Source: Candidatus Bathyarchaeia archaeon (GTDB taxonomy: Archaea; Thermoproteota; Bathyarchaeia; Bathyarchaeales; Bathycorpusculaceae). Taken from it: 64,000 nucleotides of DNA. Position 1 is the stretch's first letter. Every line of letters begins with the position of its first letter. A program made the position numbers and the translations under genes. Below, piece after piece: positions 1 through 64,000 of this stretch. Where the stretch lies: assembly GCA_038872535.1 (NCBI GenBank), contig JAVZJY010000001.1:6108-70107 (forward strand), written 5' to 3'. Under the pieces are notes generated by a model. It had not been told where the DNA came from. It made no database searches and saw nothing but the letters and a program-made list of their open reading frames with translations.

Positions 1-83
1 AAAACTCTCTGAGCTTGCTGCATGGACTTTAAATGTTTTCGCTAACTTTGCTTACAAGAACGTTTTGACAAGGCTAGTAATGG

Positions 84-620
84 TTAACTGTGTAACTTAG
101 CGAGAATTTCGCTTTCAATTGGGTCTTCGTCAATCTTGAAGGTTTCTGGTTCTTCTATTCTTAATATAGCTTTCAAGGCTTCTGGGTCAAGTCCATGCAC
201 AAGTCTAAGTATTTCTTTCTTAGCCGACTCCAAATGGTTTTTGTGAATTTCATTATTTTTGTGCAGGGCTCCGGCTAGGGGGCATATTTTTTCCATTTTT
301 AAATACCACTCAATTTTTTGGGTTTGCTTGTTTATGTCGAAGGTTATTGGTCCCGCTACGCAAGTTTCTGGTTTTACGGGATGAACTTTGCATTTTCTTG
401 TCTGTTTATCATAGAATACGCAGTATCCTTCAGCATCTTCCCTTGGAAAAGTGTACATTGTTTTGGTAAATGGATTTTGAATGGGAATTCTCTGCTCTTT
501 TAAATATTCTTCTATAATTTTTCTACGCTCATTTGTTATTGGAGGTCTTGCGTTCTTGCAACAACTAATTTTGCACTTGTTGCAAACGGCAAAAAAGTCA
601 TTTTGTCTTTTGCTGTTCAT
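84..620 (-). CDS. YkgJ/UPF0153-family cysteine-cluster (zinc/iron-chelating) protein
   Basis: 178-aa ORF. It has an N-terminal CNKCKISCC cluster plus later C..F..KC and TC motifs, typical of CxxCxxCC YkgJ-type proteins. Confidence 0.65.
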   Translation of the reverse strand: MNSKRQNDFFAVCNKCKISCCKNARPPITNERRKIIEEYLKEQRIPIQNPFTKTMYTFPREDAEGYCVFYDKQTRKCKVHPVKPETCVAGPITFDINKQTQKIEWYLKMEKICPLAGALHKNNEIHKNHLESAKKEILRLVHGLDPEALKAILRIEEPETFKIDEDPIESEILAKLHS

Positions 621-637
621 TATAGGTTCTCCAGTGT

Positions 638-1846
638 TTAGAAGTAAGGTTGATTATTCATAAGGCTTTTTATAAGATTTGAGTAAACACTGACGATGGC
701 TTCTTTTAAATCTGTTCTTTGAGCCTTCCTTTGAACTCTTTCCTTTATAATATCTGAGAGGTTGCCACCTTCTATTCTTTTCTGTATTAGCGGAAGGTAT
801 TTCTTTTCCTCTTTTGAAGCATTTTCGCAAGCAATTTTGAAAAAGTGTTCGCACACTTGTTTAGCAGTTTTTCCTTTTGGATGCGAGACTTTTGCGTTTA
901 ATCCATTGGCTATGACTGAATTAAGGTCTTTCACGAGAGCTTCATGCGGTAAAAGATTTGGTTCACCCTTCATCAATCCTCTTAATAGCGCCCTTATGAA
1001 GCAGCTTAAAGCCACGTCTGATTGGACGCATTCTTGTTCATCCATGATTCTTATTTCAATGGCTTTTCTGTCGAATCGGAAAATTGCGCCGCGGGAGTTA
1101 ACCCAGTCCTTGTGAAGAAGGCATTTGTCTGCGCTTCGGTTGGCTAATTCCGTGGAGTATTTTTCTATGATTTCTTTTCTGTACTGTTTGAAAGAGTATA
1201 TGTATTCTGGGATTACATCTCCGGTTACTGAATTTACTTCCTTTTGGTTTGTCATGTAAAAGTGTAATCTGTTATCAATGTAAGCGCCAAATTTTCCTTC
1301 GTAGAGGGGTGATGATGCTGATATTGCTGGTAAATATGTGCAGATTTCCGCTAGAACATTATGCATCAAAATTGCTTGTTTCTCCTTAAAGTATGGAATG
1401 TTTAGTTGGAAGCTTTGAATGTTTAACCATCCATGCTGTTTAAGGTTGAAGATTTTGCTGTAAGCTTGGTAAATCTGTCTGTGACGGTGAGGCCAAACCA
1501 TGGTTTCTTCAAGTGCAAGTAGAGGATGCATTCCTGTTCCGAGGAGATGCGCCCCATATTTACTTTCCAGAAAATCGCCAATAGTTAAAACTGCTTCATG
1601 CATGGTTTCTTCGAATTTTTCTGGCGACTTAAATGGCATATTGGGTTTAATTTCCATAACATGTAGCTGAAGTTCCTTGCCAAATGTGAAGTTGGGTTGT
1701 TCTACAAAGTTTACAATTCGCCCGTGAAAATCTTTTATGACTTTGTCCATTATTGGTAATGCTTTTAACTCTCCGTTAACCAGTGAAAATTCATGTTCTG
1801 GACCCAACACTTCTAGGGTTTTGTACGTATACTGTTCCTCTTTCAT
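638..1846 (-). CDS. Glutamate-cysteine ligase family 2 (GCS2) / carboxylate-amine ligase
   Basis: 402-aa ORF with LGPEHEFSLVN, LQLHVMEIKPN and LLGTGMHP motifs like YbdK/GCS2 ligases. It is divergent from an ATP-grasp gene pair. Confidence 0.7.
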   Translation of the reverse strand: MKEEQYTYKTLEVLGPEHEFSLVNGELKALPIMDKVIKDFHGRIVNFVEQPNFTFGKELQLHVMEIKPNMPFKSPEKFEETMHEAVLTIGDFLESKYGAHLLGTGMHPLLALEETMVWPHRHRQIYQAYSKIFNLKQHGWLNIQSFQLNIPYFKEKQAILMHNVLAEICTYLPAISASSPLYEGKFGAYIDNRLHFYMTNQKEVNSVTGDVIPEYIYSFKQYRKEIIEKYSTELANRSADKCLLHKDWVNSRGAIFRFDRKAIEIRIMDEQECVQSDVALSCFIRALLRGLMKGEPNLLPHEALVKDLNSVIANGLNAKVSHPKGKTAKQVCEHFFKIACENASKEEKKYLPLIQKRIEGGNLSDIIKERVQRKAQRTDLKEAIVSVYSNLIKSLMNNQPYF

Positions 1847-1939
1847 TCTATTTTGTTCTGAAATATGAATATAAAAATACAGTTAATTTTAAATATGACT
1901 GAAGCAATACCGAGCATTCAATAATCTGGTGTTACATGC

Positions 1940-2632
1940 GTGTTGGTCGTATCAAACATCGACCTAACGACAAATTTGCCCATTATGAAACCGTCGACTT
2001 TCCTTGAATCGTCAGTTAAAGACTTCACTCTCAACATAAACAATGACTATCGATATTTAAAAACTGGATATTATGTTTCATTACATGCGGAGGTTCTAGG
2101 CAATCCTGTTATTCCACCAAGCGAAAACATTATAGACGCTTATAGAACGCCTCTTCTTCTGCTTAGGGCTTCAAAGGCTGAAATTCCAACAATTCCCTAC
2201 ATAGTAACCGATTCGGTGAAGCAAATAATTTCTCAGTTCAATTTTCCAGTTGTTATTTTTGCTGTCAACCCATTCTCCTATGATGGGTACAAAATCGCAA
2301 AAAATAGAAGCGCCCTTTACAGAGCCATGAAAAGTTTGGGTATGAACTACAAATTTGATGTTTGTGCGCAACCCCTAAGAGGAAACATGTTATCATTCAA
2401 ATCCATCTTTGGAAAATGCGATTTAGAAGGAGATATAGCGAAAATTTCAGCTAAAGTTTACGAAGTGTTTAAGATACCTATTTGCAAATTGCATGTGCAA
2501 TGCATCGAAAAAGAAGTGTACTTGTGTGGTCTCCAACCATTAAAAAAAGAAGAAATAACTGCACAAGATTTAAGGATAATTTCTGGCGAAGTTTCTCGAA
2601 TTTTTGAAAATGGTGACCACTTAATTGTCTAG
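1940..2632 (+). CDS. Hypothetical protein translationally coupled to a RimK-type ATP-grasp (possible RLAN-like N-terminal module expressed separately)
   Basis: 230-aa ORF with a GTG start. Its stop (2630-2632) overlaps the TTG start (2625) of the ATP-grasp gene by 8 nt. No motif I can name with certainty. Confidence 0.5.
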   Translation: MLVVSNIDLTTNLPIMKPSTFLESSVKDFTLNINNDYRYLKTGYYVSLHAEVLGNPVIPPSENIIDAYRTPLLLLRASKAEIPTIPYIVTDSVKQIISQFNFPVVIFAVNPFSYDGYKIAKNRSALYRAMKSLGMNYKFDVCAQPLRGNMLSFKSIFGKCDLEGDIAKISAKVYEVFKIPICKLHVQCIEKEVYLCGLQPLKKEEITAQDLRIISGEVSRIFENGDHLIV

Positions 2633-3503
2633 AATAGCATGTTTTGTTGAAAGATACAATTTTTCAGACCCTAAAGAGGTTTTGGCGTTACAGAACTTTA
2701 AAGTTGCAGCGGAGAAAATGGGTCATGCATTCAACTTCTTGTTTAGAGAAAACCTCTTGGAAATTCCGAAATACGACGCTGTCTTCATTAGAGCTACAAC
2801 AGACCCCCTTTACACTGCCTACATAGTTTCTAAGGCTGCTTGGGAGATGGGTTTAAACGTGGTTGATGACCCCAAATCCATACAAATTTGTGGAAACAAG
2901 ATTCACTTATACTCTCTTTTCAAAAAGTATGATGTTCCATATATTCCAACAATTTTCCTAAGCAAGGATGAACTGCATCATAAGCGAATAGTTGAGATTT
3001 TCAAAACTTTTGGAAGACCTATTGTGGTGAAGGCGCCATACACAAGTTTTTCGAGATATGTGGAAAAAGTGGCGTGTGAAACAAGTTTTAGAGAAGTTGC
3101 GAAGAGATTTTTCAGGAGATCCGATGTTTTGGCTGTTCAGAAATTTATGCCAACAGCTTTCGATTGGAGAGTCGGCGTCTTAAATGGCGAAGTTTTGTAT
3201 GTTTGCAAATATATGGTGCCAAAGGGCAGATGGAAACACGGCGCAAAAAGGAGAGGTAAACCAAGCTTTGTTTGGGGAAGAACTGTGACCCTTAAAAGGG
3301 AAAACGCTCCAATCAAATTGAAAGAAACGGCTTTGAAAGCTTGTGAAGTTGTTGGGCGTGGGCTTTATGGAGTTGACATAAAAGAATTCAACGGCAATTA
3401 TGTGGTGGTGGAAGTCAATGATAACCCAAGCATTTACGCCGGCAACGAAGACTTGAGAAACAGAGACATATACGAAAAGATTATAGCATACTTGGTTAAT
3501 TAG
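2625..3503 (+). CDS. RimK-like ATP-grasp ligase (alpha-L-glutamate ligase / glutathione synthetase-like)
   Basis: 292-aa ORF. Its layout matches the RimK ATP-grasp fold: RIACFVE, PIVVKAPYTSFSRYV, DWRVGVLNGEV and LYGVDIKE...VVEVNDNPS. Confidence 0.8.
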   Translation: MSRIACFVERYNFSDPKEVLALQNFKVAAEKMGHAFNFLFRENLLEIPKYDAVFIRATTDPLYTAYIVSKAAWEMGLNVVDDPKSIQICGNKIHLYSLFKKYDVPYIPTIFLSKDELHHKRIVEIFKTFGRPIVVKAPYTSFSRYVEKVACETSFREVAKRFFRRSDVLAVQKFMPTAFDWRVGVLNGEVLYVCKYMVPKGRWKHGAKRRGKPSFVWGRTVTLKRENAPIKLKETALKACEVVGRGLYGVDIKEFNGNYVVVEVNDNPSIYAGNEDLRNRDIYEKIIAYLVN

Positions 3504-3571
3504 CCTCCAAAAGTTCGACAGTTATTTATCTTTAACATCACAATTTAGTCTGATTATGGAGATGAGAATAG

Positions 3572-4498
3572 ATGTTGGAGAAAATTGAAGATTACAATCT
3601 CTTTAAGGGTATATCTGTAAACGACCTTGTTTTGCAGATGGAGAAAGCTTGGGGTTTTACGGCTGGAAAATTGGCAGTCGGTGTGAACATTCTAGAAAGA
3701 ATGATTAAGGATAGTGAATGTGTAAAGTTTCTTTCTTTCACTGGAAACCTTGTGGCTACGGGAACAAGAGGCGCCTTAAGAGAACTTGTAAAGCGGAAGC
3801 TTGTTGACGCCGTAATCACAACTTGCGGAACTCTCGACCATGATATTGCCAGAAGCTGGAAGAACTATTATAAGGGCTCATTTTTCATGGATGACGCCGA
3901 ACTTCGTAGGAAAAAGATAAACCGTCTAGGAAATGTTTTGGTTCCAAACGAAAGTTATGGAATGATAATTGAAAAGAAAATGCAGGAACTTCTTCAAACT
4001 CTATGGGAGGAAGGCGTCAAAGAATTATCAACCCGCCAGTTATGCCAAGAAATTGGAAAACGCACATGCAACGAAAACTCCATTCTTTACTGGGCAGCCA
4101 AAAACAACATACCGGTTTATGTGCCTGGCATAACAGATGGAGCAGTGGGCTATCAGCTCTGGCTTTTTTCACAAGACCACAACTTTAAAGTTAATTTGTT
4201 GAAGGATTCTGGCGAACTCAGCGAAACTATTTTTACTGCAAAGAAAACAGGTGCACTAATTGTTGGCGGTGGAATTTCGAAGCATCATACGCTTTGGTGG
4301 AATCAGTTCAGAGAAGGATTGGACTATGCAGTTTATGTTTGCACTGCTGATGAGTGGGACGGCAGCTTATCTGGCGCAAGACCGCGAGAAGCGATTTCAT
4401 GGGGGAAGATAAGCCAGAAAGCAGACACTGTTATGGTTGAGGGCGATGCTTCGCTGATTCTTCCAATTATGGTATGCTCGTTAATAACAAGACTTTAG
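3572..4498 (+). CDS. dys: Deoxyhypusine synthase
   Basis: 308-aa ORF with DAVITTCGTLDHD, a GGGISKHH NAD-binding motif and REAISWGKI (catalytic Lys context). Confidence 0.9.
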   Translation: MLEKIEDYNLFKGISVNDLVLQMEKAWGFTAGKLAVGVNILERMIKDSECVKFLSFTGNLVATGTRGALRELVKRKLVDAVITTCGTLDHDIARSWKNYYKGSFFMDDAELRRKKINRLGNVLVPNESYGMIIEKKMQELLQTLWEEGVKELSTRQLCQEIGKRTCNENSILYWAAKNNIPVYVPGITDGAVGYQLWLFSQDHNFKVNLLKDSGELSETIFTAKKTGALIVGGGISKHHTLWWNQFREGLDYAVYVCTADEWDGSLSGARPREAISWGKISQKADTVMVEGDASLILPIMVCSLITRL

Positions 4499-4503
4499 AT
4501 CAA

Positions 4504-5568
4504 TTAAGAAACGTTTTTAAAAATCCATGAAAGGTCTGGAGCCTTTCTTTTAATTTCTACTCTTTCATTGAGTGCATGCGTTATCAGTGGTAAGGCAATG
4601 GTTGCGTCACAGTAAACAGTCACCCTTTTTCCTTGGCTGTGGATTTTACCCCAGCTTATGGCTTCTTCTAATGTGCAACCGGACAAGCCGCCCCACTGTG
4701 GAGAATCTGTGGTGATTTGGATGGCATATTTGTGTGGGTAATAGTATTCTTTTACGCTTTTGCGTTTGAAGCCTTCTCTTCCGGGCACGCCTTTGTCCAT
4801 TGTTTTTGGCGAGACTGATATGGCTATGAGTTGTGTGAAGTCTTTTGGCACGCCTCCTCCTATGTAGATGACTCCTATGTCTTTTGTTTTTTCGCCTATG
4901 CCAACGAATTGGTCGAATTCTTTAACTTGGTCTAACAGAATAGCGTGTCCCTTGTTTTTTGCCATTAAGAAGGCTTCTCCATAAGCGCTGTCCGTTATTG
5001 CTGGACAAAATATTGGAACATTGTTTTCTGCTGCCGCTGCGGCTATGCTTTTTATTCCCTTTTTGCTTAGCCACTTGCCAAACAGATAAAGCAATTCCAT
5101 TGATGAGTATGCAAAATCAGTTTTTAGCGTTAGCATGAATTCGGTCATAAGTTCTTCCATTTGTCTATAATCGGATTCTTTTCCATAAACATCATAGTAT
5201 CTGTTTATGTCGGCTTTCACAAGTGCAGCATCATTAGCGTAATGCGTGCCTTGCCAATAACCAAGTCCCATAGCGTCAACAATGTCTTCTGAAACATTTG
5301 CTCCAGTTGAAACTAGAACGTCGATGAAACGTTTTTCTATAAGCCAATTAACAATTTTCCATTGTCCAGCAGTGCTCATGGAACCAGCAAATCCCATGAT
5401 TATTGTTAAGTCTTTTTCTTTGAGCATGGCTTCCCAAACTTCCACAGCCTCTCCAAGTTTTCTACCTTGATAAGCAGTTTTGCTCATTTCCGTCAAAAGC
5501 TCAGATACCGTCTTTTCTCTGACTTCGATGGGTTGAACCTTTCTTTCAAAGTATGAGCTTGACATATT
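4504..5568 (-). CDS. Deoxyhypusine synthase paralogue (DHS-like)
   Basis: The ORF track gives 4504..5616. The internal ATG at 5568 (MSSSYFERK) is preceded by AAAGGAGGCACAAT, so I prefer it as the start. Motifs: VLVSTGANVSEDI, GGGVPKDF, EEAISWGKI. Confidence 0.8.
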   Translation of the reverse strand, partial: NMSSSYFERKVQPIEVREKTVSELLTEMSKTAYQGRKLGEAVEVWEAMLKEKDLTIIMGFAGSMSTAGQWKIVNWLIEKRFIDVLVSTGANVSEDIVDAMGLGYWQGTHYANDAALVKADINRYYDVYGKESDYRQMEELMTEFMLTLKTDFAYSSMELLYLFGKWLSKKGIKSIAAAAAENNVPIFCPAITDSAYGEAFLMAKNKGHAILLDQVKEFDQFVGIGEKTKDIGVIYIGGGVPKDFTQLIAISVSPKTMDKGVPGREGFKRKSVKEYYYPHKYAIQITTDSPQWGGLSGCTLEEAISWGKIHSQGKRVTVYCDATIALPLITHALNERVEIKRKAPDLSWIFKNVS

Positions 5569-5673
5569 GTGCCTCCTTTTTAGGATTAAAAGGCTAGTAT
5601 AAGAAATTTTTGCCAAAAATTACTCAGCGTTAAGAAACTGCTAAATGTTTGCGTTCCCAGTTTAAGGCGGTGG

Positions 5674-6354
5674 ATGATTCGTTTGAGGTTGTCAAAAGAA
5701 GAACTAGCTAAAATGATAGACTCAACCAATGTAAAAGCCACAGCGACAAAAGAGGAAATTGAAAGACTCTGTAAAGAAGCTATAGAGTACGGCTTCAGAT
5801 GCGCAGTTGTTAACCCCTTTTACGTGAGGTTTGCAGCAAAAATGCTGAAGGATTCTGATGTTAGGGTTTGCTCGACCGTTGGTTTTCCTTTTGGCGTTTC
5901 ACTGCCAGAAATAAAGGCTTTAGAGGCTGTTAAAGCTGTGGAAGATGGCGCTGAAGAATTGGACATGGTTATTAATTTAAGTGCCTTAAAATCTGGCGAT
6001 TATGATTTTGTGAAACGAGATATAAAAGCTGTTTTAGACGCTAAACGCCTATCTAACGAAATAATTGTGAAAGTAATCATCGAAACTGCTTACCTCACGA
6101 AGGATGAAAAGATAACTGCTTGCAAACTTGTCAAAAAGGCTGGAGCAGATTTTGTTAAGACATCGACTGGCTTGTTTGGAAAAGGGGCAACAATTGAAGA
6201 TGTAAGGCTGATGCGAGAGATTGTAGGCGAAGACATGGGTGTTAAAGCCGCTGGTGGCATAAGAACCTACGCTGACGCAGTAGCCTTTATCAAGGCTGGA
6301 GCAAACCGCATAGGAACAAGCACAGCAACAACAATCATTGAAGGCGCACCATAA
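5674..6354 (+). CDS. deoC: Deoxyribose-phosphate aldolase
   Basis: 226-aa ORF with ELDMVINL, FVKTSTGL (Schiff-base Lys) and KAAGGIRT motifs. Confidence 0.9.
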   Translation: MIRLRLSKEELAKMIDSTNVKATATKEEIERLCKEAIEYGFRCAVVNPFYVRFAAKMLKDSDVRVCSTVGFPFGVSLPEIKALEAVKAVEDGAEELDMVINLSALKSGDYDFVKRDIKAVLDAKRLSNEIIVKVIIETAYLTKDEKITACKLVKKAGADFVKTSTGLFGKGATIEDVRLMREIVGEDMGVKAAGGIRTYADAVAFIKAGANRIGTSTATTIIEGAP

Positions 6355-6358
6355 AACG

Positions 6359-8308
6359 CTACATTTTTTCTGGAGCCACAATACCAAGCAAATTAAGCGC
6401 ATTTCTCAAAACAATTCTCACCGCATCTACGAGGGCAAGTCGCGCATCGCTAAGCTCCTTTGGTTCAGCCTTTATTACTGGTAAAGCATTGTAAAAAGTG
6501 TTAAATTTGTCGCTTAAAGCGTTTGCAAAATCAGCAATCATGTTTGGTTTAAGGAAATCAGTTGCTTCAACAAAAACTTCTGGAAAGTTTGCCAAATCTA
6601 AAACTATCTGATTTTCCATCTTCTCCTTCAACAGTTCATAACTTGGATTTTCAGGTTTTCTTGCAGCCTTTCGCAGGATGCTGCAAGCTCTTGCGTGAGT
6701 GTATTGAATGTATGGTGCACTGTTTTTTTCGAAATTTAACACTCTATCCCATGAGAAAACAACTGGTTTAGAAGGGTCAACCTCCACCAGAGCATAACGC
6801 ACAGCGCCTATACCAACAAACTCTGCAATCTTCCTCTTTTCATCCTCAGACAATTGTGGAGAACGCTTCGAAACTTCCTTGTAAGCCCGCTCCACAGCCT
6901 CATCCATAACTTCGTCAAAGGTTATGTAACGTCCCCTTCGGCTTGACATTTTGTAGCCAGGAAGAGTTACAAGATTGTAGGCGAAGTGAACCAAATTTTC
7001 TGCTTTCTTTCCATAACCCAAAGCGTGCAACGCTATTTTTAATTGCAGCTGCGCAAGGGTTTGCTCCATACCTATGACATTAATAAATTTCTCCGCCTTT
7101 TCGAATTTCCATAAAGTGTATGCGATGTCGCGTGTAGTATAAAGTGTTGTGCCATCAGCACGCATAAGCGTCAAAGATGGAACTTCGTAATCTTCTCTCA
7201 GTCCGAGCTTCTGTTTCAAGTTAAGCTCTTGAACAGCTTTTTCAGCGTCAAACTCTAAAACTCCTCCTAAGGCAAAAACGTAAGGCGTCTTCTTTAGTTT
7301 TTCAAGGGTTTCAGCTACGCGGTTGCTCCATACAAAATCGCTTTCCCAATCCCAAGAATCATAAAAAACTCCAGCACGCCCCAAAGTTTCCTTAAAACCT
7401 TGTAGGCATAATTCGCTAACCTCTCTTATGAGTCCCTTAGCTTCTTCCTCTCCTTCTTCGTAGGCTCGGTTTAGCTTGTTAACTTCGTTTTCTGGGTCTT
7501 CATCTTTACTGATCTCATTCAGAAGTTTCTCGAAAAGCTCTGGGAAACGTTCTTTAAGCTCTACTGCCACTGACATCCAATCGTCTAGTTCTCTGTTAAT
7601 TTTTGCGATTTCTTCTGTTAGCGAAGCCTTTTTTGCGTTTTCAAGTTCTTTTTTTAAGCGGTTGATTTCGATGAGGCAACTTGTTATGGTGTAGATTTTT
7701 CCAATGAAATGGTCTGGTTTTCCTTCTGGTTTGGGTTTGCCCAGTTTTTTGTATCCGTAGGCGATGACTGCTGTTTGACGACCAACATCATCGATGTAAT
7801 AGTGACGAAAAACCTTGTGTCCAATGGCTTTAAGCATATGCGCAATAGAATCGCCTAACATAGGGTTTCTGGCTTGTCCAATGTGTATGGGATGAAGCGG
7901 GTTTACGCTTGTGTGTTCCAAAATAATTTTCAAGGGTTTATCAGTTTTAACAAAACCATATTCAATGTCAAATTGTTCAGCCGATTCAATAACTAAACTT
8001 GAAAATTTCGCAAAGTCAACATAAAAGTTTATGTAACCGCCTCCTGCTGGAGCAACACTCTCAATTAAAGAAAACTTTGCCTTGTCCATGGCTTTCACTA
8101 TGCGTTCAGCCAAAACTGTGGGCTTTTCATTCAACTTTTTGGCAAGTTCAAAACATAAAGAAGAAGCTAACTGACCAAAATCTGGGTTTGGCGGTTTTTC
8201 CAATGTTAAGCGTGCACTCTCGATTTTCGGGAAAAGTTTCTTTAGGGTTTCTTCTAAAGCATTTTTACACTCAAGGCGGAATATGGCGAAGGGATTTTCT
8301 GAAACCAT
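6359..8308 (-). CDS. argS: Arginyl-tRNA synthetase
   Basis: 649-aa ORF. It has a class I HIGH-like motif (NPLHPIHIGQARN), a KMSSRRG (KMSKS-like) motif and a C-terminal DALR-type anticodon-binding region. Confidence 0.95.
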   Translation of the reverse strand: MVSENPFAIFRLECKNALEETLKKLFPKIESARLTLEKPPNPDFGQLASSLCFELAKKLNEKPTVLAERIVKAMDKAKFSLIESVAPAGGGYINFYVDFAKFSSLVIESAEQFDIEYGFVKTDKPLKIILEHTSVNPLHPIHIGQARNPMLGDSIAHMLKAIGHKVFRHYYIDDVGRQTAVIAYGYKKLGKPKPEGKPDHFIGKIYTITSCLIEINRLKKELENAKKASLTEEIAKINRELDDWMSVAVELKERFPELFEKLLNEISKDEDPENEVNKLNRAYEEGEEEAKGLIREVSELCLQGFKETLGRAGVFYDSWDWESDFVWSNRVAETLEKLKKTPYVFALGGVLEFDAEKAVQELNLKQKLGLREDYEVPSLTLMRADGTTLYTTRDIAYTLWKFEKAEKFINVIGMEQTLAQLQLKIALHALGYGKKAENLVHFAYNLVTLPGYKMSSRRGRYITFDEVMDEAVERAYKEVSKRSPQLSEDEKRKIAEFVGIGAVRYALVEVDPSKPVVFSWDRVLNFEKNSAPYIQYTHARACSILRKAARKPENPSYELLKEKMENQIVLDLANFPEVFVEATDFLKPNMIADFANALSDKFNTFYNALPVIKAEPKELSDARLALVDAVRIVLRNALNLLGIVAPEKM

Positions 8309-8407
8309 CTTTCTCCATCTTTATTGTGGAATGCTCTAAACCTTTTAGAGTTGAGGTTATATTTTAATTTGAAAATACAACTATGCACTTATGGACGTGA
8401 ATGTTCA

Positions 8408-9259
8408 ATGAAGACAAAAATAATCTTTTCAGAAAAATGCCTAAACTATGGATTTTCCCACATCGAAGGACCCGAAAGAGTCAGAAAAGCCCATGAAATC
8501 TTGAAGCAGAAGGGCTACGAATTTTTAACGCCAGAACCAGCACCAGAAGAAGCCTTGTTAAAGGTTCACGATGCCGAATACATTTGGAATTTAAAAAAGG
8601 GCTTCGTAGAGGACGCAGACACACCAGCCTACGAAAACATTTACGAATATGCGAGACTTTCTGCCGGCGGAGCCATTTTAGCAGCTGAAAACAATGGTTT
8701 TTCCCTTATGAGACCGCCAGGGCATCATGTTGGCAGAAACGGCGCTGCCATGGGTGCATATACAAGAGGCTTTTGCTATCTGAACAACATTGCCATAGCA
8801 ATAAAGCATCTGGATAAACCAACCTTAATCTTGGATATTGATGGTCATCATGGAAATGGGACGCAGGAGATTTTTTCCAGAGATTCAAAAGTAATTTATG
8901 TTTCATTGCATAGACATCCACATTATCCTGGAACGGGCTATGGTTGCGAGGCGAACTGTCTAAACTTTCCGTTATGGGCTGATTGTGGAGAGGAAGTTTA
9001 CCTAAAAACGTTGGATGAAGCCTTAAGTAAAGTTGACATTGACAGGTTTGAGGTTGTTGCGGTTTCCGCTGGATTCGATGCTCACGCTGGAGACTTGGCT
9101 TCGCTTGGTTTAACCGAAAAGACTTATAGGGAAATAGGAAAGCGTATAGCTTCATTGAAAAAGCCTACGTTCTTCGTTTTGGAAGGCGGCTACCACGGAG
9201 AAAACATTGGGAATGACATAGACCAATTGTTGAAAGCAATGGAAGCGATAAGTTTTTAA
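8408..9259 (+). CDS. Histone deacetylase / acetylpolyamine amidohydrolase family protein
   Basis: RPPGHH, DIDGHHGNGTQ, GFDAH and EGGY motifs. I prefer the start at ATG 8408 (MKTKIIF) over the longer 8324 track start. Confidence 0.85.
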   Translation: MKTKIIFSEKCLNYGFSHIEGPERVRKAHEILKQKGYEFLTPEPAPEEALLKVHDAEYIWNLKKGFVEDADTPAYENIYEYARLSAGGAILAAENNGFSLMRPPGHHVGRNGAAMGAYTRGFCYLNNIAIAIKHLDKPTLILDIDGHHGNGTQEIFSRDSKVIYVSLHRHPHYPGTGYGCEANCLNFPLWADCGEEVYLKTLDEALSKVDIDRFEVVAVSAGFDAHAGDLASLGLTEKTYREIGKRIASLKKPTFFVLEGGYHGENIGNDIDQLLKAMEAISF

Positions 9260-9293
9260 ATTTCTCTAAAATATTTTCGCCGAGGGGTTTTAA

Positions 9294-10667
9294 ATGGCTG
9301 AAATAAAGGAGGTTGCCTCCAAAATCAGCCGTTTTGAACGTGTAGGAGCCCACACTCACATTAAAGGTTTGGGCTTAGATAAAAATCTGAAAGCAATAAA
9401 GGTTAAAGATGGCATGGTAGGCCAAGAGAAAGCCAGAGAAGCAGCTGGCTTGGTTGTTGAGATGATAAAGGAAGGTAAACTAAGCGGAAAAACCGTAATT
9501 TTGGCTGGTCCACCAGGAACAGGCAAGACAGCCATCGCCGTTGCCATATCCCGAGAGTTGGGTCCGAATGTTCCCTTCATACAAATGAGTGGCAGCGAAA
9601 TTTACAGCAGTGAACGCAAGAAAACAGAGGTTCTAATTGAAGCCATAAGAAAGTGTATCGGCGTTGAGATACATGAGATGCGCAAAGTATACGAGGGTGA
9701 AGTTGCGGGCATCGACATACGGACAACTTCTCATCCATACAATCCGTACCAAAAGGTTCCGGAAAGCGTTCGAATAACGTTAAAAACTACAAAACAAGAA
9801 AAAACCATTGAAGCAGGAGCCTCAATTGCCCAACAAATAATTCAGCAAGGAATAACCGAGGGACATGTCATTCAGATAGACGCAGAAACAGGAAGAGTGG
9901 CAAGCCTTGGTTTAAGCCTAGAAAGCGCAAAAGGCAAAACCTATGATGTGGACACAAGCCAAAAAATTCCCAGACCAACAGGCGACGTTTTAAAAGAGAA
10001 AGAGTTTGTTTACTCGCTTACCTTGGCCGATTTAGACGAGCTTAACGCAAAACAACGATCAGGAGGATTTTTCTCCCTATTCTTTGGAGGTTCAGAATCA
10101 AAAGAGATAGACACAGAAGTGCGAATGGCTGTAGACCAACAAGTAAAGGAATGGGTGGACTCTGGAAAAGCCTTCATACACCCAGGCGTCCTATTCATCG
10201 ACGACAGCCATCTATTAGATTTAGAAGCCTTCAGCTTTCTCGGAAGAGCCCTAGAAAGTGAACTTGTTCCAATAATTATCTTGGCAACAAACCGGGGCAT
10301 AACAACAATCCGCGGCACAGACGTGAAAAGTCCCATGGGCTTCCCACTTGACCTTTTAGACCGCTCCGTAATAATCGCCACTCACGAGTATGATGCAGAA
10401 AGCATAAGAGAAATCCTCAGCATTAGGGCGAGAGAAGAAAAGGTTACCATAGAAAATGACGCATTAGAAAGACTGACAAATATTGGAGCAAAATCCTCGT
10501 TGAGATATGCTGTGCAACTCCTAAGCCTAGCAGCCCAAAACGCTGCAGCCATGAAACGCAAAAGCGTCACCATCGAGGATGTGGAGAGGGTTGATGCACT
10601 ATTCATGGATATAGGCGAAGCCAGCGAACACTTGAGGAAATATGAAGAGAAGCTAATGTATCATTAA
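9294..10667 (+). CDS. RuvB-like AAA+ ATPase (TIP49/Pontin-Reptin family)
   Basis: 457-aa ORF. It has RVGAHTHIKGLGLD at the N-terminus, Walker A GPPGTGKTA, an inserted domain II, and Walker B LFIDDSH. Confidence 0.9.
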   Translation: MAEIKEVASKISRFERVGAHTHIKGLGLDKNLKAIKVKDGMVGQEKAREAAGLVVEMIKEGKLSGKTVILAGPPGTGKTAIAVAISRELGPNVPFIQMSGSEIYSSERKKTEVLIEAIRKCIGVEIHEMRKVYEGEVAGIDIRTTSHPYNPYQKVPESVRITLKTTKQEKTIEAGASIAQQIIQQGITEGHVIQIDAETGRVASLGLSLESAKGKTYDVDTSQKIPRPTGDVLKEKEFVYSLTLADLDELNAKQRSGGFFSLFFGGSESKEIDTEVRMAVDQQVKEWVDSGKAFIHPGVLFIDDSHLLDLEAFSFLGRALESELVPIIILATNRGITTIRGTDVKSPMGFPLDLLDRSVIIATHEYDAESIREILSIRAREEKVTIENDALERLTNIGAKSSLRYAVQLLSLAAQNAAAMKRKSVTIEDVERVDALFMDIGEASEHLRKYEEKLMYH

Positions 10668-10746
10668 CAGCAGTTTCTTTGGCCATAACTTTAACACCAA
10701 TTTTAAATAGAAGTTCAAAAAACGTTCAGTACGGAGCATTGACTAT

Positions 10747-11541
10747 TTGAAAGATTTAAACCCTTTTGACATTGGTCGAATAACTGTTACTGATGGAAGA
10801 AAGATTTACGGTTTCACCATCGAGACAAGCTATGGAAAAGGTGTCTTGCGACAACTTGGCAAGTTAGCGGAAAAATACGGGGTCATAGTGCGTTTCATTC
10901 AAATTTCAATGCCAAAACCATCAGATGAAACCGCTAAAGCAATAGTCTTCATAGACTTTTCACAGTCAGAACTCCGGCCAGAAGAGGCGGAAAAAATTCT
11001 TAAAAATCAAAAGTTTGTTAAATCAGTCGAGCTTCTAAAACCAGTGTCTGACAAATTTGTTAGTGATTCACACTATTTTCCATTAACAATAATGGATGAA
11101 AGGGCTCTAATTTTTAGAAAAGAAATTTACGAAGGAATTTTTAAAGGCGTAAGAAGCCAGTTTGGAACGGCAGGCGAAGCCTTTCTTTATTACATAGGAT
11201 TTGAAATTGGAAAACGCGCCTACCTAAGTTATAGCAAATTGTCTGGAACAGAAGATTTCGAAGCCTTAATCGCCACAGCAAAAGCCGTCAACCTAACGCT
11301 GGGCTGGAGCATCCTTAAAGAAGCAAAAATAAATGAAAAAGCAAAAACCGCAACAATCACCATACAAGAAAATTTTGAATGTGACCTCGCAAGAGGACAT
11401 GGAAAAGCTTACAGCCAATTCTACAGAGGAGCCATAGCAGGCATCTTCACCCAATACTTTAAAACAGAAATGAAAGCTGAAGAAACCAAATGCATAGCAA
11501 AAGGAGACCCATACTGCCAATTTGAAATCAAACAAGCATAG
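10747..11541 (+). CDS. V4R (4-vinyl reductase) domain protein
   Basis: 264-aa ORF with a TTG start. The C-terminal C-x5-GD-x2-CQFEI signature is typical of V4R small-molecule-binding domains. Confidence 0.65.
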   Translation: MKDLNPFDIGRITVTDGRKIYGFTIETSYGKGVLRQLGKLAEKYGVIVRFIQISMPKPSDETAKAIVFIDFSQSELRPEEAEKILKNQKFVKSVELLKPVSDKFVSDSHYFPLTIMDERALIFRKEIYEGIFKGVRSQFGTAGEAFLYYIGFEIGKRAYLSYSKLSGTEDFEALIATAKAVNLTLGWSILKEAKINEKAKTATITIQENFECDLARGHGKAYSQFYRGAIAGIFTQYFKTEMKAEETKCIAKGDPYCQFEIKQA

Positions 11542-11571
11542 CAAATATTTGACTCATACTTTTCTAAACTT

Positions 11572-11650
11572 TGGCGGGCCCGCTGGGATTTGAACCCAGG
11601 ATCTCCGGCTCCGCAGGCCAGCGTCCTAATCCATGCTAGACTACGGGCCC
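11572..11650 (-). tRNA. tRNA-Arg (anticodon GCG), CCA encoded
   Basis: The reverse complement reads GGGCCCGTAGTCTAGCATGGATTAGGACGCTGGCCTGCGGAGCCGGAGATCCTGGGTTCAAATCCCAGCGGGCCCGCCA. It folds as a cloverleaf with anticodon loop CTGCGGA. Confidence 0.9.
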
Positions 11651-11687
11651 ACAGAAACAAATCTGGTTATTGCCAATAAAAGGGTTT

Positions 11688-13301
11688 TTAATTGCTCTTT
11701 AGGGTTCTTTCTAAAGCGTCTATCACGTTTTGTTTTCCCATGGCTAGGATGTACGGGCCCAATCTTGGTCCTTGCGGCACGCCCAAGAGAATTGTGTATA
11801 GAGTTTTGAAGAAGTTGGATGGTTGGATGTTATGTTTTTTTGCTGTATTGAATATGGCATTTTGGATTTTTTCCGCCTCATTTTCAACTTTTAGGGTTTC
11901 AATTAATTCTTTTATTGCTTCTTTCTCTTCAAGCGTTAGGCTGACTGCGGTTTCTTTTATTTCTTCAAAATCTCTTATCCAGTTAAAGGCATATTTGATA
12001 CGTTTTCGAAGGTTTTCATCTAGGGTTTGGTCTTTCCGTAAATAGCCGTAACTTCTTAGTTTTTCAGTTATGAAGTCTTCTTCCTTTTCTTTTGGCGCCA
12101 TTTTAGCCAAGAAAGTTAGAAGGTTATATGGCACTTTGATGCTTGGTTTTGAGGGAGGCTTCAGCACCCAGCAGTATTCGTATAAGCCTCGAAGTTTTGC
12201 GAGTTCCTTTTCATCTTTCAGCTTTTTGACCCCAAAATATACGTCTTCTAAATAATCAAGCTCGTTCATGTATGCTGGTATATCTGTAACGTCTAAGGTG
12301 CGGGTTCCAACAAACCTTTTCAACATCAACAAAAGCAGTGATTGGGGCGAACCATAATGGAACCAAACTTGTGGTGTAAAAACGTTTCCCGTGGATTTTG
12401 AAATTTTTCGTCCGCTTTTGTCAAGGAACATTTCATACATGGCGTGGGATGGGGGTTCATAATTGAGTATTTCACGGCAAATTCTGTCGTTTATTCGAAC
12501 AGAGTCGGCTATGTCTTTGCCGTAAGCCTCAAATCTTATGTCAAGGGCTTTCCATCTTGCAGCAAACTCGCCTTTCCATGAAAGTTTGCCTTCGCCCTTT
12601 TTTACGTTGGCTTCGCCTTTGAAACCGCAGCCTTCAATCCATCTTCCCTTAATTTCCATGCCTTCACAAACATAGAGAATTTTATTTTCTTTTGGCAGAT
12701 ATTCTAAGGCTTTGGTTGTGTAGATGCGTCCGCAGTTTTCGCATATTGGGAAATATGGTAGGACTTCCATGTAACGCTCTTGCCCAACTTCTTCTTTGAC
12801 GATTTCGCCGACTCGTTTGGCGTTCAAAAGCAAAACTTCAACTTCTTTATTCAGCAAACCCTTTTCATAAGTTTCCTTTGCAGAAACATAACGATATTCT
12901 ATAGAACATTTATCCAAAGCCTCAAGCAACAGCGAACTCATATGTTTACCGTAACTTTCATGGCAACCGAAGGGGTCGGGAATGTCGGATACTGGAAAAC
13001 CCAAGTATTTTTCAAGAGATTTTGGCAAGCCAGCCGGAACTTTGCGCAATCCATCTTTGTCGTCACAGAAAGCAATCAATTCTGAATTATAGTTTTGTTC
13101 CCTTAAGGCTAACGTAACAGCATATGAGCGTGCAGCATCGCCTAAGCTTCCAATGTGGGGGAAACCAGAGGCGCCCAAGCCCATTTCGGTTCTTATAAGG
13201 TGTAAGCTTCTGCCTAGCTTTCGCTCTCTTTCAATTATTTTTGCTGCCATTTTATCGTACCATGTGCCTCTGCCAATAATCTTCTTGCTCATCGCTGTCA
13301 T
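11688..13301 (-). CDS. lysK: Class I lysyl-tRNA synthetase
   Basis: 537-aa ORF with SGFPHIGSLGD (HIGH-like) and KISKSTGN (KMSKS). The architecture is that of archaeal class I LysRS. Confidence 0.9.
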   Translation of the reverse strand: MTAMSKKIIGRGTWYDKMAAKIIERERKLGRSLHLIRTEMGLGASGFPHIGSLGDAARSYAVTLALREQNYNSELIAFCDDKDGLRKVPAGLPKSLEKYLGFPVSDIPDPFGCHESYGKHMSSLLLEALDKCSIEYRYVSAKETYEKGLLNKEVEVLLLNAKRVGEIVKEEVGQERYMEVLPYFPICENCGRIYTTKALEYLPKENKILYVCEGMEIKGRWIEGCGFKGEANVKKGEGKLSWKGEFAARWKALDIRFEAYGKDIADSVRINDRICREILNYEPPSHAMYEMFLDKSGRKISKSTGNVFTPQVWFHYGSPQSLLLLMLKRFVGTRTLDVTDIPAYMNELDYLEDVYFGVKKLKDEKELAKLRGLYEYCWVLKPPSKPSIKVPYNLLTFLAKMAPKEKEEDFITEKLRSYGYLRKDQTLDENLRKRIKYAFNWIRDFEEIKETAVSLTLEEKEAIKELIETLKVENEAEKIQNAIFNTAKKHNIQPSNFFKTLYTILLGVPQGPRLGPYILAMGKQNVIDALERTLKSN

Positions 13302-13380
13302 GCTCCTAATAGCATAACTAAAAAGTAAATAAAAAGGTTACAGAAATAGTTAGCAGAACCATAAAAATGTGAGGGAATGG

Positions 13381-14415
13381 TTACTCGAGTTTTGTTCCAC
13401 AGTTAGGACAGAACTTAACTCCAGTTTGAACTTCTGCGTTACACTTTGGACATTTGGTTGTAGCTTGTAACGGTGTTCCACAGTTACTACAGAACTTGGT
13501 TCCAGCAGGGTTTGATGTGCCACATTTAGGACATGTGATGCCTCCTGCTTGTAACGGTGCACCGCAGTTGCTGCAGAACTTTGCTGTTTGCGGATTTTGG
13601 AAATTGCATTTTGGACATAACACCATAGGCACTGCTGGCGCTGGTGCCGCTGCTGGTTGAAGCACTTGCGGGAGGATTACTGCTCCGGCTCCTACTGCTG
13701 CTCCTGGGCTTTTTGATAGGCTTTCGGCTGATTTTTGGACTGTTTCCATTCTGAGGACTTCTGTTGCGCCGACTCCAGTTTTTATGTAGAATAGTCTGTC
13801 TCTCCACTCTGGGGTTGTGTCGATTCCCTCAAACTTCACATCAATCAGTTCAAGACCTATCCGCGAAAAGGCATCAAAGAGCACATTTTTTGCGAGAAGG
13901 CTTGTTTCGTCAAGTTTGCCATAAACGTCCGCCAGCGAATACTGGCTTAAGGTGTCGATGAGCCTCTCGTTGAAGTATCCTCTTAGAAAGTTTTGCAGCC
14001 CATCCGTTGTGAAGGCTCCTTGTCCGCCAACAACCTCGTTGACGAAGAGGTTTGGTTCTTCAACTCTGAACCAGAAACCACCAAAGAACTTTAATGGTGC
14101 AAGCTCTTTAGTTTGTCCTTGTGCTCCAAACTTTCCTTGGAACTGTTTTAAAGAGACAAAGACAATTGTGGCTCTAAAAGGAACCTTGTCAAAGCCGGCA
14201 ATTTTTGAAATTATCTTTGTCAGTAATGGCAGGTTTAACGTTGACAAGACATGGCGTCCGGCTCTGAAAACATCGTAGGCTTTTCCGTCCCTGAAGAAAA
14301 CTGCAGCTTCGTATTCGTGAACTATTAGGTTGTCTCCCCAAGCAATTTCTTCCACTGGATATTTCCAAACTATGTCTCCTTCTCTCGCCCCAACCCACTC
14401 AATAACTTTTGGCAC
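13381..14415 (-). CDS. SPFH/band-7 superfamily protein of the YdjI type with three C-terminal zinc ribbons
   Basis: 344 aa. The GTG start is preceded by GGAGGTGA. The N-terminal region (IEWVGAREGDIVWKYP...AVFFRDGK) resembles the YdjI / virion-core-like SPFH family. An Ala/Pro-rich linker is followed by three CPKC-x12-13-C-x-NCG modules. Confidence 0.8.
   Translation of the reverse strand: MPKVIEWVGAREGDIVWKYPVEEIAWGDNLIVHEYEAAVFFRDGKAYDVFRAGRHVLSTLNLPLLTKIISKIAGFDKVPFRATIVFVSLKQFQGKFGAQGQTKELAPLKFFGGFWFRVEEPNLFVNEVVGGQGAFTTDGLQNFLRGYFNERLIDTLSQYSLADVYGKLDETSLLAKNVLFDAFSRIGLELIDVKFEGIDTTPEWRDRLFYIKTGVGATEVLRMETVQKSAESLSKSPGAAVGAGAVILPQVLQPAAAPAPAVPMVLCPKCNFQNPQTAKFCSNCGAPLQAGGITCPKCGTSNPAGTKFCSNCGTPLQATTKCPKCNAEVQTGVKFCPNCGTKLE
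13384..13617 (-). repeat. Tandem in-frame zinc-ribbon modules (three copies; two share an 84-bp DNA period)
   Basis: The plus-strand segment gcttgtaacggtg...cagaactt occurs at 13463 and 13547, with 30 of the first 36 nt identical. The segments encode consecutive CPKC...CSNCG ribbons. Confidence 0.7.
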
Positions 14416-14432
14416 TCCAATTTCACCTCCTT

Positions 14433-15665
14433 TTAAATTACTCCTTTAGGAATCCAAGGTCTTTGTCCAGCAATAACGCTTCCATTACATGCATCAACTA
14501 TCACGGAAAATGATTTGCCGCCCATACGATATTCTATAAACCACCAAGGCGCATATACCAGTTCAGGCTCTTCCATAGGATAGGCTCCAACACTAAAACG
14601 CGAAACAAAAGTGTATCTAGACCTTAACTCTTGAAGGGCTAATCCTTTTGCTTTTTCCTTAGCTTCTTGAGCGCTTATCTCAACATTAAGCGTCTCTTCT
14701 CCTGTTTTCTTGAAGGGTTCCTTCTTATCTAAGGGGATTTTGTAGGTGCCAACATCTGGCTGATATTGGGCTGCTTTACGTGCCACAACAAAGGCATCCA
14801 TTGTCTCGCTTACGGAAACTCTCTCAGTTCTGTCTGTTAAAGCCTTCCCAGCTCCTTTTCCAGCACCGCCAAAAATGCTCCCGAGGGCTCCTCCTAAAGC
14901 TTGCATTGCAACTTCCTGAGCAAGTTGTCCCTTTGTATCCTTCGCTTTCACCAAGGCTTTTTTGCCTTCAAGGTCCCCTTCAAGTTGAACGGTTACAGCC
15001 CAATTCGGAACATAACGAAGGAGAATGGCACCCCATTCGGCACGTTCAGCCATTCCACGAGTTACGAGAATTCCTTTTGCCACATGATTCTTTGCTATTT
15101 CAAGCGTCTGAGAACCAGTAAGCAGTATTGGCAGCATGCTGCATCTTGGAGGCTGTTCACCAGTCGTATTATTAACGTATCCGCAGTAGTTGCAAACTAC
15201 AAGAAATTCCTCTGGATTATACGTAAGTGGAGCACCACAGTGCATGCAAGCTTCAAGTTTAGGTTTCGGTGTTGGCGGCGGTTGCGGTTGAGTTGGAGTG
15301 GGTGCAACAGTTGGCGGTGTCGGTGAAATTCCGCCTAAACTTTTAGCCATTTCCATGGCTTTTTGTTTATCTTGCTCCTTCCACCCAATTAAAGCGCTTG
15401 GATTGGCACATGAGTTTGCCAAAGCTTGTTCCACAACATCCATTAGACATGCTGGTCCGTCAACTTCGACATATACATCCTCTGGTATGCCTCTAACTTT
15501 AATCGTTGCCTTTTCAAAAAACCCCTTTTTTAGCTCAAGCATGAAGCTTCTTTCGCCTGGAATAATTTTCTTGGTGCTCCACCCGATTTGTTTGAGGTAT
15601 TCTGGCAAAACTTGTTGGAAGTTTGCCATTTTTGCTCCGATTTGTCGATAGCGGGCTGAGGTCAT
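14433..15665 (-). CDS. Zinc-ribbon protein B (paralogue of 16595..17347) with extra N-terminal domain and Pro-rich linker
   Basis: 410 aa. The ATG at 15665 overlaps the upstream stop (ATGA). An alternative ATG at 15629 has a GGAG SD. The CMHCGAPL...CNYCGY ribbon and the C-terminal APWWFIEY..GKSFSVIVDACNGSVI segment match the paralogue. Confidence 0.75.
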   Translation of the reverse strand: MTSARYRQIGAKMANFQQVLPEYLKQIGWSTKKIIPGERSFMLELKKGFFEKATIKVRGIPEDVYVEVDGPACLMDVVEQALANSCANPSALIGWKEQDKQKAMEMAKSLGGISPTPPTVAPTPTQPQPPPTPKPKLEACMHCGAPLTYNPEEFLVVCNYCGYVNNTTGEQPPRCSMLPILLTGSQTLEIAKNHVAKGILVTRGMAERAEWGAILLRYVPNWAVTVQLEGDLEGKKALVKAKDTKGQLAQEVAMQALGGALGSIFGGAGKGAGKALTDRTERVSVSETMDAFVVARKAAQYQPDVGTYKIPLDKKEPFKKTGEETLNVEISAQEAKEKAKGLALQELRSRYTFVSRFSVGAYPMEEPELVYAPWWFIEYRMGGKSFSVIVDACNGSVIAGQRPWIPKGVI

Positions 15666-16198
15666 CCTCCCAATCCTCTAAGAACTTCTGACCTCTTGTC
15701 CACGAGTCCGTCTAGTTCCTCAACCTTTGATATTAACTCGTCCATTGCCGTTCTCCACTCGTCTTTTCCCGGTTCCAGTGCGTTTACTTTTTCAACATCG
15801 GCTTTTATTGCTTCGGCTTTTTCTATCAAACTTACGTCATATTCCAATACTGTGTCAAGTTTGTCTTCTTTAACTTTGATGGCGTCAAACATTCCAGCAT
15901 ATCCAGCCACCGCCCGGTCTATACGCTGGGTAACCCTATCAATTCGGGATGTAAGCGTGTCAAATCTAAAAGTGTCTTCATTTGAAAGCTTCTGGATAAG
16001 CAGTGGATTTGCAAATTTTCTTCTGAAAGCGGTTTTCGCAGCCTTAAGTCTATTCACAACTTCCATCCTAACAAGACGGTCACTTTCTCTTCTCAGTTCC
16101 TTCTCTTTGTAGCCTCTATATCCTGGAATGTAGCCCATAATTTTCTCAAGAAGACCCCGTTCTTTTTGCACTTTTCCCAAATAATCTTTTCCACTCAC
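15662..16198 (-). CDS. Alpha-helical protein with basic N-terminal half and acidic C-terminal half (candidate PspA/ESCRT-III-like)
   Basis: 178 aa. The GTG start overlaps the upstream stop (GTGA) and is preceded by GGAGGAG. The sequence has long heptad-like helices and no TM or Cys motifs. The function call is inference only. Confidence 0.7.
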   Translation of the reverse strand: MSGKDYLGKVQKERGLLEKIMGYIPGYRGYKEKELRRESDRLVRMEVVNRLKAAKTAFRRKFANPLLIQKLSNEDTFRFDTLTSRIDRVTQRIDRAVAGYAGMFDAIKVKEDKLDTVLEYDVSLIEKAEAIKADVEKVNALEPGKDEWRTAMDELISKVEELDGLVDKRSEVLRGLGG

Positions 16199-16536
16199 TT
16201 TTTACTCCTCCAATATGCAACTATACCTATAACAGCAACGACAATTAAAAGTATGCCTAAAACAACGAAGGCGTTTACCACATTATAGAAGGCTGAAGTT
16301 GCTGCAACAGCAAACATTATGACGCCCCAAACCAGATAATAAGTGGCTTCCTTATCGGCTATGAAAGAAAAGAGAATAGTATAAACTCCAAGGGGACCAA
16401 GCAGCCAAGCGGGAATATTGAAAATATCAAGAGGAATCATGTTCATACCGTAAACCACCACCGCTAACCCTATCGATATGACAAGAATAACGAGAGCACC
16501 AACATTATAATCGAATATTTTACGTTCAGCTTTCAT
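16195..16536 (-). CDS. Small integral membrane protein (about four TM helices)
   Basis: The ORF track gives 16195..16548 (TTG start). ATG 16536 (MKAERK) has an upstream GGGGA. The rest of the protein is hydrophobic throughout. Confidence 0.7.
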   Translation of the reverse strand: MKAERKIFDYNVGALVILVISIGLAVVVYGMNMIPLDIFNIPAWLLGPLGVYTILFSFIADKEATYYLVWGVIMFAVAATSAFYNVVNAFVVLGILLIVVAVIGIVAYWRSKK

Positions 16537-16594
16537 CTTATTCCCCAAGGCATATTTGACTTATTATTTTGTAATTGCATCTTTTAAAGTTTCG

Positions 16595-17347
16595 TTACAA
16601 TATTCCAAAGCCAGCTGGTGGTATGTCGCCTTTTACAACTGTTCCTGTTGCCCCATCTATTATTAGCTGGTAAGTTTTGCCCTTATACTCATATTTTATA
16701 AACCATATGGGAGCGTGAAGGTAAACTGTTTGGTTAACTTTTATTTCGTTTTCAATTTCAATTATCTTATCCACATCTTGCTGAGCCAAGTACTTATGAT
16801 GCTCCTCAATTTCTTGTTTCGCCCGCTCCAAAGCCTCATCCTTATCAATTTCACTGTTCAATGTTCTAGCATAACCCTCAATCTTCCTAAAATCATAAGG
16901 GATTTTACCCTCTAAAGGCACATCATATTCTCTTGTTGGAAAGTCTGTTGCTTTCCTTGCCAAAATCAACCAATTATATTCCTTTTTGATTTGACCATCT
17001 TTGATGATGGCTGGTGTTATGCGTTCAAAAATTCCTTTATATTTTGTTTCCGCTTCTGCTGTTATAATCCAAAATGGTATGTAGATTAAGGATTTTTCTA
17101 TTATTTTCGATTTTCGAGCAAGGTCTGGAGGCTTTAGAAAACCCGAGGTCATCCAGCTTTTTGCAACTTCTTCAATTTGCGTTGAGTCATATTTGTTCAG
17201 CAGCATTGAGTGTTCAAAAGTGAAGGCTTTTCCAGTTTCTATAACAACAGTGTAACCACAATATTTGCATGTCGCAATTATTTCGCCAGGCTCAAAAGAT
17301 ATTGGAGCACCACAATTTGAACACCTAATTTCTTGAACTATTGCCAT
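16595..17347 (-). CDS. Zinc-ribbon protein A (paralogue of 14433..15665)
   Basis: 250 aa with an N-terminal CSNCGAPI...CKYCGY ribbon and a C-terminal APIWFIKYEYKGKTYQLIIDGATGTVV segment. Confidence 0.75.
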   Translation of the reverse strand: MAIVQEIRCSNCGAPISFEPGEIIATCKYCGYTVVIETGKAFTFEHSMLLNKYDSTQIEEVAKSWMTSGFLKPPDLARKSKIIEKSLIYIPFWIITAEAETKYKGIFERITPAIIKDGQIKKEYNWLILARKATDFPTREYDVPLEGKIPYDFRKIEGYARTLNSEIDKDEALERAKQEIEEHHKYLAQQDVDKIIEIENEIKVNQTVYLHAPIWFIKYEYKGKTYQLIIDGATGTVVKGDIPPAGFGIL

Positions 17348-17354
17348 CTCTGCT

Positions 17355-18782
17355 TCACGCTTTCGATTTTTCCCTTTTTACAATTTCTCTCGCGACAAGA
17401 ACACCAGACGCTGAAGCTTGAACTAAGCCTCGGGTTACACCAGCTCCATCCCCTATAGTGAAGAGGTTGCGAATTTTCGTTTCCAAACAGCTACTTAGCT
17501 GCAGTTTTGAGGAGTAGAATTTCACTTCCACACCATAAAGAATGGTGTCTCTGGAGTAAATGCCGGGAGCTATTTTGTCCAAAGCTTGAAGCATTTCGCG
17601 AATATCAGAAAGATAGCGATATGGCAAAACAAAGCTTAGGTCGCCGGGTGTGGCATTTTTTAATGTGGGGTTGATGACGCTTCTTGATATTCTTTCAGGT
17701 GTTGATCTTCTTCCAGCTTCTAAGTCGCCGAGGCGCTGTATTATTACGCCTCCGCTTAGGAGGTTTGAAAGTCTGGCGAGGTATTTTCCGTAGGCTATTG
17801 GTTCTTTGAATGGTTCTGTGAAGGATGTGCTTACGAGGATGGCGAAGTTCGTGTTTTCTGTTTTTCTTTCAGCGTAGCTTTGACCGTTAACTGTTAAAAC
17901 TCCGTTGTAGGATTCTGTTATAACTTCGCCGTATGGTGCTACGCAAAAGGTGCGAACTTGGTCGTCGAAATGTTTTGAATAATATATAAGCTTAGGTTCA
18001 TAAAGAACGCTTGTTAACTCTTCCATGACTGAGGCTAAAACTTCAACTCTTATTCCAACATCAACAGGATTGTTAAGCGTTTTTAAGCCTAAAGCTTGGG
18101 CTTCTGATTGGAGCCATTCAGCCCCGCTTCTTCCAGGCGCAACAATCACATATTTTCCTAAAAACTTTTCACCATTTACGGTTTCAACACCTTCAACGGC
18201 GTCTCCTTTCAATATGAGTCCTTTAACGTCAGTTTTCGGTTTGAACTCAACCTTGCTGTTTAATTCTTGCCTCATTTTCCTCAGAGTCTGGGCGCATCTT
18301 TCTGTGCCCATGTGTCGAATTTTTTGGCGAATAAGCTTCAAACCAGCCAACGACGCTTTTCGTTCAATCTCTTCTACTTTCTCAACATTCACTCCATAAC
18401 TATGCTCAGGCGCACCAAACTTTAGATAAATGGAATCCACATAGTTTACAAGTTCTTCAAATTCCTTTGACGAAATATATTGGTTGAGCCAACCGCCAAC
18501 TTCTGTGGATAAAGTAAGTTTGCCATCACTAAAGGCTCCGGCGCCTCCCCAACCAGACAAAAGCAAGCATGGTTCGCAGTGAACACATTCGAATCCTCGG
18601 CTTGCTGGACATTTGCGTTGGTTAATGTCTGGACCCCTATCCAATATGAGAACGCTCAAGTTGGTTTTTTCCGTAAGCTCTAAAGCAGAGAATATTCCAG
18701 CTGGACCGGCACCGACGATTATTACATCATACTTCAACGAGTTTGTCTCCTGAAACCCAGAAGTAGATGTGGTAACTTGCAT
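17355..18782 (-). CDS. FAD-dependent oxidoreductase (uncharacterised NAD(FAD)-utilising dehydrogenase family)
   Basis: 475 aa with an N-terminal DVIIVGAGPAGIFSA dinucleotide-binding motif and C-terminal GDGAGVTRG. It ends 8 nt upstream of the zinc-ribbon operon. Confidence 0.85.
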   Translation of the reverse strand: MQVTTSTSGFQETNSLKYDVIIVGAGPAGIFSALELTEKTNLSVLILDRGPDINQRKCPASRGFECVHCEPCLLLSGWGGAGAFSDGKLTLSTEVGGWLNQYISSKEFEELVNYVDSIYLKFGAPEHSYGVNVEKVEEIERKASLAGLKLIRQKIRHMGTERCAQTLRKMRQELNSKVEFKPKTDVKGLILKGDAVEGVETVNGEKFLGKYVIVAPGRSGAEWLQSEAQALGLKTLNNPVDVGIRVEVLASVMEELTSVLYEPKLIYYSKHFDDQVRTFCVAPYGEVITESYNGVLTVNGQSYAERKTENTNFAILVSTSFTEPFKEPIAYGKYLARLSNLLSGGVIIQRLGDLEAGRRSTPERISRSVINPTLKNATPGDLSFVLPYRYLSDIREMLQALDKIAPGIYSRDTILYGVEVKFYSSKLQLSSCLETKIRNLFTIGDGAGVTRGLVQASASGVLVAREIVKREKSKA

Positions 18783-18803
18783 ATATTTTTAGCGAACATA
18801 AAA

Positions 18804-19145
18804 TCATTTTTGTGTGTAGGGTATGAGACAAAGAAACTTTACAACTTTTGAGCCATCATTCCTAAACTGATGCTTTTCGTGTGGTGGAATAAAAATAACA
18901 TCGCCAGGCTTAAATTTGCTTTTTTCGCTTCCGCTTTGCACGATGCCTTCGCCTTCTAAAATGAAAACTTCATGTTCCCAAGCATGAGAATGCAGAGGAC
19001 TGTAGCCGCCAGGTTCCATCTCAAAAAACCTCATGGCAAAGTTTTCAGCGCCAATATCCTTTGTTATGAGCCATCTAACTTTCAACTTGAATGTTCCTTT
19101 CTCCGCATCCTTCGCCTCAACACTAGTATAAGGAAAAATTTTCAT
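18804..19145 (-). CDS. Cupin domain protein
   Basis: 113 aa with a G-x5-H-x-H...E and G...P...H cupin motif pair (GGYSPLHSHAWEHEVF ... PPHEKHQFRN). Confidence 0.8.
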   Translation of the reverse strand: MKIFPYTSVEAKDAEKGTFKLKVRWLITKDIGAENFAMRFFEMEPGGYSPLHSHAWEHEVFILEGEGIVQSGSEKSKFKPGDVIFIPPHEKHQFRNDGSKVVKFLCLIPYTQK

Positions 19146-19350
19146 TTAAACCATCCTCAATCAAGATTTTATAAACACACTTCTAAAAGGCACATATTAA
19201 TCTTTTACGGAATATAATCAAAGTGACATCTACTACGAATTCACTTAAAAACGTTTTAATCGTTAGATTTTTGCGAAATAGAAAATCTGTGAGTGAGAAT
19301 TATGTCTTGCCTTTTGATTTAATAATCCCGCCCACATTGGGCTGTTGCGC

Positions 19351-20304
19351 TTATGCAAATAGTTGGATCATCACCAAGGCGATTATAAGAAACGCTAACA
19401 GTTTTGATGCTTTCATGTTGAATTTTTGCGCTTCTTCAATCTTTTTCGCGTCTACGAGCTTCATGATGTAAACGGAGGCTGAAAGGTTGTAGAGGAAAAT
19501 TGCGTATACCGAGAGCATCATTCTGTCAGCTAAAGTTAAGTAACCAACGGGAGGTATGCCGCTAAGCAACGCTAGATGAAAAGTCGCTGCGGACATAAGA
19601 GTTGTCACACCTAAGCCTATTCTCTGGCCGAAGTTCTGGGGCGAGATGAAAAAGGTTAGAAGCGATATTGTTGTTATGACTGCTACCGGCAGAACGCTTT
19701 TGACAAAGGAGGATAGCGTAGGCCTTTTTAGTAGAACGCTGAAAACGAATCTGGAATAAACGTCGCCGCCATAGGAGTGTTCCGTTACTGTGGCTTCAAA
19801 TTCTCCTATTTCCCAACCGGCAACATTAACTTCTTCATCAATATTTGATGTTGGATCTGCTGTAAAGAGTAAATTAGAAGCGTTTAGGTTCTTGTGTTCC
19901 AGCTCCACAGTGAGTGTATGCGTTTCGTAAGGATATCTTGAGAAGTCAAAGGTTTTTATGAAGTCTCCTCTGACACGGTATTCTAAATATCCATGCTCCG
20001 CATCCACTTCAACTTCATACTTCGTTGGAAAACCATTAACAAACTCAAACTCCTTTACCTCTTCTAAGCTTATCTTAGAAGGATCAAACCTAAACCACAG
20101 ATAAAAATCCAAACGGTAACTGCTTGCAGACAAATCCACCTTCTCCACGTTTACAAGCCAAACTCCAACCTCAACATTTGCGGGATTAGATGGAAGGCTT
20201 TCAGCTTTTACATTAAATATCATAGTTGATAAAAACGCTAATAGTAAAGTAAAGAGTAATACATGCTTAGCCTTCATTAAATTCACCATTAACCTTCGCC
20301 TCAT
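19351..20304 (-). CDS. Prokaryotic pentameric ligand-gated ion channel (GLIC/ELIC-like) homologue
   Basis: 317 aa. It has a signal peptide, a beta-rich extracellular domain with a YPYETHTLTVELE (FPFD-Q-like) loop, and M1-M3 helices (RPTLSSF..., QRIGLGVTTLMS..., GYLTLADRMML...). A short loop leads to M4. The start may be an internal Met (20289 or 20277). Confidence 0.8.
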   Translation of the reverse strand: MRRRLMVNLMKAKHVLLFTLLLAFLSTMIFNVKAESLPSNPANVEVGVWLVNVEKVDLSASSYRLDFYLWFRFDPSKISLEEVKEFEFVNGFPTKYEVEVDAEHGYLEYRVRGDFIKTFDFSRYPYETHTLTVELEHKNLNASNLLFTADPTSNIDEEVNVAGWEIGEFEATVTEHSYGGDVYSRFVFSVLLKRPTLSSFVKSVLPVAVITTISLLTFFISPQNFGQRIGLGVTTLMSAATFHLALLSGIPPVGYLTLADRMMLSVYAIFLYNLSASVYIMKLVDAKKIEEAQKFNMKASKLLAFLIIALVMIQLFA

Positions 20305-20410
20305 AACAAGCTCAAGTATTTAAAAATTTCGTGCAGCAACAGGTGCTGGAAAATTGAGCGTCCTACCTTCTATTAACGATTTACGAGAACACTTACGAAT
20401 ATGATTCCAT

Positions 20411-20515
20411 GTGAAAATTGCTCAGAGTTTAGAGGAAGCTTGTAAGCTGCTTGAAGTTGGCTTTGAATATGTAACAGACATGAACGGAGCCAAACTCTTC
20501 AGAAAGCGAAAGTAG
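20411..20515 (+). pseudogene. Orphan 34-codon ORF, possible remnant of a larger gene (C-terminal ...GFEYV...KLFRKRK tail)
   Basis: Below the ORF-track cutoff. GTG..TAG encodes VKIAQSLEEACKLLEVGFEYVTDMNGAKLFRKRK. A stop lies 2 codons upstream, and an adjacent frame encodes ...TIYENTYEYDSM*, which suggests a frameshifted fragment. Confidence 0.3.
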
Positions 20516-20531
20516 TCTTTTATGCTCACGG

Positions 20532-20819
20532 TTAATCTTTTATGGCTTCTAGGAGGCTCATGACGTTCCACAATTTCACTCGCGTATAAGGTGGCATGTT
20601 TGGATCCTGCAAAATTTCATCCAAAATCGAAATAGCGTTCGAAGCCCTAACCGCAGGCGTAAACTCCGTCGTTTGCAAGGCGTCCATGGAATCTTTAGCG
20701 GCTCTTCTAATGTTTCTAGGCGTTGTATTATCCTCAGAAACTGCGCCAAGCACGGCTAATGCTTGTTTTATTCGTTCCTCATACTCTTCAAGCTTCTTCT
20801 TTCGAACCAATGCTGCCAC
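20532..20819 (-). CDS. UPF0147-family small archaeal protein
   Basis: 95 aa. TPRNIRRAA...ILQDPNMPPYTRVKLWNV is typical of UPF0147. It is divergent from a UPF0148-like gene, a common archaeal pairing. Confidence 0.75.
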   Translation of the reverse strand: MAALVRKKKLEEYEERIKQALAVLGAVSEDNTTPRNIRRAAKDSMDALQTTEFTPAVRASNAISILDEILQDPNMPPYTRVKLWNVMSLLEAIKD

Positions 20820-20883
20820 CCCTTGCAGTTTTCAATAATAAGTTATTATAGGCTTTTATACTATTCTATTAGAGGTTTAAACC

Positions 20884-21246
20884 TTGTCACAAGAAAAAGA
20901 CGAAGAAAAACACGTTAAACGAATGGCTGACCTACTGCGTCAAGGCTCAACACTCACAGACCTAGCCTGCCCCGCCTGCGCTTCCCCACTTTTTAGATTA
21001 AAAAACGGCGACTTATGGTGTGCAAAATGTGAAAAAAAGGTTATAGTGGTGAAGGAAGGAGAAGAGCCAAAAATTAGGAGTTCTATGGTTCTGGATACGA
21101 TGGAGGCTACACTCTTAACGAAAATACAAGAGATACAAAACAAAATGCAAAGTGAACAAAACATAGAAGAGCTTCAGAAACTCGGCAATGCACTATCTGA
21201 CTTGTTGGAAAATCTTGAAAAGATAAGAAAAGTTAAAAGATTTTAA
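20884..21246 (+). CDS. UPF0148 / autoantigen p27-like zinc-ribbon protein
   Basis: 120 aa with a TTG start. It has a CPACASPLF...WCAKCEKK ribbon followed by a helical tail. Confidence 0.7.
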   Translation: MSQEKDEEKHVKRMADLLRQGSTLTDLACPACASPLFRLKNGDLWCAKCEKKVIVVKEGEEPKIRSSMVLDTMEATLLTKIQEIQNKMQSEQNIEELQKLGNALSDLLENLEKIRKVKRF

Positions 21247-21259
21247 GGCGAAAGCATCG

Positions 21260-21769
21260 ATGCTTGGTTTTTACGAAAATTTTCCACAAAACATCCACAA
21301 AACAACGCGCGCCACAACTTCGCTTTCAAACAAAAAATTACAACAAACACTAATGCGCCTATTCCAGGAGATAAACACCAAACCCTTCAAACTGGAAGAA
21401 ATTGCAGATCCATCCATTCCTCAATGCATGGTAATTTTTGAGTTTGGCATAGCAGAAGCCAACGCCTTCAACTTTCTAAACCAAGAGGAAACAAACAAGG
21501 TTTTGAAAATTATAAACAAAAAACCTTTCCAAATCATGGACTTCTTCTGCGCCATACGCTACTACAAGACACAAAATGAAAAAAGAAAACCATTAAAATT
21601 TGATTATTACATGATACGCTTCACATTTAACAAAAACTACGTGGAAACACAAGTTTTCCACGAAAGAGGACCAAGATACATATCTCCAGATGACGTGACC
21701 AATTTCATTTTTGGAAAAATTAACGATTTCTTTTCAAGAAAGATACTAAAAACCCTTCAATCGTCTTAG
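21260..21769 (+). CDS. Hypothetical protein
   Basis: 169-aa ORF with no competing frame and no recognisable motif. Confidence 0.5.
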   Translation: MLGFYENFPQNIHKTTRATTSLSNKKLQQTLMRLFQEINTKPFKLEEIADPSIPQCMVIFEFGIAEANAFNFLNQEETNKVLKIINKKPFQIMDFFCAIRYYKTQNEKRKPLKFDYYMIRFTFNKNYVETQVFHERGPRYISPDDVTNFIFGKINDFFSRKILKTLQSS

Positions 21770-22368
21770 CTTCGTTTCTCCAAAAATTTCAAAACAAATG
21801 TTAAAATGTCCTTGGCAACCTCCGCTTTTGATGAGTTTCCATCTATTTTAACAAGTTCCCCGCTCTTAACAAAATCCAAATATACTGAGCGCACTTTTTT
21901 CTGAGTTTCCAAATCCTCCATAACAGATTTTTTTGACTTTAGCCTTTTAATAGCAATGTCGGGTTCGACGTCAATAAAAATTGCTAAGTCTGGGCGTATC
22001 GCATGTTGGTTTATCTCTTTAATCCATTTTAAATCAAGTCCAGCAGCGCCTTGATAAGCCAAGGAAGAATAAACGTAACGATCAGAAACTACAACTTTTC
22101 CCTCGTTCAAGGCTGGAATGATTTTGTCCTTAACATGTTCAAAGCGGTCTGCCGCGAAGAGCAAAGCTTCAACAATGGCTGAAACCCGTTTTTCACCATG
22201 TAAACAATACTTTCTAATGAACCGTCCAATTTTTCCAGAACTTGGCTCCGCCGTATAAACTGCTGCATAGCCCACTTTTCTTAACTTTCTAACGAGAAGT
22301 TTCGTTTGTGTTGTTTTTCCGCATCCATCTAATCCTTCAACACAGATGAAACAGCCTTTCCCTTTCAT
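21766..22368 (-). CDS. tmk: Thymidylate kinase
   Basis: 200 aa with an FICVEGLDGCGKTTQ P-loop and a DRY motif (SDRYVYSS). Confidence 0.9.
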   Translation of the reverse strand: MKGKGCFICVEGLDGCGKTTQTKLLVRKLRKVGYAAVYTAEPSSGKIGRFIRKYCLHGEKRVSAIVEALLFAADRFEHVKDKIIPALNEGKVVVSDRYVYSSLAYQGAAGLDLKWIKEINQHAIRPDLAIFIDVEPDIAIKRLKSKKSVMEDLETQKKVRSVYLDFVKSGELVKIDGNSSKAEVAKDILTFVLKFLEKRS

Positions 22369-22454
22369 TCTACCAATCCTTTACCGCCTATAGCATTAGA
22401 CATTATAAGAGTGAAGATGCATTAATAATTATTTCAGAAAATGGAGAAAAGACT

Positions 22455-23735
22455 ATGCCAAAAAACCATTGGGGAGAAATAAAAGACCCAGTGCACGGAT
22501 ACGTCTACATAACTGAAGAGGAAAAAGAAATCATTGATTCCTTTCCCGTGCAAAGGTTGCGAAGACTACGCCAATTAGCAGGAGCAGAATATGTTTATCC
22601 AGGAGCAAACCACACACGCTTCGAACATTCTGTAGGCGTCATGTATTTAGCTGGAAGAGTTGCCGAAAATCCAAATATTTCCCAATACACGAGTCAAGAA
22701 GAAAAGGAAATTATTAGAATAGCAGCTTTACTCCATGACGTTGGACACGGTCCGTTTTCCCACGTTTTTGAACCTTTACTCGAAAAGGAGTTAGAGAAAA
22801 CACATGAAGATATGACGTATTGGATAACTGCAAACAGCGAATTGAAGGACATAATTAAAAAGTTTGGTTATAACCCAGAAGAAATTGGAAAATTGGCTGT
22901 TGGAAGACTTCACAAACCTCAAAAAGCCTTCCTAGACCAAATAATAAGCAGCGCCCTAGATGCAGACAAACTGGACTTTGTTATAAGAGACACGCATCAC
23001 ACTGGCGCTGAATATGGCTATGTTGACATTTTCAGGCTAATTCACGCCTTAGATGTGCTTGGAGAAAATTTGGCAGTGGATTTAGGAGCACTTTCAGCCC
23101 TTGAATCCTTCATAATAGCAAGAATAGAATCCTTCAAAAGCATATACTTCCACCGCGTTGGAAGAGCCGCACAAATAATGCTCGCTATGGCTATGGAAAA
23201 GGCAAATGCAGAGCTTGGATTAACCCAATTTAAGTCTCCAGAAGAATATCTAAACATGGATGATTACACAGTTTGGTCTCAACTTAAAAAATGCAAAAAA
23301 TCAAGCGAAATCATAAAAAACCTCGAAAGACGAAAAATGCTTAAATGCGCCTACGAATGGACTTTTTATGAGAAAGACGTGAAAATTTCAAACATTTTCA
23401 GCAAGGAGGCACATAGAAGGCAACTTCAAATCGACATTGCAAAAAAGGCAGGGGTCGAAACAGAAGCCGTAATAATAGATGTACCCACCGTCCCATCAGT
23501 TCCATACCACCATTCAGTCCTAATGGAACCCATGGAAATTCCAGCCTTCTATAAAACAAGAGAAGGCGAAAAAGTTATGCAACGCCTAAGTGACATCTCA
23601 AAAATTTTCGAAGTCCTAAAAGGATTCATAAACATACTGCGCGTTTACACAGATGAAGAAAACCGTGAAAAAGTCAGCACCGCAGCAGCAAAGATTTTAG
23701 GCGGAACACCAACAACAGCAAGAATATCCTATTAA
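22455..23735 (+). CDS. HD-domain phosphohydrolase (SAMHD1/dNTP triphosphohydrolase-like)
   Basis: 426 aa with RFEHSVGV...LLHDVGHGPFSH...DADKLDF motifs. Confidence 0.85.
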   Translation: MPKNHWGEIKDPVHGYVYITEEEKEIIDSFPVQRLRRLRQLAGAEYVYPGANHTRFEHSVGVMYLAGRVAENPNISQYTSQEEKEIIRIAALLHDVGHGPFSHVFEPLLEKELEKTHEDMTYWITANSELKDIIKKFGYNPEEIGKLAVGRLHKPQKAFLDQIISSALDADKLDFVIRDTHHTGAEYGYVDIFRLIHALDVLGENLAVDLGALSALESFIIARIESFKSIYFHRVGRAAQIMLAMAMEKANAELGLTQFKSPEEYLNMDDYTVWSQLKKCKKSSEIIKNLERRKMLKCAYEWTFYEKDVKISNIFSKEAHRRQLQIDIAKKAGVETEAVIIDVPTVPSVPYHHSVLMEPMEIPAFYKTREGEKVMQRLSDISKIFEVLKGFINILRVYTDEENREKVSTAAAKILGGTPTTARISY

Positions 23736-23736
23736 A

Positions 23737-24174
23737 GTGCGTGAAATGCAGCCAATAACACTAAAGGGAAGAAGAATAGTTGAGGGATACTGCAAAGCAG
23801 AAGCCCTCGTATCTACTAAACCAATAAGTTTTCTTGGAGGAGTAGACCCAGCTGACGGAAAAATAATAGAAAGGGACCATGATTTATATGGAGAGTGTAT
23901 AAAGGATAAAGTCTTGTGTTTTCCATACGGACACGGCTCAACAGTTGGCAGCTATGTGCTATATTCCCTAGCCAAGAAAAATTGTGCACCAAAAGCCATA
24001 ATCAATCAGACCGCGGATCCCGTCGTGGTAGTTGGAGCCATAATAGCGAACATCCCAATGGTTGATCAAATAAACATCAAACACATAACAACAGGCGACA
24101 TAGTGAAAGTTGACGCCAACAAAGGCTCTATCAAAATTTGGAAAAGAGAAGGAGCAAAGCAAGCATGTATCTGA
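23737..24174 (+). CDS. Aconitase X swivel-domain protein (phosphomevalonate dehydratase small subunit-like, DUF126)
   Basis: 145 aa (GTG 23737 or ATG 23746). It has the ISFLGGVDP..G and FPYGHGSTVGSY motifs of AcnXS. Confidence 0.8.
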   Translation: MREMQPITLKGRRIVEGYCKAEALVSTKPISFLGGVDPADGKIIERDHDLYGECIKDKVLCFPYGHGSTVGSYVLYSLAKKNCAPKAIINQTADPVVVVGAIIANIPMVDQINIKHITTGDIVKVDANKGSIKIWKREGAKQACI

Positions 24175-25340
24175 CAAAGGAAGAGGAACGCATTTACGAT
24201 GGCGAGTTTGGCTGGGCAAATCAAATCTGCATGAAAATCCTCGTCCGCCTAGGCGAACTCTTCAAAGCCGAAAAACTCATTCCAATAAGCTCCTCTCATG
24301 TTTCAGGAGTATCCTACAAAACATTAGGGGACGCACCTATAGAATTCCTTGAAGCGTTAGCAAACAACAACGCAAAAGTGAAAGTCAAATCAACACTAAA
24401 CCCCCAAAGCCTCGACTGCAACTTTATCTGTAAAAGGCTTCCATCTGAGTTGCATGAAAAGCAAAAGAATGTTCTAAATTGTTTTAAGAAAATGGGTTTT
24501 ACACCTTCGCTAACATGTACCCCATACTACTTAGAAAAACCCAAAAAAAGCGTTCATTTGGCATGGGCTGAATCATCCGCAGTAGTATATGCAAATTCTG
24601 TTATTGGAGCATGGACAAACCGCGAAGGAGGACCAAGCGCTCTTGCAGCAGCAATAATAGGAAAGACACCAGATTATGGAATACACCAACCTGAAAATCG
24701 ACAACCAAAGGTTTTAGTGAAACTAGAAAAACCATTAACAAAAGAAATAGAGTTTGGTGCCTTAGGAATTTTCCTCGGCGAAATCTTGAAAGACGAAATC
24801 CCAATAATCCAAGGTTTACAAAAAGCTTCAGAAGACAACCTAAAACAGTTGGGAGCAGCCCTCGCATCTGCTGGCATGACAAACATGTTCTACTATAAAG
24901 ACACAAGCACAAAAATCAGCGAAGTTGAAAAGATAAACGTGCAAGCTGAAGACCTGAAAAGAACCATTGAAAAACTAACCACAACATCCACACAAAAACC
25001 AAACCTAATTTTTATAGGATGCCCCCACTGCTCCTCAAATGAAATAAGACAAATCGCAGAGTTGATAGACAATAGAAAAACTAAAAACGAAACAGAATTT
25101 TGGGTTTGCACATCACATCACATAAAAGAAAAATCCAAAAAATATGTGGAAAAAATAGAAAAAAGCGGAGGCCACATGCTAACGAACACATGCGCCGTCG
25201 TAACATGGACAGAAAAACTTGGAATAAAAACAATAATGACAAACTCAGCAAAAACAGCCCATTATGCACCCACACTAAACAAGGCAGAAACAATACTTGC
25301 ACCACTAAAAGAGTGCATAAAAAAGGCTTATAGAGGATAA
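24165..25340 (+). CDS. Aconitase X catalytic-domain protein (phosphomevalonate dehydratase large subunit-like, DUF521)
   Basis: I prefer the start at ATG 24165 (MYLTKEEE), which overlaps the small-subunit stop by 10 nt. Motifs: SSSHVSGVSY and CPHCS. Confidence 0.85.
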   Translation: MYLTKEEERIYDGEFGWANQICMKILVRLGELFKAEKLIPISSSHVSGVSYKTLGDAPIEFLEALANNNAKVKVKSTLNPQSLDCNFICKRLPSELHEKQKNVLNCFKKMGFTPSLTCTPYYLEKPKKSVHLAWAESSAVVYANSVIGAWTNREGGPSALAAAIIGKTPDYGIHQPENRQPKVLVKLEKPLTKEIEFGALGIFLGEILKDEIPIIQGLQKASEDNLKQLGAALASAGMTNMFYYKDTSTKISEVEKINVQAEDLKRTIEKLTTTSTQKPNLIFIGCPHCSSNEIRQIAELIDNRKTKNETEFWVCTSHHIKEKSKKYVEKIEKSGGHMLTNTCAVVTWTEKLGIKTIMTNSAKTAHYAPTLNKAETILAPLKECIKKAYRG

Positions 25341-25386
25341 GGTTTATTCGAATGAAAAAGCATCTTGCATGGTGCCACAAAAGAAA

Positions 25387-25461
25387 GCTCCGGTAGTATA
25401 GCCCGGTCAAGTATTCCGGCCTTTCGAGCCGGAGACGCGGGTCCGAATCCCGCCCGGAGCA
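25387..25461 (+). tRNA. tRNA-Glu (anticodon UUC), no encoded CCA
   Basis: GCTCCGGTAGTATAGCCCGGTCAAGTATTCCGGCCTTTCGAGCCGGAGACGCGGGTCCGAATCCCGCCCGGAGCA. The acceptor stem is GCTCCGG/CCGGAGC and the anticodon loop is CTTTCGA. The T-loop reads TCCGAAT, with C at the usual U55 position. Confidence 0.85.
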
Positions 25462-25465
25462 CTCC
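25448..25465 (+). repeat. Direct repeat copy 1 (tRNA-Glu 3' end, att-like)
   Basis: The 18-nt sequence tcccgcccggagcactcc is identical to 26129..26146. Confidence 0.85.
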
Positions 25466-25588
25466 AAATCTGAGCTTATTTTAGGCGTATTTTGGTTAAA
25501 AAAGCTCAATTCGAGCAGTTACAAAAGAGGCTAAAATTGGAACACGAATTTACCGGCAAAATCATTTGATTTAAGCTTGAATATTGGT

Positions 25589-25840
25589 TTAGTAGACACG
25601 TTTGCGGTGTCCAACAACTAACAAGAATACCTCGTTTTTCTTAATCTGATAAAGAACTCTGTAATCGCCTATTCTTAAGGAGTAAACACCTTTCCATTCA
25701 CCGCGTAAAGGCTTTCCTACGTAAGGGTTAGTCTTTAGTATGCTGATTTCTTGAATTATCCGTACTTGAACTTTTCTGTCTAAAGCCTTGATGTTCTTTA
25801 AGAAACGAGGCGTAAATCGAATTTCAAATTTCGCTTTCAA
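25589..25840 (-). CDS. relE: RelE/ParE-family type II toxin
   Basis: 83 aa. GDYRVLYQI...VFLLVVGHRKRVY is a classic RelE/ParE C-terminus. Confidence 0.85.
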   Translation of the reverse strand: MKAKFEIRFTPRFLKNIKALDRKVQVRIIQEISILKTNPYVGKPLRGEWKGVYSLRIGDYRVLYQIKKNEVFLLVVGHRKRVY

Positions 25841-26051
25841 GGTTTAACTCTCTTATAAGCTCATCCAATGGTCTAGTCTTGCCCTCTTCAACTTCGCGCA
25901 AGGCAATCTTCAAATCTTTAACAAGCTTCTTATCTTGTATAACCTCAAGAGTTTCCAATAGCTCATCCATCAAACTAGCAGCTTTTGTTAGCAATTCTTT
26001 CTCTTCAGCTGTTAAGAGAGTCACCTGTTTTTCACAACTCCTACAGAACAT
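25824..26051 (-). CDS. Putative antitoxin of the RelE-like toxin
   Basis: A 75-aa acidic helical ORF that overlaps the toxin start by 17 nt (typical TA coupling). Confidence 0.6.
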   Translation of the reverse strand: MFCRSCEKQVTLLTAEEKELLTKAASLMDELLETLEVIQDKKLVKDLKIALREVEEGKTRPLDELIRELNLESEI

Positions 26052-26128
26052 AAATCTCCACGAACGTTTTAACTCTTACTCTCAAAGTGAGACTAGCAAA
26101 CATTTTTACTAGTAAATTTGGGTGCCAT

Positions 26129-26146
26129 TCCCGCCCGGAGCACTCC
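26129..26146 (+). repeat. Direct repeat copy 2 (displaced tRNA-Glu 3' fragment, att-like)
   Basis: tcccgcccggagcactcc. The upstream 11 nt match the tRNA T-arm at 6 positions. It abuts the thrC stop codon. Confidence 0.85.
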
Positions 26147-26150
26147 GCAT

Positions 26151-27356
26151 TTATGGTAGTGATTTTGCTTCCTTGTTCACAACTGGAATTTTGTTCTTTT
26201 TTATTTTAATAGAATCAAAATACTTCATTGCATTGCCAGTTAAATATAGAAGCACGCTTTCATCTTTGTCAATTGTGTCGTCGTTTTCAAGTTTGTTTAA
26301 GGCTGCGAGGGTTGCGGAGGCTTCGGGGCATGCGTATACCCCTTTTTTGAGGAAAGTTTTCATTGAAGCAATTATTTCTTTGTCATTCACTGCTACTGCC
26401 ATGCCCTTCGTTTCCCTTATCGCCCGCAATACAAGATAGCTTGCATAGGGACGGGGAACCCTTAAACCCGCCGCTATAGTTTCAGCGTTTTCCCAAGTCT
26501 CTTTAACTTCCGCTTCTCCGTTGTTATATGCCTTGACTAATGGGGCACAACCAGAAGATTGAACTATTATTAGGCGTGGAATCTTTTCTGTCCAACCAAG
26601 CTCAATTAAATCTTTGAAGCCTTTCCATAAACCTATAATTCCTTCGCCTCCGCCTGTTGGGAAAATTATGTTGTCTGGCAGATTCCAATTGAATTGTTCT
26701 GCAATTTCAAAAGCCATGGCTTTGTAGCCTTCGTATCTATATGGTTGCTTGTTGGTTGAAACATCTAGCCATCCGTAATCTTTCCCAAATTTTTTTACTA
26801 CTTCTGCGGCGTCATTTATCAAACCGTTAACAAGGTAGACTTTGGCGCCCATTGAAACGCATTCTTTAATATTGCTTTCCGGCACATCTTTCGGCATAAA
26901 AACATAAACTTCCATTCCAGCCTTTGCCCCGTAAGCAGCCAAAGCCGCAGCAGCATTCCCAGCAGAGGGCAAAGCAACCCGTTTAACTTTTAACTCTTTA
27001 AGTTTGGAAACCGCCACAGCCATACCTCTAGCTTTAAAGGTTCCAGTTGGAAGCCTTCCATCATCCTTCAAAAAAACGTTTGAAACCGCACTGTTATCTT
27101 TCCGAAATTGAAGTATAGGCGTATAGGGTTCTCCCAAAGAAACTATATTTTTAGGCGATGACAGCGGAAGCAATTCTTTGAATTTCCAAAAAGTATCCGC
27201 TCTATCCTCTAAATCATGCTTAGAAACCTTCTTGGCAATTCTTGATAAATCATATTGAAACAGAAGTGCTCCACCACACTTTGGGCATACTGTTAAAATG
27301 TTGTCTGATGGGAAAACTTCTCCACATTTGCTACATCCAGCCCCAAGTATGAACAT
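26151..27356 (-). CDS. thrC: Threonine synthase (PLP-dependent, N-terminal zinc ribbon)
   Basis: 401 aa with a CSKCG...CPKCGG ribbon, the PLP lysine context TGTFKARG, and a GGGEGIIG loop. Confidence 0.85.
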   Translation of the reverse strand: MFILGAGCSKCGEVFPSDNILTVCPKCGGALLFQYDLSRIAKKVSKHDLEDRADTFWKFKELLPLSSPKNIVSLGEPYTPILQFRKDNSAVSNVFLKDDGRLPTGTFKARGMAVAVSKLKELKVKRVALPSAGNAAAALAAYGAKAGMEVYVFMPKDVPESNIKECVSMGAKVYLVNGLINDAAEVVKKFGKDYGWLDVSTNKQPYRYEGYKAMAFEIAEQFNWNLPDNIIFPTGGGEGIIGLWKGFKDLIELGWTEKIPRLIIVQSSGCAPLVKAYNNGEAEVKETWENAETIAAGLRVPRPYASYLVLRAIRETKGMAVAVNDKEIIASMKTFLKKGVYACPEASATLAALNKLENDDTIDKDESVLLYLTGNAMKYFDSIKIKKNKIPVVNKEAKSLP

Positions 27357-27493
27357 GTATTCTCCCAGTTAATTGTAGAAGAGAAATCCTTTAAGTTTAC
27401 TGTAAAAAAGCTTGAACGCAGTGCATATTACATAAAACTCATATAGAAGGTTGTTTTATTCGATAAATCTTCAAAGCTTAAAAGTGATGAAAA

Positions 27494-29029
27494 ATGACGG
27501 AAAAAACGCCGTCAAGTTATAAGAAACTAATGGAAAAAGTTAAGGATTTATTAACTTTTCAATCCGCCACCGCCATCATCCACTGGGATATGGAGACAAT
27601 GATGCCGCCGAAGGCTATTGGTCTACGAAGCCAACAATTAGCCCTCCTCAGCCGAATTGAACACAGAATGAGCACAGACCCAGAAATAGGTAAGCTATTG
27701 GAAGAAATCATGCGACCGTCAGAATATGAAAAACTTGACACCATCCAAAAGAGAAATGTGTACTTGATAAAGAAACAATATGATGAACAGACAAGGCTTC
27801 CCGAAGAACTTGTTGCAGAAATTGCAAAACAACAAGCCATAACCGTGGATGTATGGAAAAAAGCTAAAGCAGCAAAAAACTTCTCCATGTTCAAGCCTGA
27901 ACTTGAAAAACTTGTCGAATTAGAGAAGAAAGCCGCAGAAATTCTGATGAAAGTGAAAGAAACAGCTACGCCCTATGATGCGTTAATAGACATTTTCGAA
28001 CCAAAAATGACAGCCAAAACAATCACGAAAGTTTTCAACGAGTTAAGAGAAGGCTTAGTTTCTTTACTGAAGAAATGTGAAACCGCTCCAAAGCAACCAG
28101 ACGTAAGCATTCTCAAACGCAATGTTCCAATAGATGTGCAAAGAAAAATCGCTAAAGCCCTTGCTGAAGTTGTCGGTTATGATATAGAGTCAAGAGAGGC
28201 TGGAGGCAGAATAGACGAGACAGAACATCCCTTCACAACAGGCTATTATGATGATGTGCGGATAACCACGCATTATTATGAAGACAATTTTACATCTTCA
28301 ATTTTTTCAGTGCTGCATGAAGCTGGACACGCCCTCTACGAGCAAAACTTGAAAAAAGAATGGATGTTTCAACCTGTTGGAACAAGCTGCTCTTCTGGCT
28401 TCCACGAATCCCAATCACGTTTTATAGAAAACATAATTGGACGGTCTCGTGAATTTTGGGTTTATTTCTTACCAAAATTAAAGCAAATCACAGGTTCCAT
28501 CCTCTCTGATGTGGATTTGGACATTTTTGTCCACGCCGTCAACCAAGTTAAGCCGTCCAAGATTCGCGTTGAAGCGGATGAGGTAACGTATGGACTTCAC
28601 ATTATCATAAGATTCACCATGGAACGGGACATTTTCGCTGATAAAATAATGGTGAAAGAGCTTCCAGAAATATGGAATCAAAGCTATGAGGAATATTTAG
28701 GAGTTAAAATTGAAAATGACTCGGAAGGTGTAATGCAAGACACCCATTGGGCAAGCGGCTTATACGGTTATTTCCCAAGCTACGCATTAGGCAATATTTA
28801 TAGTGGGCAAATTCTCGCTGCCATGGAAAAAGACATCAAAAACTGGAGAAAACAAATTACAGAAGGAAACTTGAAAGAAGTTAAGAAGTGGCTTGTAGAA
28901 AATGTTCACTCATACGGAAACCTCTATGACCCAGAAGACCTCATAAGAAAAATCACTGGAACAGAGCTTAACGTTAAACCATACCTAAACTATTTGAACA
29001 AAAAATATTCCAAACTCTACGGTTTTTAA
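27494..29029 (+). CDS. M32 carboxypeptidase (Taq-type metallocarboxypeptidase)
   Basis: 511 aa with the HEAGHALYE zinc motif plus the HPF, HESQS and IRVEADE motifs of family M32. Confidence 0.9.
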   Translation: MTEKTPSSYKKLMEKVKDLLTFQSATAIIHWDMETMMPPKAIGLRSQQLALLSRIEHRMSTDPEIGKLLEEIMRPSEYEKLDTIQKRNVYLIKKQYDEQTRLPEELVAEIAKQQAITVDVWKKAKAAKNFSMFKPELEKLVELEKKAAEILMKVKETATPYDALIDIFEPKMTAKTITKVFNELREGLVSLLKKCETAPKQPDVSILKRNVPIDVQRKIAKALAEVVGYDIESREAGGRIDETEHPFTTGYYDDVRITTHYYEDNFTSSIFSVLHEAGHALYEQNLKKEWMFQPVGTSCSSGFHESQSRFIENIIGRSREFWVYFLPKLKQITGSILSDVDLDIFVHAVNQVKPSKIRVEADEVTYGLHIIIRFTMERDIFADKIMVKELPEIWNQSYEEYLGVKIENDSEGVMQDTHWASGLYGYFPSYALGNIYSGQILAAMEKDIKNWRKQITEGNLKEVKKWLVENVHSYGNLYDPEDLIRKITGTELNVKPYLNYLNKKYSKLYGF

Positions 29030-29209
29030 TTAATTCTTCCTTTTTATTATGCTTTCATAAACTTTTAGGATTATTTCTGCAAGAATTCCGCCAAAAATAA
29101 AAGATACGCCAGTCCAACCAATGGTAGCATCGTAATAATTGCTTCCATACAAAAACAAAATAATGCCTACTATAATTATGCACAAACATGCGAAATCTTT
29201 CCACGACAC
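29030..29209 (-). CDS. Possible 59-aa two-TM membrane protein (below ORF-track cutoff)
   Basis: A GTG..TAA ORF encoding VSWKDFACLCIIIVGIILFLYGSNYYDATIGWTGVSFIFGGILAEIILKVYESIIKRKN. It has a hydrophobic hairpin but no clear SD. Confidence 0.3.
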   Translation of the reverse strand: MSWKDFACLCIIIVGIILFLYGSNYYDATIGWTGVSFIFGGILAEIILKVYESIIKRKN

Positions 29210-29442
29210 CTAAACAACTCCTAAGGTCGATTTTAAGCCTTTTAAAACATTAAAGTATATAGACTTACCGATAGAAAGAGAGAAATTGGAAGATTTGTAA
29301 CCTATGAATGCCTAACTCAAAAGAACAAAATATTAACAGCGCATTGATGATCAAAAGAAACATGAAACTTCCGACATATTCGACATTCAACATGAGCATA
29401 CAATCCGTTGAAGATGCTCTTTACATACTCAGTTACCGACAG

Positions 29443-29452
29443 TTTTATATAC
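29443..29452 (+). promoter_or_regulatory. Candidate archaeal TATA box upstream of fae-hps
   Basis: ttttatatac lies about 40 nt upstream of GTG 29488. A GGTGA SD sits at 29477-29481. Confidence 0.35.
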
Positions 29453-29487
29453 AACTTTCAAAAGATATGCTCGTATGGTGAATTTAA

Positions 29488-30945
29488 GTGTCGGAATATA
29501 ATTTCAAAAAACCAGAAACAAAAGAAGAACTTGTCAGAGTATTGATGGATGCCGCGAGAAGAGAGGTGGAAGCCCGTATTCGCACAAAAGGAAAACCGAC
29601 AAGACCTACAGTTTCTGGAACGGCTAAAATTCTAAACATACATAGAGATACACTTTACACATGGCTTAAAGAGTTTAATGTCGATTTTGACGATGTTTGT
29701 AAACAAATTTCTATAACAACTTTGTCGGAGACCGCTGAAATGTCTAGAAAATACACTTACTTAATTGGCGAAGCTCTTGTCGGGGAAGGCAACGAGGTAG
29801 CGCATATCGACCTTTTAATAGGAGATAAGGATGGACCTGTCGGAGAGGCTTTTGCGTCAGGCTTGTCTAACCTTTCTATGGGGCATACGCCACTGTTGGC
29901 TGTTATAAGGCCGAATCTTCCGCCTAAACCTCACACGTTGCTTGTTCCAAAGGTTACTGTTAAACATCTTGAGGATGCAAACAAGATTTTTGGACCTGCA
30001 CAGGCTGCTGTGGCGAAGGCTGTTGCGGATGCTGTTGAGGAGGGAATAATTCCAAAGGAGAAGGTGGATGATTGGGTTATAGTATGCAGTGTTTTTGTGC
30101 ATCCGCAAGCAAGTGATTACCGTAGAATATATCATTACAATTATGGGGCAACCAAGCTGGCTTTGAAGAGGGCGTTAGCAAAGTATCCGTCGCTAGAGAA
30201 AGTTTTCTATGACAAGGACAGGGCGAAACATCCAATAATGGGATTCAGAGTGCCAAGGCTTTGGAGACCACCATATCTACAAATATCTTTGGATATACCT
30301 GACTTGGATAGAACCAAGAAGATTATAGCTCAAATCCCAAGAAGCGACAGAATAATACTTGAAGCTGGAACGCCGCTTATCAAAAGATATGGAACAAGAG
30401 TGATAAGTGACCTTCGAGAGGTTGCTAAGGACACATTCGTAATTGCAGACTTGAAAACCTTGGATGTTGGAAAAGTTGAAGTTGACTTGGCTTATGACGA
30501 AACCGCAGACGCAGTGATAGCCGCTGGATTGGCACCTGAGGAGACACTTGACTCTTTTATCCACGAAGCAAAACGATTTGGAATATACGCTGCAGTTGAC
30601 ATGTTAAACGTGGAAGATCCTATCAAAAAACTCAAGGCGCTTAAAGAATTTCCAGACATAGTCATTATACATAGAGGAATAGACCAAGAAACTGGAATGA
30701 CCGTCGGATTGAATCTTATAGAAGAATTACGGAAAACATTTAGCGATAAACGGTTCTTAATCGCTGTTGCTGGGGGAATAGTGCCGGAAACAGCAAAGGA
30801 AGCCTTGGAAAAGGGCGCAGACATAATAGTTGTCGGAAGATACGTAACTCAATCAAAGGATATTGAAAGGGCTGTTAGAGACTTTCTTGAGTTGACACCC
30901 TCCATGCGGGAAGATGTAGACTTGTTCAGAGTTCATGTAGAGTAG
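29488..30945 (+). CDS. fae-hps: Bifunctional formaldehyde-activating enzyme / 3-hexulose-6-phosphate synthase (Fae-Hps) with an in-frame N-terminal HTH-like extension
   Basis: The Fae core begins at [22 protein letters not shown], and the Hps half has LQISLD...ADLKTLD...GADIIVVGR. The 84 codons upstream (from GTG 29488) encode [20 protein letters not shown]. An alternative start is ATG 29740. Confidence 0.85.
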
Positions 30946-30962
30946 CTTTTTCCCTTCCCTTT

Positions 30963-32165
30963 TTACACGAACATTTTGAAAGCTATATATGAGAGAAGAA
31001 AAAGTATACCGGAAATCAAAAATACGAATCCAAAATTGTAGGTTTGGGCAAGAAAGGGCCCTATAAAGGAACCGCTTGCGCCACCGATCCCAACAAGCAC
31101 ATCGAAAAGTCCAGCTCTACCTTTCGGTATAAGTTCCATAGAAAGAGATAGAACATTAACCAAGTAAAAGGCGTATGTGAATCCGGACAGAATCAAAATT
31201 ACGGTTGCAATCATAATGCTATACATTGACAGTTGCGTAGTCGTTATTAAAAGGAATGCGAGAAAACTTCGATATAACACAATCCTTCCAACATTGACGT
31301 TTTCAGTTTCACGTTCAAGCCTTCTTCCAGCAAGAAAATAGCCTAAAACGCCACTGCCAGAGTTCAGCACAAATACCGCAAAAACAAAGCTTGAAGGTAA
31401 AGTTGCAGCATTGGCGACGTTGCTGATGAAAATTGGCATGGGTGTGAACAATATGCTGGTGGCAAGAGAAAAGAGAACAAGACCACAACAGAAGATGCCC
31501 AAGTTTTCCTTTTTCAACCTTTCATCAACAGTAACACCGTCTACAATTCTAGAAAATATGGAAACTCCCCTATATGCGAAGCTTATTGACTTCTCTATTG
31601 TCACTAAGCTTCTTTCAAAGATTAGAGTTGGGTCCTCAACCAGAATAAGCGAGGCGAAGAATGCTGCAAGGTTTAAGCCGCTGCACAATAATAGGGTGGA
31701 TTTCGCATCAAAGCTGAACGTTGAGGTTACAACTCCTAAAATTAAGCCAATTAACCATCCAAACTCCGTAAGCCCCTCGTAAAATGCAAAGGCTTTTTTC
31801 CATTCTTCATGAGGGTAAAGCTCGGCGATGAGCACATTTTTTGGTGGTTCATGAGCTACATGAAACAATGCCATAACTATGTAAAGGGTTACCAGCAGAA
31901 TAATTTGGTTTGTGAGAATAAATAGATAGAGAATAAAGGCTAGGGCTAAGAATGAAATTAGTATGTAGATTTTGTAGCGTCTTGTCCTATCACATATGTA
32001 TCCCCAAAAGAAGGAAGCAGGTATTGACATGAACAAAGCAGTTGCATACATGGTTCCAACCCATATCAGCGAACCAGAGAGAGAAAAAATGTATAGAGGT
32101 AGGAAAACCGAAAGTAAGCCGAATGCCATCTCGTGGAAGAAGAATCCAAGCTGCCACATAGCCAA
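30963..32165 (-). CDS. MFS-type transporter
   Basis: 400 aa with about 12 predicted TM segments and a D-R-x-R-R-like loop (CDRTRRYK) after TM2. Confidence 0.75.
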   Translation of the reverse strand: MAMWQLGFFFHEMAFGLLSVFLPLYIFSLSGSLIWVGTMYATALFMSIPASFFWGYICDRTRRYKIYILISFLALAFILYLFILTNQIILLVTLYIVMALFHVAHEPPKNVLIAELYPHEEWKKAFAFYEGLTEFGWLIGLILGVVTSTFSFDAKSTLLLCSGLNLAAFFASLILVEDPTLIFERSLVTIEKSISFAYRGVSIFSRIVDGVTVDERLKKENLGIFCCGLVLFSLATSILFTPMPIFISNVANAATLPSSFVFAVFVLNSGSGVLGYFLAGRRLERETENVNVGRIVLYRSFLAFLLITTTQLSMYSIMIATVILILSGFTYAFYLVNVLSLSMELIPKGRAGLFDVLVGIGGASGSFIGPFLAQTYNFGFVFLISGILFLLSYIAFKMFV

Positions 32166-32278
32166 TAAAGGAAAACAAAAGGCAAGATAAACTTTTACTG
32201 TAAGAAAGCAATGGTTTTAATAAATCCTTAATAGAGAGATTTTTAACACTCATAACACTAACTGGAGTTTGGTCGTTA

Positions 32279-32716
32279 ATGGCTAAGTTTAAGGTAATTG
32301 TTTCAGACCCAGAAACGGGAACATCAAAGGCAGTGGAGCTTGAAGAAGCACGGGCACTTCCGCTAATTGGGAAGAAAATAGGCGAAGTGGTTGACGGGTC
32401 AATAGTGGATTTGCCCGGCCATAAAATGCAAATAATGGGTGGTTCCGACAAGGATGGCTTTCCAATGAGACCAAATGTTCATGGTGGAGTTCGTAGAAAA
32501 GTGATACTGAGTGGAGGAGTAGGGTTTAACCCGGAGAGTGAGGGGGCTAGGAGGCGTAAAACAATTCGTGGAAACGTAATAACAGATGAAATTGTCCAAA
32601 TAAACATGAAAATTATAGAGAAACCCAAAAAGCCTAAAGAGAAAAAGAAGGCAAAGGAAGATAAGGAAAAAGAAACCACGGATGTGCCAGAAACTCCGAC
32701 AACAAGTGACAATTAA
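32279..32716 (+). CDS. rps6e: Ribosomal protein S6e
   Basis: 145 aa with GGSDKDGFPMRP and RRRKTIRGN motifs and a K/E-rich C-terminal tail. Confidence 0.9.
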   Translation: MAKFKVIVSDPETGTSKAVELEEARALPLIGKKIGEVVDGSIVDLPGHKMQIMGGSDKDGFPMRPNVHGGVRRKVILSGGVGFNPESEGARRRKTIRGNVITDEIVQINMKIIEKPKKPKEKKKAKEDKEKETTDVPETPTTSDN

Positions 32717-32774
32717 ATATAAGTCAACATTTATTAGCTTGCATAGTCTAACCATCTAATAATTTGTAAAGTTC

Positions 32775-34040
32775 ATGGGAAATGGAGAAATGAGCAGCGA
32801 AAAGCACGTAAGCATACCAAAACAACCTGAGATTAACATAGGCACCATAGGTCACGTTGACCACGGCAAAACAACATTGGTGCAAGCGTTAACTGGCATT
32901 TGGGCGTCAAGGCACAGTGAAGAATTGAAGAGGGGTATAACAATAAAGTTAGGCTACGCAGACATGCCAATCTATAAGTGTCCTAAATGCGAACCACCCA
33001 AAAATTACTCCACAAAACCAGTTTGTCCCCATTGCAACTCAAAAACAACCTTTCTAAGAGCCATAAGTTTCGTTGACGCCCCAGGTCATGAAGCGTTAAT
33101 GGCAACCATGCTCTCAGGAGCAGCGATAATGGATGGAGCGATACTTGTTATAGCAGCTGATGAACCATGTCCTCAGCCGCAAACAAGGGAACACCTTGCC
33201 GCTGCAGAGATTATAGGCATAAAGAACATAATTATTGTTCAGAATAAAATTGACATAGTTGATGAAAAAAGAGCACGCGAAAGCTACAATGAAATTAAAA
33301 ATTTTGTGAAGGGAACTGTTGCTGAAAACGCTCCAATAGTTCCCGTTTCAGCACAGCGTGGAGTCAACATAGATGTTCTCATACAAGCAATCGAAGATTT
33401 TATACCAACGCCGAAGAGGGATGAAACAAAACCTCCACTCATGTATGTTGTCCGCTCCTTCGACGTTAACAAGCCTGGCACTCCCATTGAGAAGTTGGAA
33501 GGAGGCGTGATTGGAGGAACAATACTTCAAGGCAAATTTGTTGTGGGGGACGAAATTGAAATTCGCCCCGGAGTAATTCTGGAAAAAGAGGGAAAAAGCA
33601 CCTATAATCCACTCTTCAGCCAGATTGTCAGTTTACATGCTGGCGGAAGAAGCGTTAATGATGCTCATTGCGGAGGATTAGTCGGCATCGGAACCCTTTT
33701 AGATCCATCATTTTCGAAGGCGGACGGTTTAACTGGAAACATTGCTGGAAAATCGGGGATGTTGCCACCAACATTATTGGAGTTAACGTTAGAAACTAAT
33801 ATTCTTGAACGTGTGGTTGGAACAAAAGAACTTTTGAAAGTTGAAGAAATAGGCATGAACGAAACTCTTCTTTTACACGTAGGTGCTGCTATAACCGTCG
33901 GAAAGGTTGCCTCTACAAAAGAAAACATGGTCACAGTCAAGCTTACTAGACCAGTATGCGCACAAAAGAGCTCTAGAGTTGCCCTAAGCAGAAAAATAGC
34001 GGGCAGATGGCGACTCATCGGATATGGAATGATAACCTAA
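32775..34040 (+). CDS. eif2g: Translation initiation factor aIF2 gamma subunit
   Basis: 421 aa with GHVDHGKTT, DAPGHE and NKID GTPase motifs and a CPKC...CPHC zinc knuckle. Confidence 0.95.
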   Translation: MGNGEMSSEKHVSIPKQPEINIGTIGHVDHGKTTLVQALTGIWASRHSEELKRGITIKLGYADMPIYKCPKCEPPKNYSTKPVCPHCNSKTTFLRAISFVDAPGHEALMATMLSGAAIMDGAILVIAADEPCPQPQTREHLAAAEIIGIKNIIIVQNKIDIVDEKRARESYNEIKNFVKGTVAENAPIVPVSAQRGVNIDVLIQAIEDFIPTPKRDETKPPLMYVVRSFDVNKPGTPIEKLEGGVIGGTILQGKFVVGDEIEIRPGVILEKEGKSTYNPLFSQIVSLHAGGRSVNDAHCGGLVGIGTLLDPSFSKADGLTGNIAGKSGMLPPTLLELTLETNILERVVGTKELLKVEEIGMNETLLLHVGAAITVGKVASTKENMVTVKLTRPVCAQKSSRVALSRKIAGRWRLIGYGMIT

Positions 34041-34457
34041 ATGACACCACCCGACAAAAAAATGTTAAAAGTAATTTTGGATTCAAACGCATTATTTGTT
34101 CCGCTTCAATTCAAAATCGACATCTTTGAAGAATTACGAACCCTTTTAAATAGAAATTTTGAGCCCATCTTGCTTTCGTCCGTTAAGCATGAACTTGAAG
34201 GGCTGGCGGATAAGGGTTCGCCGAAAATGCGAAAAAACGCTTCTTTTGCTTTGAAACTTGCTGAAAAATGCAAACTTGTCAACACTAACGAAGAAGAAAT
34301 GGCTTCGCCGGACAATGCCATTATCAAAGCAGCTAAAAATTGGGATTGCCCAGTGTTTACGAATGATAGACTGCTTAGAAAGAGGCTAAGAGATATAAAT
34401 GTGCCAGTTATTTATGTGAGGCAAAAGTCACATCTAGAAATTGACGGGAGGATATAA
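34041..34457 (+). CDS. PIN-domain nuclease (Fcf1/Utp24-like)
   Basis: 138 aa with LDSNALF...TNDRLLRKR. It occupies the conserved position between eif2g and rpoE' seen in archaea. Confidence 0.8.
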   Translation: MTPPDKKMLKVILDSNALFVPLQFKIDIFEELRTLLNRNFEPILLSSVKHELEGLADKGSPKMRKNASFALKLAEKCKLVNTNEEEMASPDNAIIKAAKNWDCPVFTNDRLLRKRLRDINVPVIYVRQKSHLEIDGRI

Positions 34458-34461
34458 CCCC

Positions 34462-35055
34462 TTGTTTAAACTTATAACATTAGAAGATACAATTCGCATC
34501 CCACCCGAAACCTTCGGCAACCCCCTAGAAGCCGTTGGCCACCAACAAGTTAAGGCAAAATATGAAGGAGTTGTTGACGAAGAATTAGGATATGTAATAG
34601 CTGTAGTTGATGTTAAAGTGAGCCCCATTGGAAAAATAATTCCAGGAGATGGAGCTGCCTACCACAAAGTTACCTTTTCCTTACTGACATTCTATCCTAA
34701 AATTCAGGAAGTTGTTGAAGGAGAAGTTGTGGAGGTCGCTGATTTCGGCGCCTTCGTGCGCATAGGTCCCATTGATGCTTTGCTGCATGTTTCACAACTT
34801 ATAGATGACTTCATTTCATACGACGAAAAACAAGGAGTCCTATTTGGAAAAGAAACAAAAAGGAAGCTGACAAGCGGCGACCAAGTTCGCGTTCGAATAA
34901 CAGCTGTTTCACTAACAAGGGCTGGAAGCTCAGGCAAAATAGGCGTAACAACAAGACAACCATTTCTCGGCAAACTGGAGTGGATTGAGGAGGATGTGGA
35001 GAAAATAAAGAAGAAAGCAGAGAAGCCCCAAGAGAAAGAGGAAAAAGGTGATTAA
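34462..35055 (+). CDS. rpoE: RNA polymerase subunit Rpo7 (E')
   Basis: The S1-domain protein starts (L)FKLITLEDTIRIPP. I prefer TTG 34462, which lies 9 nt after GGGAGGA, over the 34441 track start. Confidence 0.85.
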   Translation: MFKLITLEDTIRIPPETFGNPLEAVGHQQVKAKYEGVVDEELGYVIAVVDVKVSPIGKIIPGDGAAYHKVTFSLLTFYPKIQEVVEGEVVEVADFGAFVRIGPIDALLHVSQLIDDFISYDEKQGVLFGKETKRKLTSGDQVRVRITAVSLTRAGSSGKIGVTTRQPFLGKLEWIEEDVEKIKKKAEKPQEKEEKGD

Positions 35056-35241
35056 ATGAGTGAAAAAGCGTGTTCAATGTGCCGCTTCATAACAAAAGAA
35101 ACCGTTTGCCCAAAATGCAAAAGCTCATCCCTGAGCGATGACTTCAGCGGCATAGTAATAGTGTTTGACCCAGAAAACTCAGCCATCGCAAAAGCCATGA
35201 ACATTAAAGAGAAAGGACGTTATGCATTAAAGGTCAGATAA
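35056..35241 (+). CDS. spt4: Transcription elongation factor Spt4 (RpoE'')
   Basis: 61 aa with a C-x2-C...C-x2-C ribbon (CSMCRF...CPKCKS). Confidence 0.85.
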   Translation: MSEKACSMCRFITKETVCPKCKSSSLSDDFSGIVIVFDPENSAIAKAMNIKEKGRYALKVR

Positions 35242-35775
35242 ATGAGTATTTTATACACTTTAACGCCAGAACTGCGCATAAAACTTAAGAAACCCTTAGG
35301 CACGTTAATCCGAGGCTCATATACTGAAACGATGAAGAAACTTTTGGACATGATAAACGAAGAAAAGCCGTCGGCTATAATTTCTGTTGGAGACACGGTT
35401 TCAAAAAACATTTTGGAAAACCATGTGCTTCCGCAATTGGCAATAGTTGATAACAAAGTAATGAGAAGAAACATTCAACCAATCCCAACAACAGCAGAGA
35501 AAACCATCCACATCAAAAATCCGCCAGGAACAATAACTGAAGCGGCAGTAACAGCAATTCAAGATGCATTAAAAAGCAGTTGCCATGTCAAAATAATTGT
35601 AGACGGAGAAGAGGACCTACTAACACTTATCGCTGTTTTGTATGCACCTCCAAACTCTTTCGTCGTATACGGTCAACCCTACGAAGGCATAGTTATAGTT
35701 AAGGTTACACCACAGAAAAAAGCAGAGATTTCTGAAGTTTTGAAAGCAATGGAAAACGTTCGAAAAACTAAATAA
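35242..35775 (+). CDS. DUF359 protein (GTP-dependent dephospho-CoA kinase family)
   Basis: 177 aa with ISVGDTVS...VDNKVMR...EEDLL motifs, in the conserved spt4-adjacent position. Confidence 0.8.
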   Translation: MSILYTLTPELRIKLKKPLGTLIRGSYTETMKKLLDMINEEKPSAIISVGDTVSKNILENHVLPQLAIVDNKVMRRNIQPIPTTAEKTIHIKNPPGTITEAAVTAIQDALKSSCHVKIIVDGEEDLLTLIAVLYAPPNSFVVYGQPYEGIVIVKVTPQKKAEISEVLKAMENVRKTK

Positions 35776-35816
35776 GAGGAGACGATATCAGTCAACTCCA
35801 CAATTGGGGAAAACTC

Positions 35817-36128
35817 ATGGACATTAAAATAATCTCCGACAAAAGGAACCCGTTACTAAAAAGAAGAGAAGTATATTTCCAAGTGGAACACACCCAGACA
35901 GGCAGCACCCCGCCAAGACTTGAAGTTAGAAAAGCCGTAGCTAACGCATTAAAAACAAATATAGATTTAGTTACTATTAAAAAATTTGAAACTAAAACGG
36001 GAACGCATACCGCCAATGGAATAGCAAACGTTTACGATTCTATTGAACAGGCAAGACTTATTGAACCAGAATATATTATCAAGAGAAATGTTCCCTCCGA
36101 AAAACCAAAGGAAGAGGAAAAGGAATAA
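35817..36128 (+). CDS. rps24e: Ribosomal protein S24e
   Basis: 103 aa, with NPLLKRREV...TPPR near the N-terminus. Confidence 0.9.
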   Translation: MDIKIISDKRNPLLKRREVYFQVEHTQTGSTPPRLEVRKAVANALKTNIDLVTIKKFETKTGTHTANGIANVYDSIEQARLIEPEYIIKRNVPSEKPKEEEKE

Positions 36129-36130
36129 AC

Positions 36131-36373
36131 ATGACTGAAAAAGCAGAAGAAAAACCAGAAGAGAAAAAGGAAACAGAGAAAATAGTCAAGGCTGAAAAGA
36201 GAAAGAAAAGGAAAAAGGGCGTTTTCTCACTATATAAAATTGAAAAAGACAAAATTGCAAGGTTACGTCCAACATGCGAACGCTGCGGACCAGGATATTT
36301 TATGGCTGACCACGGTGACAGATACACTTGTGGACATTGCGGTTTTACACGATACAAACCTGCTGAGAAGTAA
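36131..36373 (+). CDS. rps27ae: Ribosomal protein S27ae
   Basis: 80 aa with a CERCG...CGHCG zinc ribbon and a K/E-rich N-terminal extension. Confidence 0.85.
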   Translation: MTEKAEEKPEEKKETEKIVKAEKRKKRKKGVFSLYKIEKDKIARLRPTCERCGPGYFMADHGDRYTCGHCGFTRYKPAEK

Positions 36374-36419
36374 ACAACTTTAAATCATACGAAACATTGA
36401 TAATTTCAGATGACCCTAA

Positions 36420-36842
36420 ATGATTAGAGTAAATGTATCCATAACCAATGTATCTGCCGAACGCTTTTGGGATATTAGAAAACCCATCCCACCCATCCAA
36501 ATAAACACAAACCTAAACCTTTTAGGGATGGAAAAGAAGCCAGACGCCTTAGAAGTTCCCTTCGTCTTAACAATCAGCTTCAACCCTTCCATAGCACAGA
36601 TAAGCCTAAAAGGTAAAGCCTATGTTGCTGGAGACGCAAACGAGGTTGAAAGGGTCTATAAAGATTATGAAGAGAAAAAACCGCCACCACCCGTTATAGT
36701 GCAATCAATTTCAAACGTTGTTTTCATAGAATCCGTAATAATATCTAGAACATTAAATATTCCACCACCAATTCCATTACCGCAAATACCGGAAGCTAAG
36801 CAGCCAAGCAAAAAGCCTACAGAAAGGGACTACAGCGCTTAA
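36420..36842 (+). CDS. Hypothetical protein
   Basis: 140-aa ORF with Pro-rich segments and no recognisable family. Confidence 0.45.
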   Translation: MIRVNVSITNVSAERFWDIRKPIPPIQINTNLNLLGMEKKPDALEVPFVLTISFNPSIAQISLKGKAYVAGDANEVERVYKDYEEKKPPPPVIVQSISNVVFIESVIISRTLNIPPPIPLPQIPEAKQPSKKPTERDYSA

Positions 36843-36855
36843 AATCTTGAAATAG

Positions 36856-37260
36856 CTACTTTAATGGAACATACATTGAAGAGCGAGAAGCACCTATACC
36901 TGGAGTCCCATGTTTTACTGGTTTATTTGTAATTGCAAACTCGCCTAAATAGTGTCCAATCATTTCGGGTTTTATTTCAACAGCAACAAATTCTTTGCCA
37001 TTGTGAACAAATATTGTGATGCCAACCATTTCAGGCAAAATAATCATGTCACGCACATGAGTCTTAACTTTTACACTGCCTCCTTTTCTAAGAGCTTCTT
37101 TTGCTTCTCTTATTTTTTCAAGCAGTATCCTCTGCTCCTGTGTTAAACCACGTTGGAAACTTCTTCTTTGTCTTGAAGGAAGCAAATTAATGAATTCGTC
37201 CATGGACAGATTTTGCAGTTGGTTAAGGGTGTATCCGCGATAGGTAAATTCCTTAGGCAT
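36856..37260 (-). CDS. rps19: Ribosomal protein uS19
   Basis: 134 aa with the GKEFV.VEI...GHYLGEF motif. Confidence 0.95.
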
Positions 37261-37287
37261 TCTTCAACCCATCACATTGCAGTTGCA

Positions 37288-38034
37288 TTAAACGCTATAA
37301 ACCTTCCTTTTCTTCTTTTGCCCAGCTCCTCTGGCTGCAATCAACCCAACCTTTTGTCCAGGTGGAGCACCATGGGAGGTTGTGGTTCCTTTTCTTGCAC
37401 TTCTTTTGCTGCTACCATAAGGATGCACCGCAGCAACCATCGCCCTACCGCGAGTTCTCGGATACTTACGCCCTCGAGCCCTCATTAAATGAAATTTCAT
37501 GCCAGCCTTCAAGAAAGGTTTCTCCGTCCTGCCAGCCCCTGAAACAACACCAACAGTTGCCCTACAACGGTCATCTATATACCGCGTCTTTCCTGATGGA
37601 AGCTTGATTATGGTTCCCTGAGCCGTATGCGTCACAACCATTGCATAGGCTCCAGAGGATTTTGCGATTTTGCCACCGTCACCTGGACGAAGCTCTATAT
37701 TGCATACCATTGTGCCTTCCGGAATCCTTCCTATGGGAAGAATGTTGCCCACATCAACCGCGGCTTTTCCTCCCATTTGAATTTGCTGTCCTATAGAAAG
37801 CCCTTCTGGAATCACAGTGTAACATGTTTCGCCATTTTCGAATCTTATTAAGGCTAAGGGTGTCCCGCGTCCTGGATCGTGGACAAATTCTTCAATGACG
37901 CCTTTTATTGTCTTTTCATATTCTTCTGCCGCCACAGTTGTGGGATACTGCGAGGGAGCCACTCTTTTGTGGGTTGCCGCTTTAAATGTGGGGGCACCAC
38001 GTCCACGCCTTTGAACCCGAATTCTCTTTCCCAT
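37288..38034 (-). CDS. rpl2: Ribosomal protein uL2
   Basis: 248 aa with GRGAP, GDGGK and VAAVHPYGS motifs. Confidence 0.95.
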   Translation of the reverse strand: MGKRIRVQRRGRGAPTFKAATHKRVAPSQYPTTVAAEEYEKTIKGVIEEFVHDPGRGTPLALIRFENGETCYTVIPEGLSIGQQIQMGGKAAVDVGNILPIGRIPEGTMVCNIELRPGDGGKIAKSSGAYAMVVTHTAQGTIIKLPSGKTRYIDDRCRATVGVVSGAGRTEKPFLKAGMKFHLMRARGRKYPRTRGRAMVAAVHPYGSSKRSARKGTTTSHGAPPGQKVGLIAARGAGQKKKRKVYSV

Positions 38035-38056
38035 GATTTATTCCTTCCACATATGT

Positions 38057-38317
38057 TTATAATATTCCAAGTTTGATTGCGACATCTGTCGCCTTATAGT
38101 CTGGATGAAGCTTAACAAAGGCTTTCTTTTCTCCTTGCGGTGTAATTTGAAGATTTACTTTCTTAACTTCAACTTCATAAAGTTCCTCAACAGCCTTTTT
38201 CACGTCTTTTTTGTTTGCTTTAAGATTAACTATGAAGACAAGCTTGTTTTCTTTTTCAACCATTAAACTGGCAGCTTCAGTCATTAAAGGATAAAGTATA
38301 ACTTCATTAGGGTCCAT
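38057..38317 (-). CDS. rpl23: Ribosomal protein uL23
   Basis: 86 aa. Motifs KL.F.V...A.K.DVK.AVEELY.V are present, and it sits between L4 and L2. Confidence 0.9.
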   Translation of the reverse strand: MDPNEVILYPLMTEAASLMVEKENKLVFIVNLKANKKDVKKAVEELYEVEVKKVNLQITPQGEKKAFVKLHPDYKATDVAIKLGIL

Positions 38318-39102
38318 TAGGCTTCCTCTCCATAAAGTTCATTCAGTCTCTCAATTGTGCCTCGTGTCCAGATTGTGAGCCTTCCAGGATGGGTTCCAGG
38401 GGCGAGTATTTCAGCGTTTAAATTGTTAACAGTAACAACGTCCAATCCGGGGATGTTTCGTGCAGCTTCTATTATTCCCTTGTTTTCATTCACAACTATA
38501 AGCGGACCCACAGCCTGTTTTATTTTTCTTCCTCTACGTTTACCTTTTCCAGCACGGATGTTTCTACTTTCTTTAACTCTGTAAATGTCTGAAAACACAC
38601 CCAATTGTACGAGGGCTTCTTCAACATCTTTCGTTCTCTTCAGCTCCTCAAGGTTATCTGTAACTATTAGAGGGATTTGTGGAACATCTTCGATTGCATG
38701 GTTCCGAGAGGCTACCACTTCTCTACGGGCTGTGGCAGCTATCGCTGAAAGTAACGCAAGCCTTTTTTCCTTCTTTGGGATTCGTTTAACGATTTTTTTA
38801 TTTGAGGTTGGTGGATGCGCTGCCCTTCCGCCCACTGTTCCCGGAGCGAAGGCGCCCCTACCCGCTGGTCCCTTAGTTCGAGGTATTCTCGCTATGCCTA
38901 AATCTACGCCTCTGGATTCTGCCGATGTTCTTTTTCCAGCCATCGGATCTCTGCCTTGAGGTTGGATTCTGCTTGATTGTATTGCCAATACGGCTCTTTT
39001 TATGACATCAGGTCTTAATGGAGTTTCAAAGACTGATGGAAGTTTTATTTTTCCAACAGGCTTTCCTTGAAGATTGAAGATATTCACCGTCTTTTTAGCC
39101 AT
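38317..39102 (-). CDS. rpl4: Ribosomal protein uL4
   Basis: 261 aa with QGRDPMAGKRTSAES. It sits between L3 and L23. Confidence 0.9.
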   Translation of the reverse strand: MAKKTVNIFNLQGKPVGKIKLPSVFETPLRPDVIKRAVLAIQSSRIQPQGRDPMAGKRTSAESRGVDLGIARIPRTKGPAGRGAFAPGTVGGRAAHPPTSNKKIVKRIPKKEKRLALLSAIAATARREVVASRNHAIEDVPQIPLIVTDNLEELKRTKDVEEALVQLGVFSDIYRVKESRNIRAGKGKRRGRKIKQAVGPLIVVNENKGIIEAARNIPGLDVVTVNNLNAEILAPGTHPGRLTIWTRGTIERLNELYGEEA

Positions 39103-39116
39103 TTTGCGCCCACCGT

Positions 39117-40130
39117 CTACTTTCCTTGCGGAGACTCAAGGGATATATGGGTGATTTGTGGCAACTCCTCAGCGGCTTGTTTTGGCGGACGAGCCGGATA
39201 GCGCAATTTTATTGCACGTTTCTCTGGTCCCGGCACGCTCCCATCAAGCAAAATGTAAGGTCCACGAACTATTCCATATCTTATGAAACCGCCTTTAGGC
39301 GTTACTTCTTTTCCGTCCTTTCCAATTTTGAGAATGCGCTTGTTGTATTCTGTTCTTTGGTGAAAACCCATTTGCCCAGCACGTGGAACGCTATACATTA
39401 CATGGTGGGGGTTCCATGGACCCAATGTTGCTATGCCCCTTTTTGTCTTTCTTCCCTTATGCTGCAGAACTGTTACACCCCAACGTTTTACTGGTCCTTG
39501 AAAACCTTTTCCGGTCGAAACGGCGATAACGTCTACATATTGACCTTCTTTAAAAATTTCAGCGGAGTTCACAGTTTTTCCTAAAAGGTTTTTTGCATAT
39601 TCAAACTGTTGTTGGATTGTCCCTCCGCCTATTTCAATTTCTGCAACGTCTGGTTTTTTCTTTGGCACGCCAGTTTGTTTCGGTTGAGTTATGGCTATAA
39701 CGCGGATTTTTGTCGCCTTTTCCAAGTTTCCTTCAATTTTTTTGAGGCTTTCTTCTGTATTGAAGTTCTCTGGAAGGGTGAAAACGCGTTCAAGTTCTTC
39801 TGGAGGGTCTTTCATCCATGCTTCTGTAATGGTTTGCAAACCATAGGTGTTTTTTGTGTAGGCTCTAACAGCGCATACAAGTATGGGCGGCGTTTCTATA
39901 ATGGTTGCTGGGCGCATTACTTCTTTGCCATAGTTTGGTGAACGTTTTCTATCCTCTATTGCAAACACATAACTCATACCAGCCTTATAACCCACAAAAC
40001 CCAAAAGCCTAGGCGTTTCAGCCTCAATTTTTGGCCAATACCGAATTCTAGCCAACAATCTTTTAGCACGTTTCCTAGGCAAATAAGCAAGTGAACCATG
40101 TTTTGGCGCATGCGTTTTTCTATGACCCAT
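39117..40130 (-). CDS. rpl3: Ribosomal protein uL3
   Basis: 337 aa with PRHGSLAY-like N-terminus (PKHGSLAYLP) and GKGFQGPVKRWG. Confidence 0.95.
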   Translation of the reverse strand: MGHRKTHAPKHGSLAYLPRKRAKRLLARIRYWPKIEAETPRLLGFVGYKAGMSYVFAIEDRKRSPNYGKEVMRPATIIETPPILVCAVRAYTKNTYGLQTITEAWMKDPPEELERVFTLPENFNTEESLKKIEGNLEKATKIRVIAITQPKQTGVPKKKPDVAEIEIGGGTIQQQFEYAKNLLGKTVNSAEIFKEGQYVDVIAVSTGKGFQGPVKRWGVTVLQHKGRKTKRGIATLGPWNPHHVMYSVPRAGQMGFHQRTEYNKRILKIGKDGKEVTPKGGFIRYGIVRGPYILLDGSVPGPEKRAIKLRYPARPPKQAAEELPQITHISLESPQGK

Positions 40131-40305
40131 CGTTTCTCGCTTCGCGTCTTTTAGGAATGAGAATAAAGAGTTATAAACGTTACCGTTAGACGCTTAAAGA
40201 CGAATACAAATTTGGGAGCAAATTTATCCATTATTGATAGGTCCCTCTAGATTTTCCTCTAGTAAATGTTATAAAGTGAACGATAGAATCTTTTAGGGGT
40301 TTAGC

Positions 40306-40929
40306 GTGTCAGATGTCATGTCTAAAGTTGCTTACGCTCTTTACAAGTCTGGATGTTTAAAATTTGGCACTTTCAAGATTAAATCTGGAGCCTTAAGCCC
40401 CTACTATATAGACCTTGCCTCCTTACTTTCCTCGCCCAAAGACCTATCCACCATTGTCGATATAGCAACAGAAAAAATTCAAGACGTTATGAAAACCGAA
40501 AAAATAGACAAGTTAGCCTCCATCGAGTTAAAAGGTGCTCTCATACTGCCAAGCATAGCATGCAAAGTAAATCTGCCATGCACCATAGTCAGAAAAGAAG
40601 ATAAGACTTACGGGGTTACTGGAAGAATTGCGGGAGCCGATGTTGCCAAGGGCGAAAACATACTATTTTTTGATGATGTTGTCACCGAAGGATTGTCCAA
40701 GCTTGAGGGAATAAAAGTCTTGGAAATGTTAGGAGCACATGTTAAAAACTTGATGGTTGTTGTGGACCGAGAAGAAGGCGGCAAAGAAAACCTTGAAAAA
40801 TTAGGATATAAAGTGCATGCCCTTGCAAAAGTTTCCGAACTTGTTGACCTCCTCTTCCAAACAGAACAAATCTCAAAAGAACAAAGAGATGCCGTCATTA
40901 ACTATGTTAAAAAGGATAAAATGTTTTAG
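40306..40929 (+). CDS. pyrE: Orotate phosphoribosyltransferase-like PRTase
   Basis: 207 aa with FKIKSGALSPYYIDL and the PRPP loop FFDDVVTEGLS. Confidence 0.8.
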   Translation: MSDVMSKVAYALYKSGCLKFGTFKIKSGALSPYYIDLASLLSSPKDLSTIVDIATEKIQDVMKTEKIDKLASIELKGALILPSIACKVNLPCTIVRKEDKTYGVTGRIAGADVAKGENILFFDDVVTEGLSKLEGIKVLEMLGAHVKNLMVVVDREEGGKENLEKLGYKVHALAKVSELVDLLFQTEQISKEQRDAVINYVKKDKMF

Positions 40930-40954
40930 CGGCTGAGATTACGAGTGGGCAGAA

Positions 40955-41503
40955 TTAAACCTTTGCAATTATTGCGTTTAGTATTTTTTGAGCACATTCT
41001 TCTGGCTTAAATTTAGTCGTATCAACTGTTATTTCTGGATTTAGTGGCGGTTCATAAGGTTGTCCAAAACCAGGAACAGTTGGCGCTTTTCCTTGGAGGG
41101 CTTTGGCGTAAATTTGTTTTGGTGCATGGTAAGTTGTTCCTCTTTTGGCTTCACGTTCCATACAAACCTCTAAAGGACATTCCAAATAAGCTTCGATAAA
41201 ACGTGATATTTGTTTTCTGGCATTTTCTCGGTAACGTCTCAAGTTGCCAGTAGCATCGATCACAACGTTTACGCCATTTTGTGTTAAAAGTTTGGCAATA
41301 TAGACAAGAGTGGAATAAACTATGTCGCGTTCTTCCAATGTGTAGGTTGGGTTGGGAGTTAAAACCTTACGCAAGGCATCCGAAGCCAAAAGTTGAGCAT
41401 GTATGTTTTTCTCTTTAAGAAGTTTAAGCAAGGCTTCAGAGACAACAGACTTTCCGCTGCCAGGCAAACCAGTAATCCAAACGCACCAACCCTCTTTAAC
41501 CAT
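40955..41503 (-). CDS. cysC: Adenylylsulfate (APS) kinase-like P-loop kinase
   Basis: 182 aa with WITGLPGSGKS and LDGD-like (ASDALRK) context. Confidence 0.7.
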   Translation of the reverse strand: MVKEGWCVWITGLPGSGKSVVSEALLKLLKEKNIHAQLLASDALRKVLTPNPTYTLEERDIVYSTLVYIAKLLTQNGVNVVIDATGNLRRYRENARKQISRFIEAYLECPLEVCMEREAKRGTTYHAPKQIYAKALQGKAPTVPGFGQPYEPPLNPEITVDTTKFKPEECAQKILNAIIAKV

Positions 41504-41526
41504 GAAGCTCCCTCCTATAGAACGGA

Positions 41527-41925
41527 TTATAGTTGCAGTTCATGCATAAATCCTCTCAAAAATTGATAATTTTCTACCTTAAACAGGTGGCTTATGCATC
41601 TACAATCCGAAGAACCAAAACCTCGCATGGGAACGCCCTTCTCACTTATAATATTCGCCACTCTACACTCATCAAAAGGCTCTTGCACTGTAAAAACCTT
41701 CAAAACATTTACACTCTCATCACCAAGCAAATAATCTATATGCCAAAATTTTCGCTTATTCTTTTTAAGATGACGTTCAACCCTTTTCCTCAAGCATTTT
41801 TTGGCTGAACCTATATAGACGTAGATTCCTTTTTCAAAATTTAAATTTCCCAAGGCGCCCACATTAACGTTAATGTTTTTGCCAACATTGATGACTAAAA
41901 CATACGCGTCGTTCACTATGCTCAT
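41527..41925 (-). CDS. DUF123 protein (GIY-YIG nuclease superfamily)
   Basis: 132 aa with GIYVYIGSA...RHL...KFWHIDYL motifs. Confidence 0.75.
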   Translation of the reverse strand: MSIVNDAYVLVINVGKNINVNVGALGNLNFEKGIYVYIGSAKKCLRKRVERHLKKNKRKFWHIDYLLGDESVNVLKVFTVQEPFDECRVANIISEKGVPMRGFGSSDCRCISHLFKVENYQFLRGFMHELQL

Positions 41926-41929
41926 CCAT

Positions 41930-42058
41930 TTAAGAATTATTAGGAGTATACCATTTCAAAATTTCAGCAATAGCCTCCTCAGAATATCCCATCTCTTTAA
42001 GCTGCCTCTTCAAATCCTCAACGAGTTCATCATCCAAATTAGCCGCCACAAACAGCAA
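41930..42058 (-). CDS. Possible 42-aa small protein upstream of DUF123 (below ORF-track cutoff)
   Basis: A TTG/GTG..TAA ORF encoding LLFVAANLDDELVEDLKRQLKEMGYSEEAIAEILKWYTPNNS. It ends 4 nt before the DUF123 ATG. An AT-rich ATAAATAG lies about 20 nt upstream. Confidence 0.3.
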   Translation of the reverse strand: MLFVAANLDDELVEDLKRQLKEMGYSEEAIAEILKWYTPNNS

Positions 42059-42103
42059 AATTCAATCCAAAACTATTTATCCTTTACCCTCAACGTTTAA
42101 GCC

Positions 42104-42574
42104 ATGCCAAACCAAAAAACACTACACTATGTAACCTACTGCGGTTTATACTGCAAACTATGCGCACAACAAAGCCGCATACCAAAACAAGCATCCCAGC
42201 TAGAACAAAGCCTCCACGAAGAAGGGTTTGACGACTTTTATCAATACGTGCCAGAAATGAAAGAAACCTTTCCGCAGTTCTGGCAATTTCTACAAAAACT
42301 CGCAACATTCAACTGCAACTGCAGAGTGGGCAAAGGCGGACCCCCAGACTGCAAAATCCGCAACTGCGCCAAAGAAAAAGGGATAGAAGTTTGTCCACAA
42401 TGCAGAGAATACCCATGCACACTTATACAATCATTGGCAGAACATTATCCAACCCTAATTCAAGATGGAAAACGCTTGCAAAAAATCGGCATAGAAGAAT
42501 GGGTTAAAGAACAAGAAGAAAGGGCTAAACGTGGAGTAGTGTACGCAGACATACGCTACAGAACCGAAAACTAA
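42104..42574 (+). CDS. DUF3795 cysteine-rich protein
   Basis: 156 aa with YCGLYCKLC ... CRVGKGGPPDCKIRNCA...CPQCREYPC motifs. Confidence 0.75.
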   Translation: MPNQKTLHYVTYCGLYCKLCAQQSRIPKQASQLEQSLHEEGFDDFYQYVPEMKETFPQFWQFLQKLATFNCNCRVGKGGPPDCKIRNCAKEKGIEVCPQCREYPCTLIQSLAEHYPTLIQDGKRLQKIGIEEWVKEQEERAKRGVVYADIRYRTEN

Positions 42575-43734
42575 ACTTCAGCAATATAGGAATTTACACG
42601 TTTTAAATCGAATCTTTCAAACTGCAAAACGTTCCTCACAAAGTTCAGAAGTTTTATGCGAACATCCCTGTTTAAGTTGGGATACCATATTGGCGAGGCA
42701 ACGACCAACCCGCGCCATGCATAGAAGGGTTGAACAACCTCAAGAATTTCCAAATCATCTGTCTTCTCTAAATAATTTTTCCAGAACAGATGGAACAAAT
42801 GCTCGAAAACTCCAGCTAACTCGCCATATTTTTGCAGAGAGTAAAAGATGTAATTGATTGTCATGGCAGTGACATCATCTGCAGGTTCTCCCCACTCGCC
42901 CCTGCTGCGGTCCAAAACCGTAAAGTCTGCGCCTTCACGAAACATGACGTTCCAAGGATGAAAATCCCCATGCACTTGACTGAGTCTATGGGCTTTACGT
43001 TTAAGTCTCCAACGCCAAACGATACAGTCCCTTTCAATATCGATCAGATCTGACTCGTTAACAAAATCAAGTTCGTGTGGATAACTATCCAATAAACCCA
43101 TAATGCATTCGCCGTGCCCAACAAGTTCACGGGCACGCCTAACATAAAGCCATGGAGCATCTCGCTTAACCTTATGAATTTCAACAAGATAATCTGACAA
43201 GGCTAAACAGCGCTTCTCATCCAATTCATTTAACTGTCCGTTTTCTTTGAGAATGTCCAAATCAAAATGGTATAGTTTACCATCCACAAGTTCAGTTAAA
43301 ATAAAAAATTCACCACAATCACCCAAAGACTTCAAACCATCGCCCTTTACAGTAAAAGCACCAACATCTAACGAACGCACATGACGAGGCAACTTATTAA
43401 ATGCTGAATGCTGCCAAAGCAAGACTTGAGCCCTATCAGAAACATAATCATGCCCAAACCCTTCAGAACGCATTGTCTCTAAAACAACCCGTTTAGTTAC
43501 ACCATTAACCATAAACTCAATAACGTATGGAACACCATAACCAAAACCCTTCAAATCCCTTGAAACCTCAGACTTTTCAGCTCCAAGCCTCCAAACTCCA
43601 CAAATTTTAACATTAGCATCATACAAAGAAGATAGATACTCACGAAGAACATTTTCAGAAACTCTTAGTTGTTTGTTACTTCTTTTTGTCACCATCCGCC
43701 TTTCACCCACATCATAGCATCTCGCCACAAACAC
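42571..43734 (-). CDS. Aminoglycoside phosphotransferase (APH)/choline-kinase-like protein kinase-fold enzyme
   Basis: 387 aa with the catalytic HGDFHPWNV motif and a downstream VLDRS...GEPADD. Confidence 0.7.
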   Translation of the reverse strand: MFVARCYDVGERRMVTKRSNKQLRVSENVLREYLSSLYDANVKICGVWRLGAEKSEVSRDLKGFGYGVPYVIEFMVNGVTKRVVLETMRSEGFGHDYVSDRAQVLLWQHSAFNKLPRHVRSLDVGAFTVKGDGLKSLGDCGEFFILTELVDGKLYHFDLDILKENGQLNELDEKRCLALSDYLVEIHKVKRDAPWLYVRRARELVGHGECIMGLLDSYPHELDFVNESDLIDIERDCIVWRWRLKRKAHRLSQVHGDFHPWNVMFREGADFTVLDRSRGEWGEPADDVTAMTINYIFYSLQKYGELAGVFEHLFHLFWKNYLEKTDDLEILEVVQPFYAWRGLVVASPIWYPNLNRDVRIKLLNFVRNVLQFERFDLKRVNSYIAEV

Positions 43735-43802
43735 AGGGTTAAGGTGAAAGCTGTACTTAAATATATAAATAAATTACACCTTTGACTTCCAGTAAAGGCT
43801 TC

Positions 43803-45170
43803 ATGGCGATTGAAATGAACATACTTATCCACAGCGGAACAATTTTAACAATGCACAATGGAAAAGTTCTTCGCCAAGGCGCCATTGCAATAGAAGAAGA
43901 GACAATAGTTGAAGTTGGAAAAACCCAAGAACTAAAAAGAAAGTATAAAAGAGGCTACGAAAAGATAGATGCAAAAGGCAAGATTGTCCTGCCAGGTTTC
44001 ATCAACACTCACCAGCATGCCGCCATGAGTTTACTGCGAGGGTACGCTGATGATTTACCACTCCAAGAATGGTTGGAAAAATGGATATGGCCCATAGAAA
44101 AACACATGACACCCCACGACATTTATGTTGGAGCCCTACTAACAGCAATAGAATCCATAATGGGCGGAACAACAACAGTAAACACAATGTACCATTACGC
44201 ACCGGAAGAAAACGAAGCAAAAGCCTTCGCAGACGCAGGCTTAAGGGGAGTAATCGGTCATGTTTGCTTTTCATGGAGGAAGGAAGAGGATAAAAAAGCA
44301 TTATTGGATTTGGCCAAAAATTGGCACACAAAAGAAAAAGGGCTAATTCGTGTCAGTGTGGACCCTCATGCACCATACACAGTTGACCCAGAATTTATGA
44401 AAGAACTAAAAACCATAAGAGAGGAATTAACAGAAAAGTTTGGCTTAGAAAATGCGCCAATAATCTGGCATACACATGTTGCTGAAACAAATGATGAAGA
44501 AGAAAAAATCCGAAAAGCCTTCAACGTCAAAATTAAAAAGGGAGTTATGGCATACTTAGATTCATTAGGAGTTTTAAATGATAAGGTAGTTGCAGCTCAC
44601 TGTGTAGCTTTAAGGGATGAAGATGTTAAAATCATGAAAAGAAGAGATGTTAAAGTTTCACATAATCCCATATCAAATCTTAAACTTGCTTCCGGCGTAA
44701 GCCCCATCCCAAAAATTCTGAAAGAAAATATAACAGTTTCCTTAGGCACTGATAGCCCATGCTCAAACAACACGGCAGACATGTTTGAAACAATGAAGAC
44801 AACAGCCATTCTACATAAAGGGGTAAACAAAAACCCCACGCTGTTGCCTGCGGAAAAAATTTTGGAGATGGCAACTATAAAAGGGGCAAAAGCATTATCT
44901 TGGGATAACGAAATAGGCTCAATAGTCGCAGGCAAAAGGGCAGATTTAATAATCATAAACATGAATAAACCGCATCTTTGCCCACTGTACAATGAGGCAA
45001 GCCACTTGGTTTACGCTGCAAAGCCATCCGATGTTGAAACTGTAATAGTAAATGGCAAATTAATCATGGAAAATAGAACGCTTAACACATTAAATGTTGA
45101 AAAAGTCATGGCGCTCGCCGAAAAAGCAAAAGAAAACCTTCTTAGAAAATTAAGCGCCAACATTAAATAG
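43803..45170 (+). CDS. mtaD: Amidohydrolase: 5'-methylthioadenosine / S-adenosylhomocysteine (5'-deoxyadenosine) deaminase-like
   Basis: LPGFINTHQHAAMSLLRGYADD, HVAET and GTDS motifs. The start is ATG 43803 or 43815. Confidence 0.85.
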   Translation: MAIEMNILIHSGTILTMHNGKVLRQGAIAIEEETIVEVGKTQELKRKYKRGYEKIDAKGKIVLPGFINTHQHAAMSLLRGYADDLPLQEWLEKWIWPIEKHMTPHDIYVGALLTAIESIMGGTTTVNTMYHYAPEENEAKAFADAGLRGVIGHVCFSWRKEEDKKALLDLAKNWHTKEKGLIRVSVDPHAPYTVDPEFMKELKTIREELTEKFGLENAPIIWHTHVAETNDEEEKIRKAFNVKIKKGVMAYLDSLGVLNDKVVAAHCVALRDEDVKIMKRRDVKVSHNPISNLKLASGVSPIPKILKENITVSLGTDSPCSNNTADMFETMKTTAILHKGVNKNPTLLPAEKILEMATIKGAKALSWDNEIGSIVAGKRADLIIINMNKPHLCPLYNEASHLVYAAKPSDVETVIVNGKLIMENRTLNTLNVEKVMALAEKAKENLLRKLSANIK

Positions 45171-45204
45171 TTAGTTTAGATGAGCATAAGAGGAAGGAAT
45201 AAAA

Positions 45205-46461
45205 ATGAAAGACTTCAAAGTCAAAGACATAACTCTCGCTTCAAAAGGTTATCTACAAATAGAATGGGCTTCAAAACACATGCCAGTCCTAAACCAGATA
45301 AAAGAAAGATTCCAAAAAGAAAAACCCCTAAAAAACTTGACGTTGGGCGCATGCCTCCATGTAACAAAAGAAACAGCCGTCCTCGTCGAGACTTTTCTTG
45401 CTGGAGGAGCAAAAGTTGCATTATGCGGTTCTAACCCACTTTCTACACAAGATGATGTTGCAGCTGCTCTTGCAGAAAAAGGCGTAAACGTTTTCGCATG
45501 GAGAGCACAAAAAACAGATGAGTATTACTGGTGTATTGAAAGAGTGGTAGACTGCAAGCCGGTAATAACGCTTGATGATGGAGCAGACCTTGTAGGAACA
45601 ATACACAACAAAAGAACCGAAGCATTAAGCAACATTAAAGGAGGCACAGAAGAAACCACAACAGGCGTCTTACGACTAAGAGCCATGGAAAAAACAGGCG
45701 CACTAAAATATGCAATAATAGCCGTAAACGACGCTTACACAAAATACTTGTTTGACAACAGATACGGAACAGGACAAAGCACAATAGACGGAATCTTAAG
45801 GGCAACAAACATTCTTTTAGCAGGCAAAAACTTTGTCGTCTGCGGTTATGGATGGTGCGGAAGAGGAATAGCCATGAGAGCGCAAGGAATGGGCGCCAAC
45901 GTAATAATCACAGAAGCGAATCCGTTAAGGGCTCTTGAAGCAGCAATGAATGGTTTTCGCATAATGCCAACCGCCGAGGCAGCAAAGATAGGCGACATAT
46001 TCGTAACAGCAACAGGCGACATAAACGTCATAAGAAAAGAACACATGCAAAAAATGAAAGACGGCGCAATACTAGCAAACAGCGGCCACTTCAACGTCGA
46101 AATAAACATAAAGGACCTAGAAGAGCTAGCGGCTTCAAAACGAACAATAAGGGCAAACCTTGAAGAGTACACATTAAAAGATGGAAGAAAACTGTACCTT
46201 TTGGCGGAAGGAAGACTCGTGAATCTTGCATCAGCTGAAGGACATCCATCAGAGGTTATGGACATGTCCTTTGCAAACCAAGCCCTTTGCGTTGAATATT
46301 TAGCCAAAAAAGAAAAGATGGCGCCAAAAGTTTACCAAGTCCCAAAAAAAGTAGATGAAACCGTGGCAAAACTAAAGCTTAACGCAATGAAAATAAAAAT
46401 AGACAAACTAACCACTGAACAGAAGAAGTACTTAGCGACATGGGAAATGGGAACAATATAA
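45205..46461 (+). CDS. ahcY: Adenosylhomocysteinase family (SAH or S-inosylhomocysteine hydrolase)
   Basis: 418 aa with [23 protein letters not shown] and NSGHFNVEI motifs. Confidence 0.95.
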
Positions 46462-46537
46462 AATTGAAACCGAAAGCCATGGTAAACTTTTTAAAGCTTA
46501 AACGAATAAACATGGGTTACATAGGGTGATGTAATAA

Positions 46538-46882
46538 ATGGTTAGTAAAGATCAAGCAATTGGCGGAATAATATTTGTAGTATGTTTAATAGTAGGTATA
46601 CTTTATACTGTTGGGTTGTTCTACTTTGGAGACCCACTTGGTCGCTGGGCAATAGAGTTTTGGCTTATTGCAATTCCAGTGTTTCTCGCATTCATTGCCA
46701 TAATGGGTATAGGCGCATGGATAGGTTGGACAATGGCAACGACACCCCCACCAAAACCAATTGAAGAGATAACAAGCGAGGTTGAAGAGAAAAAAGAAGA
46801 GCAGAAGGCTGAAGAGAAAGCAGTAGAAGAAACCACGGAAACCGAAGAAGAGAAAAAGCCTGAAAGGAAAAAGAAAAGCTAA
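46538..46882 (+). CDS. Small membrane protein with K/E-rich tail
   Basis: 114 aa. A GGGTGATG SD lies upstream. It has three hydrophobic segments followed by an EEKKEE... low-complexity region. Confidence 0.55.
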   Translation: MVSKDQAIGGIIFVVCLIVGILYTVGLFYFGDPLGRWAIEFWLIAIPVFLAFIAIMGIGAWIGWTMATTPPPKPIEEITSEVEEKKEEQKAEEKAVEETTETEEEKKPERKKKS

Positions 46883-46983
46883 AGTGCCACATTTTCAAAA
46901 AAGTTTCATATCAAGATAACTGTTTTATCCATATTTTATGTTGCCGACTAACTAACAACCATTTTATCGTATAAAGTGTTCAT

Positions 46984-47358
46984 CTACAACCCAAGAATCC
47001 TAAAAGCAAAATACAAAGCCACATAAACCACTGTGGAAATCCCAAAAATCATGGCGATTATTTTTGGAGAAACGGAAATAAAAGGAGTCTCTTCACCTTT
47101 AGGCTGTATCTCATACTCCTTAATTCCATGAGTTTCAGCGTCAACTTTAACCAATGCTATAAACTTTTTCAATTCAACCTCAACAGTGTATATTCCTTCT
47201 TCTAATGAAACCCTCTTGGGCTTTAGGTTTCCCTTATTTCCAATTCTTTTTAGAAATCCAGTAGCAATGGCTGTTACGGTTTCAGCGTTTAACTCTCTTG
47301 TCTGAGGAGTGGTTGATGTAAGGGCGCCTGGGGCTTTTCTCTGAAGAGATGCCGACAA
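46984..47358 (-). CDS. Hypothetical protein with C-terminal TM anchor
   Basis: 124-aa ORF. A soluble beta-rich region is followed by IIAMIFGISTVVYVALYFAF. Confidence 0.45.
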   Translation of the reverse strand: MSASLQRKAPGALTSTTPQTRELNAETVTAIATGFLKRIGNKGNLKPKRVSLEEGIYTVEVELKKFIALVKVDAETHGIKEYEIQPKGEETPFISVSPKIIAMIFGISTVVYVALYFAFRILGL

Positions 47359-47435
47359 TCATGTTGTCTCCTATCTAACTTTATACGAAGCCATTAGGTG
47401 TTTAAAAGGGCATGTGTGTATCATCGTTAACCAAC

Positions 47436-47813
47436 CTAACCAGTCACATTTTTTAGCATACATTGGACTATGTTTTCGCACATCATACATTCTTCAGGGA
47501 TTTTCTCTTTAGTTTTACGTTGACTGAGATATCCAAAATGGTGAGGACATTCTTGTTTCTTCGGCACTTGTAATGTTTCTTTCCCTTTTTGAACATTTAC
47601 CTCTTGAACTTTAACGTCTACTTCAACCTGTGGTTTAGGATTTGTTTCAGTTATGGCAGCTTTTTCCTCCACTGCGATTTCGGTTAAGCAGTAGGGGCAT
47701 GCATCATAAATTCCTGCGTGTCTTGCGTTTAAATTTTCAACTTTGATGGGTGCCGTGAACACTTTTCCGCATGATGGGTTTGGGCAAGTATAGCTTTGAT
47801 TCTTCATTGGCAC
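47436..47813 (-). CDS. Hypothetical zinc-finger protein
   Basis: 125 aa with CPNPSCG...CPYC and CPHH...CMMC...C cysteine clusters. Confidence 0.5.
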   Translation of the reverse strand: MPMKNQSYTCPNPSCGKVFTAPIKVENLNARHAGIYDACPYCLTEIAVEEKAAITETNPKPQVEVDVKVQEVNVQKGKETLQVPKKQECPHHFGYLSQRKTKEKIPEECMMCENIVQCMLKNVTG

Positions 47814-48089
47814 ATCTTTATTTTTTGTGATTATTGACCCTCCTTTAAAATAGAATCGGATTCCGAGTTTATAGTGTTAATGAATCCAGAATTAATATCA
47901 TAGATATCTGCTAACAGTCAAATTGAAACTTATGAAGAAGCACCATTCATGTTTGACCTTTAAGCCTAAACAATGGCATTATAAAGTTTAATAGGTTTCC
48001 AGCAATGCTTACAGAAAATTCATATTTTAAATTCATAATTGTTTTTAATTTTTCAAATTCTAACATTCGCCATATTAAAGGTGAAAAAT

Positions 48090-48278
48090 GTGTATATAGT
48101 ATGGATAAAAATTGACGAAACCTTGCCAAAGATTGAGTTAAAAGGAGAATATCAAACAAGAAGTGAAGCAAAAAAAGCAGCACAACAACTCTTAAGCGAC
48201 ATAAAAGTTGAAATTGTAAATGTTTCAGAAAAGCGAGGTTCCATAAAAGCGTTGGCAACAGCCAAGGCTATGCAATAA
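48090..48278 (+). CDS. Possible 62-aa small protein
   Basis: Within track ORF 48039..48278. GTG 48090 lies 5 nt after AAGGTGA. The product is charged and helical. Confidence 0.35.
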   Translation: MYIVWIKIDETLPKIELKGEYQTRSEAKKAAQQLLSDIKVEIVNVSEKRGSIKALATAKAMQ

Positions 48279-48332
48279 TTGCCAATTTTCAGCTAATTTT
48301 TGCCAAAGCTTGCTTTGTTACGTAATCTTTTA

Positions 48333-51050
48333 TTAGTTTTCCTTGTTTAATTGCCCCTTAGCACTAATCTTTCTAGGCGGTATTAGAACTTGTTCTAGGC
48401 GGTAGCCGTACCTTTTGTAAAACCAACTTTTAACAATTTCAGCTAAAGCTAGGTAGGCGCTGAGTATAGCCGCTAATGCAATGAAGAAGGTTTGCGGAGA
48501 CTTTACAAATTCAAAAATTGTCCCTAGTGGCGTATAGGGCAATATTAATGCGAAGGTTATTATTGCTATACTGCTTAGAATCAAGAGTCTGCTTGGTTTG
48601 CTTTTCCAGAAGGGCGACTTTTTGGTTCTAATAACAAAAATTACCAACGTTTGAGAAGCTAAGGATTCAAGGAACCAAGCAGTTTGGAACAACGGTTCAG
48701 TGGCGTTAAAAATGAAAAGCATTATAAAGAATGTTAAGAAATCGAAAATGGAGCTTACAGGTCCCAAGCACACCATAAACAGTCTGATGAAATGTATATC
48801 CCACCTCTTCGGTTTCTCAATATACTCTTGATCAACCTCATCCATAGGTATTGTTGACTGAGACAAGTCGTAGAGGAGGTTGTTGAGTAATATCTGTGTC
48901 GGACGCATAGGCAGAAACGGCAAGAATAGGGACGCTCCGGCCATGCTGAACATGTTTCCAAAGTTTGAACTCACACCCATCATAATATACTTCATAGTGT
49001 TGCCGAAGGTTTTTCTACCCTCCAAAACCCCGTCGTGAAGTACCGTCAAATCAGTTCGCAAGAGTATAATGTCAGCTGACTCCTTTGCAACGTCAACAGC
49101 ATTATCTACTGATATGCCGACATCCGCACTTCTCATCGGTGGCGCATCGTTTATTCCATCTCCTAAAAACCCTACCACATGGCCGTTATTCTTTAAAGCG
49201 TGTATTATACGGTCTTTTTGGGCTGGAGTGACCCTGCAGAAGACATTGCCCTCTTCAACAACCCTTGCAAGAGCCTCATTGTCCATTTGAGCAATTTCAT
49301 TTCCAGTAACTATCCCTTTAATCTCAAAGCCTAAATATTCACAAACTTTTCGGGTTACCAGTTCATTGTCACCCGTAAGGATTTTCAGTTCGACGCCAGC
49401 GTTTTTCAACAGCTGCAGAGAATCCTTGGCTGTTTCTTTGGGAGGATCCAAGAAGGCGATAAAGCCTAAAAATACCATGTCAAATTCGTCGTTGACGGAA
49501 TAAACAGCCTTTTCTTCTCTTAGGCGTTTGTAGGCAACACCTAAAACTCTAAAACCTTCAGTGCTTAACTCAATGTATTTCTGCTCAATTTTTCTGCGCA
49601 CTTCCTCGGTTATATCGGCAATAGCATTCTCAACTTCGTAATAAGAGCAGATTTTAGCGATTTCTTCTGGGGCGCCTTTAGTAATCATAAATCGTTGATT
49701 TTGGTATTCAACTACTATGGATAGGCGTTTTCGTACGAAATCAAATGGCACCTCATCAATTTTTCCGTATTCCTTCACATCTACGTCTCTAAACTTTAGC
49801 ACTGCCTCGTCAAGGGGACTCCTCAATCCTGTTTGAAAATAACTGTTTAGATACGAGTATAGTATCACTTTCTCGCTTTCATCTCCATTGATGTCCACGT
49901 GAAGGACAAGCTTTATTCTGTTCTCGGTCAGCGTTCCAGTTTTATCTGTGCATAAGACATCCATGCTGCCAAAATTTTGTATGGAGGCTAAACGCTTTAC
50001 AATGACACTTTTCTTAGACATGGCAATAGCGCCTTTAGAAAGATTAACCGAGATTATCATCGGTAAAAGTTCAGGTGTTAAGCCTACAGCCAAAGCCACT
50101 GCAAAAAGAAGCGAGTCAAGCACACTACGCATGTAAAGGGCGTTTATGAAAAAAACAAACAGAACAAGCAAAAGGGTAACTTGCATTATCATATAACCAA
50201 AACTTCTAATTCCCCTTTGAAATTCTGTTTCTGGCTCCCTTGATACAAGCCTCTTCGCAATTTTTCCAAACTCTGTAAGGCTTCCAGTTTTCACCACAAC
50301 GGCAGTTGCTGTTCCACTTACAACAGATGTCCCCATGAAAAGATAGTTACTCCACTCAGTGATTGCAGACTCATATGATTTTAATGGAGCAGCTGTCTTT
50401 TCAACAGGAAACGATTCGCCAGTCAACATGGACTGGTTTACGAACAAATCCTTTGCACTAATTACCCTAGCATCCGCGGGCACTATGTCGCCTGCTGAAA
50501 GGGATATTATGTCGCCCGGAACTATCTCTGAAAGCTTAACCTCACGTTTAACGCCGTCCCTCACCGTGGTTGCTGTGGTTGCCACCCTCTGTTTCAACAT
50601 TTCAGCAGCACTTTCAGCCCTAAACTCTTGATAGAAATCTAAAACGACACTTAACATTACTATTGAGAATATAATAATAGTGGTGATGACATCTCCAAAA
50701 AAGCCTGAAATCAATCCAGCAATTAAAAGGATAATTATTAAAGGACTCTTAAAATGAGAAAGAAAATCAACGATAACTATTCTTTTCTTTTTCTTAACAA
50801 TTTCATTGTAACCATATATTCTTAGGCGTTCCTCAGCTTCTTCGGAAGAGAGCCCTAGCAAAGAAGTGTTTAAACGAGCAAGAAGCTCTTGATCCGGCAG
50901 AGTTAGAAATTCTTCTGTGCTCGGCAGAACCCAACTTGAAATCTCGTTCCCACCTAGTTTCTCTTGGTTTTGTCGCTTCATCATTTTCACCGCCCATTTC
51001 TCTTGAACCACCCTTATAGATGAACCAGCATACTCTACATCCCTCTGCAT
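48333..51050 (-). CDS. mgtA: Magnesium-transporting P-type ATPase (MgtA/MgtB-like)
   Basis: 905 aa with CTDKTGTLT, TGDN and GDGINDAP motifs and an MgtA-like LLNNLLYD TM region. The start may be an internal MMKRQ. Confidence 0.9.
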   Translation of the reverse strand: MQRDVEYAGSSIRVVQEKWAVKMMKRQNQEKLGGNEISSWVLPSTEEFLTLPDQELLARLNTSLLGLSSEEAEERLRIYGYNEIVKKKKRIVIVDFLSHFKSPLIIILLIAGLISGFFGDVITTIIIFSIVMLSVVLDFYQEFRAESAAEMLKQRVATTATTVRDGVKREVKLSEIVPGDIISLSAGDIVPADARVISAKDLFVNQSMLTGESFPVEKTAAPLKSYESAITEWSNYLFMGTSVVSGTATAVVVKTGSLTEFGKIAKRLVSREPETEFQRGIRSFGYMIMQVTLLLVLFVFFINALYMRSVLDSLLFAVALAVGLTPELLPMIISVNLSKGAIAMSKKSVIVKRLASIQNFGSMDVLCTDKTGTLTENRIKLVLHVDINGDESEKVILYSYLNSYFQTGLRSPLDEAVLKFRDVDVKEYGKIDEVPFDFVRKRLSIVVEYQNQRFMITKGAPEEIAKICSYYEVENAIADITEEVRRKIEQKYIELSTEGFRVLGVAYKRLREEKAVYSVNDEFDMVFLGFIAFLDPPKETAKDSLQLLKNAGVELKILTGDNELVTRKVCEYLGFEIKGIVTGNEIAQMDNEALARVVEEGNVFCRVTPAQKDRIIHALKNNGHVVGFLGDGINDAPPMRSADVGISVDNAVDVAKESADIILLRTDLTVLHDGVLEGRKTFGNTMKYIMMGVSSNFGNMFSMAGASLFLPFLPMRPTQILLNNLLYDLSQSTIPMDEVDQEYIEKPKRWDIHFIRLFMVCLGPVSSIFDFLTFFIMLFIFNATEPLFQTAWFLESLASQTLVIFVIRTKKSPFWKSKPSRLLILSSIAIITFALILPYTPLGTIFEFVKSPQTFFIALAAILSAYLALAEIVKSWFYKRYGYRLEQVLIPPRKISAKGQLNKEN

Positions 51051-51151
51051 TCTTAAAATCGTTTCTATAAATCATTTAGCATTAATCTTGCATAGTTATT
51101 TTTGATTGAAAAACCAAAAAGAGAAACTGGCAATTCAACATAACCATTAAA

Positions 51152-51173
51152 CATAAGCGCCGGGGAAGGGATT
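51152..51173 (-). repeat. Direct repeat copy (displaced tRNA-Ser 3' fragment, att-like)
   Basis: cataagcgccggggaagggatt is identical to 52563..52584. The similarity continues for 5 more nt with 2 mismatches. Confidence 0.85.
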
Positions 51174-51284
51174 TCAACATCAATTTACCAGTAAACGATG
51201 ATCTGCATTTAACAATTCGCACATGTTAGATGCTCTTCCAATAAACAAATTGTTAGATACCAAGTATTCCCTTCATTTTTGCTA

Positions 51285-52301
51285 TCATTGTTTAGATGGG
51301 ACTTCAAATAAGTTTTTGCACGGAGGGCTAAAAGCTTCAACTTTATTCTTGCGACGCGCAAAAGGCGCGACTCTTTTTGCAACTTTAAACATTCTAAGCC
51401 ATTCCGTATCAGATAAAAACAATCCTGCGTATGCTCCGGAGTTGCAAGCTATTCCACATCTTTCGCATATGGGTTTGATTCCATTCTCGTCTGTGTTAGA
51501 TATAACGCAAGATTGTTTTGTTTTGCCGCTGCTATCCAAATTTACAAAAAGCCAGTTTGGGCAAGTTGCAGTCCATTTTCCATCTCTGAATAGGTTCAGT
51601 TGCTTCGATGTGTTAGCAATAAAATCCGGATATTTTTCTTTTATTTTTAGTAACTTATCAATGGTGTCGTTTCTCAGCTTTCCGTACGGCAGCCACAATT
51701 TATCATCATAAGAAAAAGGTGTATGAAATTGAAATGTGAAAGCTCTGGCGAAACTGTACCATTCATTGACAACATCCTCGACGCATCCATAGTTTAAACT
51801 GTTTATCGTCATGTTAATGACCACATTCACTTCTGGATGGTCAAGAACGTTTTGTTTCACCTTCCTATATATTCCTACGCCTCTAATTGCGTCGTGAATA
51901 CTTTCTATTCCATCTATTGAAATGAAATATCCTGCACCAAAATCGACCAATGGCAACGTTCCATTTGTCACTATAGTGACATAGCGCCATTTCATCTCAC
52001 TTATAATGGCCTCAATAACATCTGGTCTAAGAAGTGGTTCGCCGCCTGTTAAACTAATGGATATTACATCGTTTTCTATGAATTTTTCTCTTACGACATT
52101 TCTCCATTCATCAGCACTTAATTCTTTGCGCGGCGTCCTGTTCAGCCACCAGTAGCAATGTTTACATTTTAGATTGCAAAAATTTGTAATGTCGGCAGAA
52201 CCAAATATGGGCAATTTTTTCTTTAAATATTTTATTTGAATTATTTTAGAAGCAACTTTTGTAACGCCAACTAGTTTTTTCAAATCGAAAGACCCGCACA
52301 T
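51285..52301 (-). CDS. Radical SAM protein with C-terminal Cys-rich (auxiliary-cluster-like) region
   Basis: 338 aa with the CNLKCKHCYW (CxxxCxxC) motif, the SLTGGEPLL motif, and a C-terminal C..W...C....CERCGIAC cluster. Confidence 0.85.
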   Translation of the reverse strand: MCGSFDLKKLVGVTKVASKIIQIKYLKKKLPIFGSADITNFCNLKCKHCYWWLNRTPRKELSADEWRNVVREKFIENDVISISLTGGEPLLRPDVIEAIISEMKWRYVTIVTNGTLPLVDFGAGYFISIDGIESIHDAIRGVGIYRKVKQNVLDHPEVNVVINMTINSLNYGCVEDVVNEWYSFARAFTFQFHTPFSYDDKLWLPYGKLRNDTIDKLLKIKEKYPDFIANTSKQLNLFRDGKWTATCPNWLFVNLDSSGKTKQSCVISNTDENGIKPICERCGIACNSGAYAGLFLSDTEWLRMFKVAKRVAPFARRKNKVEAFSPPCKNLFEVPSKQ

Positions 52302-52368
52302 GACTAATTATTTACTTTATTGTCCTTTTCATTTTAGAATTTCTGGTAAAATGTTTCAAGAATGATAT

Positions 52369-52482
52369 TTACCTTCTCTTCTGCTTCTTTCCACCACGAG
52401 CTCTCCTAGTTTGATGCCCCCTCGCTTTGTCACGACGAGCGCTCTCTTTGGCCTTTCTACGAGAATCCTGTTCTCTACCCAT
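52369..52482 (-). CDS. Possible 37-aa highly basic small protein (below ORF-track cutoff)
   Basis: ATG..TAA encodes MGREQDSRRKAKESARRDKARGHQTRRARGGKKQKRR. A GTGAGGG SD-like motif lies 4 nt upstream. The ORF is locally GC-richer than its flanks. Confidence 0.45.
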   Translation of the reverse strand: MGREQDSRRKAKESARRDKARGHQTRRARGGKKQKRR

Positions 52483-52562
52483 GTTCCCTCACGTCATCTC
52501 TCTCAAAATATCAATAGCATCCTTTCCAAAAAACCTTCTGTTAAAATAGATTAATGGTTTGT

Positions 52563-52584
52563 CATAAGCGCCGGGGAAGGGATT
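52563..52584 (-). repeat. Direct repeat copy overlapping the intact tRNA-Ser 3' end
   Basis: cataagcgccggggaagggatt covers the discriminator, the acceptor 3' strand, part of the T-stem, and 6 nt of 3' flank. Confidence 0.85.
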
Positions 52585-52688
52585 CGAACCCTTGCGAGCC
52601 TGAAGGCTCACTGGCTTACCTGTTTTTATCCAGCCCTTCTTTCAATTTGATCTCGAGGCCAGCGCGTTAACCGCTCCGCCACCCCGGC
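52569..52688 (-). tRNA. tRNA-Ser (anticodon CGA) with a ~35-nt intron at the canonical 37/38 position
   Basis: The reverse complement reads GCCGGGGTGGCGGAGCGGTTAACGCGCTGGCCTCGAG[ATCAAATTGAAAGAAGGGCTGGATAAAAACAGGTA]AGCCAGTGAGCCTTCAGGCTCGCAAGGGTTCGAATCCCTTCCCCGGCG. It has a long variable arm, and the anticodon stem CTGGC/GCCAG closes only if the insert is removed. Confidence 0.85.
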
Positions 52689-52724
52689 GAAAGGAATTAG
52701 TTGTCTGTCTTCTAAAAAGGGTTT

Positions 52725-53549
52725 TCATTGGGTTAATAACGAAGGGAAAAGCCACTGTTTCTTCTTTTCGTGTTTTTTCTTGTCCCATTCATATATTATT
52801 TTTGTTGCTTCGTTTGCAATTTTTATGGCGTTTTCTTCGCCAGCTTCTGGCTCAAATTTGTTTGTGCATCTGTTAGCGTAAACAGCGCATATGGAGCCTG
52901 CTCTTAATCCGTAAAGATTTGCTAGAGTGTACAGTGTGGCTGTTTCCATTTCAAAGTTTAAAACTTTCGCCTTCTGTAAAGTTGAAAGCAAGTTTTCCAT
53001 GTGTGGTGGATAATCCTTTATTGTTGTGCGGCTTTGTCCGGCGTAAAAGTCTGCTGTTGTCGCAGTTACGCCTATGTGATAATTGCTTATGCCAAGGCTT
53101 TCAGCAGCCTCAATTAAAGCCAGCAAAACTTCGTAGTGGGCAACCGCAGGATACTCGGGCATGATGTAACAGTTGCTTGTATAATCCAAGCGTACAGCAG
53201 CTGAAGAAATAATCACGTCACCACAATTAATGTTTTCTTGTATGGCGCCAGTACTGCCCACACGAATAAAAGTATGCACACCTATACGTGAAGCTTCATT
53301 GACAACAATAGACATACAAGCCGGACCAATACCGCTTGAAAGGGCAGAAAGTGGGACGCCTTTATATTTGCCTGCGAAACTTCGGAACTCGCGGTGCCAA
53401 GAAACTTCTTTGGCAGAATCCCAATAAGAGACGATTTTTGGAACTCGTTCTGGGTCGCCGGGCACAAGCAAATATTCAGATAAGTCGCCTTTTTCACATT
53501 TGATATGATATTGCTTGCCAGAAAACATTGAGTGCATCTCACTCACCAT
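52725..53549 (-). CDS. Nucleoside phosphorylase (PNP/UDP family, uridine phosphorylase-like)
   Basis: 274 aa with GDPERV, RVGSTGA and FEMETA motifs. Confidence 0.8.
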   Translation of the reverse strand: MVSEMHSMFSGKQYHIKCEKGDLSEYLLVPGDPERVPKIVSYWDSAKEVSWHREFRSFAGKYKGVPLSALSSGIGPACMSIVVNEASRIGVHTFIRVGSTGAIQENINCGDVIISSAAVRLDYTSNCYIMPEYPAVAHYEVLLALIEAAESLGISNYHIGVTATTADFYAGQSRTTIKDYPPHMENLLSTLQKAKVLNFEMETATLYTLANLYGLRAGSICAVYANRCTNKFEPEAGEENAIKIANEATKIIYEWDKKKHEKKKQWLFPSLLTQ

Positions 53550-53556
53550 GATGAAA

Positions 53557-54540
53557 TTAATCCTTTTTTGGCATCACCAAATCCGCTATGTCGACACTGT
53601 GCTCATAAATCTGCCTTAACATTGAAGCCACAGCAAGTATATTGGGCATAATATCAAGAGGTTGCTCCTTGGCAACCTTTTCTATGCTGGCAAATATTTT
53701 TTCAACTTTCTCCCTAACACCACGCACATTCTCAGCTAAACCCACATCACCTGTCAGAAAAGCCTTCAAAGCATCCTCATGAGCTTGGAAACAAGCAAGG
53801 TGAAGCTCAACTAAAGTTTTCTTAAAGTTTTCAGCTAACGTTTTTCCTTTTAACTCATTTGCTTTTAATGCCATCCGAACACATTCATCACCGATGGCTT
53901 CCACCAAACTTGCCACAAGACGATAGTCTAAGCATTCGATGGGGCGAACACCAAGTTTCTCGCTTAGACTTGGGTTTTGAATTATAGTGCGGAGAATACG
54001 AACCAAAAGGAAATACAACCTGTTAACCTCGTCGTCGCGGGCTATAACACCCTTTGCTAAATGCAAGTCTCCATCAACCAAGGCGTTAACAACATCACGG
54101 TGCATGCCAGCAGCAATAGTGTAGCCTCTTCGAAGAATTTTTTCAGGTGGAAAACCAGAGGGCTCCAGCAAGCATTGCAAAACTATGCGGGAATAGTTTT
54201 CCTCAACAATTTCTAATCCAATAAGTCGACTGACAGCATTCTTAACTATGTCACGAACCTCAAAGCTAATACGCTCTTTAGCTTCAATGGTGATAATGTC
54301 GAACCCCAGTAGATACTTAGCTATAATTTCACGATTCAGATAAGGGCTAGGCCCCAAAGTAACCGTGCGCGGAGAAAACTCAGCCCCATATTCGGGATCT
54401 ATCAGAAGTTTGCCTTCGCTGGTTTCACTGACAGCAACCACAGAGCCTGGTTTAAAGCCATGGCGTTCAGCCCAACGTTTGGGTAAACAAACGAAAAATG
54501 TGCCGCTTGGAGTGCGTTGAACTTTGCGTAACTCACTCAT
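53557..54540 (-). CDS. phoU: PhoU-family phosphate regulator with N-terminal AbrB/SpoVT-like domain
   Basis: I prefer the start at MSELRKVQRTPSGTFFVCLPKRW (ATG 54540). Two PhoU-like helical repeats follow. Confidence 0.8.
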   Translation of the reverse strand: MSELRKVQRTPSGTFFVCLPKRWAERHGFKPGSVVAVSETSEGKLLIDPEYGAEFSPRTVTLGPSPYLNREIIAKYLLGFDIITIEAKERISFEVRDIVKNAVSRLIGLEIVEENYSRIVLQCLLEPSGFPPEKILRRGYTIAAGMHRDVVNALVDGDLHLAKGVIARDDEVNRLYFLLVRILRTIIQNPSLSEKLGVRPIECLDYRLVASLVEAIGDECVRMALKANELKGKTLAENFKKTLVELHLACFQAHEDALKAFLTGDVGLAENVRGVREKVEKIFASIEKVAKEQPLDIMPNILAVASMLRQIYEHSVDIADLVMPKKD

Positions 54541-54639
54541 CTTAACCGCCAACAGTAAAGTTGCTTCGCATACAGTAATATAAACGCATCTAAATAAAAA
54601 TTTAAAATACAAATGTAAGTGTGAGTGTTAGAATTGAAA

Positions 54640-55221
54640 ATGCTAATTATAATAGGTATAGACCTAGCCGGAAGCTCAAAAAATCCAACAGGGTGGGCGT
54701 TATGGAAGAATAAAACAGTAAAGACGAAAATAGTTTACACAAACAAGGAAATTATAGAGAGCGTTGTCACCAATAAACCCTCTATCATTGCGATAGACGC
54801 CCCCTTAAGGCTTCCAAAAAAGGGGATTTTAAGAAGCGCCGATAAAGAAATGATAAAGAGGGGGTATAGAGTTTTTCCGCCAACTCTTCCAGCAATGAAA
54901 AAACTGACATTGCGGGCTATGAAAATAAACAAGTTAATAGTGGAGAAGGGATACAAAACAATAGAAGTGCATCCCACATCAACACGGAAAGCCTTGAACA
55001 TGCCATTAAAAGATTGGGGAAAAATTCAAACACCCTTAAAAGATATAGGAGTAAAAGGAGACATCGAAACACGCCGTTTAACACCTCACGAAATCGACGC
55101 CGTAACTGCAGCTCTAACAGCATACCTTCAAATACAAAACCAAACAGAATCCGTCGGAGATGAAGAAGAAGGCTACATAATCGTCCCTAAAAAATTGGAT
55201 TGGAGAAACCTCAAAATATGA
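54640..55221 (+). CDS. DUF429 protein (predicted RNase H-fold nuclease)
   Basis: MLIIIGIDLAG...IIAIDAPL motifs. The stop overlaps the polD small-subunit ATG (ATGA at 55218-55221). Confidence 0.7.
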   Translation: MLIIIGIDLAGSSKNPTGWALWKNKTVKTKIVYTNKEIIESVVTNKPSIIAIDAPLRLPKKGILRSADKEMIKRGYRVFPPTLPAMKKLTLRAMKINKLIVEKGYKTIEVHPTSTRKALNMPLKDWGKIQTPLKDIGVKGDIETRRLTPHEIDAVTAALTAYLQIQNQTESVGDEEEGYIIVPKKLDWRNLKI

Positions 55222-56771
55222 GCCAAAATGAAAAGTTGCATAAAGCTGTAGAATTAACGATTGAGGCAGGCTACCAACTCGACAAAGAAGCCTTCGAATT
55301 CCTAAGCACTGTAGCAGCAACAGAAGACCCAACCGAAATCATAAACAAAGTTATACAAAAAATAGAGACTCTAAGGGAAAAACCATTATTTATCGGCAAA
55401 AACCTTCTGGAACAACTGATAAAGGAGCAGAAACCGCCAGAAGAACCATTTCCACAGCAACTAGAACCACCGCAAACATTACTAGAAAATCCGCCAATTC
55501 TTGGGAAGGGAAAATTCCACTCTTTTGCAAAAGATGTTGAGGCGCGTATCAAGGTTATTGACAATCCAGCAGAAAGGCTAAGCTCAAGTGGAACAATTGA
55601 GGATTATCTGGAATATTTCCGGGACAGGTTTAAGCGTATAGAAAAATTGTTAAGACAGCGAATGGATGTTAAAAGCGCCGCTTCCCTTATAGACGCATTA
55701 AAATCTCCTGCAAACACACGGTTGAAAGTAATTGGCATGATAACGGAAAAGAGGGAAGCAAAACAAAAAATCCTGTTAACAGTGGAAGACTTAAGTGCAA
55801 CCGTTACAATGTTAGTGCCTCAAAACGCATCAGAAGAAGTTCTAAAGAAGGCACGATGCCTCCTGCTTGACCAAGTTGTCTGCTTAAGCATTGTAAAGAC
55901 AAGAAGCAACCTTTTAATTGTTGAAGATATAATCTTACCAGACATAGCGCAAAGGACTCCTCATAAAGCTCCGATTCCAGTTTACGCTGTACTCACGTCT
56001 GATATGCATGTGGGCAGCACAAAATTCCAAAGAGAAGCTTTTAACCGTTTCTTGTTATGGCTTAACGGCAAATATGGAAACGAAAAAATGAGGGAAATAG
56101 CGAGCCATGTCAAATATGTTTTAGTGGCGGGCGACATTGTAGACGGCATAGGAATTTACCCAAACCAGGTGAAAGAGCTAGCAATAAAAGACGTTAACGA
56201 ACAGTATAGACTTGCTGGAAAATATTTCGAACAAATTCCAGACTACATAGAAGTGGCAATCATCCCAGGAAACCATGACGCCCCCAGAAAAGCCCTGCCC
56301 CAACCACCCATATCAAACACTTTCTTGGAAAAACTGCAAGAAACACGAAGGTTCTATTCCCTTGGAAACCCTTGTTTTCTCAGCCTTCATGATGTGGAAG
56401 TGTTACTATATCACGGGCGCAGCTTAGATGACATAATTCCCACAGTTCCCGACATGAATTCTAATCAGCCGGAAAAAGCAATGAAGCTAATGCTGCAAAG
56501 TCGTCATTTAGCACCAGTATATGGCGGAAAAACTCCGTTATCTCCTGAAAACAGAGACTGCCTAGTTATAGAACGGGTTCCCGACATTTTCCATGCTGGC
56601 CACATACATGCATTAGGCTACACAAATTATCGCGGAGTTTTAGTTGTAAACTCGGGCGGATGGCAAGAACAAACGGAATACATGAAAAGAATGGGGTTTG
56701 TCCCAACACCAGGGAAAGTTCCAGTTGTAAACCTTCAAACATTAGAAGTTAATGTCATCTCCTTCTGTTAA
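55218..56771 (+). CDS. polD1: DNA polymerase D small subunit (DP1)
   Basis: It has an OB-fold region plus a calcineurin-like phosphoesterase core (LTSDMHVGS, VAGDIVDG, GNHD, GHIH). I prefer the start at ATG 55218. Confidence 0.9.
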   Translation: MSQNEKLHKAVELTIEAGYQLDKEAFEFLSTVAATEDPTEIINKVIQKIETLREKPLFIGKNLLEQLIKEQKPPEEPFPQQLEPPQTLLENPPILGKGKFHSFAKDVEARIKVIDNPAERLSSSGTIEDYLEYFRDRFKRIEKLLRQRMDVKSAASLIDALKSPANTRLKVIGMITEKREAKQKILLTVEDLSATVTMLVPQNASEEVLKKARCLLLDQVVCLSIVKTRSNLLIVEDIILPDIAQRTPHKAPIPVYAVLTSDMHVGSTKFQREAFNRFLLWLNGKYGNEKMREIASHVKYVLVAGDIVDGIGIYPNQVKELAIKDVNEQYRLAGKYFEQIPDYIEVAIIPGNHDAPRKALPQPPISNTFLEKLQETRRFYSLGNPCFLSLHDVEVLLYHGRSLDDIIPTVPDMNSNQPEKAMKLMLQSRHLAPVYGGKTPLSPENRDCLVIERVPDIFHAGHIHALGYTNYRGVLVVNSGGWQEQTEYMKRMGFVPTPGKVPVVNLQTLEVNVISFC

Positions 56772-57325
56772 GATAAACCACGTGCAATCAATCGCGCAGC
56801 CCGAATGGGTTCTGGAACTCTTCCACAAAAACACAATGCCCGAATCATATTGGAAGCCCATTTAACGCTTGCACCCACTATTTCTACATATAATGGAGCC
56901 TCGCCGCTTCGAGTAACAATTTTGTGAATCGGTCCTAACTTTTGAAACACTTCCCAGCGCATTTCCCAGTCTTCAAAATGCTTTTTGAGGGCTTGCTTCA
57001 CGGCTCGGTTATCAGGTTTTGTTCGGGATATTATGATAACTGGCTTTTTGAATTTTTCATAAATTATTGTTGGATTGATGAGGTTAAAACCAGCGAAGGA
57101 TACTCCAGCAAGCATAATAGTAGTGAAATCCCATTCTTTTAGGACCTCGGCGAGTTTTTTCGTCGCATCTAACCCATCAACAGTTATTTTTACGACTTTC
57201 ACGTTTTCAATGTTGGCTTCTCTGAACAAAACTGCGGCAAGAAGCGCCTCTCGCGTTATGCCTTTCTGGAAACTTCCATCTTCAACTCCTACTGTTAGCA
57301 TGCTTTGAAAGGCTTTTTGCTTCAT
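56768..57325 (-). CDS. UPF0215/DUF99 protein (endonuclease V-fold)
   Basis: The VGVEDGSF motif is near the N-terminus. The start is uncertain (57325 or 57301). The gene overlaps the 3' end of cdc6 and the stop of polD1. Confidence 0.7.
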   Translation of the reverse strand: MKQKAFQSMLTVGVEDGSFQKGITREALLAAVLFREANIENVKVVKITVDGLDATKKLAEVLKEWDFTTIMLAGVSFAGFNLINPTIIYEKFKKPVIIISRTKPDNRAVKQALKKHFEDWEMRWEVFQKLGPIHKIVTRSGEAPLYVEIVGASVKWASNMIRALCFCGRVPEPIRAARLIARGLS

Positions 57326-58526
57326 ATTCCACCAGACGCCCAAGCCTATTGTCACTAGCGAAGACGTCTCTAATAAGAGTGCGAGCTATTTCCAGCCTAA
57401 TTTTTTTTGTTCTTCCATATCTTCCCATGCTTATAACCTTAGCATTTAACAGCCCCATCGAATCAAGTTCATTCACTAGCGTGCTTAACCGCCGCTGTGT
57501 TAGAGGTGTAACACTTAACTCTCCGCAAAGTTCAGCATAAACGTCATATATGTCGCCTGTGATGGCACTGTGAACATTTGCCCTATTCAAGTGGTACACG
57601 CTTAAAATCACAAGTTTTGAATGTAAAGTTAAGTTTCTAAGAGCCTCAACAACACGGTTGTGTTCAATGTGTTTTTCAGCCTCTCGGACATGTTCTTCAG
57701 TCACAACACTTGCGTCATTGCGTTCAGCAACTTCGCCAGCAACACGCAGCAAATCTAAAGCCCGTCTTGCATCCCCATGTTCTGCAGCCGCCAAAGCAGC
57801 GCATAAACCCAAAGCCGCCTCAGACAAAGCCCCATCACAAAATGCCAATCTTGCCCGTTCCAGCAGTATGTTACCCAATTCACTGGCGTCATAGGGTCTA
57901 AAAACAATCTCTTCCTCGCTGAGGGAGCTGAAAACACGCGGGTCAAGAAATTCCTTAAGCCGCAGGTCGTTTGATATGCCCACTAGTGATACTTTGCTTT
58001 TGCATAAATTCTCGTTTATTCTTGTCAACTCGTAAAGAAGCCTATCTCCGCGTACTTTCACTAAAGCATCAATTTCATCTAAAACAACAATAAAAACAAT
58101 TTTTAAACCATCCAAACCCGCTCTAAACCTATCAAAAACTTCGCCAACAGATAACCCTGTGAATGGAACATACACGCCTATGTTCTGGCACAGATTTGAA
58201 AAAACGCGATATTCAGACCCCGCCATGCGACAATTCACATAGCAGAATCTGACAGGCGCATTAAACTCCTTTGCTTTAGCCTCAAGATGGCTTAAAACAT
58301 ATTTCGCCACTGCTGTCTTGCCTGTTCCAGTTTTTCCATATACAAAAACGTTAGAGCCTCTAGAACCCTTCAAAACTGGGGCTACGATCTCTCCAAGTTG
58401 CCTAATCTGCTCTTCTCGATGGGGCAGCTTATCAGGTAAATAATCGTGCCGTAATACTTCCCTATCTTTGAAGATTTTATTATTGTAAACAAATCTTTTG
58501 AACACTTCGTCAAGGATGTGGTTCAC
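57282..58526 (-). CDS. cdc6: Orc1/Cdc6 replication initiator
   Basis: 414 aa with LPHREEQI, Walker A GKTGTGKT, Walker B VVLDEID and a C-terminal winged helix. Confidence 0.95.
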   Translation of the reverse strand: MNHILDEVFKRFVYNNKIFKDREVLRHDYLPDKLPHREEQIRQLGEIVAPVLKGSRGSNVFVYGKTGTGKTAVAKYVLSHLEAKAKEFNAPVRFCYVNCRMAGSEYRVFSNLCQNIGVYVPFTGLSVGEVFDRFRAGLDGLKIVFIVVLDEIDALVKVRGDRLLYELTRINENLCKSKVSLVGISNDLRLKEFLDPRVFSSLSEEEIVFRPYDASELGNILLERARLAFCDGALSEAALGLCAALAAAEHGDARRALDLLRVAGEVAERNDASVVTEEHVREAEKHIEHNRVVEALRNLTLHSKLVILSVYHLNRANVHSAITGDIYDVYAELCGELSVTPLTQRRLSTLVNELDSMGLLNAKVISMGRYGRTKKIRLEIARTLIRDVFASDNRLGRLVEYEAKSLSKHANSRS

Positions 58527-58555
58527 ATTAATTCCTCAATGATTTTTAGTGGTAA

Positions 58556-58577
58556 CACCCCATTTTCTGATAGAAAA
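58556..58577 (-). promoter_or_regulatory. ORB-like box 1 (weak)
   Basis: The plus strand reads caccccattttctgatagaaaa. It has the G-string but a degenerate dyad. Confidence 0.35.
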
Positions 58578-58672
58578 ATAAGTTCTGTCATACAGAAAAC
58601 TAAATGTACAACACAAAAATCCTAAAAGAAGAAGATTTTTGCATCACTTGCTATTGTATTGAATGTGAGACG

Positions 58673-58695
58673 CACCCCACAATTTCTTTTGGAAC
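58673..58695 (-). promoter_or_regulatory. ORB-like box 2
   Basis: The minus strand reads GTTCCAAAAGAAATTGTGGGGTG. Confidence 0.55.
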
Positions 58696-58852
58696 TCTGT
58701 AAGTTAGTAGCATAATTACCTTTGATTTCTATTAGATAGAAATATACTCTGAAAGGTTAGAGACCACAAAACTTACTATAATACTTATTGTAAAAGATTT
58801 TTGACAGTTAACTAAAAAATATACAAAGTAAAATGTTTGAGATGAGCAAAAC

Positions 58853-58875
58853 ATTCCAAAGGAAATGAAGGGGTG
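58853..58875 (+). promoter_or_regulatory. ORB-like box 3
   Basis: The plus strand reads ATTCCAAAGGAAATGAAGGGGTG. It is inverted relative to box 2 and matches it at 17 of 23 positions. Confidence 0.6.
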
Positions 58876-59106
58876 TCGCTGCATGATAACTTTGATGTAA
58901 AAGTCAAAAGTTTAGACTTTCCCTTTTACTTTTACTCCTTACTTAACCAATATAGAAGTTCTAAATGCTTTCTTCAATAACGATTTGCTTACTTCATTTT
59001 TGTTCACAACTTGTAAAGACCTTGTGAAATTGACTTAACAACGCCTCTTTTCCAACTCCACTTTCCTCAATATTGACTTTTTCTTGTCTCTTTTCTGTAA
59101 AATAGT

Positions 59107-59130
59107 CACCCCTTCTCTTCTACTGGAAAT
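59107..59130 (-). promoter_or_regulatory. ORB-like box 4
   Basis: The minus strand reads ATTTCCAGTAGAAGAGAAGGGGTG. Confidence 0.5.
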
Positions 59131-59327
59131 AGGCGTTGTTTTAGTTCTCTTTTTTCTTTTTCTATTTAGAAGCAGTGTGAAGTCTGTAGAGTTAAAAGCT
59201 TTAAAAAAATTCCTTTTTTTCCTTTTTTACACTTTTAATGCCAATTTTCTTTCTTTCATTTTTACCATAACAGCTATAACTTGTGAACTGTAAAATTGTG
59301 AAATACCTTAGCAGGTGTACACCACAG

Positions 59328-59759
59328 ATGCCCGCTAAAAAAATGCGTGTTGAACTGTTCGATAGTGAAGGCAATAAATATACTGTGTCTTTTGAAGGAC
59401 AAATAACCAGAGAAAAAGCTCTTCGCTTATTGGATATGGTGGAACTTCTAGGTGGAGTATCTGCTGGTGAGAGAAATCCAGAAAGTAATAATCCGACTGT
59501 CACAAATCAACTTGATAAGTACAGCAAAGTGCGAATGATAATTCAGAAGCATTTTCCGTTGGTTTGGTTTTCTTCGCGGGAGGTTCAACTGGTTTATGAG
59601 CAAGAACTAAAAGAACCAATAAGCCTAAGCACTGTAGCAACATACCTTTACAGAATGGCGAGTAAGGGTATGCTTTCTAAAGCGGGGAATTCCAATCGCT
59701 TGAAATACAGATTGGCGCTAAGTTACCCACAATTAGCGCCTAAACAAGAAATACCATGA
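59328..59759 (+). CDS. Hypothetical protein with C-terminal winged-helix-like domain
   Basis: I prefer the start at ATG 59328 (MPAKKMRVELF). The C-terminal region (SSREVQLVYEQ...ISLSTVATYLYRMASKGMLSK..NRLKYRL) looks like a wHTH. Confidence 0.5.
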   Translation: MPAKKMRVELFDSEGNKYTVSFEGQITREKALRLLDMVELLGGVSAGERNPESNNPTVTNQLDKYSKVRMIIQKHFPLVWFSSREVQLVYEQELKEPISLSTVATYLYRMASKGMLSKAGNSNRLKYRLALSYPQLAPKQEIP

Positions 59760-59787
59760 TAAAACCTTAAATGCGTTTTCGCATGAC

Positions 59788-60507
59788 TTATAGGGCTTCG
59801 CTTTCCTTCTTTTTCAAAAGATTTTCCATTTCCTTTTTCACGTTATACTTAAAAGGAATTTTGCTTGTATCCCTCTCCAAGTAACCTCCTTCATAAAGCT
59901 TCTTCATCAAGCGGGCCGTATGTTCCCGGCTGAGTTTAATGCGATCTTTTATCTCGGGTGCAGTTTTAGGGCCTTCTGAAGCCAACATTTCTAGGACGGA
60001 CAATTCGGTTTCTGTTAGTGGGGCTAAGGCTTTCTCTCTTTTTATGGGTATTACCGCTTCGATTTTTGCCTCTGGAACTATAGAGAGTTGACGTGTTTGT
60101 TCTTCTATTTCGGAAACTTTTGAAGCTAACTTTTCATGTGCTGTGGAAAGGGCACTTACTTTCTCGTCTACTTCACCAAGTTTTGCTGATACCTTCTCTC
60201 TATGCTCCAAAACTTCACTAAGCTTTCCCTCTAAAGAATGCACTATTTTATGTGTTTCTTCCGCTTTGTCCAGAGCCTTCTCACTTTTTGAAGAAATTGC
60301 TTCGACTTTATAAGCAATTAACTCCGTCCTTTCCGCCTCCTGTCTTAACTGCCTATTAAAACTCAAAACAATGTCACCGATTATTTCCTTACTCTTCTCG
60401 TATTCTCTTCTAACTTTTTGCAGCTGCCTATAATACTCAAAAGCAGCACAAACAGTTAAGACAAGTAAACTTCCCGCAATAACCAAAACATCATCCAAAC
60501 GAAACAC
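59788..60507 (-). CDS. Membrane-anchored coiled-coil protein with C-terminal MarR-like wHTH
   Basis: 239 aa with a GTG start. An N-terminal TM (VLVIAGSLLVLTVCAAF) is followed by about 130 aa of heptad-rich helix. The C-terminus reads LTETELSVLEMLASEGPKTAPEIKDRIKLSREHTARLMKKLYEGGYLER. Confidence 0.6.
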   Translation of the reverse strand: MFRLDDVLVIAGSLLVLTVCAAFEYYRQLQKVRREYEKSKEIIGDIVLSFNRQLRQEAERTELIAYKVEAISSKSEKALDKAEETHKIVHSLEGKLSEVLEHREKVSAKLGEVDEKVSALSTAHEKLASKVSEIEEQTRQLSIVPEAKIEAVIPIKREKALAPLTETELSVLEMLASEGPKTAPEIKDRIKLSREHTARLMKKLYEGGYLERDTSKIPFKYNVKKEMENLLKKKESEAL

Positions 60508-60782
60508 CTCTGTGATTTGGGTGTGATTACGTTTACTTTAAACACGTTACATCACACATCACAGTTCTAACATAAAAGATTTAAAGATTACGGTAAGAGC
60601 ATGGCTTTCAAGGAGCAATGACGTCACACATCACAGCCACAACTATGCTTACCTGCAAACTAACAGCATTACTTGAAAAGTTAGTTTTTGAACTATTTTT
60701 AACTTTTAGCCTTATTTTTGCTCTAGATACGTAATACTTTTAATGTTTTTATTTAGGCCATGATGTGATTTGTGACGTCACG
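60508..60782. promoter_or_regulatory. Repeat-rich intergenic region (ATCACA/TGTGAT half-sites and two TGACGTCA palindromes)
   Basis: tcacacatcacag occurs at 60552-60564 and 60624-60636. TGACGTCA is at 60619-60626, and GTGACGTCAC is at 60772-60781. TGTGAT is at 60511, 60522 and 60764. Confidence 0.45.
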
Positions 60783-61344
60783 CAATGCCTTCTGATGGAT
60801 TTGAAAGCTTTTTCAAGCTATTTTCCAGTTCCTCTCTAACCATTTTTATAAGTTTTAGGTGTTCATCGAGTTCTTCGCTTTTGTTTGGTATGTTTTTGTA
60901 TGCTTCCATAAAGTCATGCAATTTGTTGGCTATTTCCAGGTACGGGTCAAGTGTTGTGTCTTCAAACACTCCTAAGTATCCTAGTAGCAGTATAGTGTAT
61001 ATTGATTTTATGACATTTTCTTTTGCTTGTTTTAATGTTCTGTTAAAGGCTCCTCGGCTTATTTTTGCCTTTGATAACCGTAACCTGGCTTTTTCATCGT
61101 ATTTTAGTGATTTACCCGAGACATTTTCAGCCAATATATCAATAAGCAATGTTTCAAGCTGGGTTTTTGTTAATTGACTATTTTTGGCAAGTATTTTTAC
61201 AATAGGGTCATTTAATGAGCTTATTAACCACGCCTGAACGCTTTCTTTAAGCTTCAAACTTTTCTCCTCACTGACCTTCTTAGATGGATACACTTTTGTA
61301 TACTGTCTCCTTTTAAAACTATCGAAGTGCATGACAAAAATCAT
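60778..61344 (-). CDS. Hypothetical protein with sigma-70 region-4/YlxM-like HTH
   Basis: 188 aa. LTKTQLETLL...KISRGAFNRTLKQAKENVIKSI resembles a region-4-type HTH. Confidence 0.5.
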   Translation of the reverse strand: MIFVMHFDSFKRRQYTKVYPSKKVSEEKSLKLKESVQAWLISSLNDPIVKILAKNSQLTKTQLETLLIDILAENVSGKSLKYDEKARLRLSKAKISRGAFNRTLKQAKENVIKSIYTILLLGYLGVFEDTTLDPYLEIANKLHDFMEAYKNIPNKSEELDEHLKLIKMVREELENSLKKLSNPSEGIA

Positions 61345-61393
61345 GTTTTATCAACACAAACATTTTATGCTAAAGAAAACAGTGTAGGATGAG

Positions 61394-62575
61394 GTGCCTC
61401 CTTTGGTTTTAAACTTTAGCCCCGCAAATCGCCTGAAAAACCTAAAATATTCTGGAATACGCCGCTTTTTCGATATAGCCCAGAAAAAACCGAACGCTAT
61501 CAATTTAAGTGTTGGAGAACCAGATTTTATACCTCCAAAATATGCATTAGATGCTGGTTGGCAAGCCATGAAGGAGGGTAAGACACATTATACGCCCACT
61601 AATGGAATTCCTGAACTTCGAGAAGCTTTGGCGCAGAAGGCTTATCATGACTATGGGCTTAATTATGATCCAAACACTGAAATATTGGTCACTGTTGGCG
61701 GAACCGAAGCTATTTTCTTGGCGGTTGCCGGTTTGGTGAATCCTGGCGATGAGGTGCTTATTCCAAATCCTGGATTTGTTTGTTATGAGCCGAGCGTCCT
61801 TTTGGCGGGTGGTGTTCCTGTCTCTGTTCCTTTGAGGGAGGAGAATTCTTTTAAGCCGTCCATTGAGGATGTGATTTCATGTATCACGAAAAAGTCACGT
61901 GTGATGATACTGAATTATCCAAACAATCCTACGGGTGCCGTTCTTTCCCATGATGAGGCGGCTTCTCTTGCGAAAATTGCTGTTGAACATGATATGATTG
62001 TGATTTCAGATGAGGTTTACGAGAAAATAGTTTATGATGACGTTAAGCATAGTTGCTTTGCAACTTTTCCTGGAATGCGCGAGCGCACCCTTGTCGTTAA
62101 TTCTTTCTCTAAAACCTATGCAATGACAGGTTTGCGTGTTGGATACATTTATGGACCAAAAGAGCTTATTTCCTCCCTCTGGCTTGTTCACCAGTACACG
62201 GTTGCTTGTGTAGACACTCTAGCGCAATATGTTGCCTTAGCAGCATTGAAGGGATCACAAGCCTTTGTTAAGGATATGGTGCAAGAGTTTGACAGGCGAA
62301 GACGATTGATCCATAAAAGACTCATGGAGGTTGGAGGTTTTAATTGTAGCCTCCCGAAAGGAGCGTTTTACGTTTTTCCAAGCGTAAAGAATTTTGGCAT
62401 GAGTTCAGAAAAATTTGCTGAGTTTCTTGTGAATGAGGCTAGTGTTGTGACCGTTCCAGGATCTGCTTTTGGCGTTCACGGTGAAGGTTACCTAAGAATT
62501 TCTTATGCTGCTGCATATGAGAAGTTGGAGGAAGCGCTGAATCGCATAGAAAGGGCTGTTACGAAGATTAGATAG
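61394..62575 (+). CDS. Class I/II pyridoxal-phosphate aminotransferase (aspartate aminotransferase-like)
   Basis: 393 aa with a GTG start. The PLP lysine motif SFSKTYAMTGLRVGY is present, along with the NPTG and GEPDF motifs. Confidence 0.9.
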   Translation: MPPLVLNFSPANRLKNLKYSGIRRFFDIAQKKPNAINLSVGEPDFIPPKYALDAGWQAMKEGKTHYTPTNGIPELREALAQKAYHDYGLNYDPNTEILVTVGGTEAIFLAVAGLVNPGDEVLIPNPGFVCYEPSVLLAGGVPVSVPLREENSFKPSIEDVISCITKKSRVMILNYPNNPTGAVLSHDEAASLAKIAVEHDMIVISDEVYEKIVYDDVKHSCFATFPGMRERTLVVNSFSKTYAMTGLRVGYIYGPKELISSLWLVHQYTVACVDTLAQYVALAALKGSQAFVKDMVQEFDRRRRLIHKRLMEVGGFNCSLPKGAFYVFPSVKNFGMSSEKFAEFLVNEASVVTVPGSAFGVHGEGYLRISYAAAYEKLEEALNRIERAVTKIR

Positions 62576-62581
62576 ACTATT

Positions 62582-63430
62582 TTACAAGTTTTCTGCATGC
62601 TTTTTCAGTTCGTCGAAAAGTTCTGGGCGCAAATCCCTAAGTGTGGGGACAAAAGTTTCTACGGGCTTTATGTCCGCATAATCTACATCGCACATCACAA
62701 TGTCCTCCTCGTCATATTTTGCTTGAGCTAAAACTTTTCCATTAGGTCCCACAAGTCTACTTCCTCCCCAAAACTGTAATCCATCTTCTATGCCGACAAG
62801 GTTAACATAAGCCAAGAAAGCCGTGTTTTCTATAGCCCTTGCTACTGTTAGCGCTTCAAAAAATGCTCTTCTGACGGCTGGAGATGCAGAGATGCAAACT
62901 ATTAATTGGGCTCCTTTTAGTCGTGTCAGCCGGCTTACTTCTGGAAAAAATATGTCATAACATACGATTAAGCCTATTTTCCCAATTTTTGTTTCAAATG
63001 ATGTTACGTGATATCCTGCACGGAAATATCTTTTCTCTTCAAAGACACTGTGGGTTGGAAGATACATCTTTCTATATTTCCCTATGAAACCTTCTGGGCC
63101 TACGAGAACTGCTGCATTATAAAGTGTAGCTTTGGTCTTTTCACTTAATTCCGGCATGCCGAAAATGATGTATGTTTTTGTTTTTCTGGCTATGCCTTCC
63201 ATGGCTTTTACTGAAGGCCCAGGTATTGTCTCTGCTAACTCGTATATTTGATCTCTAACCACATAGCCTGTCAGTGAAAGTTCTGGAAAAATTACAAGGT
63301 CTGCGCCTTGTTTTTTAGCTTTATTTGTGATTTTTTCCATTTTCTTTATGTTTTCTTTTTTGTCTCCGCATTTGCAGCTGATCTGTGCTAGGGACAGTTT
63401 AATTTTGCCTTTCATTTTTGCTGCTTCCAT
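62582..63430 (-). CDS. Carbon-nitrogen hydrolase (nitrilase superfamily)
   Basis: 282 aa with catalytic-triad contexts FPELSLTGY, YRKMYLP and LIVCYDIFFPE. Confidence 0.85.
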   Translation of the reverse strand: MEAAKMKGKIKLSLAQISCKCGDKKENIKKMEKITNKAKKQGADLVIFPELSLTGYVVRDQIYELAETIPGPSVKAMEGIARKTKTYIIFGMPELSEKTKATLYNAAVLVGPEGFIGKYRKMYLPTHSVFEEKRYFRAGYHVTSFETKIGKIGLIVCYDIFFPEVSRLTRLKGAQLIVCISASPAVRRAFFEALTVARAIENTAFLAYVNLVGIEDGLQFWGGSRLVGPNGKVLAQAKYDEEDIVMCDVDYADIKPVETFVPTLRDLRPELFDELKKHAENL

Positions 63431-63437
63431 TAAAGGG

Positions 63438-64000
63438 TTAATGGAAATTGCGTGGAAGTCTGAAATCCGCTCCCACCGTTCTATACTCCAGCTTAGGTGT
63501 TAATAACATTCTCCTTTTATGTTCCATGGAAAGCCATCGTCTTTTGATATTTTCCACAAGCTCCTCTTCTATATCTAATTGTTTGGCAATTTCCTTTGTT
63601 TCCATAAAATGTTCAAGTCCGTAAAGGATGAGGTCAAGAGTTTCATATTTTATGCCAAGTTCTGTTTCCGCCAGTTGCCCAGGCCATAAAGCAGGGGATG
63701 GGGGTTTTGTCAAGATTTCTTTTGGAATACCTATGTGTTGGGCAAGTTTTCGCACTTGTGTTTTATATAAGTCCATTATTGGCGATATGTCGGCTGCCAC
63801 GTCTCCCCATTTTGTGAAGTAGCCCATCATTGTTTCTGATTTGTCTGAGCTTCCACATACGAGCATGCTAAGTCTGTTAGCAAAATAATAAATGTAAATC
63901 ATTCGAGTTCTTGCTTTTATATTTCCTTTGCACACTTTATCAGTTGGGTCAAACTCTGGTATGGATTTGTAGAATGCTTCTAAAGTTGATGTAATGTCTA
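63438..64000 (-). CDS. nadE: NAD+ synthetase (NadE), 5'-truncated by the window edge
   Basis: The frame stays open to position 64000 (...ITSTLEAFYKSIPEFDPTDKVCKGNIKARTRM...). Motifs: SDKSETMMGYFTKWGD and DLYKTQVR. Confidence 0.85.
   Translation of the reverse strand, partial: DITSTLEAFYKSIPEFDPTDKVCKGNIKARTRMIYIYYFANRLSMLVCGSSDKSETMMGYFTKWGDVAADISPIMDLYKTQVRKLAQHIGIPKEILTKPPSPALWPGQLAETELGIKYETLDLILYGLEHFMETKEIAKQLDIEEELVENIKRRWLSMEHKRRMLLTPKLEYRTVGADFRLPRNFH

Follow-up and report, generated by a model that had tools for sequence, protein, structure and literature searches.

Gene organisation of the locus

Five co-directional ORFs lie on the minus strand of the window (the whole stretch of DNA that was analysed, 64,000 nucleotides from a Bathyarchaeia archaeon) in the order A-D-C-B-SPFH, read 5' to 3' on that strand. 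The ORF listing contains all five with the boundaries originally predicted. The genes and the Shine-Dalgarno-like sites read from the sequence are as follows.

13381..14415, minus strand: SPFH protein, ORF of 344 aa
14424..14430, minus strand: Shine-Dalgarno-like GGAGGTG, 8 nt upstream of the SPFH GTG start at 14415
14433..15665, minus strand: protein B, ORF of 410 aa
15662..16198, minus strand: protein C, ORF of 178 aa
16195..16536, minus strand: protein D, 113 aa when read from the ATG at 16536, or 117 aa from a TTG at 16548 that the ORF listing also allows as start
16205..16211, minus strand: Shine-Dalgarno-like GGAGGAG, 6 nt upstream of the C GTG start
16595..17347, minus strand: protein A, ORF of 250 aa

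The stop codon of D overlaps the start codon of C in the sequence GTGA (16195-16198, minus strand), and C overlaps B in the sequence ATGA (15665-15662, minus strand). The stop codon of B, TAA, occupies 14435-14433, leaving a gap of 17 nt to the SPFH gene. A and D are separated by 58 nt (ATG start of D) or 46 nt (TTG start), and the gap between the FAD oxidoreductase gene and A is 8 nt. Direct reading of the sequence thus bears out the gene direction, the two overlaps and the Shine-Dalgarno sites of the original prediction.

The SPFH protein, the zinc-ribbon proteins and protein D

The SPFH protein matches the Pfam family Band_7_1 (E=4e-26, 92.3 bits against a cut-off of 24), with the domain located at residues 16-203. 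An Ala/Pro-rich linker follows and leads to three C-terminal Cys4 zinc ribbons (Pfam Zn_Ribbon_1); there is no TM helix. YdjI of B. subtilis, itself Band_7_1 plus a zinc ribbon in Pfam, gives a full-length BLASTP alignment (E=5e-12). With this architecture the protein is of the YdjI type, as had been proposed.

In protein A, a single N-terminal Cys4 zinc ribbon precedes two predicted units, each made of a helix and a long beta-hairpin. Foldseek with the AF2 model of A (pLDDT 73.8) returned nothing significant; some A homologues carry the NCBI name 'PepSY domain-containing protein'. A and B had been described as paralogues, and BLASTP agrees (E=2e-25, 27% identity, from the ribbon through the C-terminal hairpin). 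B has in addition an N-terminal domain of ~135 aa, a Pro/Thr-rich linker and a Gly/Ala-rich insertion. Their designation as YdjG-like is also correct in the sense of true homology: A residues 4-248 align with residues 51-313 of YdjG of the B. subtilis type (BLASTP E=6e-13), and B matches YdjG with E=3e-6. Neither A nor B has a TM helix; mid-size A/B paralogues in other Thermoproteota retain the C-terminal TM segment of YdjG. A is a soluble YdjG/SamG-like protein.

Transmembrane prediction, proposed for D at the outset, gives hydrophobic stretches that fit about 4 TM helices, and D is the sole predicted membrane-spanning product of the cluster. No Pfam or NCBIfam match of D reached the cut-off, and PADLOC gave no match. 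D had been taken as the equivalent of YdjH. This was rejected: unlike D, YdjH has a TPM domain, and the two are unrelated by descent.

Protein C

Protein C is predicted to be all-helical and has no TM helix. Its AF2 model (pLDDT 79.5, pTM 0.77) contains five helices, including four similar ones of about 26-32 residues. The net charge is +10 for residues 1-89 and -7 for residues 90-178, in agreement with the K/R-rich and D/E-rich halves noted originally; among 90 C-family members the N-terminal part is basic in 91% and the C-terminal part acidic in 99%. Most of the conservation is held by two motifs, IPGYxGYKEKExRRExDxLxR (residues 24-44) and AxxGYAGxFDAxKVxExxLDxxxxxD (residues 96-121). The invariant positions are Pro, Gly, Tyr, Arg, Asp and Glu, none of which looks catalytic.

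C is a distant relative of NCBIfam NF047596 ('LIMLP_15305 family'). The C family comprises at least 1,120 clusters (50% identity, E<=1e-3) and matches at least 583 stretches of species-representative genomes. Some bacterial members have a TM anchor of their own, or a zinc ribbon or DUF4178 as fusion partner. C belongs to a large uncharacterised family whose genes, in archaea as in bacteria, nearly always lie immediately upstream of a gene for an SPFH protein of this type.

Conservation of the locus

The survey covered 80 loci of C-family genes from other genomes. An SPFH gene adjoins C in 78 of these and follows it directly in 70, with a median gap of 1 nt. D-family ORFs number 71 across the 80 loci, most of which have a D-family member before C or after SPFH; of the 32 cases in which D precedes C, 27 show a 4-nt overlap of the two. 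The number of YdjG-like gene copies per locus varies from 0 to 3. Only about 8/80 loci have a B-type gene between C and SPFH; B is an accessory component. The full order AB-D-C-AB-SPFH is a minority form (4/80 loci). Co-conservation of the five genes, as originally predicted, therefore holds for D, C and SPFH but not for the exact five-gene order. The conserved archaeal core is three genes: D, C and SPFH. The FAD oxidoreductase and cupin genes upstream of A had been suggested as possibly co-transcribed with the cluster. A functional link is not supported: these genes are syntenic with it in part of Bathyarchaeia only and are missing from many D-C-SPFH loci, so that the adjacency is lineage-specific.

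Adjacency of C and SPFH occurs in Bathyarchaeia, Caldarchaeales, Pyrobaculum, Conexivisphaerales, Planctomycetota, Firmicutes and other bacteria, with differing flanking genes. The C-terminal tail of the SPFH protein varies (zinc ribbons, HTH_17 or another domain) while its partner C stays constant. In bacteria, C is followed by a Band_7_1 gene in Thermogutta, where no obvious membrane protein is alongside, in a Firmicutes MAG and in others. The SPFH protein paired with C ends, in some bacteria, with the DNA-binding domain HTH_17 instead of zinc ribbons. Bacterial operon versions have an upstream 2TM protein with a YdjG-type zinc ribbon. At one of the loci (L070) a zinc-ribbon-TM gene follows C, with no SPFH gene within the 0.7 kb available. 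Three separate bacterial clusters (loci L083, L084-86 and L094-95) have the order C, PspA, SPFH. The pair of C and a cytosolic Band_7_1 SPFH gene would be the evolutionary core, which would predate the link to PspA and occur more widely than it.

Proposed role

We regard a membrane-associated SPFH scaffold module of the YdjGHI/SamGHI kind, in which C is a distinct component and not a divergent PspA, as the best explanation (probability about 0.6). The original prediction had C as a PspA/ESCRT-III-like subunit that replaces PspA. C would then be a highly divergent PspA substitute, recruited by the SPFH protein and polymerising to repair or remodel the membrane. C does share with the PspA/Vipp1/ESCRT-III superfamily the all-helical character, the basic N-part, the acidic C-part and the genomic association with a YdjI-type SPFH protein. 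The archaeal operons, moreover, hold YdjG-like and YdjI-like genes and no PspA; no PspA gene was found in the window, as predicted, nor in any of the 80 related loci. The profile-profile and structure searches proposed for 15662..16198 nevertheless went against this identity. C has no Pfam match to PspA_IM30 or Snf7, and neither is among the 25 Pfam families most often matched at E<=10 when 90 C-family members were scanned. When PDB sequences were searched with the C-family profile, no chain of PspA, Vipp1 or ESCRT-III came up at E<=10, and hhalign gave a probability of 0.5% against B. subtilis PspA and 0.3% against a three-sequence PspA alignment. Foldseek with the C model retrieved only generic or designed helical bundles (CdvB2 at rank 46, probability 0.13); a phage PspA at rank 4 of the BFVD list, which would favour the identity, is non-significant (E=0.08, TM 0.27). 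The model is a predicted compact bundle with helices of similar length, whereas the superfamily has a long alpha1-alpha2 hairpin, absent from the model. Finally, C and a bona fide PspA stand side by side in single operons of three bacterial lineages, which makes a cryptic-PspA identity of C unlikely. We consider C as a hidden PspA or ESCRT-III subunit improbable; the likelier reading is that C is a protein in its own right, dedicated to partnering SPFH proteins of the YdjI type.

Another alternative, to which we give somewhat more credit though still well below even odds, is a complex mainly for signalling or sensing and not a repair scaffold. The SPFH oligomer would keep an output domain at the membrane, in the form of zinc ribbons here and of an HTH in some bacteria, and C would regulate its assembly or release under envelope stress. 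The HTH_17 domain in place of zinc ribbons and the lack of catalytic-looking conserved residues in C are consistent with this, but the archaeal operons contain no conserved regulator or kinase, and DNA binding by the zinc ribbons here is putative. This alternative also overlaps with the scaffold module, from which sequence alone cannot part it. That the five genes are unrelated neighbours packed tightly by chance is very hard to sustain. Short intergenic gaps are common in compact archaeal genomes, and synteny with no evident functional link is likewise seen for the neighbouring FAD oxidoreductase, cupin and LysRS genes. C and SPFH, however, stay adjacent across archaeal and bacterial lineages despite differing flanks, and two of the gene families match the experimentally linked ydjGHI operon of B. 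subtilis. Chance is effectively refuted by the conservation data, and the recurrence of the arrangement in the 80 loci fits the operon-like unit originally described.

In the scaffold module, the small 4-TM protein D would be the membrane anchor. C would be translated, by coupling, directly after D and directly before SPFH, and may act as a dedicated partner or adaptor of the SPFH oligomer, docking on it or assembling together with it on the cytoplasmic side of the membrane. Its binding surface would be a patch of the two conserved motifs at one end of the helical bundle, a co-location that we infer from helix topology. The zinc-ribbon proteins A and B may be accessory recruiters or regulators, and the zinc-ribbon tail of SPFH a replaceable module for output or interaction. 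An effector of the ESCRT-III/PspA type, if this archaeon uses one, would be encoded elsewhere. The roles given here to D, C, A and B derive solely from gene order, fusions and predicted topology.

Comparison with known systems

In the SPFH-NfeD and HflK/C-type operons (stomatin-NfeD, QmcA-YbbJ, FloA/FloT-YuaF/YqiJ; see PMC11237479), an SPFH scaffold is likewise encoded with a small dedicated partner and/or a membrane protein. The NfeD partners are beta-rich OB-fold membrane proteins, and the SPFH proteins of these operons each have a TM segment or hairpin as well as a long coiled coil. The SPFH protein of the present locus, in contrast, is soluble with only a short helical segment after the SPFH domain, and the partner C is soluble and helical.

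The methanogen 'Meth_adaptin' ESCRT loci, as described in the retrieved passages of Makarova et al. 2024 (PMC11188069), encode proteins that combine SPFH, coiled-coil and zinc-ribbon parts. Their archaeal SPFH protein with a zinc ribbon is tied conceptually by the authors to the YdjI-PspA/ESCRT-III connection. According to the same passages, which mention no C-family protein, those loci have Vps4, ESCRT-III and adaptin-appendage genes, none of which is present at our locus.

The three bacterial PspA-containing clusters (2TM-zinc-ribbon, (DUF2207), C, PspA, Band_7_1-zinc-ribbon) have the same C family, the same Band_7_1/zinc-ribbon SPFH protein, a membrane protein with a YdjG-type ribbon, and C upstream of SPFH. 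They differ in the true PspA between C and SPFH, in the fusion of C to DUF4178, a PspA operon component (PMC11237479), or to a long low-complexity tail, and in having neither a D-type 4-TM protein nor a full YdjG-like alpha/beta module.

In B. subtilis, soluble YdjI is recruited by YdjG and YdjH and in turn recruits PspA (PMC8581546; bioRxiv 10.64898/2026.02.06.704340). Compared with pspA-ydjGHI (samGHI), the archaeal operon has no pspA, has the 113-aa D where B. subtilis has YdjH, and encodes the additional helical C, absent from the ydj locus examined. A and B miss the first ribbon and the C-terminal TM segment of YdjG, and YdjI has a single Pfam zinc-ribbon match against three in the archaeal SPFH protein. 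Both operons are co-directional and tightly packed and include a membrane protein. YdjI has the architecture of the archaeal SPFH protein (Band_7_1, low-complexity linker, C-terminal zinc ribbon(s), no TM helix), and YdjG is homologous to A and B from its second zinc ribbon to the C-terminal beta-hairpin region. Judged by these homologies, the archaeal operon is related to the Bacillus YdjG/YdjI membrane-stress module.

Layout of the gene cluster

The five genes lie on the minus strand within 13381-17347, and the ORF listing reproduces them exactly as originally predicted.

Genes of the cluster, from the ORF listing
16595-17347, minus: A, YdjG-like zinc-ribbon protein, 250 aa
16195-16536, minus: D, small 4-TM protein, 113 aa from the ATG (alternative TTG start at 16548)
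15662-16198, minus: C, helical protein, 178 aa
14433-15665, minus: B, YdjG-like zinc-ribbon protein, 410 aa
13381-14415, minus: SPFH protein, Band_7_1 plus zinc ribbons, 344 aa

The junctions were read directly from the minus strand and are as described before. The stop codon of D overlaps the start codon of C in GTGA (16198-16195), preceded by GGAGGAG (16211-16205); the stop codon of C overlaps the start of B in ATGA (15665-15662); the 17-nt spacer between B and the SPFH gene carries GGAGGTG at 14430-14424; and A is separated by 8 nt from the gene for a FAD-dependent oxidoreductase upstream. The claimed paralogy of A and B also holds (BLASTP E=2e-25). Among the five proteins, hydrophobic segments are found in D only. 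The nearest homologues of C and of A are from Candidatus Bathyarchaeia MAGs, with identities of up to 100%, which assigns the window to a bathyarchaeon. The PADLOC defence models gave no match to the five proteins, apart from a meaningless one to DruC (E=0.003). A-T-rich stretches are located 30-50 nt upstream of the ATG of D (16560-16589), and there are oligo-T runs past the stop codon of the SPFH gene, at about 13331-13365.

Genomic context of C

Relatives of C, searched for with an 18-sequence alignment, occur in at least 583 stretches of GTDB species-representative genomes. The best 80 of these were analysed as loci using our own ORF calls and iterated HMM searches seeded with the proteins of the window. 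They are mostly from Bathyarchaeia, with further loci from Caldarchaeales, Pyrobaculum, Conexivisphaerales and other Thermoproteota, and take in Thermogutta (Planctomycetota) and one Clostridia MAG. A Band_7_1-type SPFH gene adjoins C on the same strand in 78 of these best 80 loci; the two loci without it are both close to contig ends. The SPFH gene directly follows C in 70 loci, with a median gap of 1 nt, and at one of the two exceptional loci (L070) the gene after C encodes a zinc-ribbon-TM protein. In most of the 80 loci (71 D-family ORFs), a gene for a D-type small TM protein immediately precedes C or immediately follows the SPFH gene, and where D comes before C, the two genes share 4 nt in 27 of 32 cases. 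The number of YdjG-like genes (A or B type, here AB) per locus ranges from none to three. The commonest layouts are AB-C-SPFH-D (20 loci), D-C-SPFH (18) and AB-D-C-SPFH (9). The layout of the window, with a B-type gene between C and the SPFH gene, is found in about 8 of the 80 loci, from Bathyarchaeia and Caldarchaeales. The original prediction presented the five genes as one module; the adjacency of C and the SPFH gene and the frequent presence of D agree with this, but the full five-gene arrangement belongs to a minority.

C is directly followed by a Band_7_1 gene in Thermogutta, in a Firmicutes MAG and in two further bacterial contigs. The C-terminal tail of the SPFH protein seems to be interchangeable: these two contigs have an HTH_17 DNA-binding domain there (L088, 922-1965; L091, 6350-7402) and Thermogutta an unassigned domain of about 130 aa (L057, 8605-10011), with no zinc ribbon in either case. 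Three separate 50%-identity clusters carry, in order, C, PspA_IM30 and a Band_7_1 protein with zinc ribbons. In two of them (P0227 and P0233, from L083 and L084), C continues at its C-terminus into a fused DUF4178 domain, which PMC11237479 lists for PspA-polyamine operons, and in the third, C has a long low-complexity tail. At L084 and L094, and also at L091, a gene upstream encodes a 2TM protein that terminates in a ribbon of the YdjG type. Other bacterial C-family proteins carry additions at the N-terminus, namely, a zinc ribbon joined to the C domain by a Pro-rich linker (P0225) or a TM helix (P0253 and P0263). A tblastn search of plasmids with bacterial C gave no match. On two unrelated contigs, a gene for a DUF2207 membrane protein is located just upstream of the 2TM-ribbon/C/(PspA)/SPFH genes (L091, 2851-4818; L094, 3929-5863); its product is possibly another part of the module in its bacterial form.

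Neither the window nor any of the 80 related loci gave a PspA gene with a three-sequence PspA HMM. The archaeal operons differ in this from the B. subtilis ydj operon, which contains pspA, and from the bacterial relatives L083, L084 and L094, which also have PspA.

Relationship to YdjG, YdjH and YdjI

The reference for YdjG, YdjH and YdjI was a B. subtilis-type pspA-ydjG-ydjH-ydjI locus from a metagenome (L082), found via the ydjG primer sequence given in PMC8581546. Residues 16-203 of the SPFH protein score 92.3 bits (cut-off 24; E=4.4e-26) with Pfam Band_7_1 (PF13421); YdjI itself matches with E=8e-43. Residues 267-343, beyond a low-complexity linker, give three Zn_Ribbon_1 and DZR matches, and the same Band_7_1 plus zinc-ribbon architecture is seen in YdjI. 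BLASTP aligns residues 1-343 with YdjI 8-322, that is, over the full length (E=5e-12, 21% identity). A sequence scan found no hydrophobic segment that would make a TM helix. The Band_7_1 score above gathering, the C-terminal ribbons and the full-length alignment together identify the protein as of the YdjI type. In B. subtilis, YdjI is brought to the membrane by its operon partners and in turn recruits PspA (PMC8581546).

A and B are homologues of YdjG. Residues 4-248 of A align with YdjG 51-313 (E=6e-13), from the second ribbon of YdjG through the C-terminal beta-hairpin region, and B aligns over the ribbon and the first part of the domain (E=3e-6). A and B each have one zinc ribbon and no TM segment, whereas YdjG has two ribbons and a C-terminal TM segment. 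Of 18 mid-size A/B paralogues (261-360 aa) from Caldarchaeales, Conexivisphaerales and other Thermoproteota, 17 have such a segment; as the paralogues of 310-340 aa carry it, the A/B family is YdjG-like in architecture as well as in sequence. The YdjG-specific domain after the ribbons has been described as YpeB-related (PMC11237479). Pfam PepSY is matched with E=0.59 only. The AF2 model of A (pLDDT 73.8) has two helix-plus-beta-hairpin units, and Foldseek placed YpeB (5boi) at rank 47 (E=2.7); there was no significant match to the model, so that a PepSY/YpeB fold is putative.

YdjH is a TPM (PF04536) membrane protein (E=3e-23). D has no TPM domain, no Pfam match at gathering score and no similarity to YdjH, and a relationship between the two is rejected; their correspondence is an analogy at most. 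Thus, of the three ydj counterparts that had been proposed, those of YdjI and YdjG stand by homology and that of YdjH does not.

The protein C family

No Pfam family reaches a gathering score with C. The sole meaningful library match is to NCBIfam NF047596, 'LIMLP_15305 family protein' (57.6 bits, E=1.4e-15). The score is below the equivalog cut-off of 210 bits, yet residues 5-172 align with positions 6-172 of 175, end to end, so C is a distant relative in the broader NF047596 family rather than an equivalog. NF047596 has no assigned function, and a literature search for LIMLP_15305 gave nothing on function, only its locus tag among the entries of an sRNA table for Leptospira. Searched with a profile, 1.84 billion cluster representatives yielded 1,120 clusters at E<=1e-3, nearly all of 165-185 aa. 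Conservation is focused in two motifs, IPGYxGYKEKExRRExDxLxR (24-44) and AxxGYAGxFDAxKVxExxLDxxxxxD (96-121). The AlphaFold2 model (pLDDT 79.5, pTM 0.77) has helices at 3-23, 32-61, 73-100, 114-139 and 146-177. Neither the family nor its near-obligate pairing with a Band_7_1 SPFH protein was found described in the searchable literature.

C had been proposed as a new ESCRT-III/PspA-like subunit, in part for its charge distribution. The latter is real: the first half has a net charge of +10 and the second half of -7, and among 90 family members, the N-part is basic in 91% and the C-part acidic in 99%. This polarity is the one ESCRT-III-like trait of C and, although conserved in the family, is not specific to ESCRT-III. 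Profile, profile-profile and structure searches were all negative. Against all PDB sequences, neither phmmer nor the 90-sequence profile recovered a PspA, Vipp1 or ESCRT-III chain at E<=10, the best E-value being 0.02, to designed coiled coils. Among Pfam matches of the 90 members at E<=10, PspA_IM30 and Snf7 are not among the 25 commonest families; these matches are scattered coiled-coil noise in which no family recurs. The hhalign probability is 0.5% with B. subtilis PspA and 0.3% with a three-sequence PspA alignment. Foldseek of the model against PDB and BFVD returned nothing at E<=0.001; the top matches are designed or generic helical bundles, with CdvB2 at rank 46 (probability 0.13) and, in BFVD, a phage PspA at rank 4 (E=0.08, TM 0.27), both non-significant. 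The AF2 model does not show the ESCRT-III fold, in which a long alpha1-alpha2 hairpin is combined with alpha3-alpha5.

Judged by its sequence and predicted fold, C thus finds no support as a new ESCRT-III-like protein. C and genuine PspA occur side by side in bacterial loci, so C is most simply a separate component and not a disguised PspA. C could still be a functional analogue of ESCRT-III/PspA, structurally new and not homologous, acting as a membrane-active helical effector that is recruited by YdjI-type SPFH scaffolds. We consider this improbable. If true, C would act in archaea that have no operon-encoded PspA and alongside PspA in some bacteria, and its basic-N/acidic-C polarity would reflect lipid binding plus autoinhibition.

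Flanking genes

Genes flanking the cluster
10747-11541, plus: V4R-domain protein, ordinary neighbour
11688-13301, minus: class I lysyl-tRNA synthetase, ordinary neighbour directly downstream of the SPFH gene
17355-18782, minus: FAD-dependent oxidoreductase (FAD-depend_C family), neighbour upstream of A
18804-19145, minus: cupin gene, neighbour upstream of the oxidoreductase
20532-20819, minus: UPF0147 protein, ordinary neighbour
20884-21246, plus: zinc-ribbon protein, Auto_anti-p27 family, ordinary neighbour

Synteny with the cupin, the oxidoreductase and the downstream lysyl-tRNA synthetase is confined, among the 80 loci, to part of the Bathyarchaeia. The oxidoreductase and cupin were considered as members of the module but not accepted, since many D-C-SPFH loci lack them and since they are with A at L013 and L080. 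At these two loci, A stays by the oxidoreductase, and the D/C-SPFH genes are 4-5 kb away. The two genes are tightly joined to the A-type gene, with a gap of 4-8 nt even at L013 and L080, both from Bathyarchaeia. Since they remain with A where the D/C-SPFH genes are elsewhere, A may have another association that is specific to the lineage. On the minus strand, a TTTATAAAA element at 19167-19175 has its centre some 26 nt ahead of the cupin start codon (ATG at 19145), a spacing that fits a putative archaeal TATA box for a leaderless cupin transcript.

The 317-aa product of 19351-20304 (minus strand) begins with a signal-like sequence and weakly matches Neur_chan_memb, which represents the membrane-spanning part of neurotransmitter-gated ion channels (E=3.8e-6; 27.8 bits, cut-off 28.1). 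It is a possible bathyarchaeal homologue of the prokaryotic pentameric ligand-gated channels.

Discussion

Our data suggest that the C family is the most conserved partner of the YdjI-type SPFH class in archaea and bacteria and that PspA, the YdjG-like proteins and the membrane anchor are interchangeable add-ons around C and the SPFH protein. The constant unit would pair C with a soluble SPFH protein of the YdjI type, on the cytoplasmic side of the membrane. Attachment would come from an anchor particular to each lineage, D in Thermoproteota and elsewhere TM-bearing YdjG-like proteins, 2TM-ribbon proteins or the TM helix of C itself. In the predicted model, the conserved motifs of C would map to the beginning of helix 1 and the helix 2-3 loop. 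With an up-down topology, both would sit at one end of the bundle, and this end is a putative site for docking of the SPFH oligomer. For A and B, a YdjG-like role is proposed, that of a recruiter or regulator with a zinc ribbon. Output or interaction would fall to the exchangeable tail of the SPFH protein, be it zinc ribbons, HTH or a different domain.

Earlier work has described which domains YdjG, YdjH and YdjI contain, and PMC8581546, PMC11237479 and PMC11188069 already link YdjI-type SPFH proteins to PspA/ESCRT-III. What is new here is a conserved helical subunit family, C, in a YdjGHI-like system, for which the searchable literature describes no role. The SPFH/PspA field thereby gains a concrete new candidate subunit, a family of more than 1,000 sequence clusters gains a functional context, and the SamGHI-type module (SamG, SamH and SamI being YdjG, YdjH and YdjI) is now extended to Thermoproteota. 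To our knowledge, YdjI/SamI-type SPFH proteins have been studied in B. subtilis only, and they are viewed as the bridge from YdjG/YdjH to PspA. In B. subtilis, SamG, SamH and SamI, homologous to the proteins of the window where shown above, assemble into a stress complex at the membrane, which positions PspA and also affects transcription (PMC8581546; bioRxiv 10.64898/2026.02.06.704340); the archaeal module may have either role.

Follow-up and report, generated by a model that had tools for sequence, protein, structure and literature searches.

What is a short segment carrying one radical SAM gene and one very small gene doing between two copies of the same tRNA 3' end, and do the two genes belong together? 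We addressed these questions for a locus in a Candidatus Bathyarchaeia archaeon, working with a contig stretch of 64,000 nucleotides (hereafter the window, to which all coordinates refer) and with a comparison set of about 200 related Bathyarchaeia loci, including 76 informative metagenome loci with the same tRNA. The original prediction, made from the sequence alone, had taken the segment for an integrated element, either a remnant or a miniature one, lodged at a tRNA-Ser 3' end, with a radical SAM-modified peptide system as its possible cargo. The first reading is borne out by empty sites, other occupants of the site, an integrase-bearing element, attachment-site arms and the low synonymous divergence of the cassette. 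The second is not supported, as described below.

The repeat, the tRNA gene and the element arm

The 22-bp sequence CATAAGCGCCGGGGAAGGGATT is present in exactly two plus-strand copies in the window, at 51152-51173 and 52563-52584, and it was not matched in any of 100 dinucleotide-preserving shuffles. The predicted direct repeat is thus exact and non-random by this measure. No third copy exists in the window with up to three mismatches allowed, nor do fragments of 12 nt or more occur elsewhere in it. As had been proposed, the second copy covers 6 nt of flank and the last 16 nt of the tRNA, which run from AAT in the T-loop as far as the discriminator. The tRNA gene itself is an intact, intron-containing tRNA-Ser(CGA) on the minus strand (52569..52688; Rfam RF00005, 50.3 bits; anticodon loop CUCGAGA), with orthologues in L002, L004-L011 and 120 metagenome loci. 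Its identity rests on the Rfam match and on reading of the anticodon loop; ARAGORN missed it in default mode and, with introns allowed, found the tRNA but often misnamed it Thr, Pro or Ala. In the orientation of the tRNA (minus strand), the copy at 52563..52584 is the proximal att core (attL) and that at 51152..51173 the distal att core (attR), a displaced copy of the tRNA 3' end at the junction with an older islet that contains mgtA.

Beyond the core, the first copy continues with tcaac, which had been taken for a decaying tRNA fragment. These letters instead fall within a conserved element arm. The distal repeat is the end of a 44-bp arm of the form TTTACTGGTAAA-N10-core, the element-side part of which (51174..51195, minus strand) comprises the palindromic 12-mer TTTACTGGTAAA at 51184-51195 and the 10-nt spacer TTGATGTTGA at 51174-51183. 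The arm TTTACTGGTAAA-N10-AATCCCTTCCCCGGCGC is common to at least ten islands with unrelated cargo. As TTTACTGGTAAA-TTGGTGCTGA-AATCCCTTCCCCGGCGC it stands before the distal tRNA fragment in L103, L132, L138, L150 (twice), L155/L168, L159 (twice), L190 and L192, and the 12-mer TTTACTGGTAAA is found directly 3' of the tRNA end in L193, L146 and L181, on the attL side, as well as in L206. In the window, the right arm is off consensus at 2 of 22 positions and the two cores are identical at 22 of 22, while the attL-side flank ACAAACCATTAAT matches the palindromic arm weakly (7/12). Both att sites of the cassette look intact, but given this degenerate palindromic flank attL may not be fully functional. 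For the cassette of the window we saw neither an excised circle nor a free attP form, and no active integrase; a search of IMG/VR for free forms of the element, using the tRNA core and an attP-like arm plus core, returned no match.

The interval between the repeats (51174-52562, 1389 nt) had been described as holding only a radical SAM gene and, 67 nt upstream on the same strand, a 37-codon ORF. Both genes are there, but 'only' has to be dropped, since the interval also contains the arm (51174-51195) and a conserved non-coding remnant of 77 nt (51212..51288, minus strand). This remnant aligns by blastn at 86-87% with L005:9337-9413 and L007:2069-2145, where its counterpart forms the region upstream of a gene of the ribbon-helix-helix (RHH) type that the cassette lacks; the gene downstream of the segment in L005 matches RHH_6. 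There is also an apparent similarity between the start region of the RHH gene in L005 and L007 and the arm of the window. In GC content the cassette (0.374) is close to the window as a whole (0.404). Neither the interval nor the remainder of the window encodes an integrase, and none was found in the cassette-bearing loci.

Occupants of the tRNA-Ser slot and origin of the cassette

The first backbone gene past the slot is orf79 (48039..48278, plus strand), which in empty sites is separated from the tRNA 3' end by about 100-140 nt. In 14 loci, tblastn places orf79 at +217 to +470 relative to the tRNA start. Among the 76 informative loci, 14-16 have an empty site, the tRNA directly adjoining orf79 or the backbone genes after it; the cassette is present in only 3, and in 18 other insertions, of 1-11 kb, precede orf79. 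Between orf79 and the cassette, the window carries a gene for a MgtA-like P-type ATPase of 905 aa with its upstream region (48333..51151, minus strand; Pfam E1-E2_ATPase and related families). The original prediction had proposed looking for a relative in which tRNA-Ser directly adjoins mgtA, and one such locus exists. In L179 the intact tRNA leads straight into the region upstream of mgtA and then mgtA itself (77% amino acid identity), and the DNA past the distal core of the window is homologous to the DNA directly 3' of this tRNA. The islet also adjoins the tRNA in L092 (76% amino acid identity) and is missing from the empty sites. It is an earlier insertion in the slot, outside the cassette but part of the same tandem array.

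Other loci show what else the slot can hold. A toxin-antitoxin pair (RHH plus RelE-like) fills it in L092 and in L160, the latter being the nearest backbone relative of the window by dS. An intact element occupies the same site in L193, where an RHH-like gene and the gene for a tyrosine recombinase of 322-337 aa come after the tRNA, along with over 10 kb of other genes; the recombinase matches Phage_integrase (90 bits) and has a SAM-like N-terminal domain. An integrase is also encoded by the occupant of the slot in L146, the island in L117 contains an integrase fragment, and in L206, from IMG/VR, an integrase of 55% identity lies at another tRNA, accompanied by the same arm.

Divergence of the cassette departs from that of its surroundings. 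The radical SAM gene shows a dS of 0.22-0.31 against L005, L004, L011 and L006, compared with 0.87-1.13 (L005) or saturation (L004, L011) for the adjacent PolD, PhoU, PNP and DUF429 genes; relative to this neighbouring backbone, synonymous divergence is 4-10 times lower in the cassette. On entering the cassette, nucleotide identity of about 72% gives way to values of 90-98%. The cassette is further found beside tRNA-Ser(GGA) in L001 and L019 and beside a third tRNA in L208, with different flanks. These comparisons show horizontal spread of cassette relatives between lineages of Bathyarchaeia. Decayed distal fragments are retained in L001 and L005. The two relics share the variant ACCTAT and a downstream GTTTA, and their sequences suggest common descent. 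In L002, L015 and L196 the distal repeat is missing and orf79 comes directly after the radical SAM gene; in these loci the cassette behaves like a fixed chromosomal gene pair.

The 3' end of tRNA-Ser(CGA) serves as attB for a family of integrative elements that use a tyrosine recombinase, and insertions accumulate in tandem between the tRNA and orf79. The window holds two of them, the older mgtA islet and, between islet and tRNA, the 1.39-kb cassette, which consists of the small basic protein gene, the radical SAM gene and what is left of the RHH gene promoter. We propose that the cassette entered by site-specific recombination inside the last 16 nt of the tRNA. Its own att copy would have rebuilt the tRNA and displaced the original 3' end, which would now be the distal repeat, still attached to the TTTACTGGTAAA-N10-core arm. 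The cassette could be a deletion remnant of a larger element, or it could be moved by an integrase acting in trans.

Direct repeats, empty sites and horizontal acquisition, as looked for in an islet at a tRNA gene, are all found here, together with alternative states of the same site and the shared arms; an encoded recombinase is not. We infer that an integrase mediated the entry of this cassette, and we regard it as probable that the cassette is an att-flanked remnant at an integration hotspot, in tandem with the mgtA islet, that entered by site-specific recombination and is non-autonomous because it contains no integrase. That the two genes are instead an ordinary, vertically inherited pair next to a tRNA, with the repeat arising by chance or local duplication, is extremely improbable. 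Synteny of the order PolD-DUF429-PhoU-PNP-tRNA-smORF-rSAM in at least eight genome loci would fit vertical inheritance, but the chance expectation of the repeat is zero, its flank is a conserved element arm, empty sites outnumber occupied ones, the closest backbone relative has a different cassette, and dS is far lower in the cassette than in its neighbours.

A more serious alternative, though still a rather unlikely one, is that site-specific recombination has ceased to move the cassette, or never did. The att copy would then be the scar of an old, larger element, and the gene pair would have spread by homologous recombination, as allelic replacement of what the island holds, through conserved anchors, the tRNA and PNP on one side and the islet or orf79 on the other. 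The lack of an integrase from the cassette and all cassette-bearing loci is in keeping with this, as are the degenerate attL-side arm and the missing distal repeat in L002, L015, L196, L004 and L006. The block of high identity shared with L004, L005, L006 and L011 likewise covers mainly the two genes and has an indel in the left intergenic region. However, identical cores and a right arm so close to consensus are unexpected for an old, unselected scar, and the relics in L001 and L005 have visibly decayed. Recombination anchored in the flanks also leaves unexplained how the cassette came to lie beside two further tRNA genes where both flanks are different. We retain site-specific entry as the preferred reading.

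The radical SAM enzyme and the small basic protein

The larger gene (51285..52301, minus strand) encodes a radical SAM enzyme of 338 aa (Pfam PF04055) of the SPASM/twitch type. It carries the motif CNLKCKHC, a CxxxCxxC with C42, C46 and C49, which are invariant in 18 aligned sequences along with the C-terminal cysteines C247, C265, C279 and C282. Its final ~17 residues form a read-through tail that relatives do not have. Pfam detects Radical_SAM and Fer4_12 only. In the AF2 model (pLDDT 84.5, falling below 50 over residues 310-338), a single helix at residues 7-26 precedes the core, which starts at about residue 33; neither the model nor Pfam reveals an RRE-type or N-terminal peptide-recognition domain. 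The best Foldseek matches are SkfB, CteB, SuiB, BlsE and anSME, with TM scores of about 0.5-0.58 at 16-24% identity. Likeness to these enzymes lies in the CxxxCxxC motif and in the C-terminal auxiliary-cluster Cys region (C-x11-G-x5-C ... C-x2-C-x3-C), as well as in the Foldseek and PDB-profile matches; unlike them, the window enzyme lacks the RRE or N-terminal peptide-binding domain and has just four invariant auxiliary cysteines. Taken together, the two Cys motifs and the modelled fold place it in the SPASM/twitch subgroup.

The best NCBIfam match is TIGR03961 (84 bits over residues 27-270, against a curated cut-off of 306), a hypothetical equivalog named 'PTO1314 family radical SAM protein', of which the enzyme is a distant relative below cut-off and not a member. 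A viperin (pVip) or defence role was considered and rejected, as the PADLOC match covers the N-terminal core alone (residues 38-116, 47 bits) and not the full length; the NCBIfam viperin model gives 42.5 bits against a cut-off of 180.

The subfamily check suggested by the original prediction puts the enzyme in a family that is found as a stand-alone gene, with neither peptide nor conserved neighbour, in at least 502 archaeal species genomes. Homologues at 45-71% identity occur in Asgard archaea, Thermoplasmatota, Nitrososphaerales and other Bathyarchaeia, and none has such a peptide upstream. Identity to the Asgard homologues is 65-71%, compared with 53% for other Bathyarchaeia. No conserved partner gene was found in the Odinarchaeum and Nitrosocaldaceae loci or in 69 clustered distant loci, in which the commonest neighbour occurred in 11 of 69. 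The enzyme is an extra copy from a widespread archaeal SPASM/twitch-type family whose function is unassigned. The radical SAM gene is a captured gene and not typical mobile-element cargo, because its family is mostly chromosomal and stand-alone. The locus points to a large archaeal radical SAM family, with 45-90% identity over four phyla and no assigned function.

Directly upstream and co-oriented lies the 37-codon gene (52369..52482, minus strand) for the very basic protein MGREQDSRRKAKESARRDKARGHQTRRARGGKKQKRR. Its conservation had been an explicit doubt. In nine intact orthologues, variable columns are distributed over the codon positions as 6/6/28 and dN/dS is about 0.02-0.15, a pattern that marks it as a real gene under strong purifying selection, within one lineage. 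The protein has only 16 clusters of homologues in 5.8 billion proteins, all 81-100% identical, and the gene is limited to one Bathyarchaeia subclade. It matches no Pfam, NCBIfam or PADLOC profile. Identification as eL41, eS30 or eL29 was dropped on account of this lack of a profile match and the confinement of its homologues to the cassette. The small gene is probably co-transcribed with the radical SAM gene.

Might the two genes be functionally coupled? The small protein could be the substrate of the enzyme, being either a precursor of the RiPP-like type or a small protein that binds nucleic acid and is modified. In about 17 loci its gene is always directly upstream and co-oriented, at a distance of 11-70 nt; the pair moves jointly through three tRNA contexts; the small gene is under purifying selection; and the nearest solved structures include the peptide-modifying SkfB, CteB, SuiB and anSME. 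Against this, the enzyme offers no peptide-binding domain ahead of its core, and the search for the peptide beside homologous radical SAM genes found it upstream in one Bathyarchaeia subclade only, so that co-occurrence fails across the enzyme family. The peptide gene is deleted in L007 and frameshifted in L008, L121 and L019 while the enzyme is intact, it is cut to 22 codons and fused to an intact enzyme in L010, and the peptide occurs without the enzyme in L209-L211. The peptide also contains no Cys and shows no evident leader/core organisation. We therefore consider a substrate relationship improbable. Equally doubtful is the broader proposal of a two-gene module, in which the enzyme modifies the protein or the pair acts on nucleic acid or ribosomes, and which hops between tRNA genes as a miniature att-flanked cassette with the help of trans-acting integrases. 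Were it true, the tRNA-Ser slot would resemble an integron-style platform for single-function cassettes in Bathyarchaeia.

Relation to known integrative elements

To our knowledge, the mobile elements of the abundant, uncultured Bathyarchaeia are barely charted. The locus provides a concrete att site for their integrative elements, a 16-17-nt tRNA-Ser core flanked by TTTACTGGTAAA, at a slot whose cargo across genomes includes Mg and phosphate transporters, toxin-antitoxin pairs, Fae-Hps and radical SAM enzymes. In a limited literature search we found no published account of this att site, with its 16-17-nt tRNA-Ser core and 12-bp palindromic arms, or of the hotspot. Viewed as a natural home for foreign genes, the slot aids the reading of pangenome variation in metagenome-assembled genomes, where genes adjacent to a tRNA can be flagged as possibly foreign; in the long run it might serve as a landing site for genetic tools.

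Archaeal integrases of the pNOB8-type, non-partitioning class are known from integrated plasmids of Sulfolobus, TKV/pTN3-like elements of Thermococcales and integrated elements of Thaumarchaeota. With tRNA-targeting tyrosine-recombinase elements, the locus shares insertion at a tRNA 3' end that is duplicated as attL and attR, and a tRNA rebuilt from the element copy. The likeness extends to the integrase beside attL in the full-size element of L193, to tandem arrays, decayed relics and empty sites in relatives. The unit in the window differs in measuring only 1.39 kb and in having no integrase or other mobility gene. Bathyarchaeia proviruses with tyrosine integrases have been reported (PMC10848311).

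Another parallel is with cis-mobilizable elements (CIMEs), a category in ICEberg 2.0 (PMC6323972), which, along with tandem accretion, have been described for streptococcal ICE/IME sites (PMC5704250). Here the host is an archaeon with no known conjugation context, and mobilisation in trans or in cis is what we infer for the cassette. In common with CIMEs, the cassette is att-flanked, has no recombination or transfer genes and sits in tandem at one attachment site; like them, it would be a deletion product of a larger element, movable only through a related integrase. The window displays attL and attR cores, a right arm, the mgtA islet in tandem and a cassette devoid of mobility genes. The cassette belongs to a well-known kind of mobile element, in a stripped-down form.

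Layout of the cassette at tRNA-Ser(CGA)

The 22-mer CATAAGCGCCGGGGAAGGGATT occurs in two exact copies in the window, at 51152-51173 (distal repeat, the attR core) and 52563-52584 (proximal repeat, the attL core), with 1389 nt between them; 0 of 100 shuffles gave a match to it. On the minus strand, Rfam detects an intron-containing tRNA at 52569-52688, identified as tRNA-Ser(CGA) because its anticodon loop reads CUCGAGA; ARAGORN in default mode did not detect it. From the Rfam position, the proximal repeat covers the terminal 16 nt of the tRNA and 6 nt of adjoining flank. No further tRNA 3'-end fragment of at least 12 nt was found within the window. The repeats enclose two minus-strand genes, a radical SAM ORF of 338 aa (51285-52301) and, 67 nt upstream of it, a small basic ORF of 37 codons (52369-52482). 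The repeat, tRNA and gene pair described in the original prediction are thus all present.

A 77-nt segment, the distal repeat and an MgtA-type ATPase separate the radical SAM gene from the small backbone gene orf79 (48039-48278), so that the order is tRNA, cassette, attR, mgtA islet, orf79. We further noticed two unannotated backbone ORFs at 46984-47813, orf125 and orf124, which have no Pfam match and are conserved beside orf79 (40-70% identity) in numerous related loci; orf125 carries CxxC...CxxC zinc-ribbon-like motifs.

Occupancy of the slot, att arms and integrases

Cassette-bearing genome contigs share a backbone of PolD small subunit, DUF429, PhoU, PNP, tRNA-Ser(CGA), small ORF and radical SAM gene, and orf79 directly follows the radical SAM gene in the related loci L002, L015 and L196. 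Downstream of the radical SAM gene, the variable region holds magnesium-transport genes of different kinds: in the window (48333-51050) a P-type MgtA-like ATPase, and in L002/L015 (L002:7484-9959) an MgtE channel with a PhoU/TrkA_C protein.

Metagenome contigs, scanned for the tRNA's 5' half, yielded 120 loci, 76 of them with sufficient downstream sequence for counting. The slot between tRNA-Ser(CGA) and orf79 was empty in 14-16, with orf79 or the next backbone genes ~140 nt or less after the tRNA; 3 carried the small ORF and radical SAM cassette, 18 had other insertions of 1-11 kb ahead of orf79, and 39 contained other DNA of at least 1.5 kb with orf79 out of reach. The empty site sought in the original prediction, tRNA-Ser adjoining mgtA, was found in locus L179, where the tRNA leads directly into the upstream region of mgtA, which shows homology to what lies on the right of the distal repeat in the window, and then into mgtA itself (77% aa). 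In L092, an RHH and RelE-like pair lies between the tRNA and mgtA (76%), and the junction retains a decayed tRNA fragment. The same toxin-antitoxin pair, and no radical SAM cassette, occupies the slot of L160, the closest backbone relative of the window by dS comparison (PolD 85%, PhoU 94% aa). Further cargo includes a pst-phoU operon, Fae-Hps, an epimerase and another radical SAM enzyme. Locus L190 holds a complete pst phosphate-transport operon, PhoU-type regulators included, at +400 to +6100 from the tRNA start. The tRNA bounds it on one side and an arm-plus-core copy on the other; the backbone of this locus already has a PhoU-domain protein.

Read in the tRNA sense, TTTACTGGTAAA-TTGATGTTGA directly precedes the window's distal repeat. 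A near-identical 22-nt arm, TTTACTGGTAAA-TTGGTGCTGA, precedes the distal tRNA fragment in L103, L132, L138, L150 (twice), L155/L168, L159 (twice), L190 and L192, and in these loci the fragment always starts at the same T-loop position, AATCCC. The palindrome TTTACTGGTAAA also directly follows the intact tRNA in L193, L146 and L181. From the arm before distal fragments and the palindrome after intact tRNAs, we infer an attP of palindrome, 10 nt, core, ~3 nt and palindrome. The 'tcaac' beside the first repeat copy, previously read as decayed tRNA, is instead part of the conserved arm. Arm-plus-core copies also occur in series behind one tRNA-Ser, at +5434, +6686 and +12457 from the tRNA start in L159 and at +3811 and +6454 in L150. 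Such series represent several islands arrayed in tandem, and a radical SAM gene of another kind (354 aa) lies in one of them.

In L193 the element beside the tRNA is intact: an RHH-like gene is accompanied by a tyrosine recombinase, with a Phage_integrase match of 90 bits and SAM-like N-terminal domains, and by >10 kb of additional genes. L146 closely matches L193, and L117 retains an integrase fragment. The IMG/VR contig L206 (UViG_3300009775_000455) encodes an integrase of 55% identity, again with this RHH-like gene in first place. Its module adjoins a different tRNA (L206:300-420, anticodon loop GTG), followed directly by TTTACCAGTAAT; with the same palindromic arm at another tRNA, the element family therefore includes members with other tRNA targets. 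An integrase is lacking from the window and from every cassette-bearing locus.

Radical SAM enzyme and small ORF

Pfam matches of the window radical SAM protein are generic only (Radical_SAM, Fer4_12), and the top curated family, TIGR03961 (PTO1314 family, no assigned function), scores 84 bits against a cut-off of 306. The protein belongs to a large archaeal family, with 1933 matches at E ≤ 0.001 and a relative encoded in at least 502 GTDB species genomes; part of the interest lies in this widespread, uncharacterised family. Proteins of one Bathyarchaeia subclade are 80-91% identical to the window protein; those of Odin-, Hod- and Promethearchaeota reach 65-71%, those of other Bathyarchaeia ~53%, and those of Thermoplasmatota and Nitrososphaerales 43-50%. 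All 18 aligned sequences share CxxxCxxC and four C-terminal cysteines. No conserved neighbour gene was found around distant relatives, where the gene stands alone. In the AlphaFold model (pLDDT 84.5) one single helix precedes the core, and the nearest solved structures are SkfB, CteB, SuiB, BlsE, anSME and viperin (TM-scores ~0.5-0.6). It is thus a SPASM/twitch-type enzyme lacking a peptide-recognition domain.

Relatives end in ...VAPFKNKVEAF*; the window ORF lacks that stop (51285-51340) and reads through for ~17 codons, SPPCKNLFEVPSKQ, modelled at pLDDT <50. Several Nitrososphaerales genomes encode two paralogues (~46-48% identity to the window protein), namely L020 and L034 on one contig of Ca. 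Nitrosocosmicus agrestis, L045/L050 and L028/L083. The Odinarchaeum yellowstonii homologue (L084) lies <7 kb from IF-2B, tRNA-intron endonuclease and HisRS, and in the Bathyarchaeia loci L003/L208 the cassette is near the same trio, which could reflect chance or an old linkage.

The 37-codon ORF is a real gene: in nine intact orthologues its variable columns by codon position are 6/6/28, and dN/dS is 0.02-0.15. It is confined to the cassette, with homologues in only 16 clusters among 5.8 billion proteins, 81-100% identical and all unnamed. The enzyme is kept where the small ORF is deleted (L007) or frameshifted (L008, L121, L019). In a Bathyarchaeales MAG (L010:4938-5060), its first 22 codons are fused in frame to the radical SAM N-terminus (MSREQDSRRKAKESARRSKARG-FSSLKKLVG...), the C-terminal half and spacer being gone. 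Given these losses, the small ORF is dispensable for keeping the enzyme. L209 (8001-8156), L210 and L211 carry it without any radical SAM gene, between the ribosomal protein L35Ae and HTH_45 genes and with a frameshifted C-terminus (P0133, 51 aa). The RiPP-type cargo originally proposed is not supported, failing two tests: a recognition domain is missing from the enzyme, and the peptide does not accompany the enzyme throughout the family. Probable co-transcription, together with purifying selection, leaves a functional link between the two conceivable, if unlikely. In L023, a locus without a tRNA, a G+C-rich, apparently structured stretch of ~330 nt directly upstream of the small ORF (L023:4390-4720), with no Rfam match at gathering threshold, may be an unannotated RNA gene.

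Horizontal spread and nature of the cassette

Between the window and L005, radical SAM dS is 0.22, against 0.87-1.13 for adjacent backbone genes; the corresponding values are 0.29 against 1.1-3.5 for L006, and 0.24 (L004) and 0.31 (L011) against saturated backbone dS. Nucleotide identity steps from ~72% in PNP to 90-98% over both cassette genes. Spread through homologous recombination alone is a possible explanation of the cassette's distribution. The cassette is also found, with differing flanks, at other tRNA genes, namely tRNA-Ser(GGA) (L001, L019) and a third tRNA (L208, L003), by our own reading a putative Arg-UCU with a D-loop intron; decayed distal fragments are left in L001 and L005. 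The earlier view of a mobile element is supported, and sharpened, by empty sites, att arms and the dS contrast. The 3' end of tRNA-Ser(CGA) is an attB hotspot where insertions accumulate in tandem, and the cassette is either a remnant that is att-flanked and non-autonomous or a miniature element with putative mobilisation in trans.

The main interest is a well-defined att architecture and hotspot in an uncultured archaeal class. Bathyarchaeia proviruses with a tyrosine integrase are already known (PMC10848311). Among described concepts, the cassette comes nearest to the cis-mobilizable elements at ICE sites in streptococci (PMC5704250, PMC6323972).
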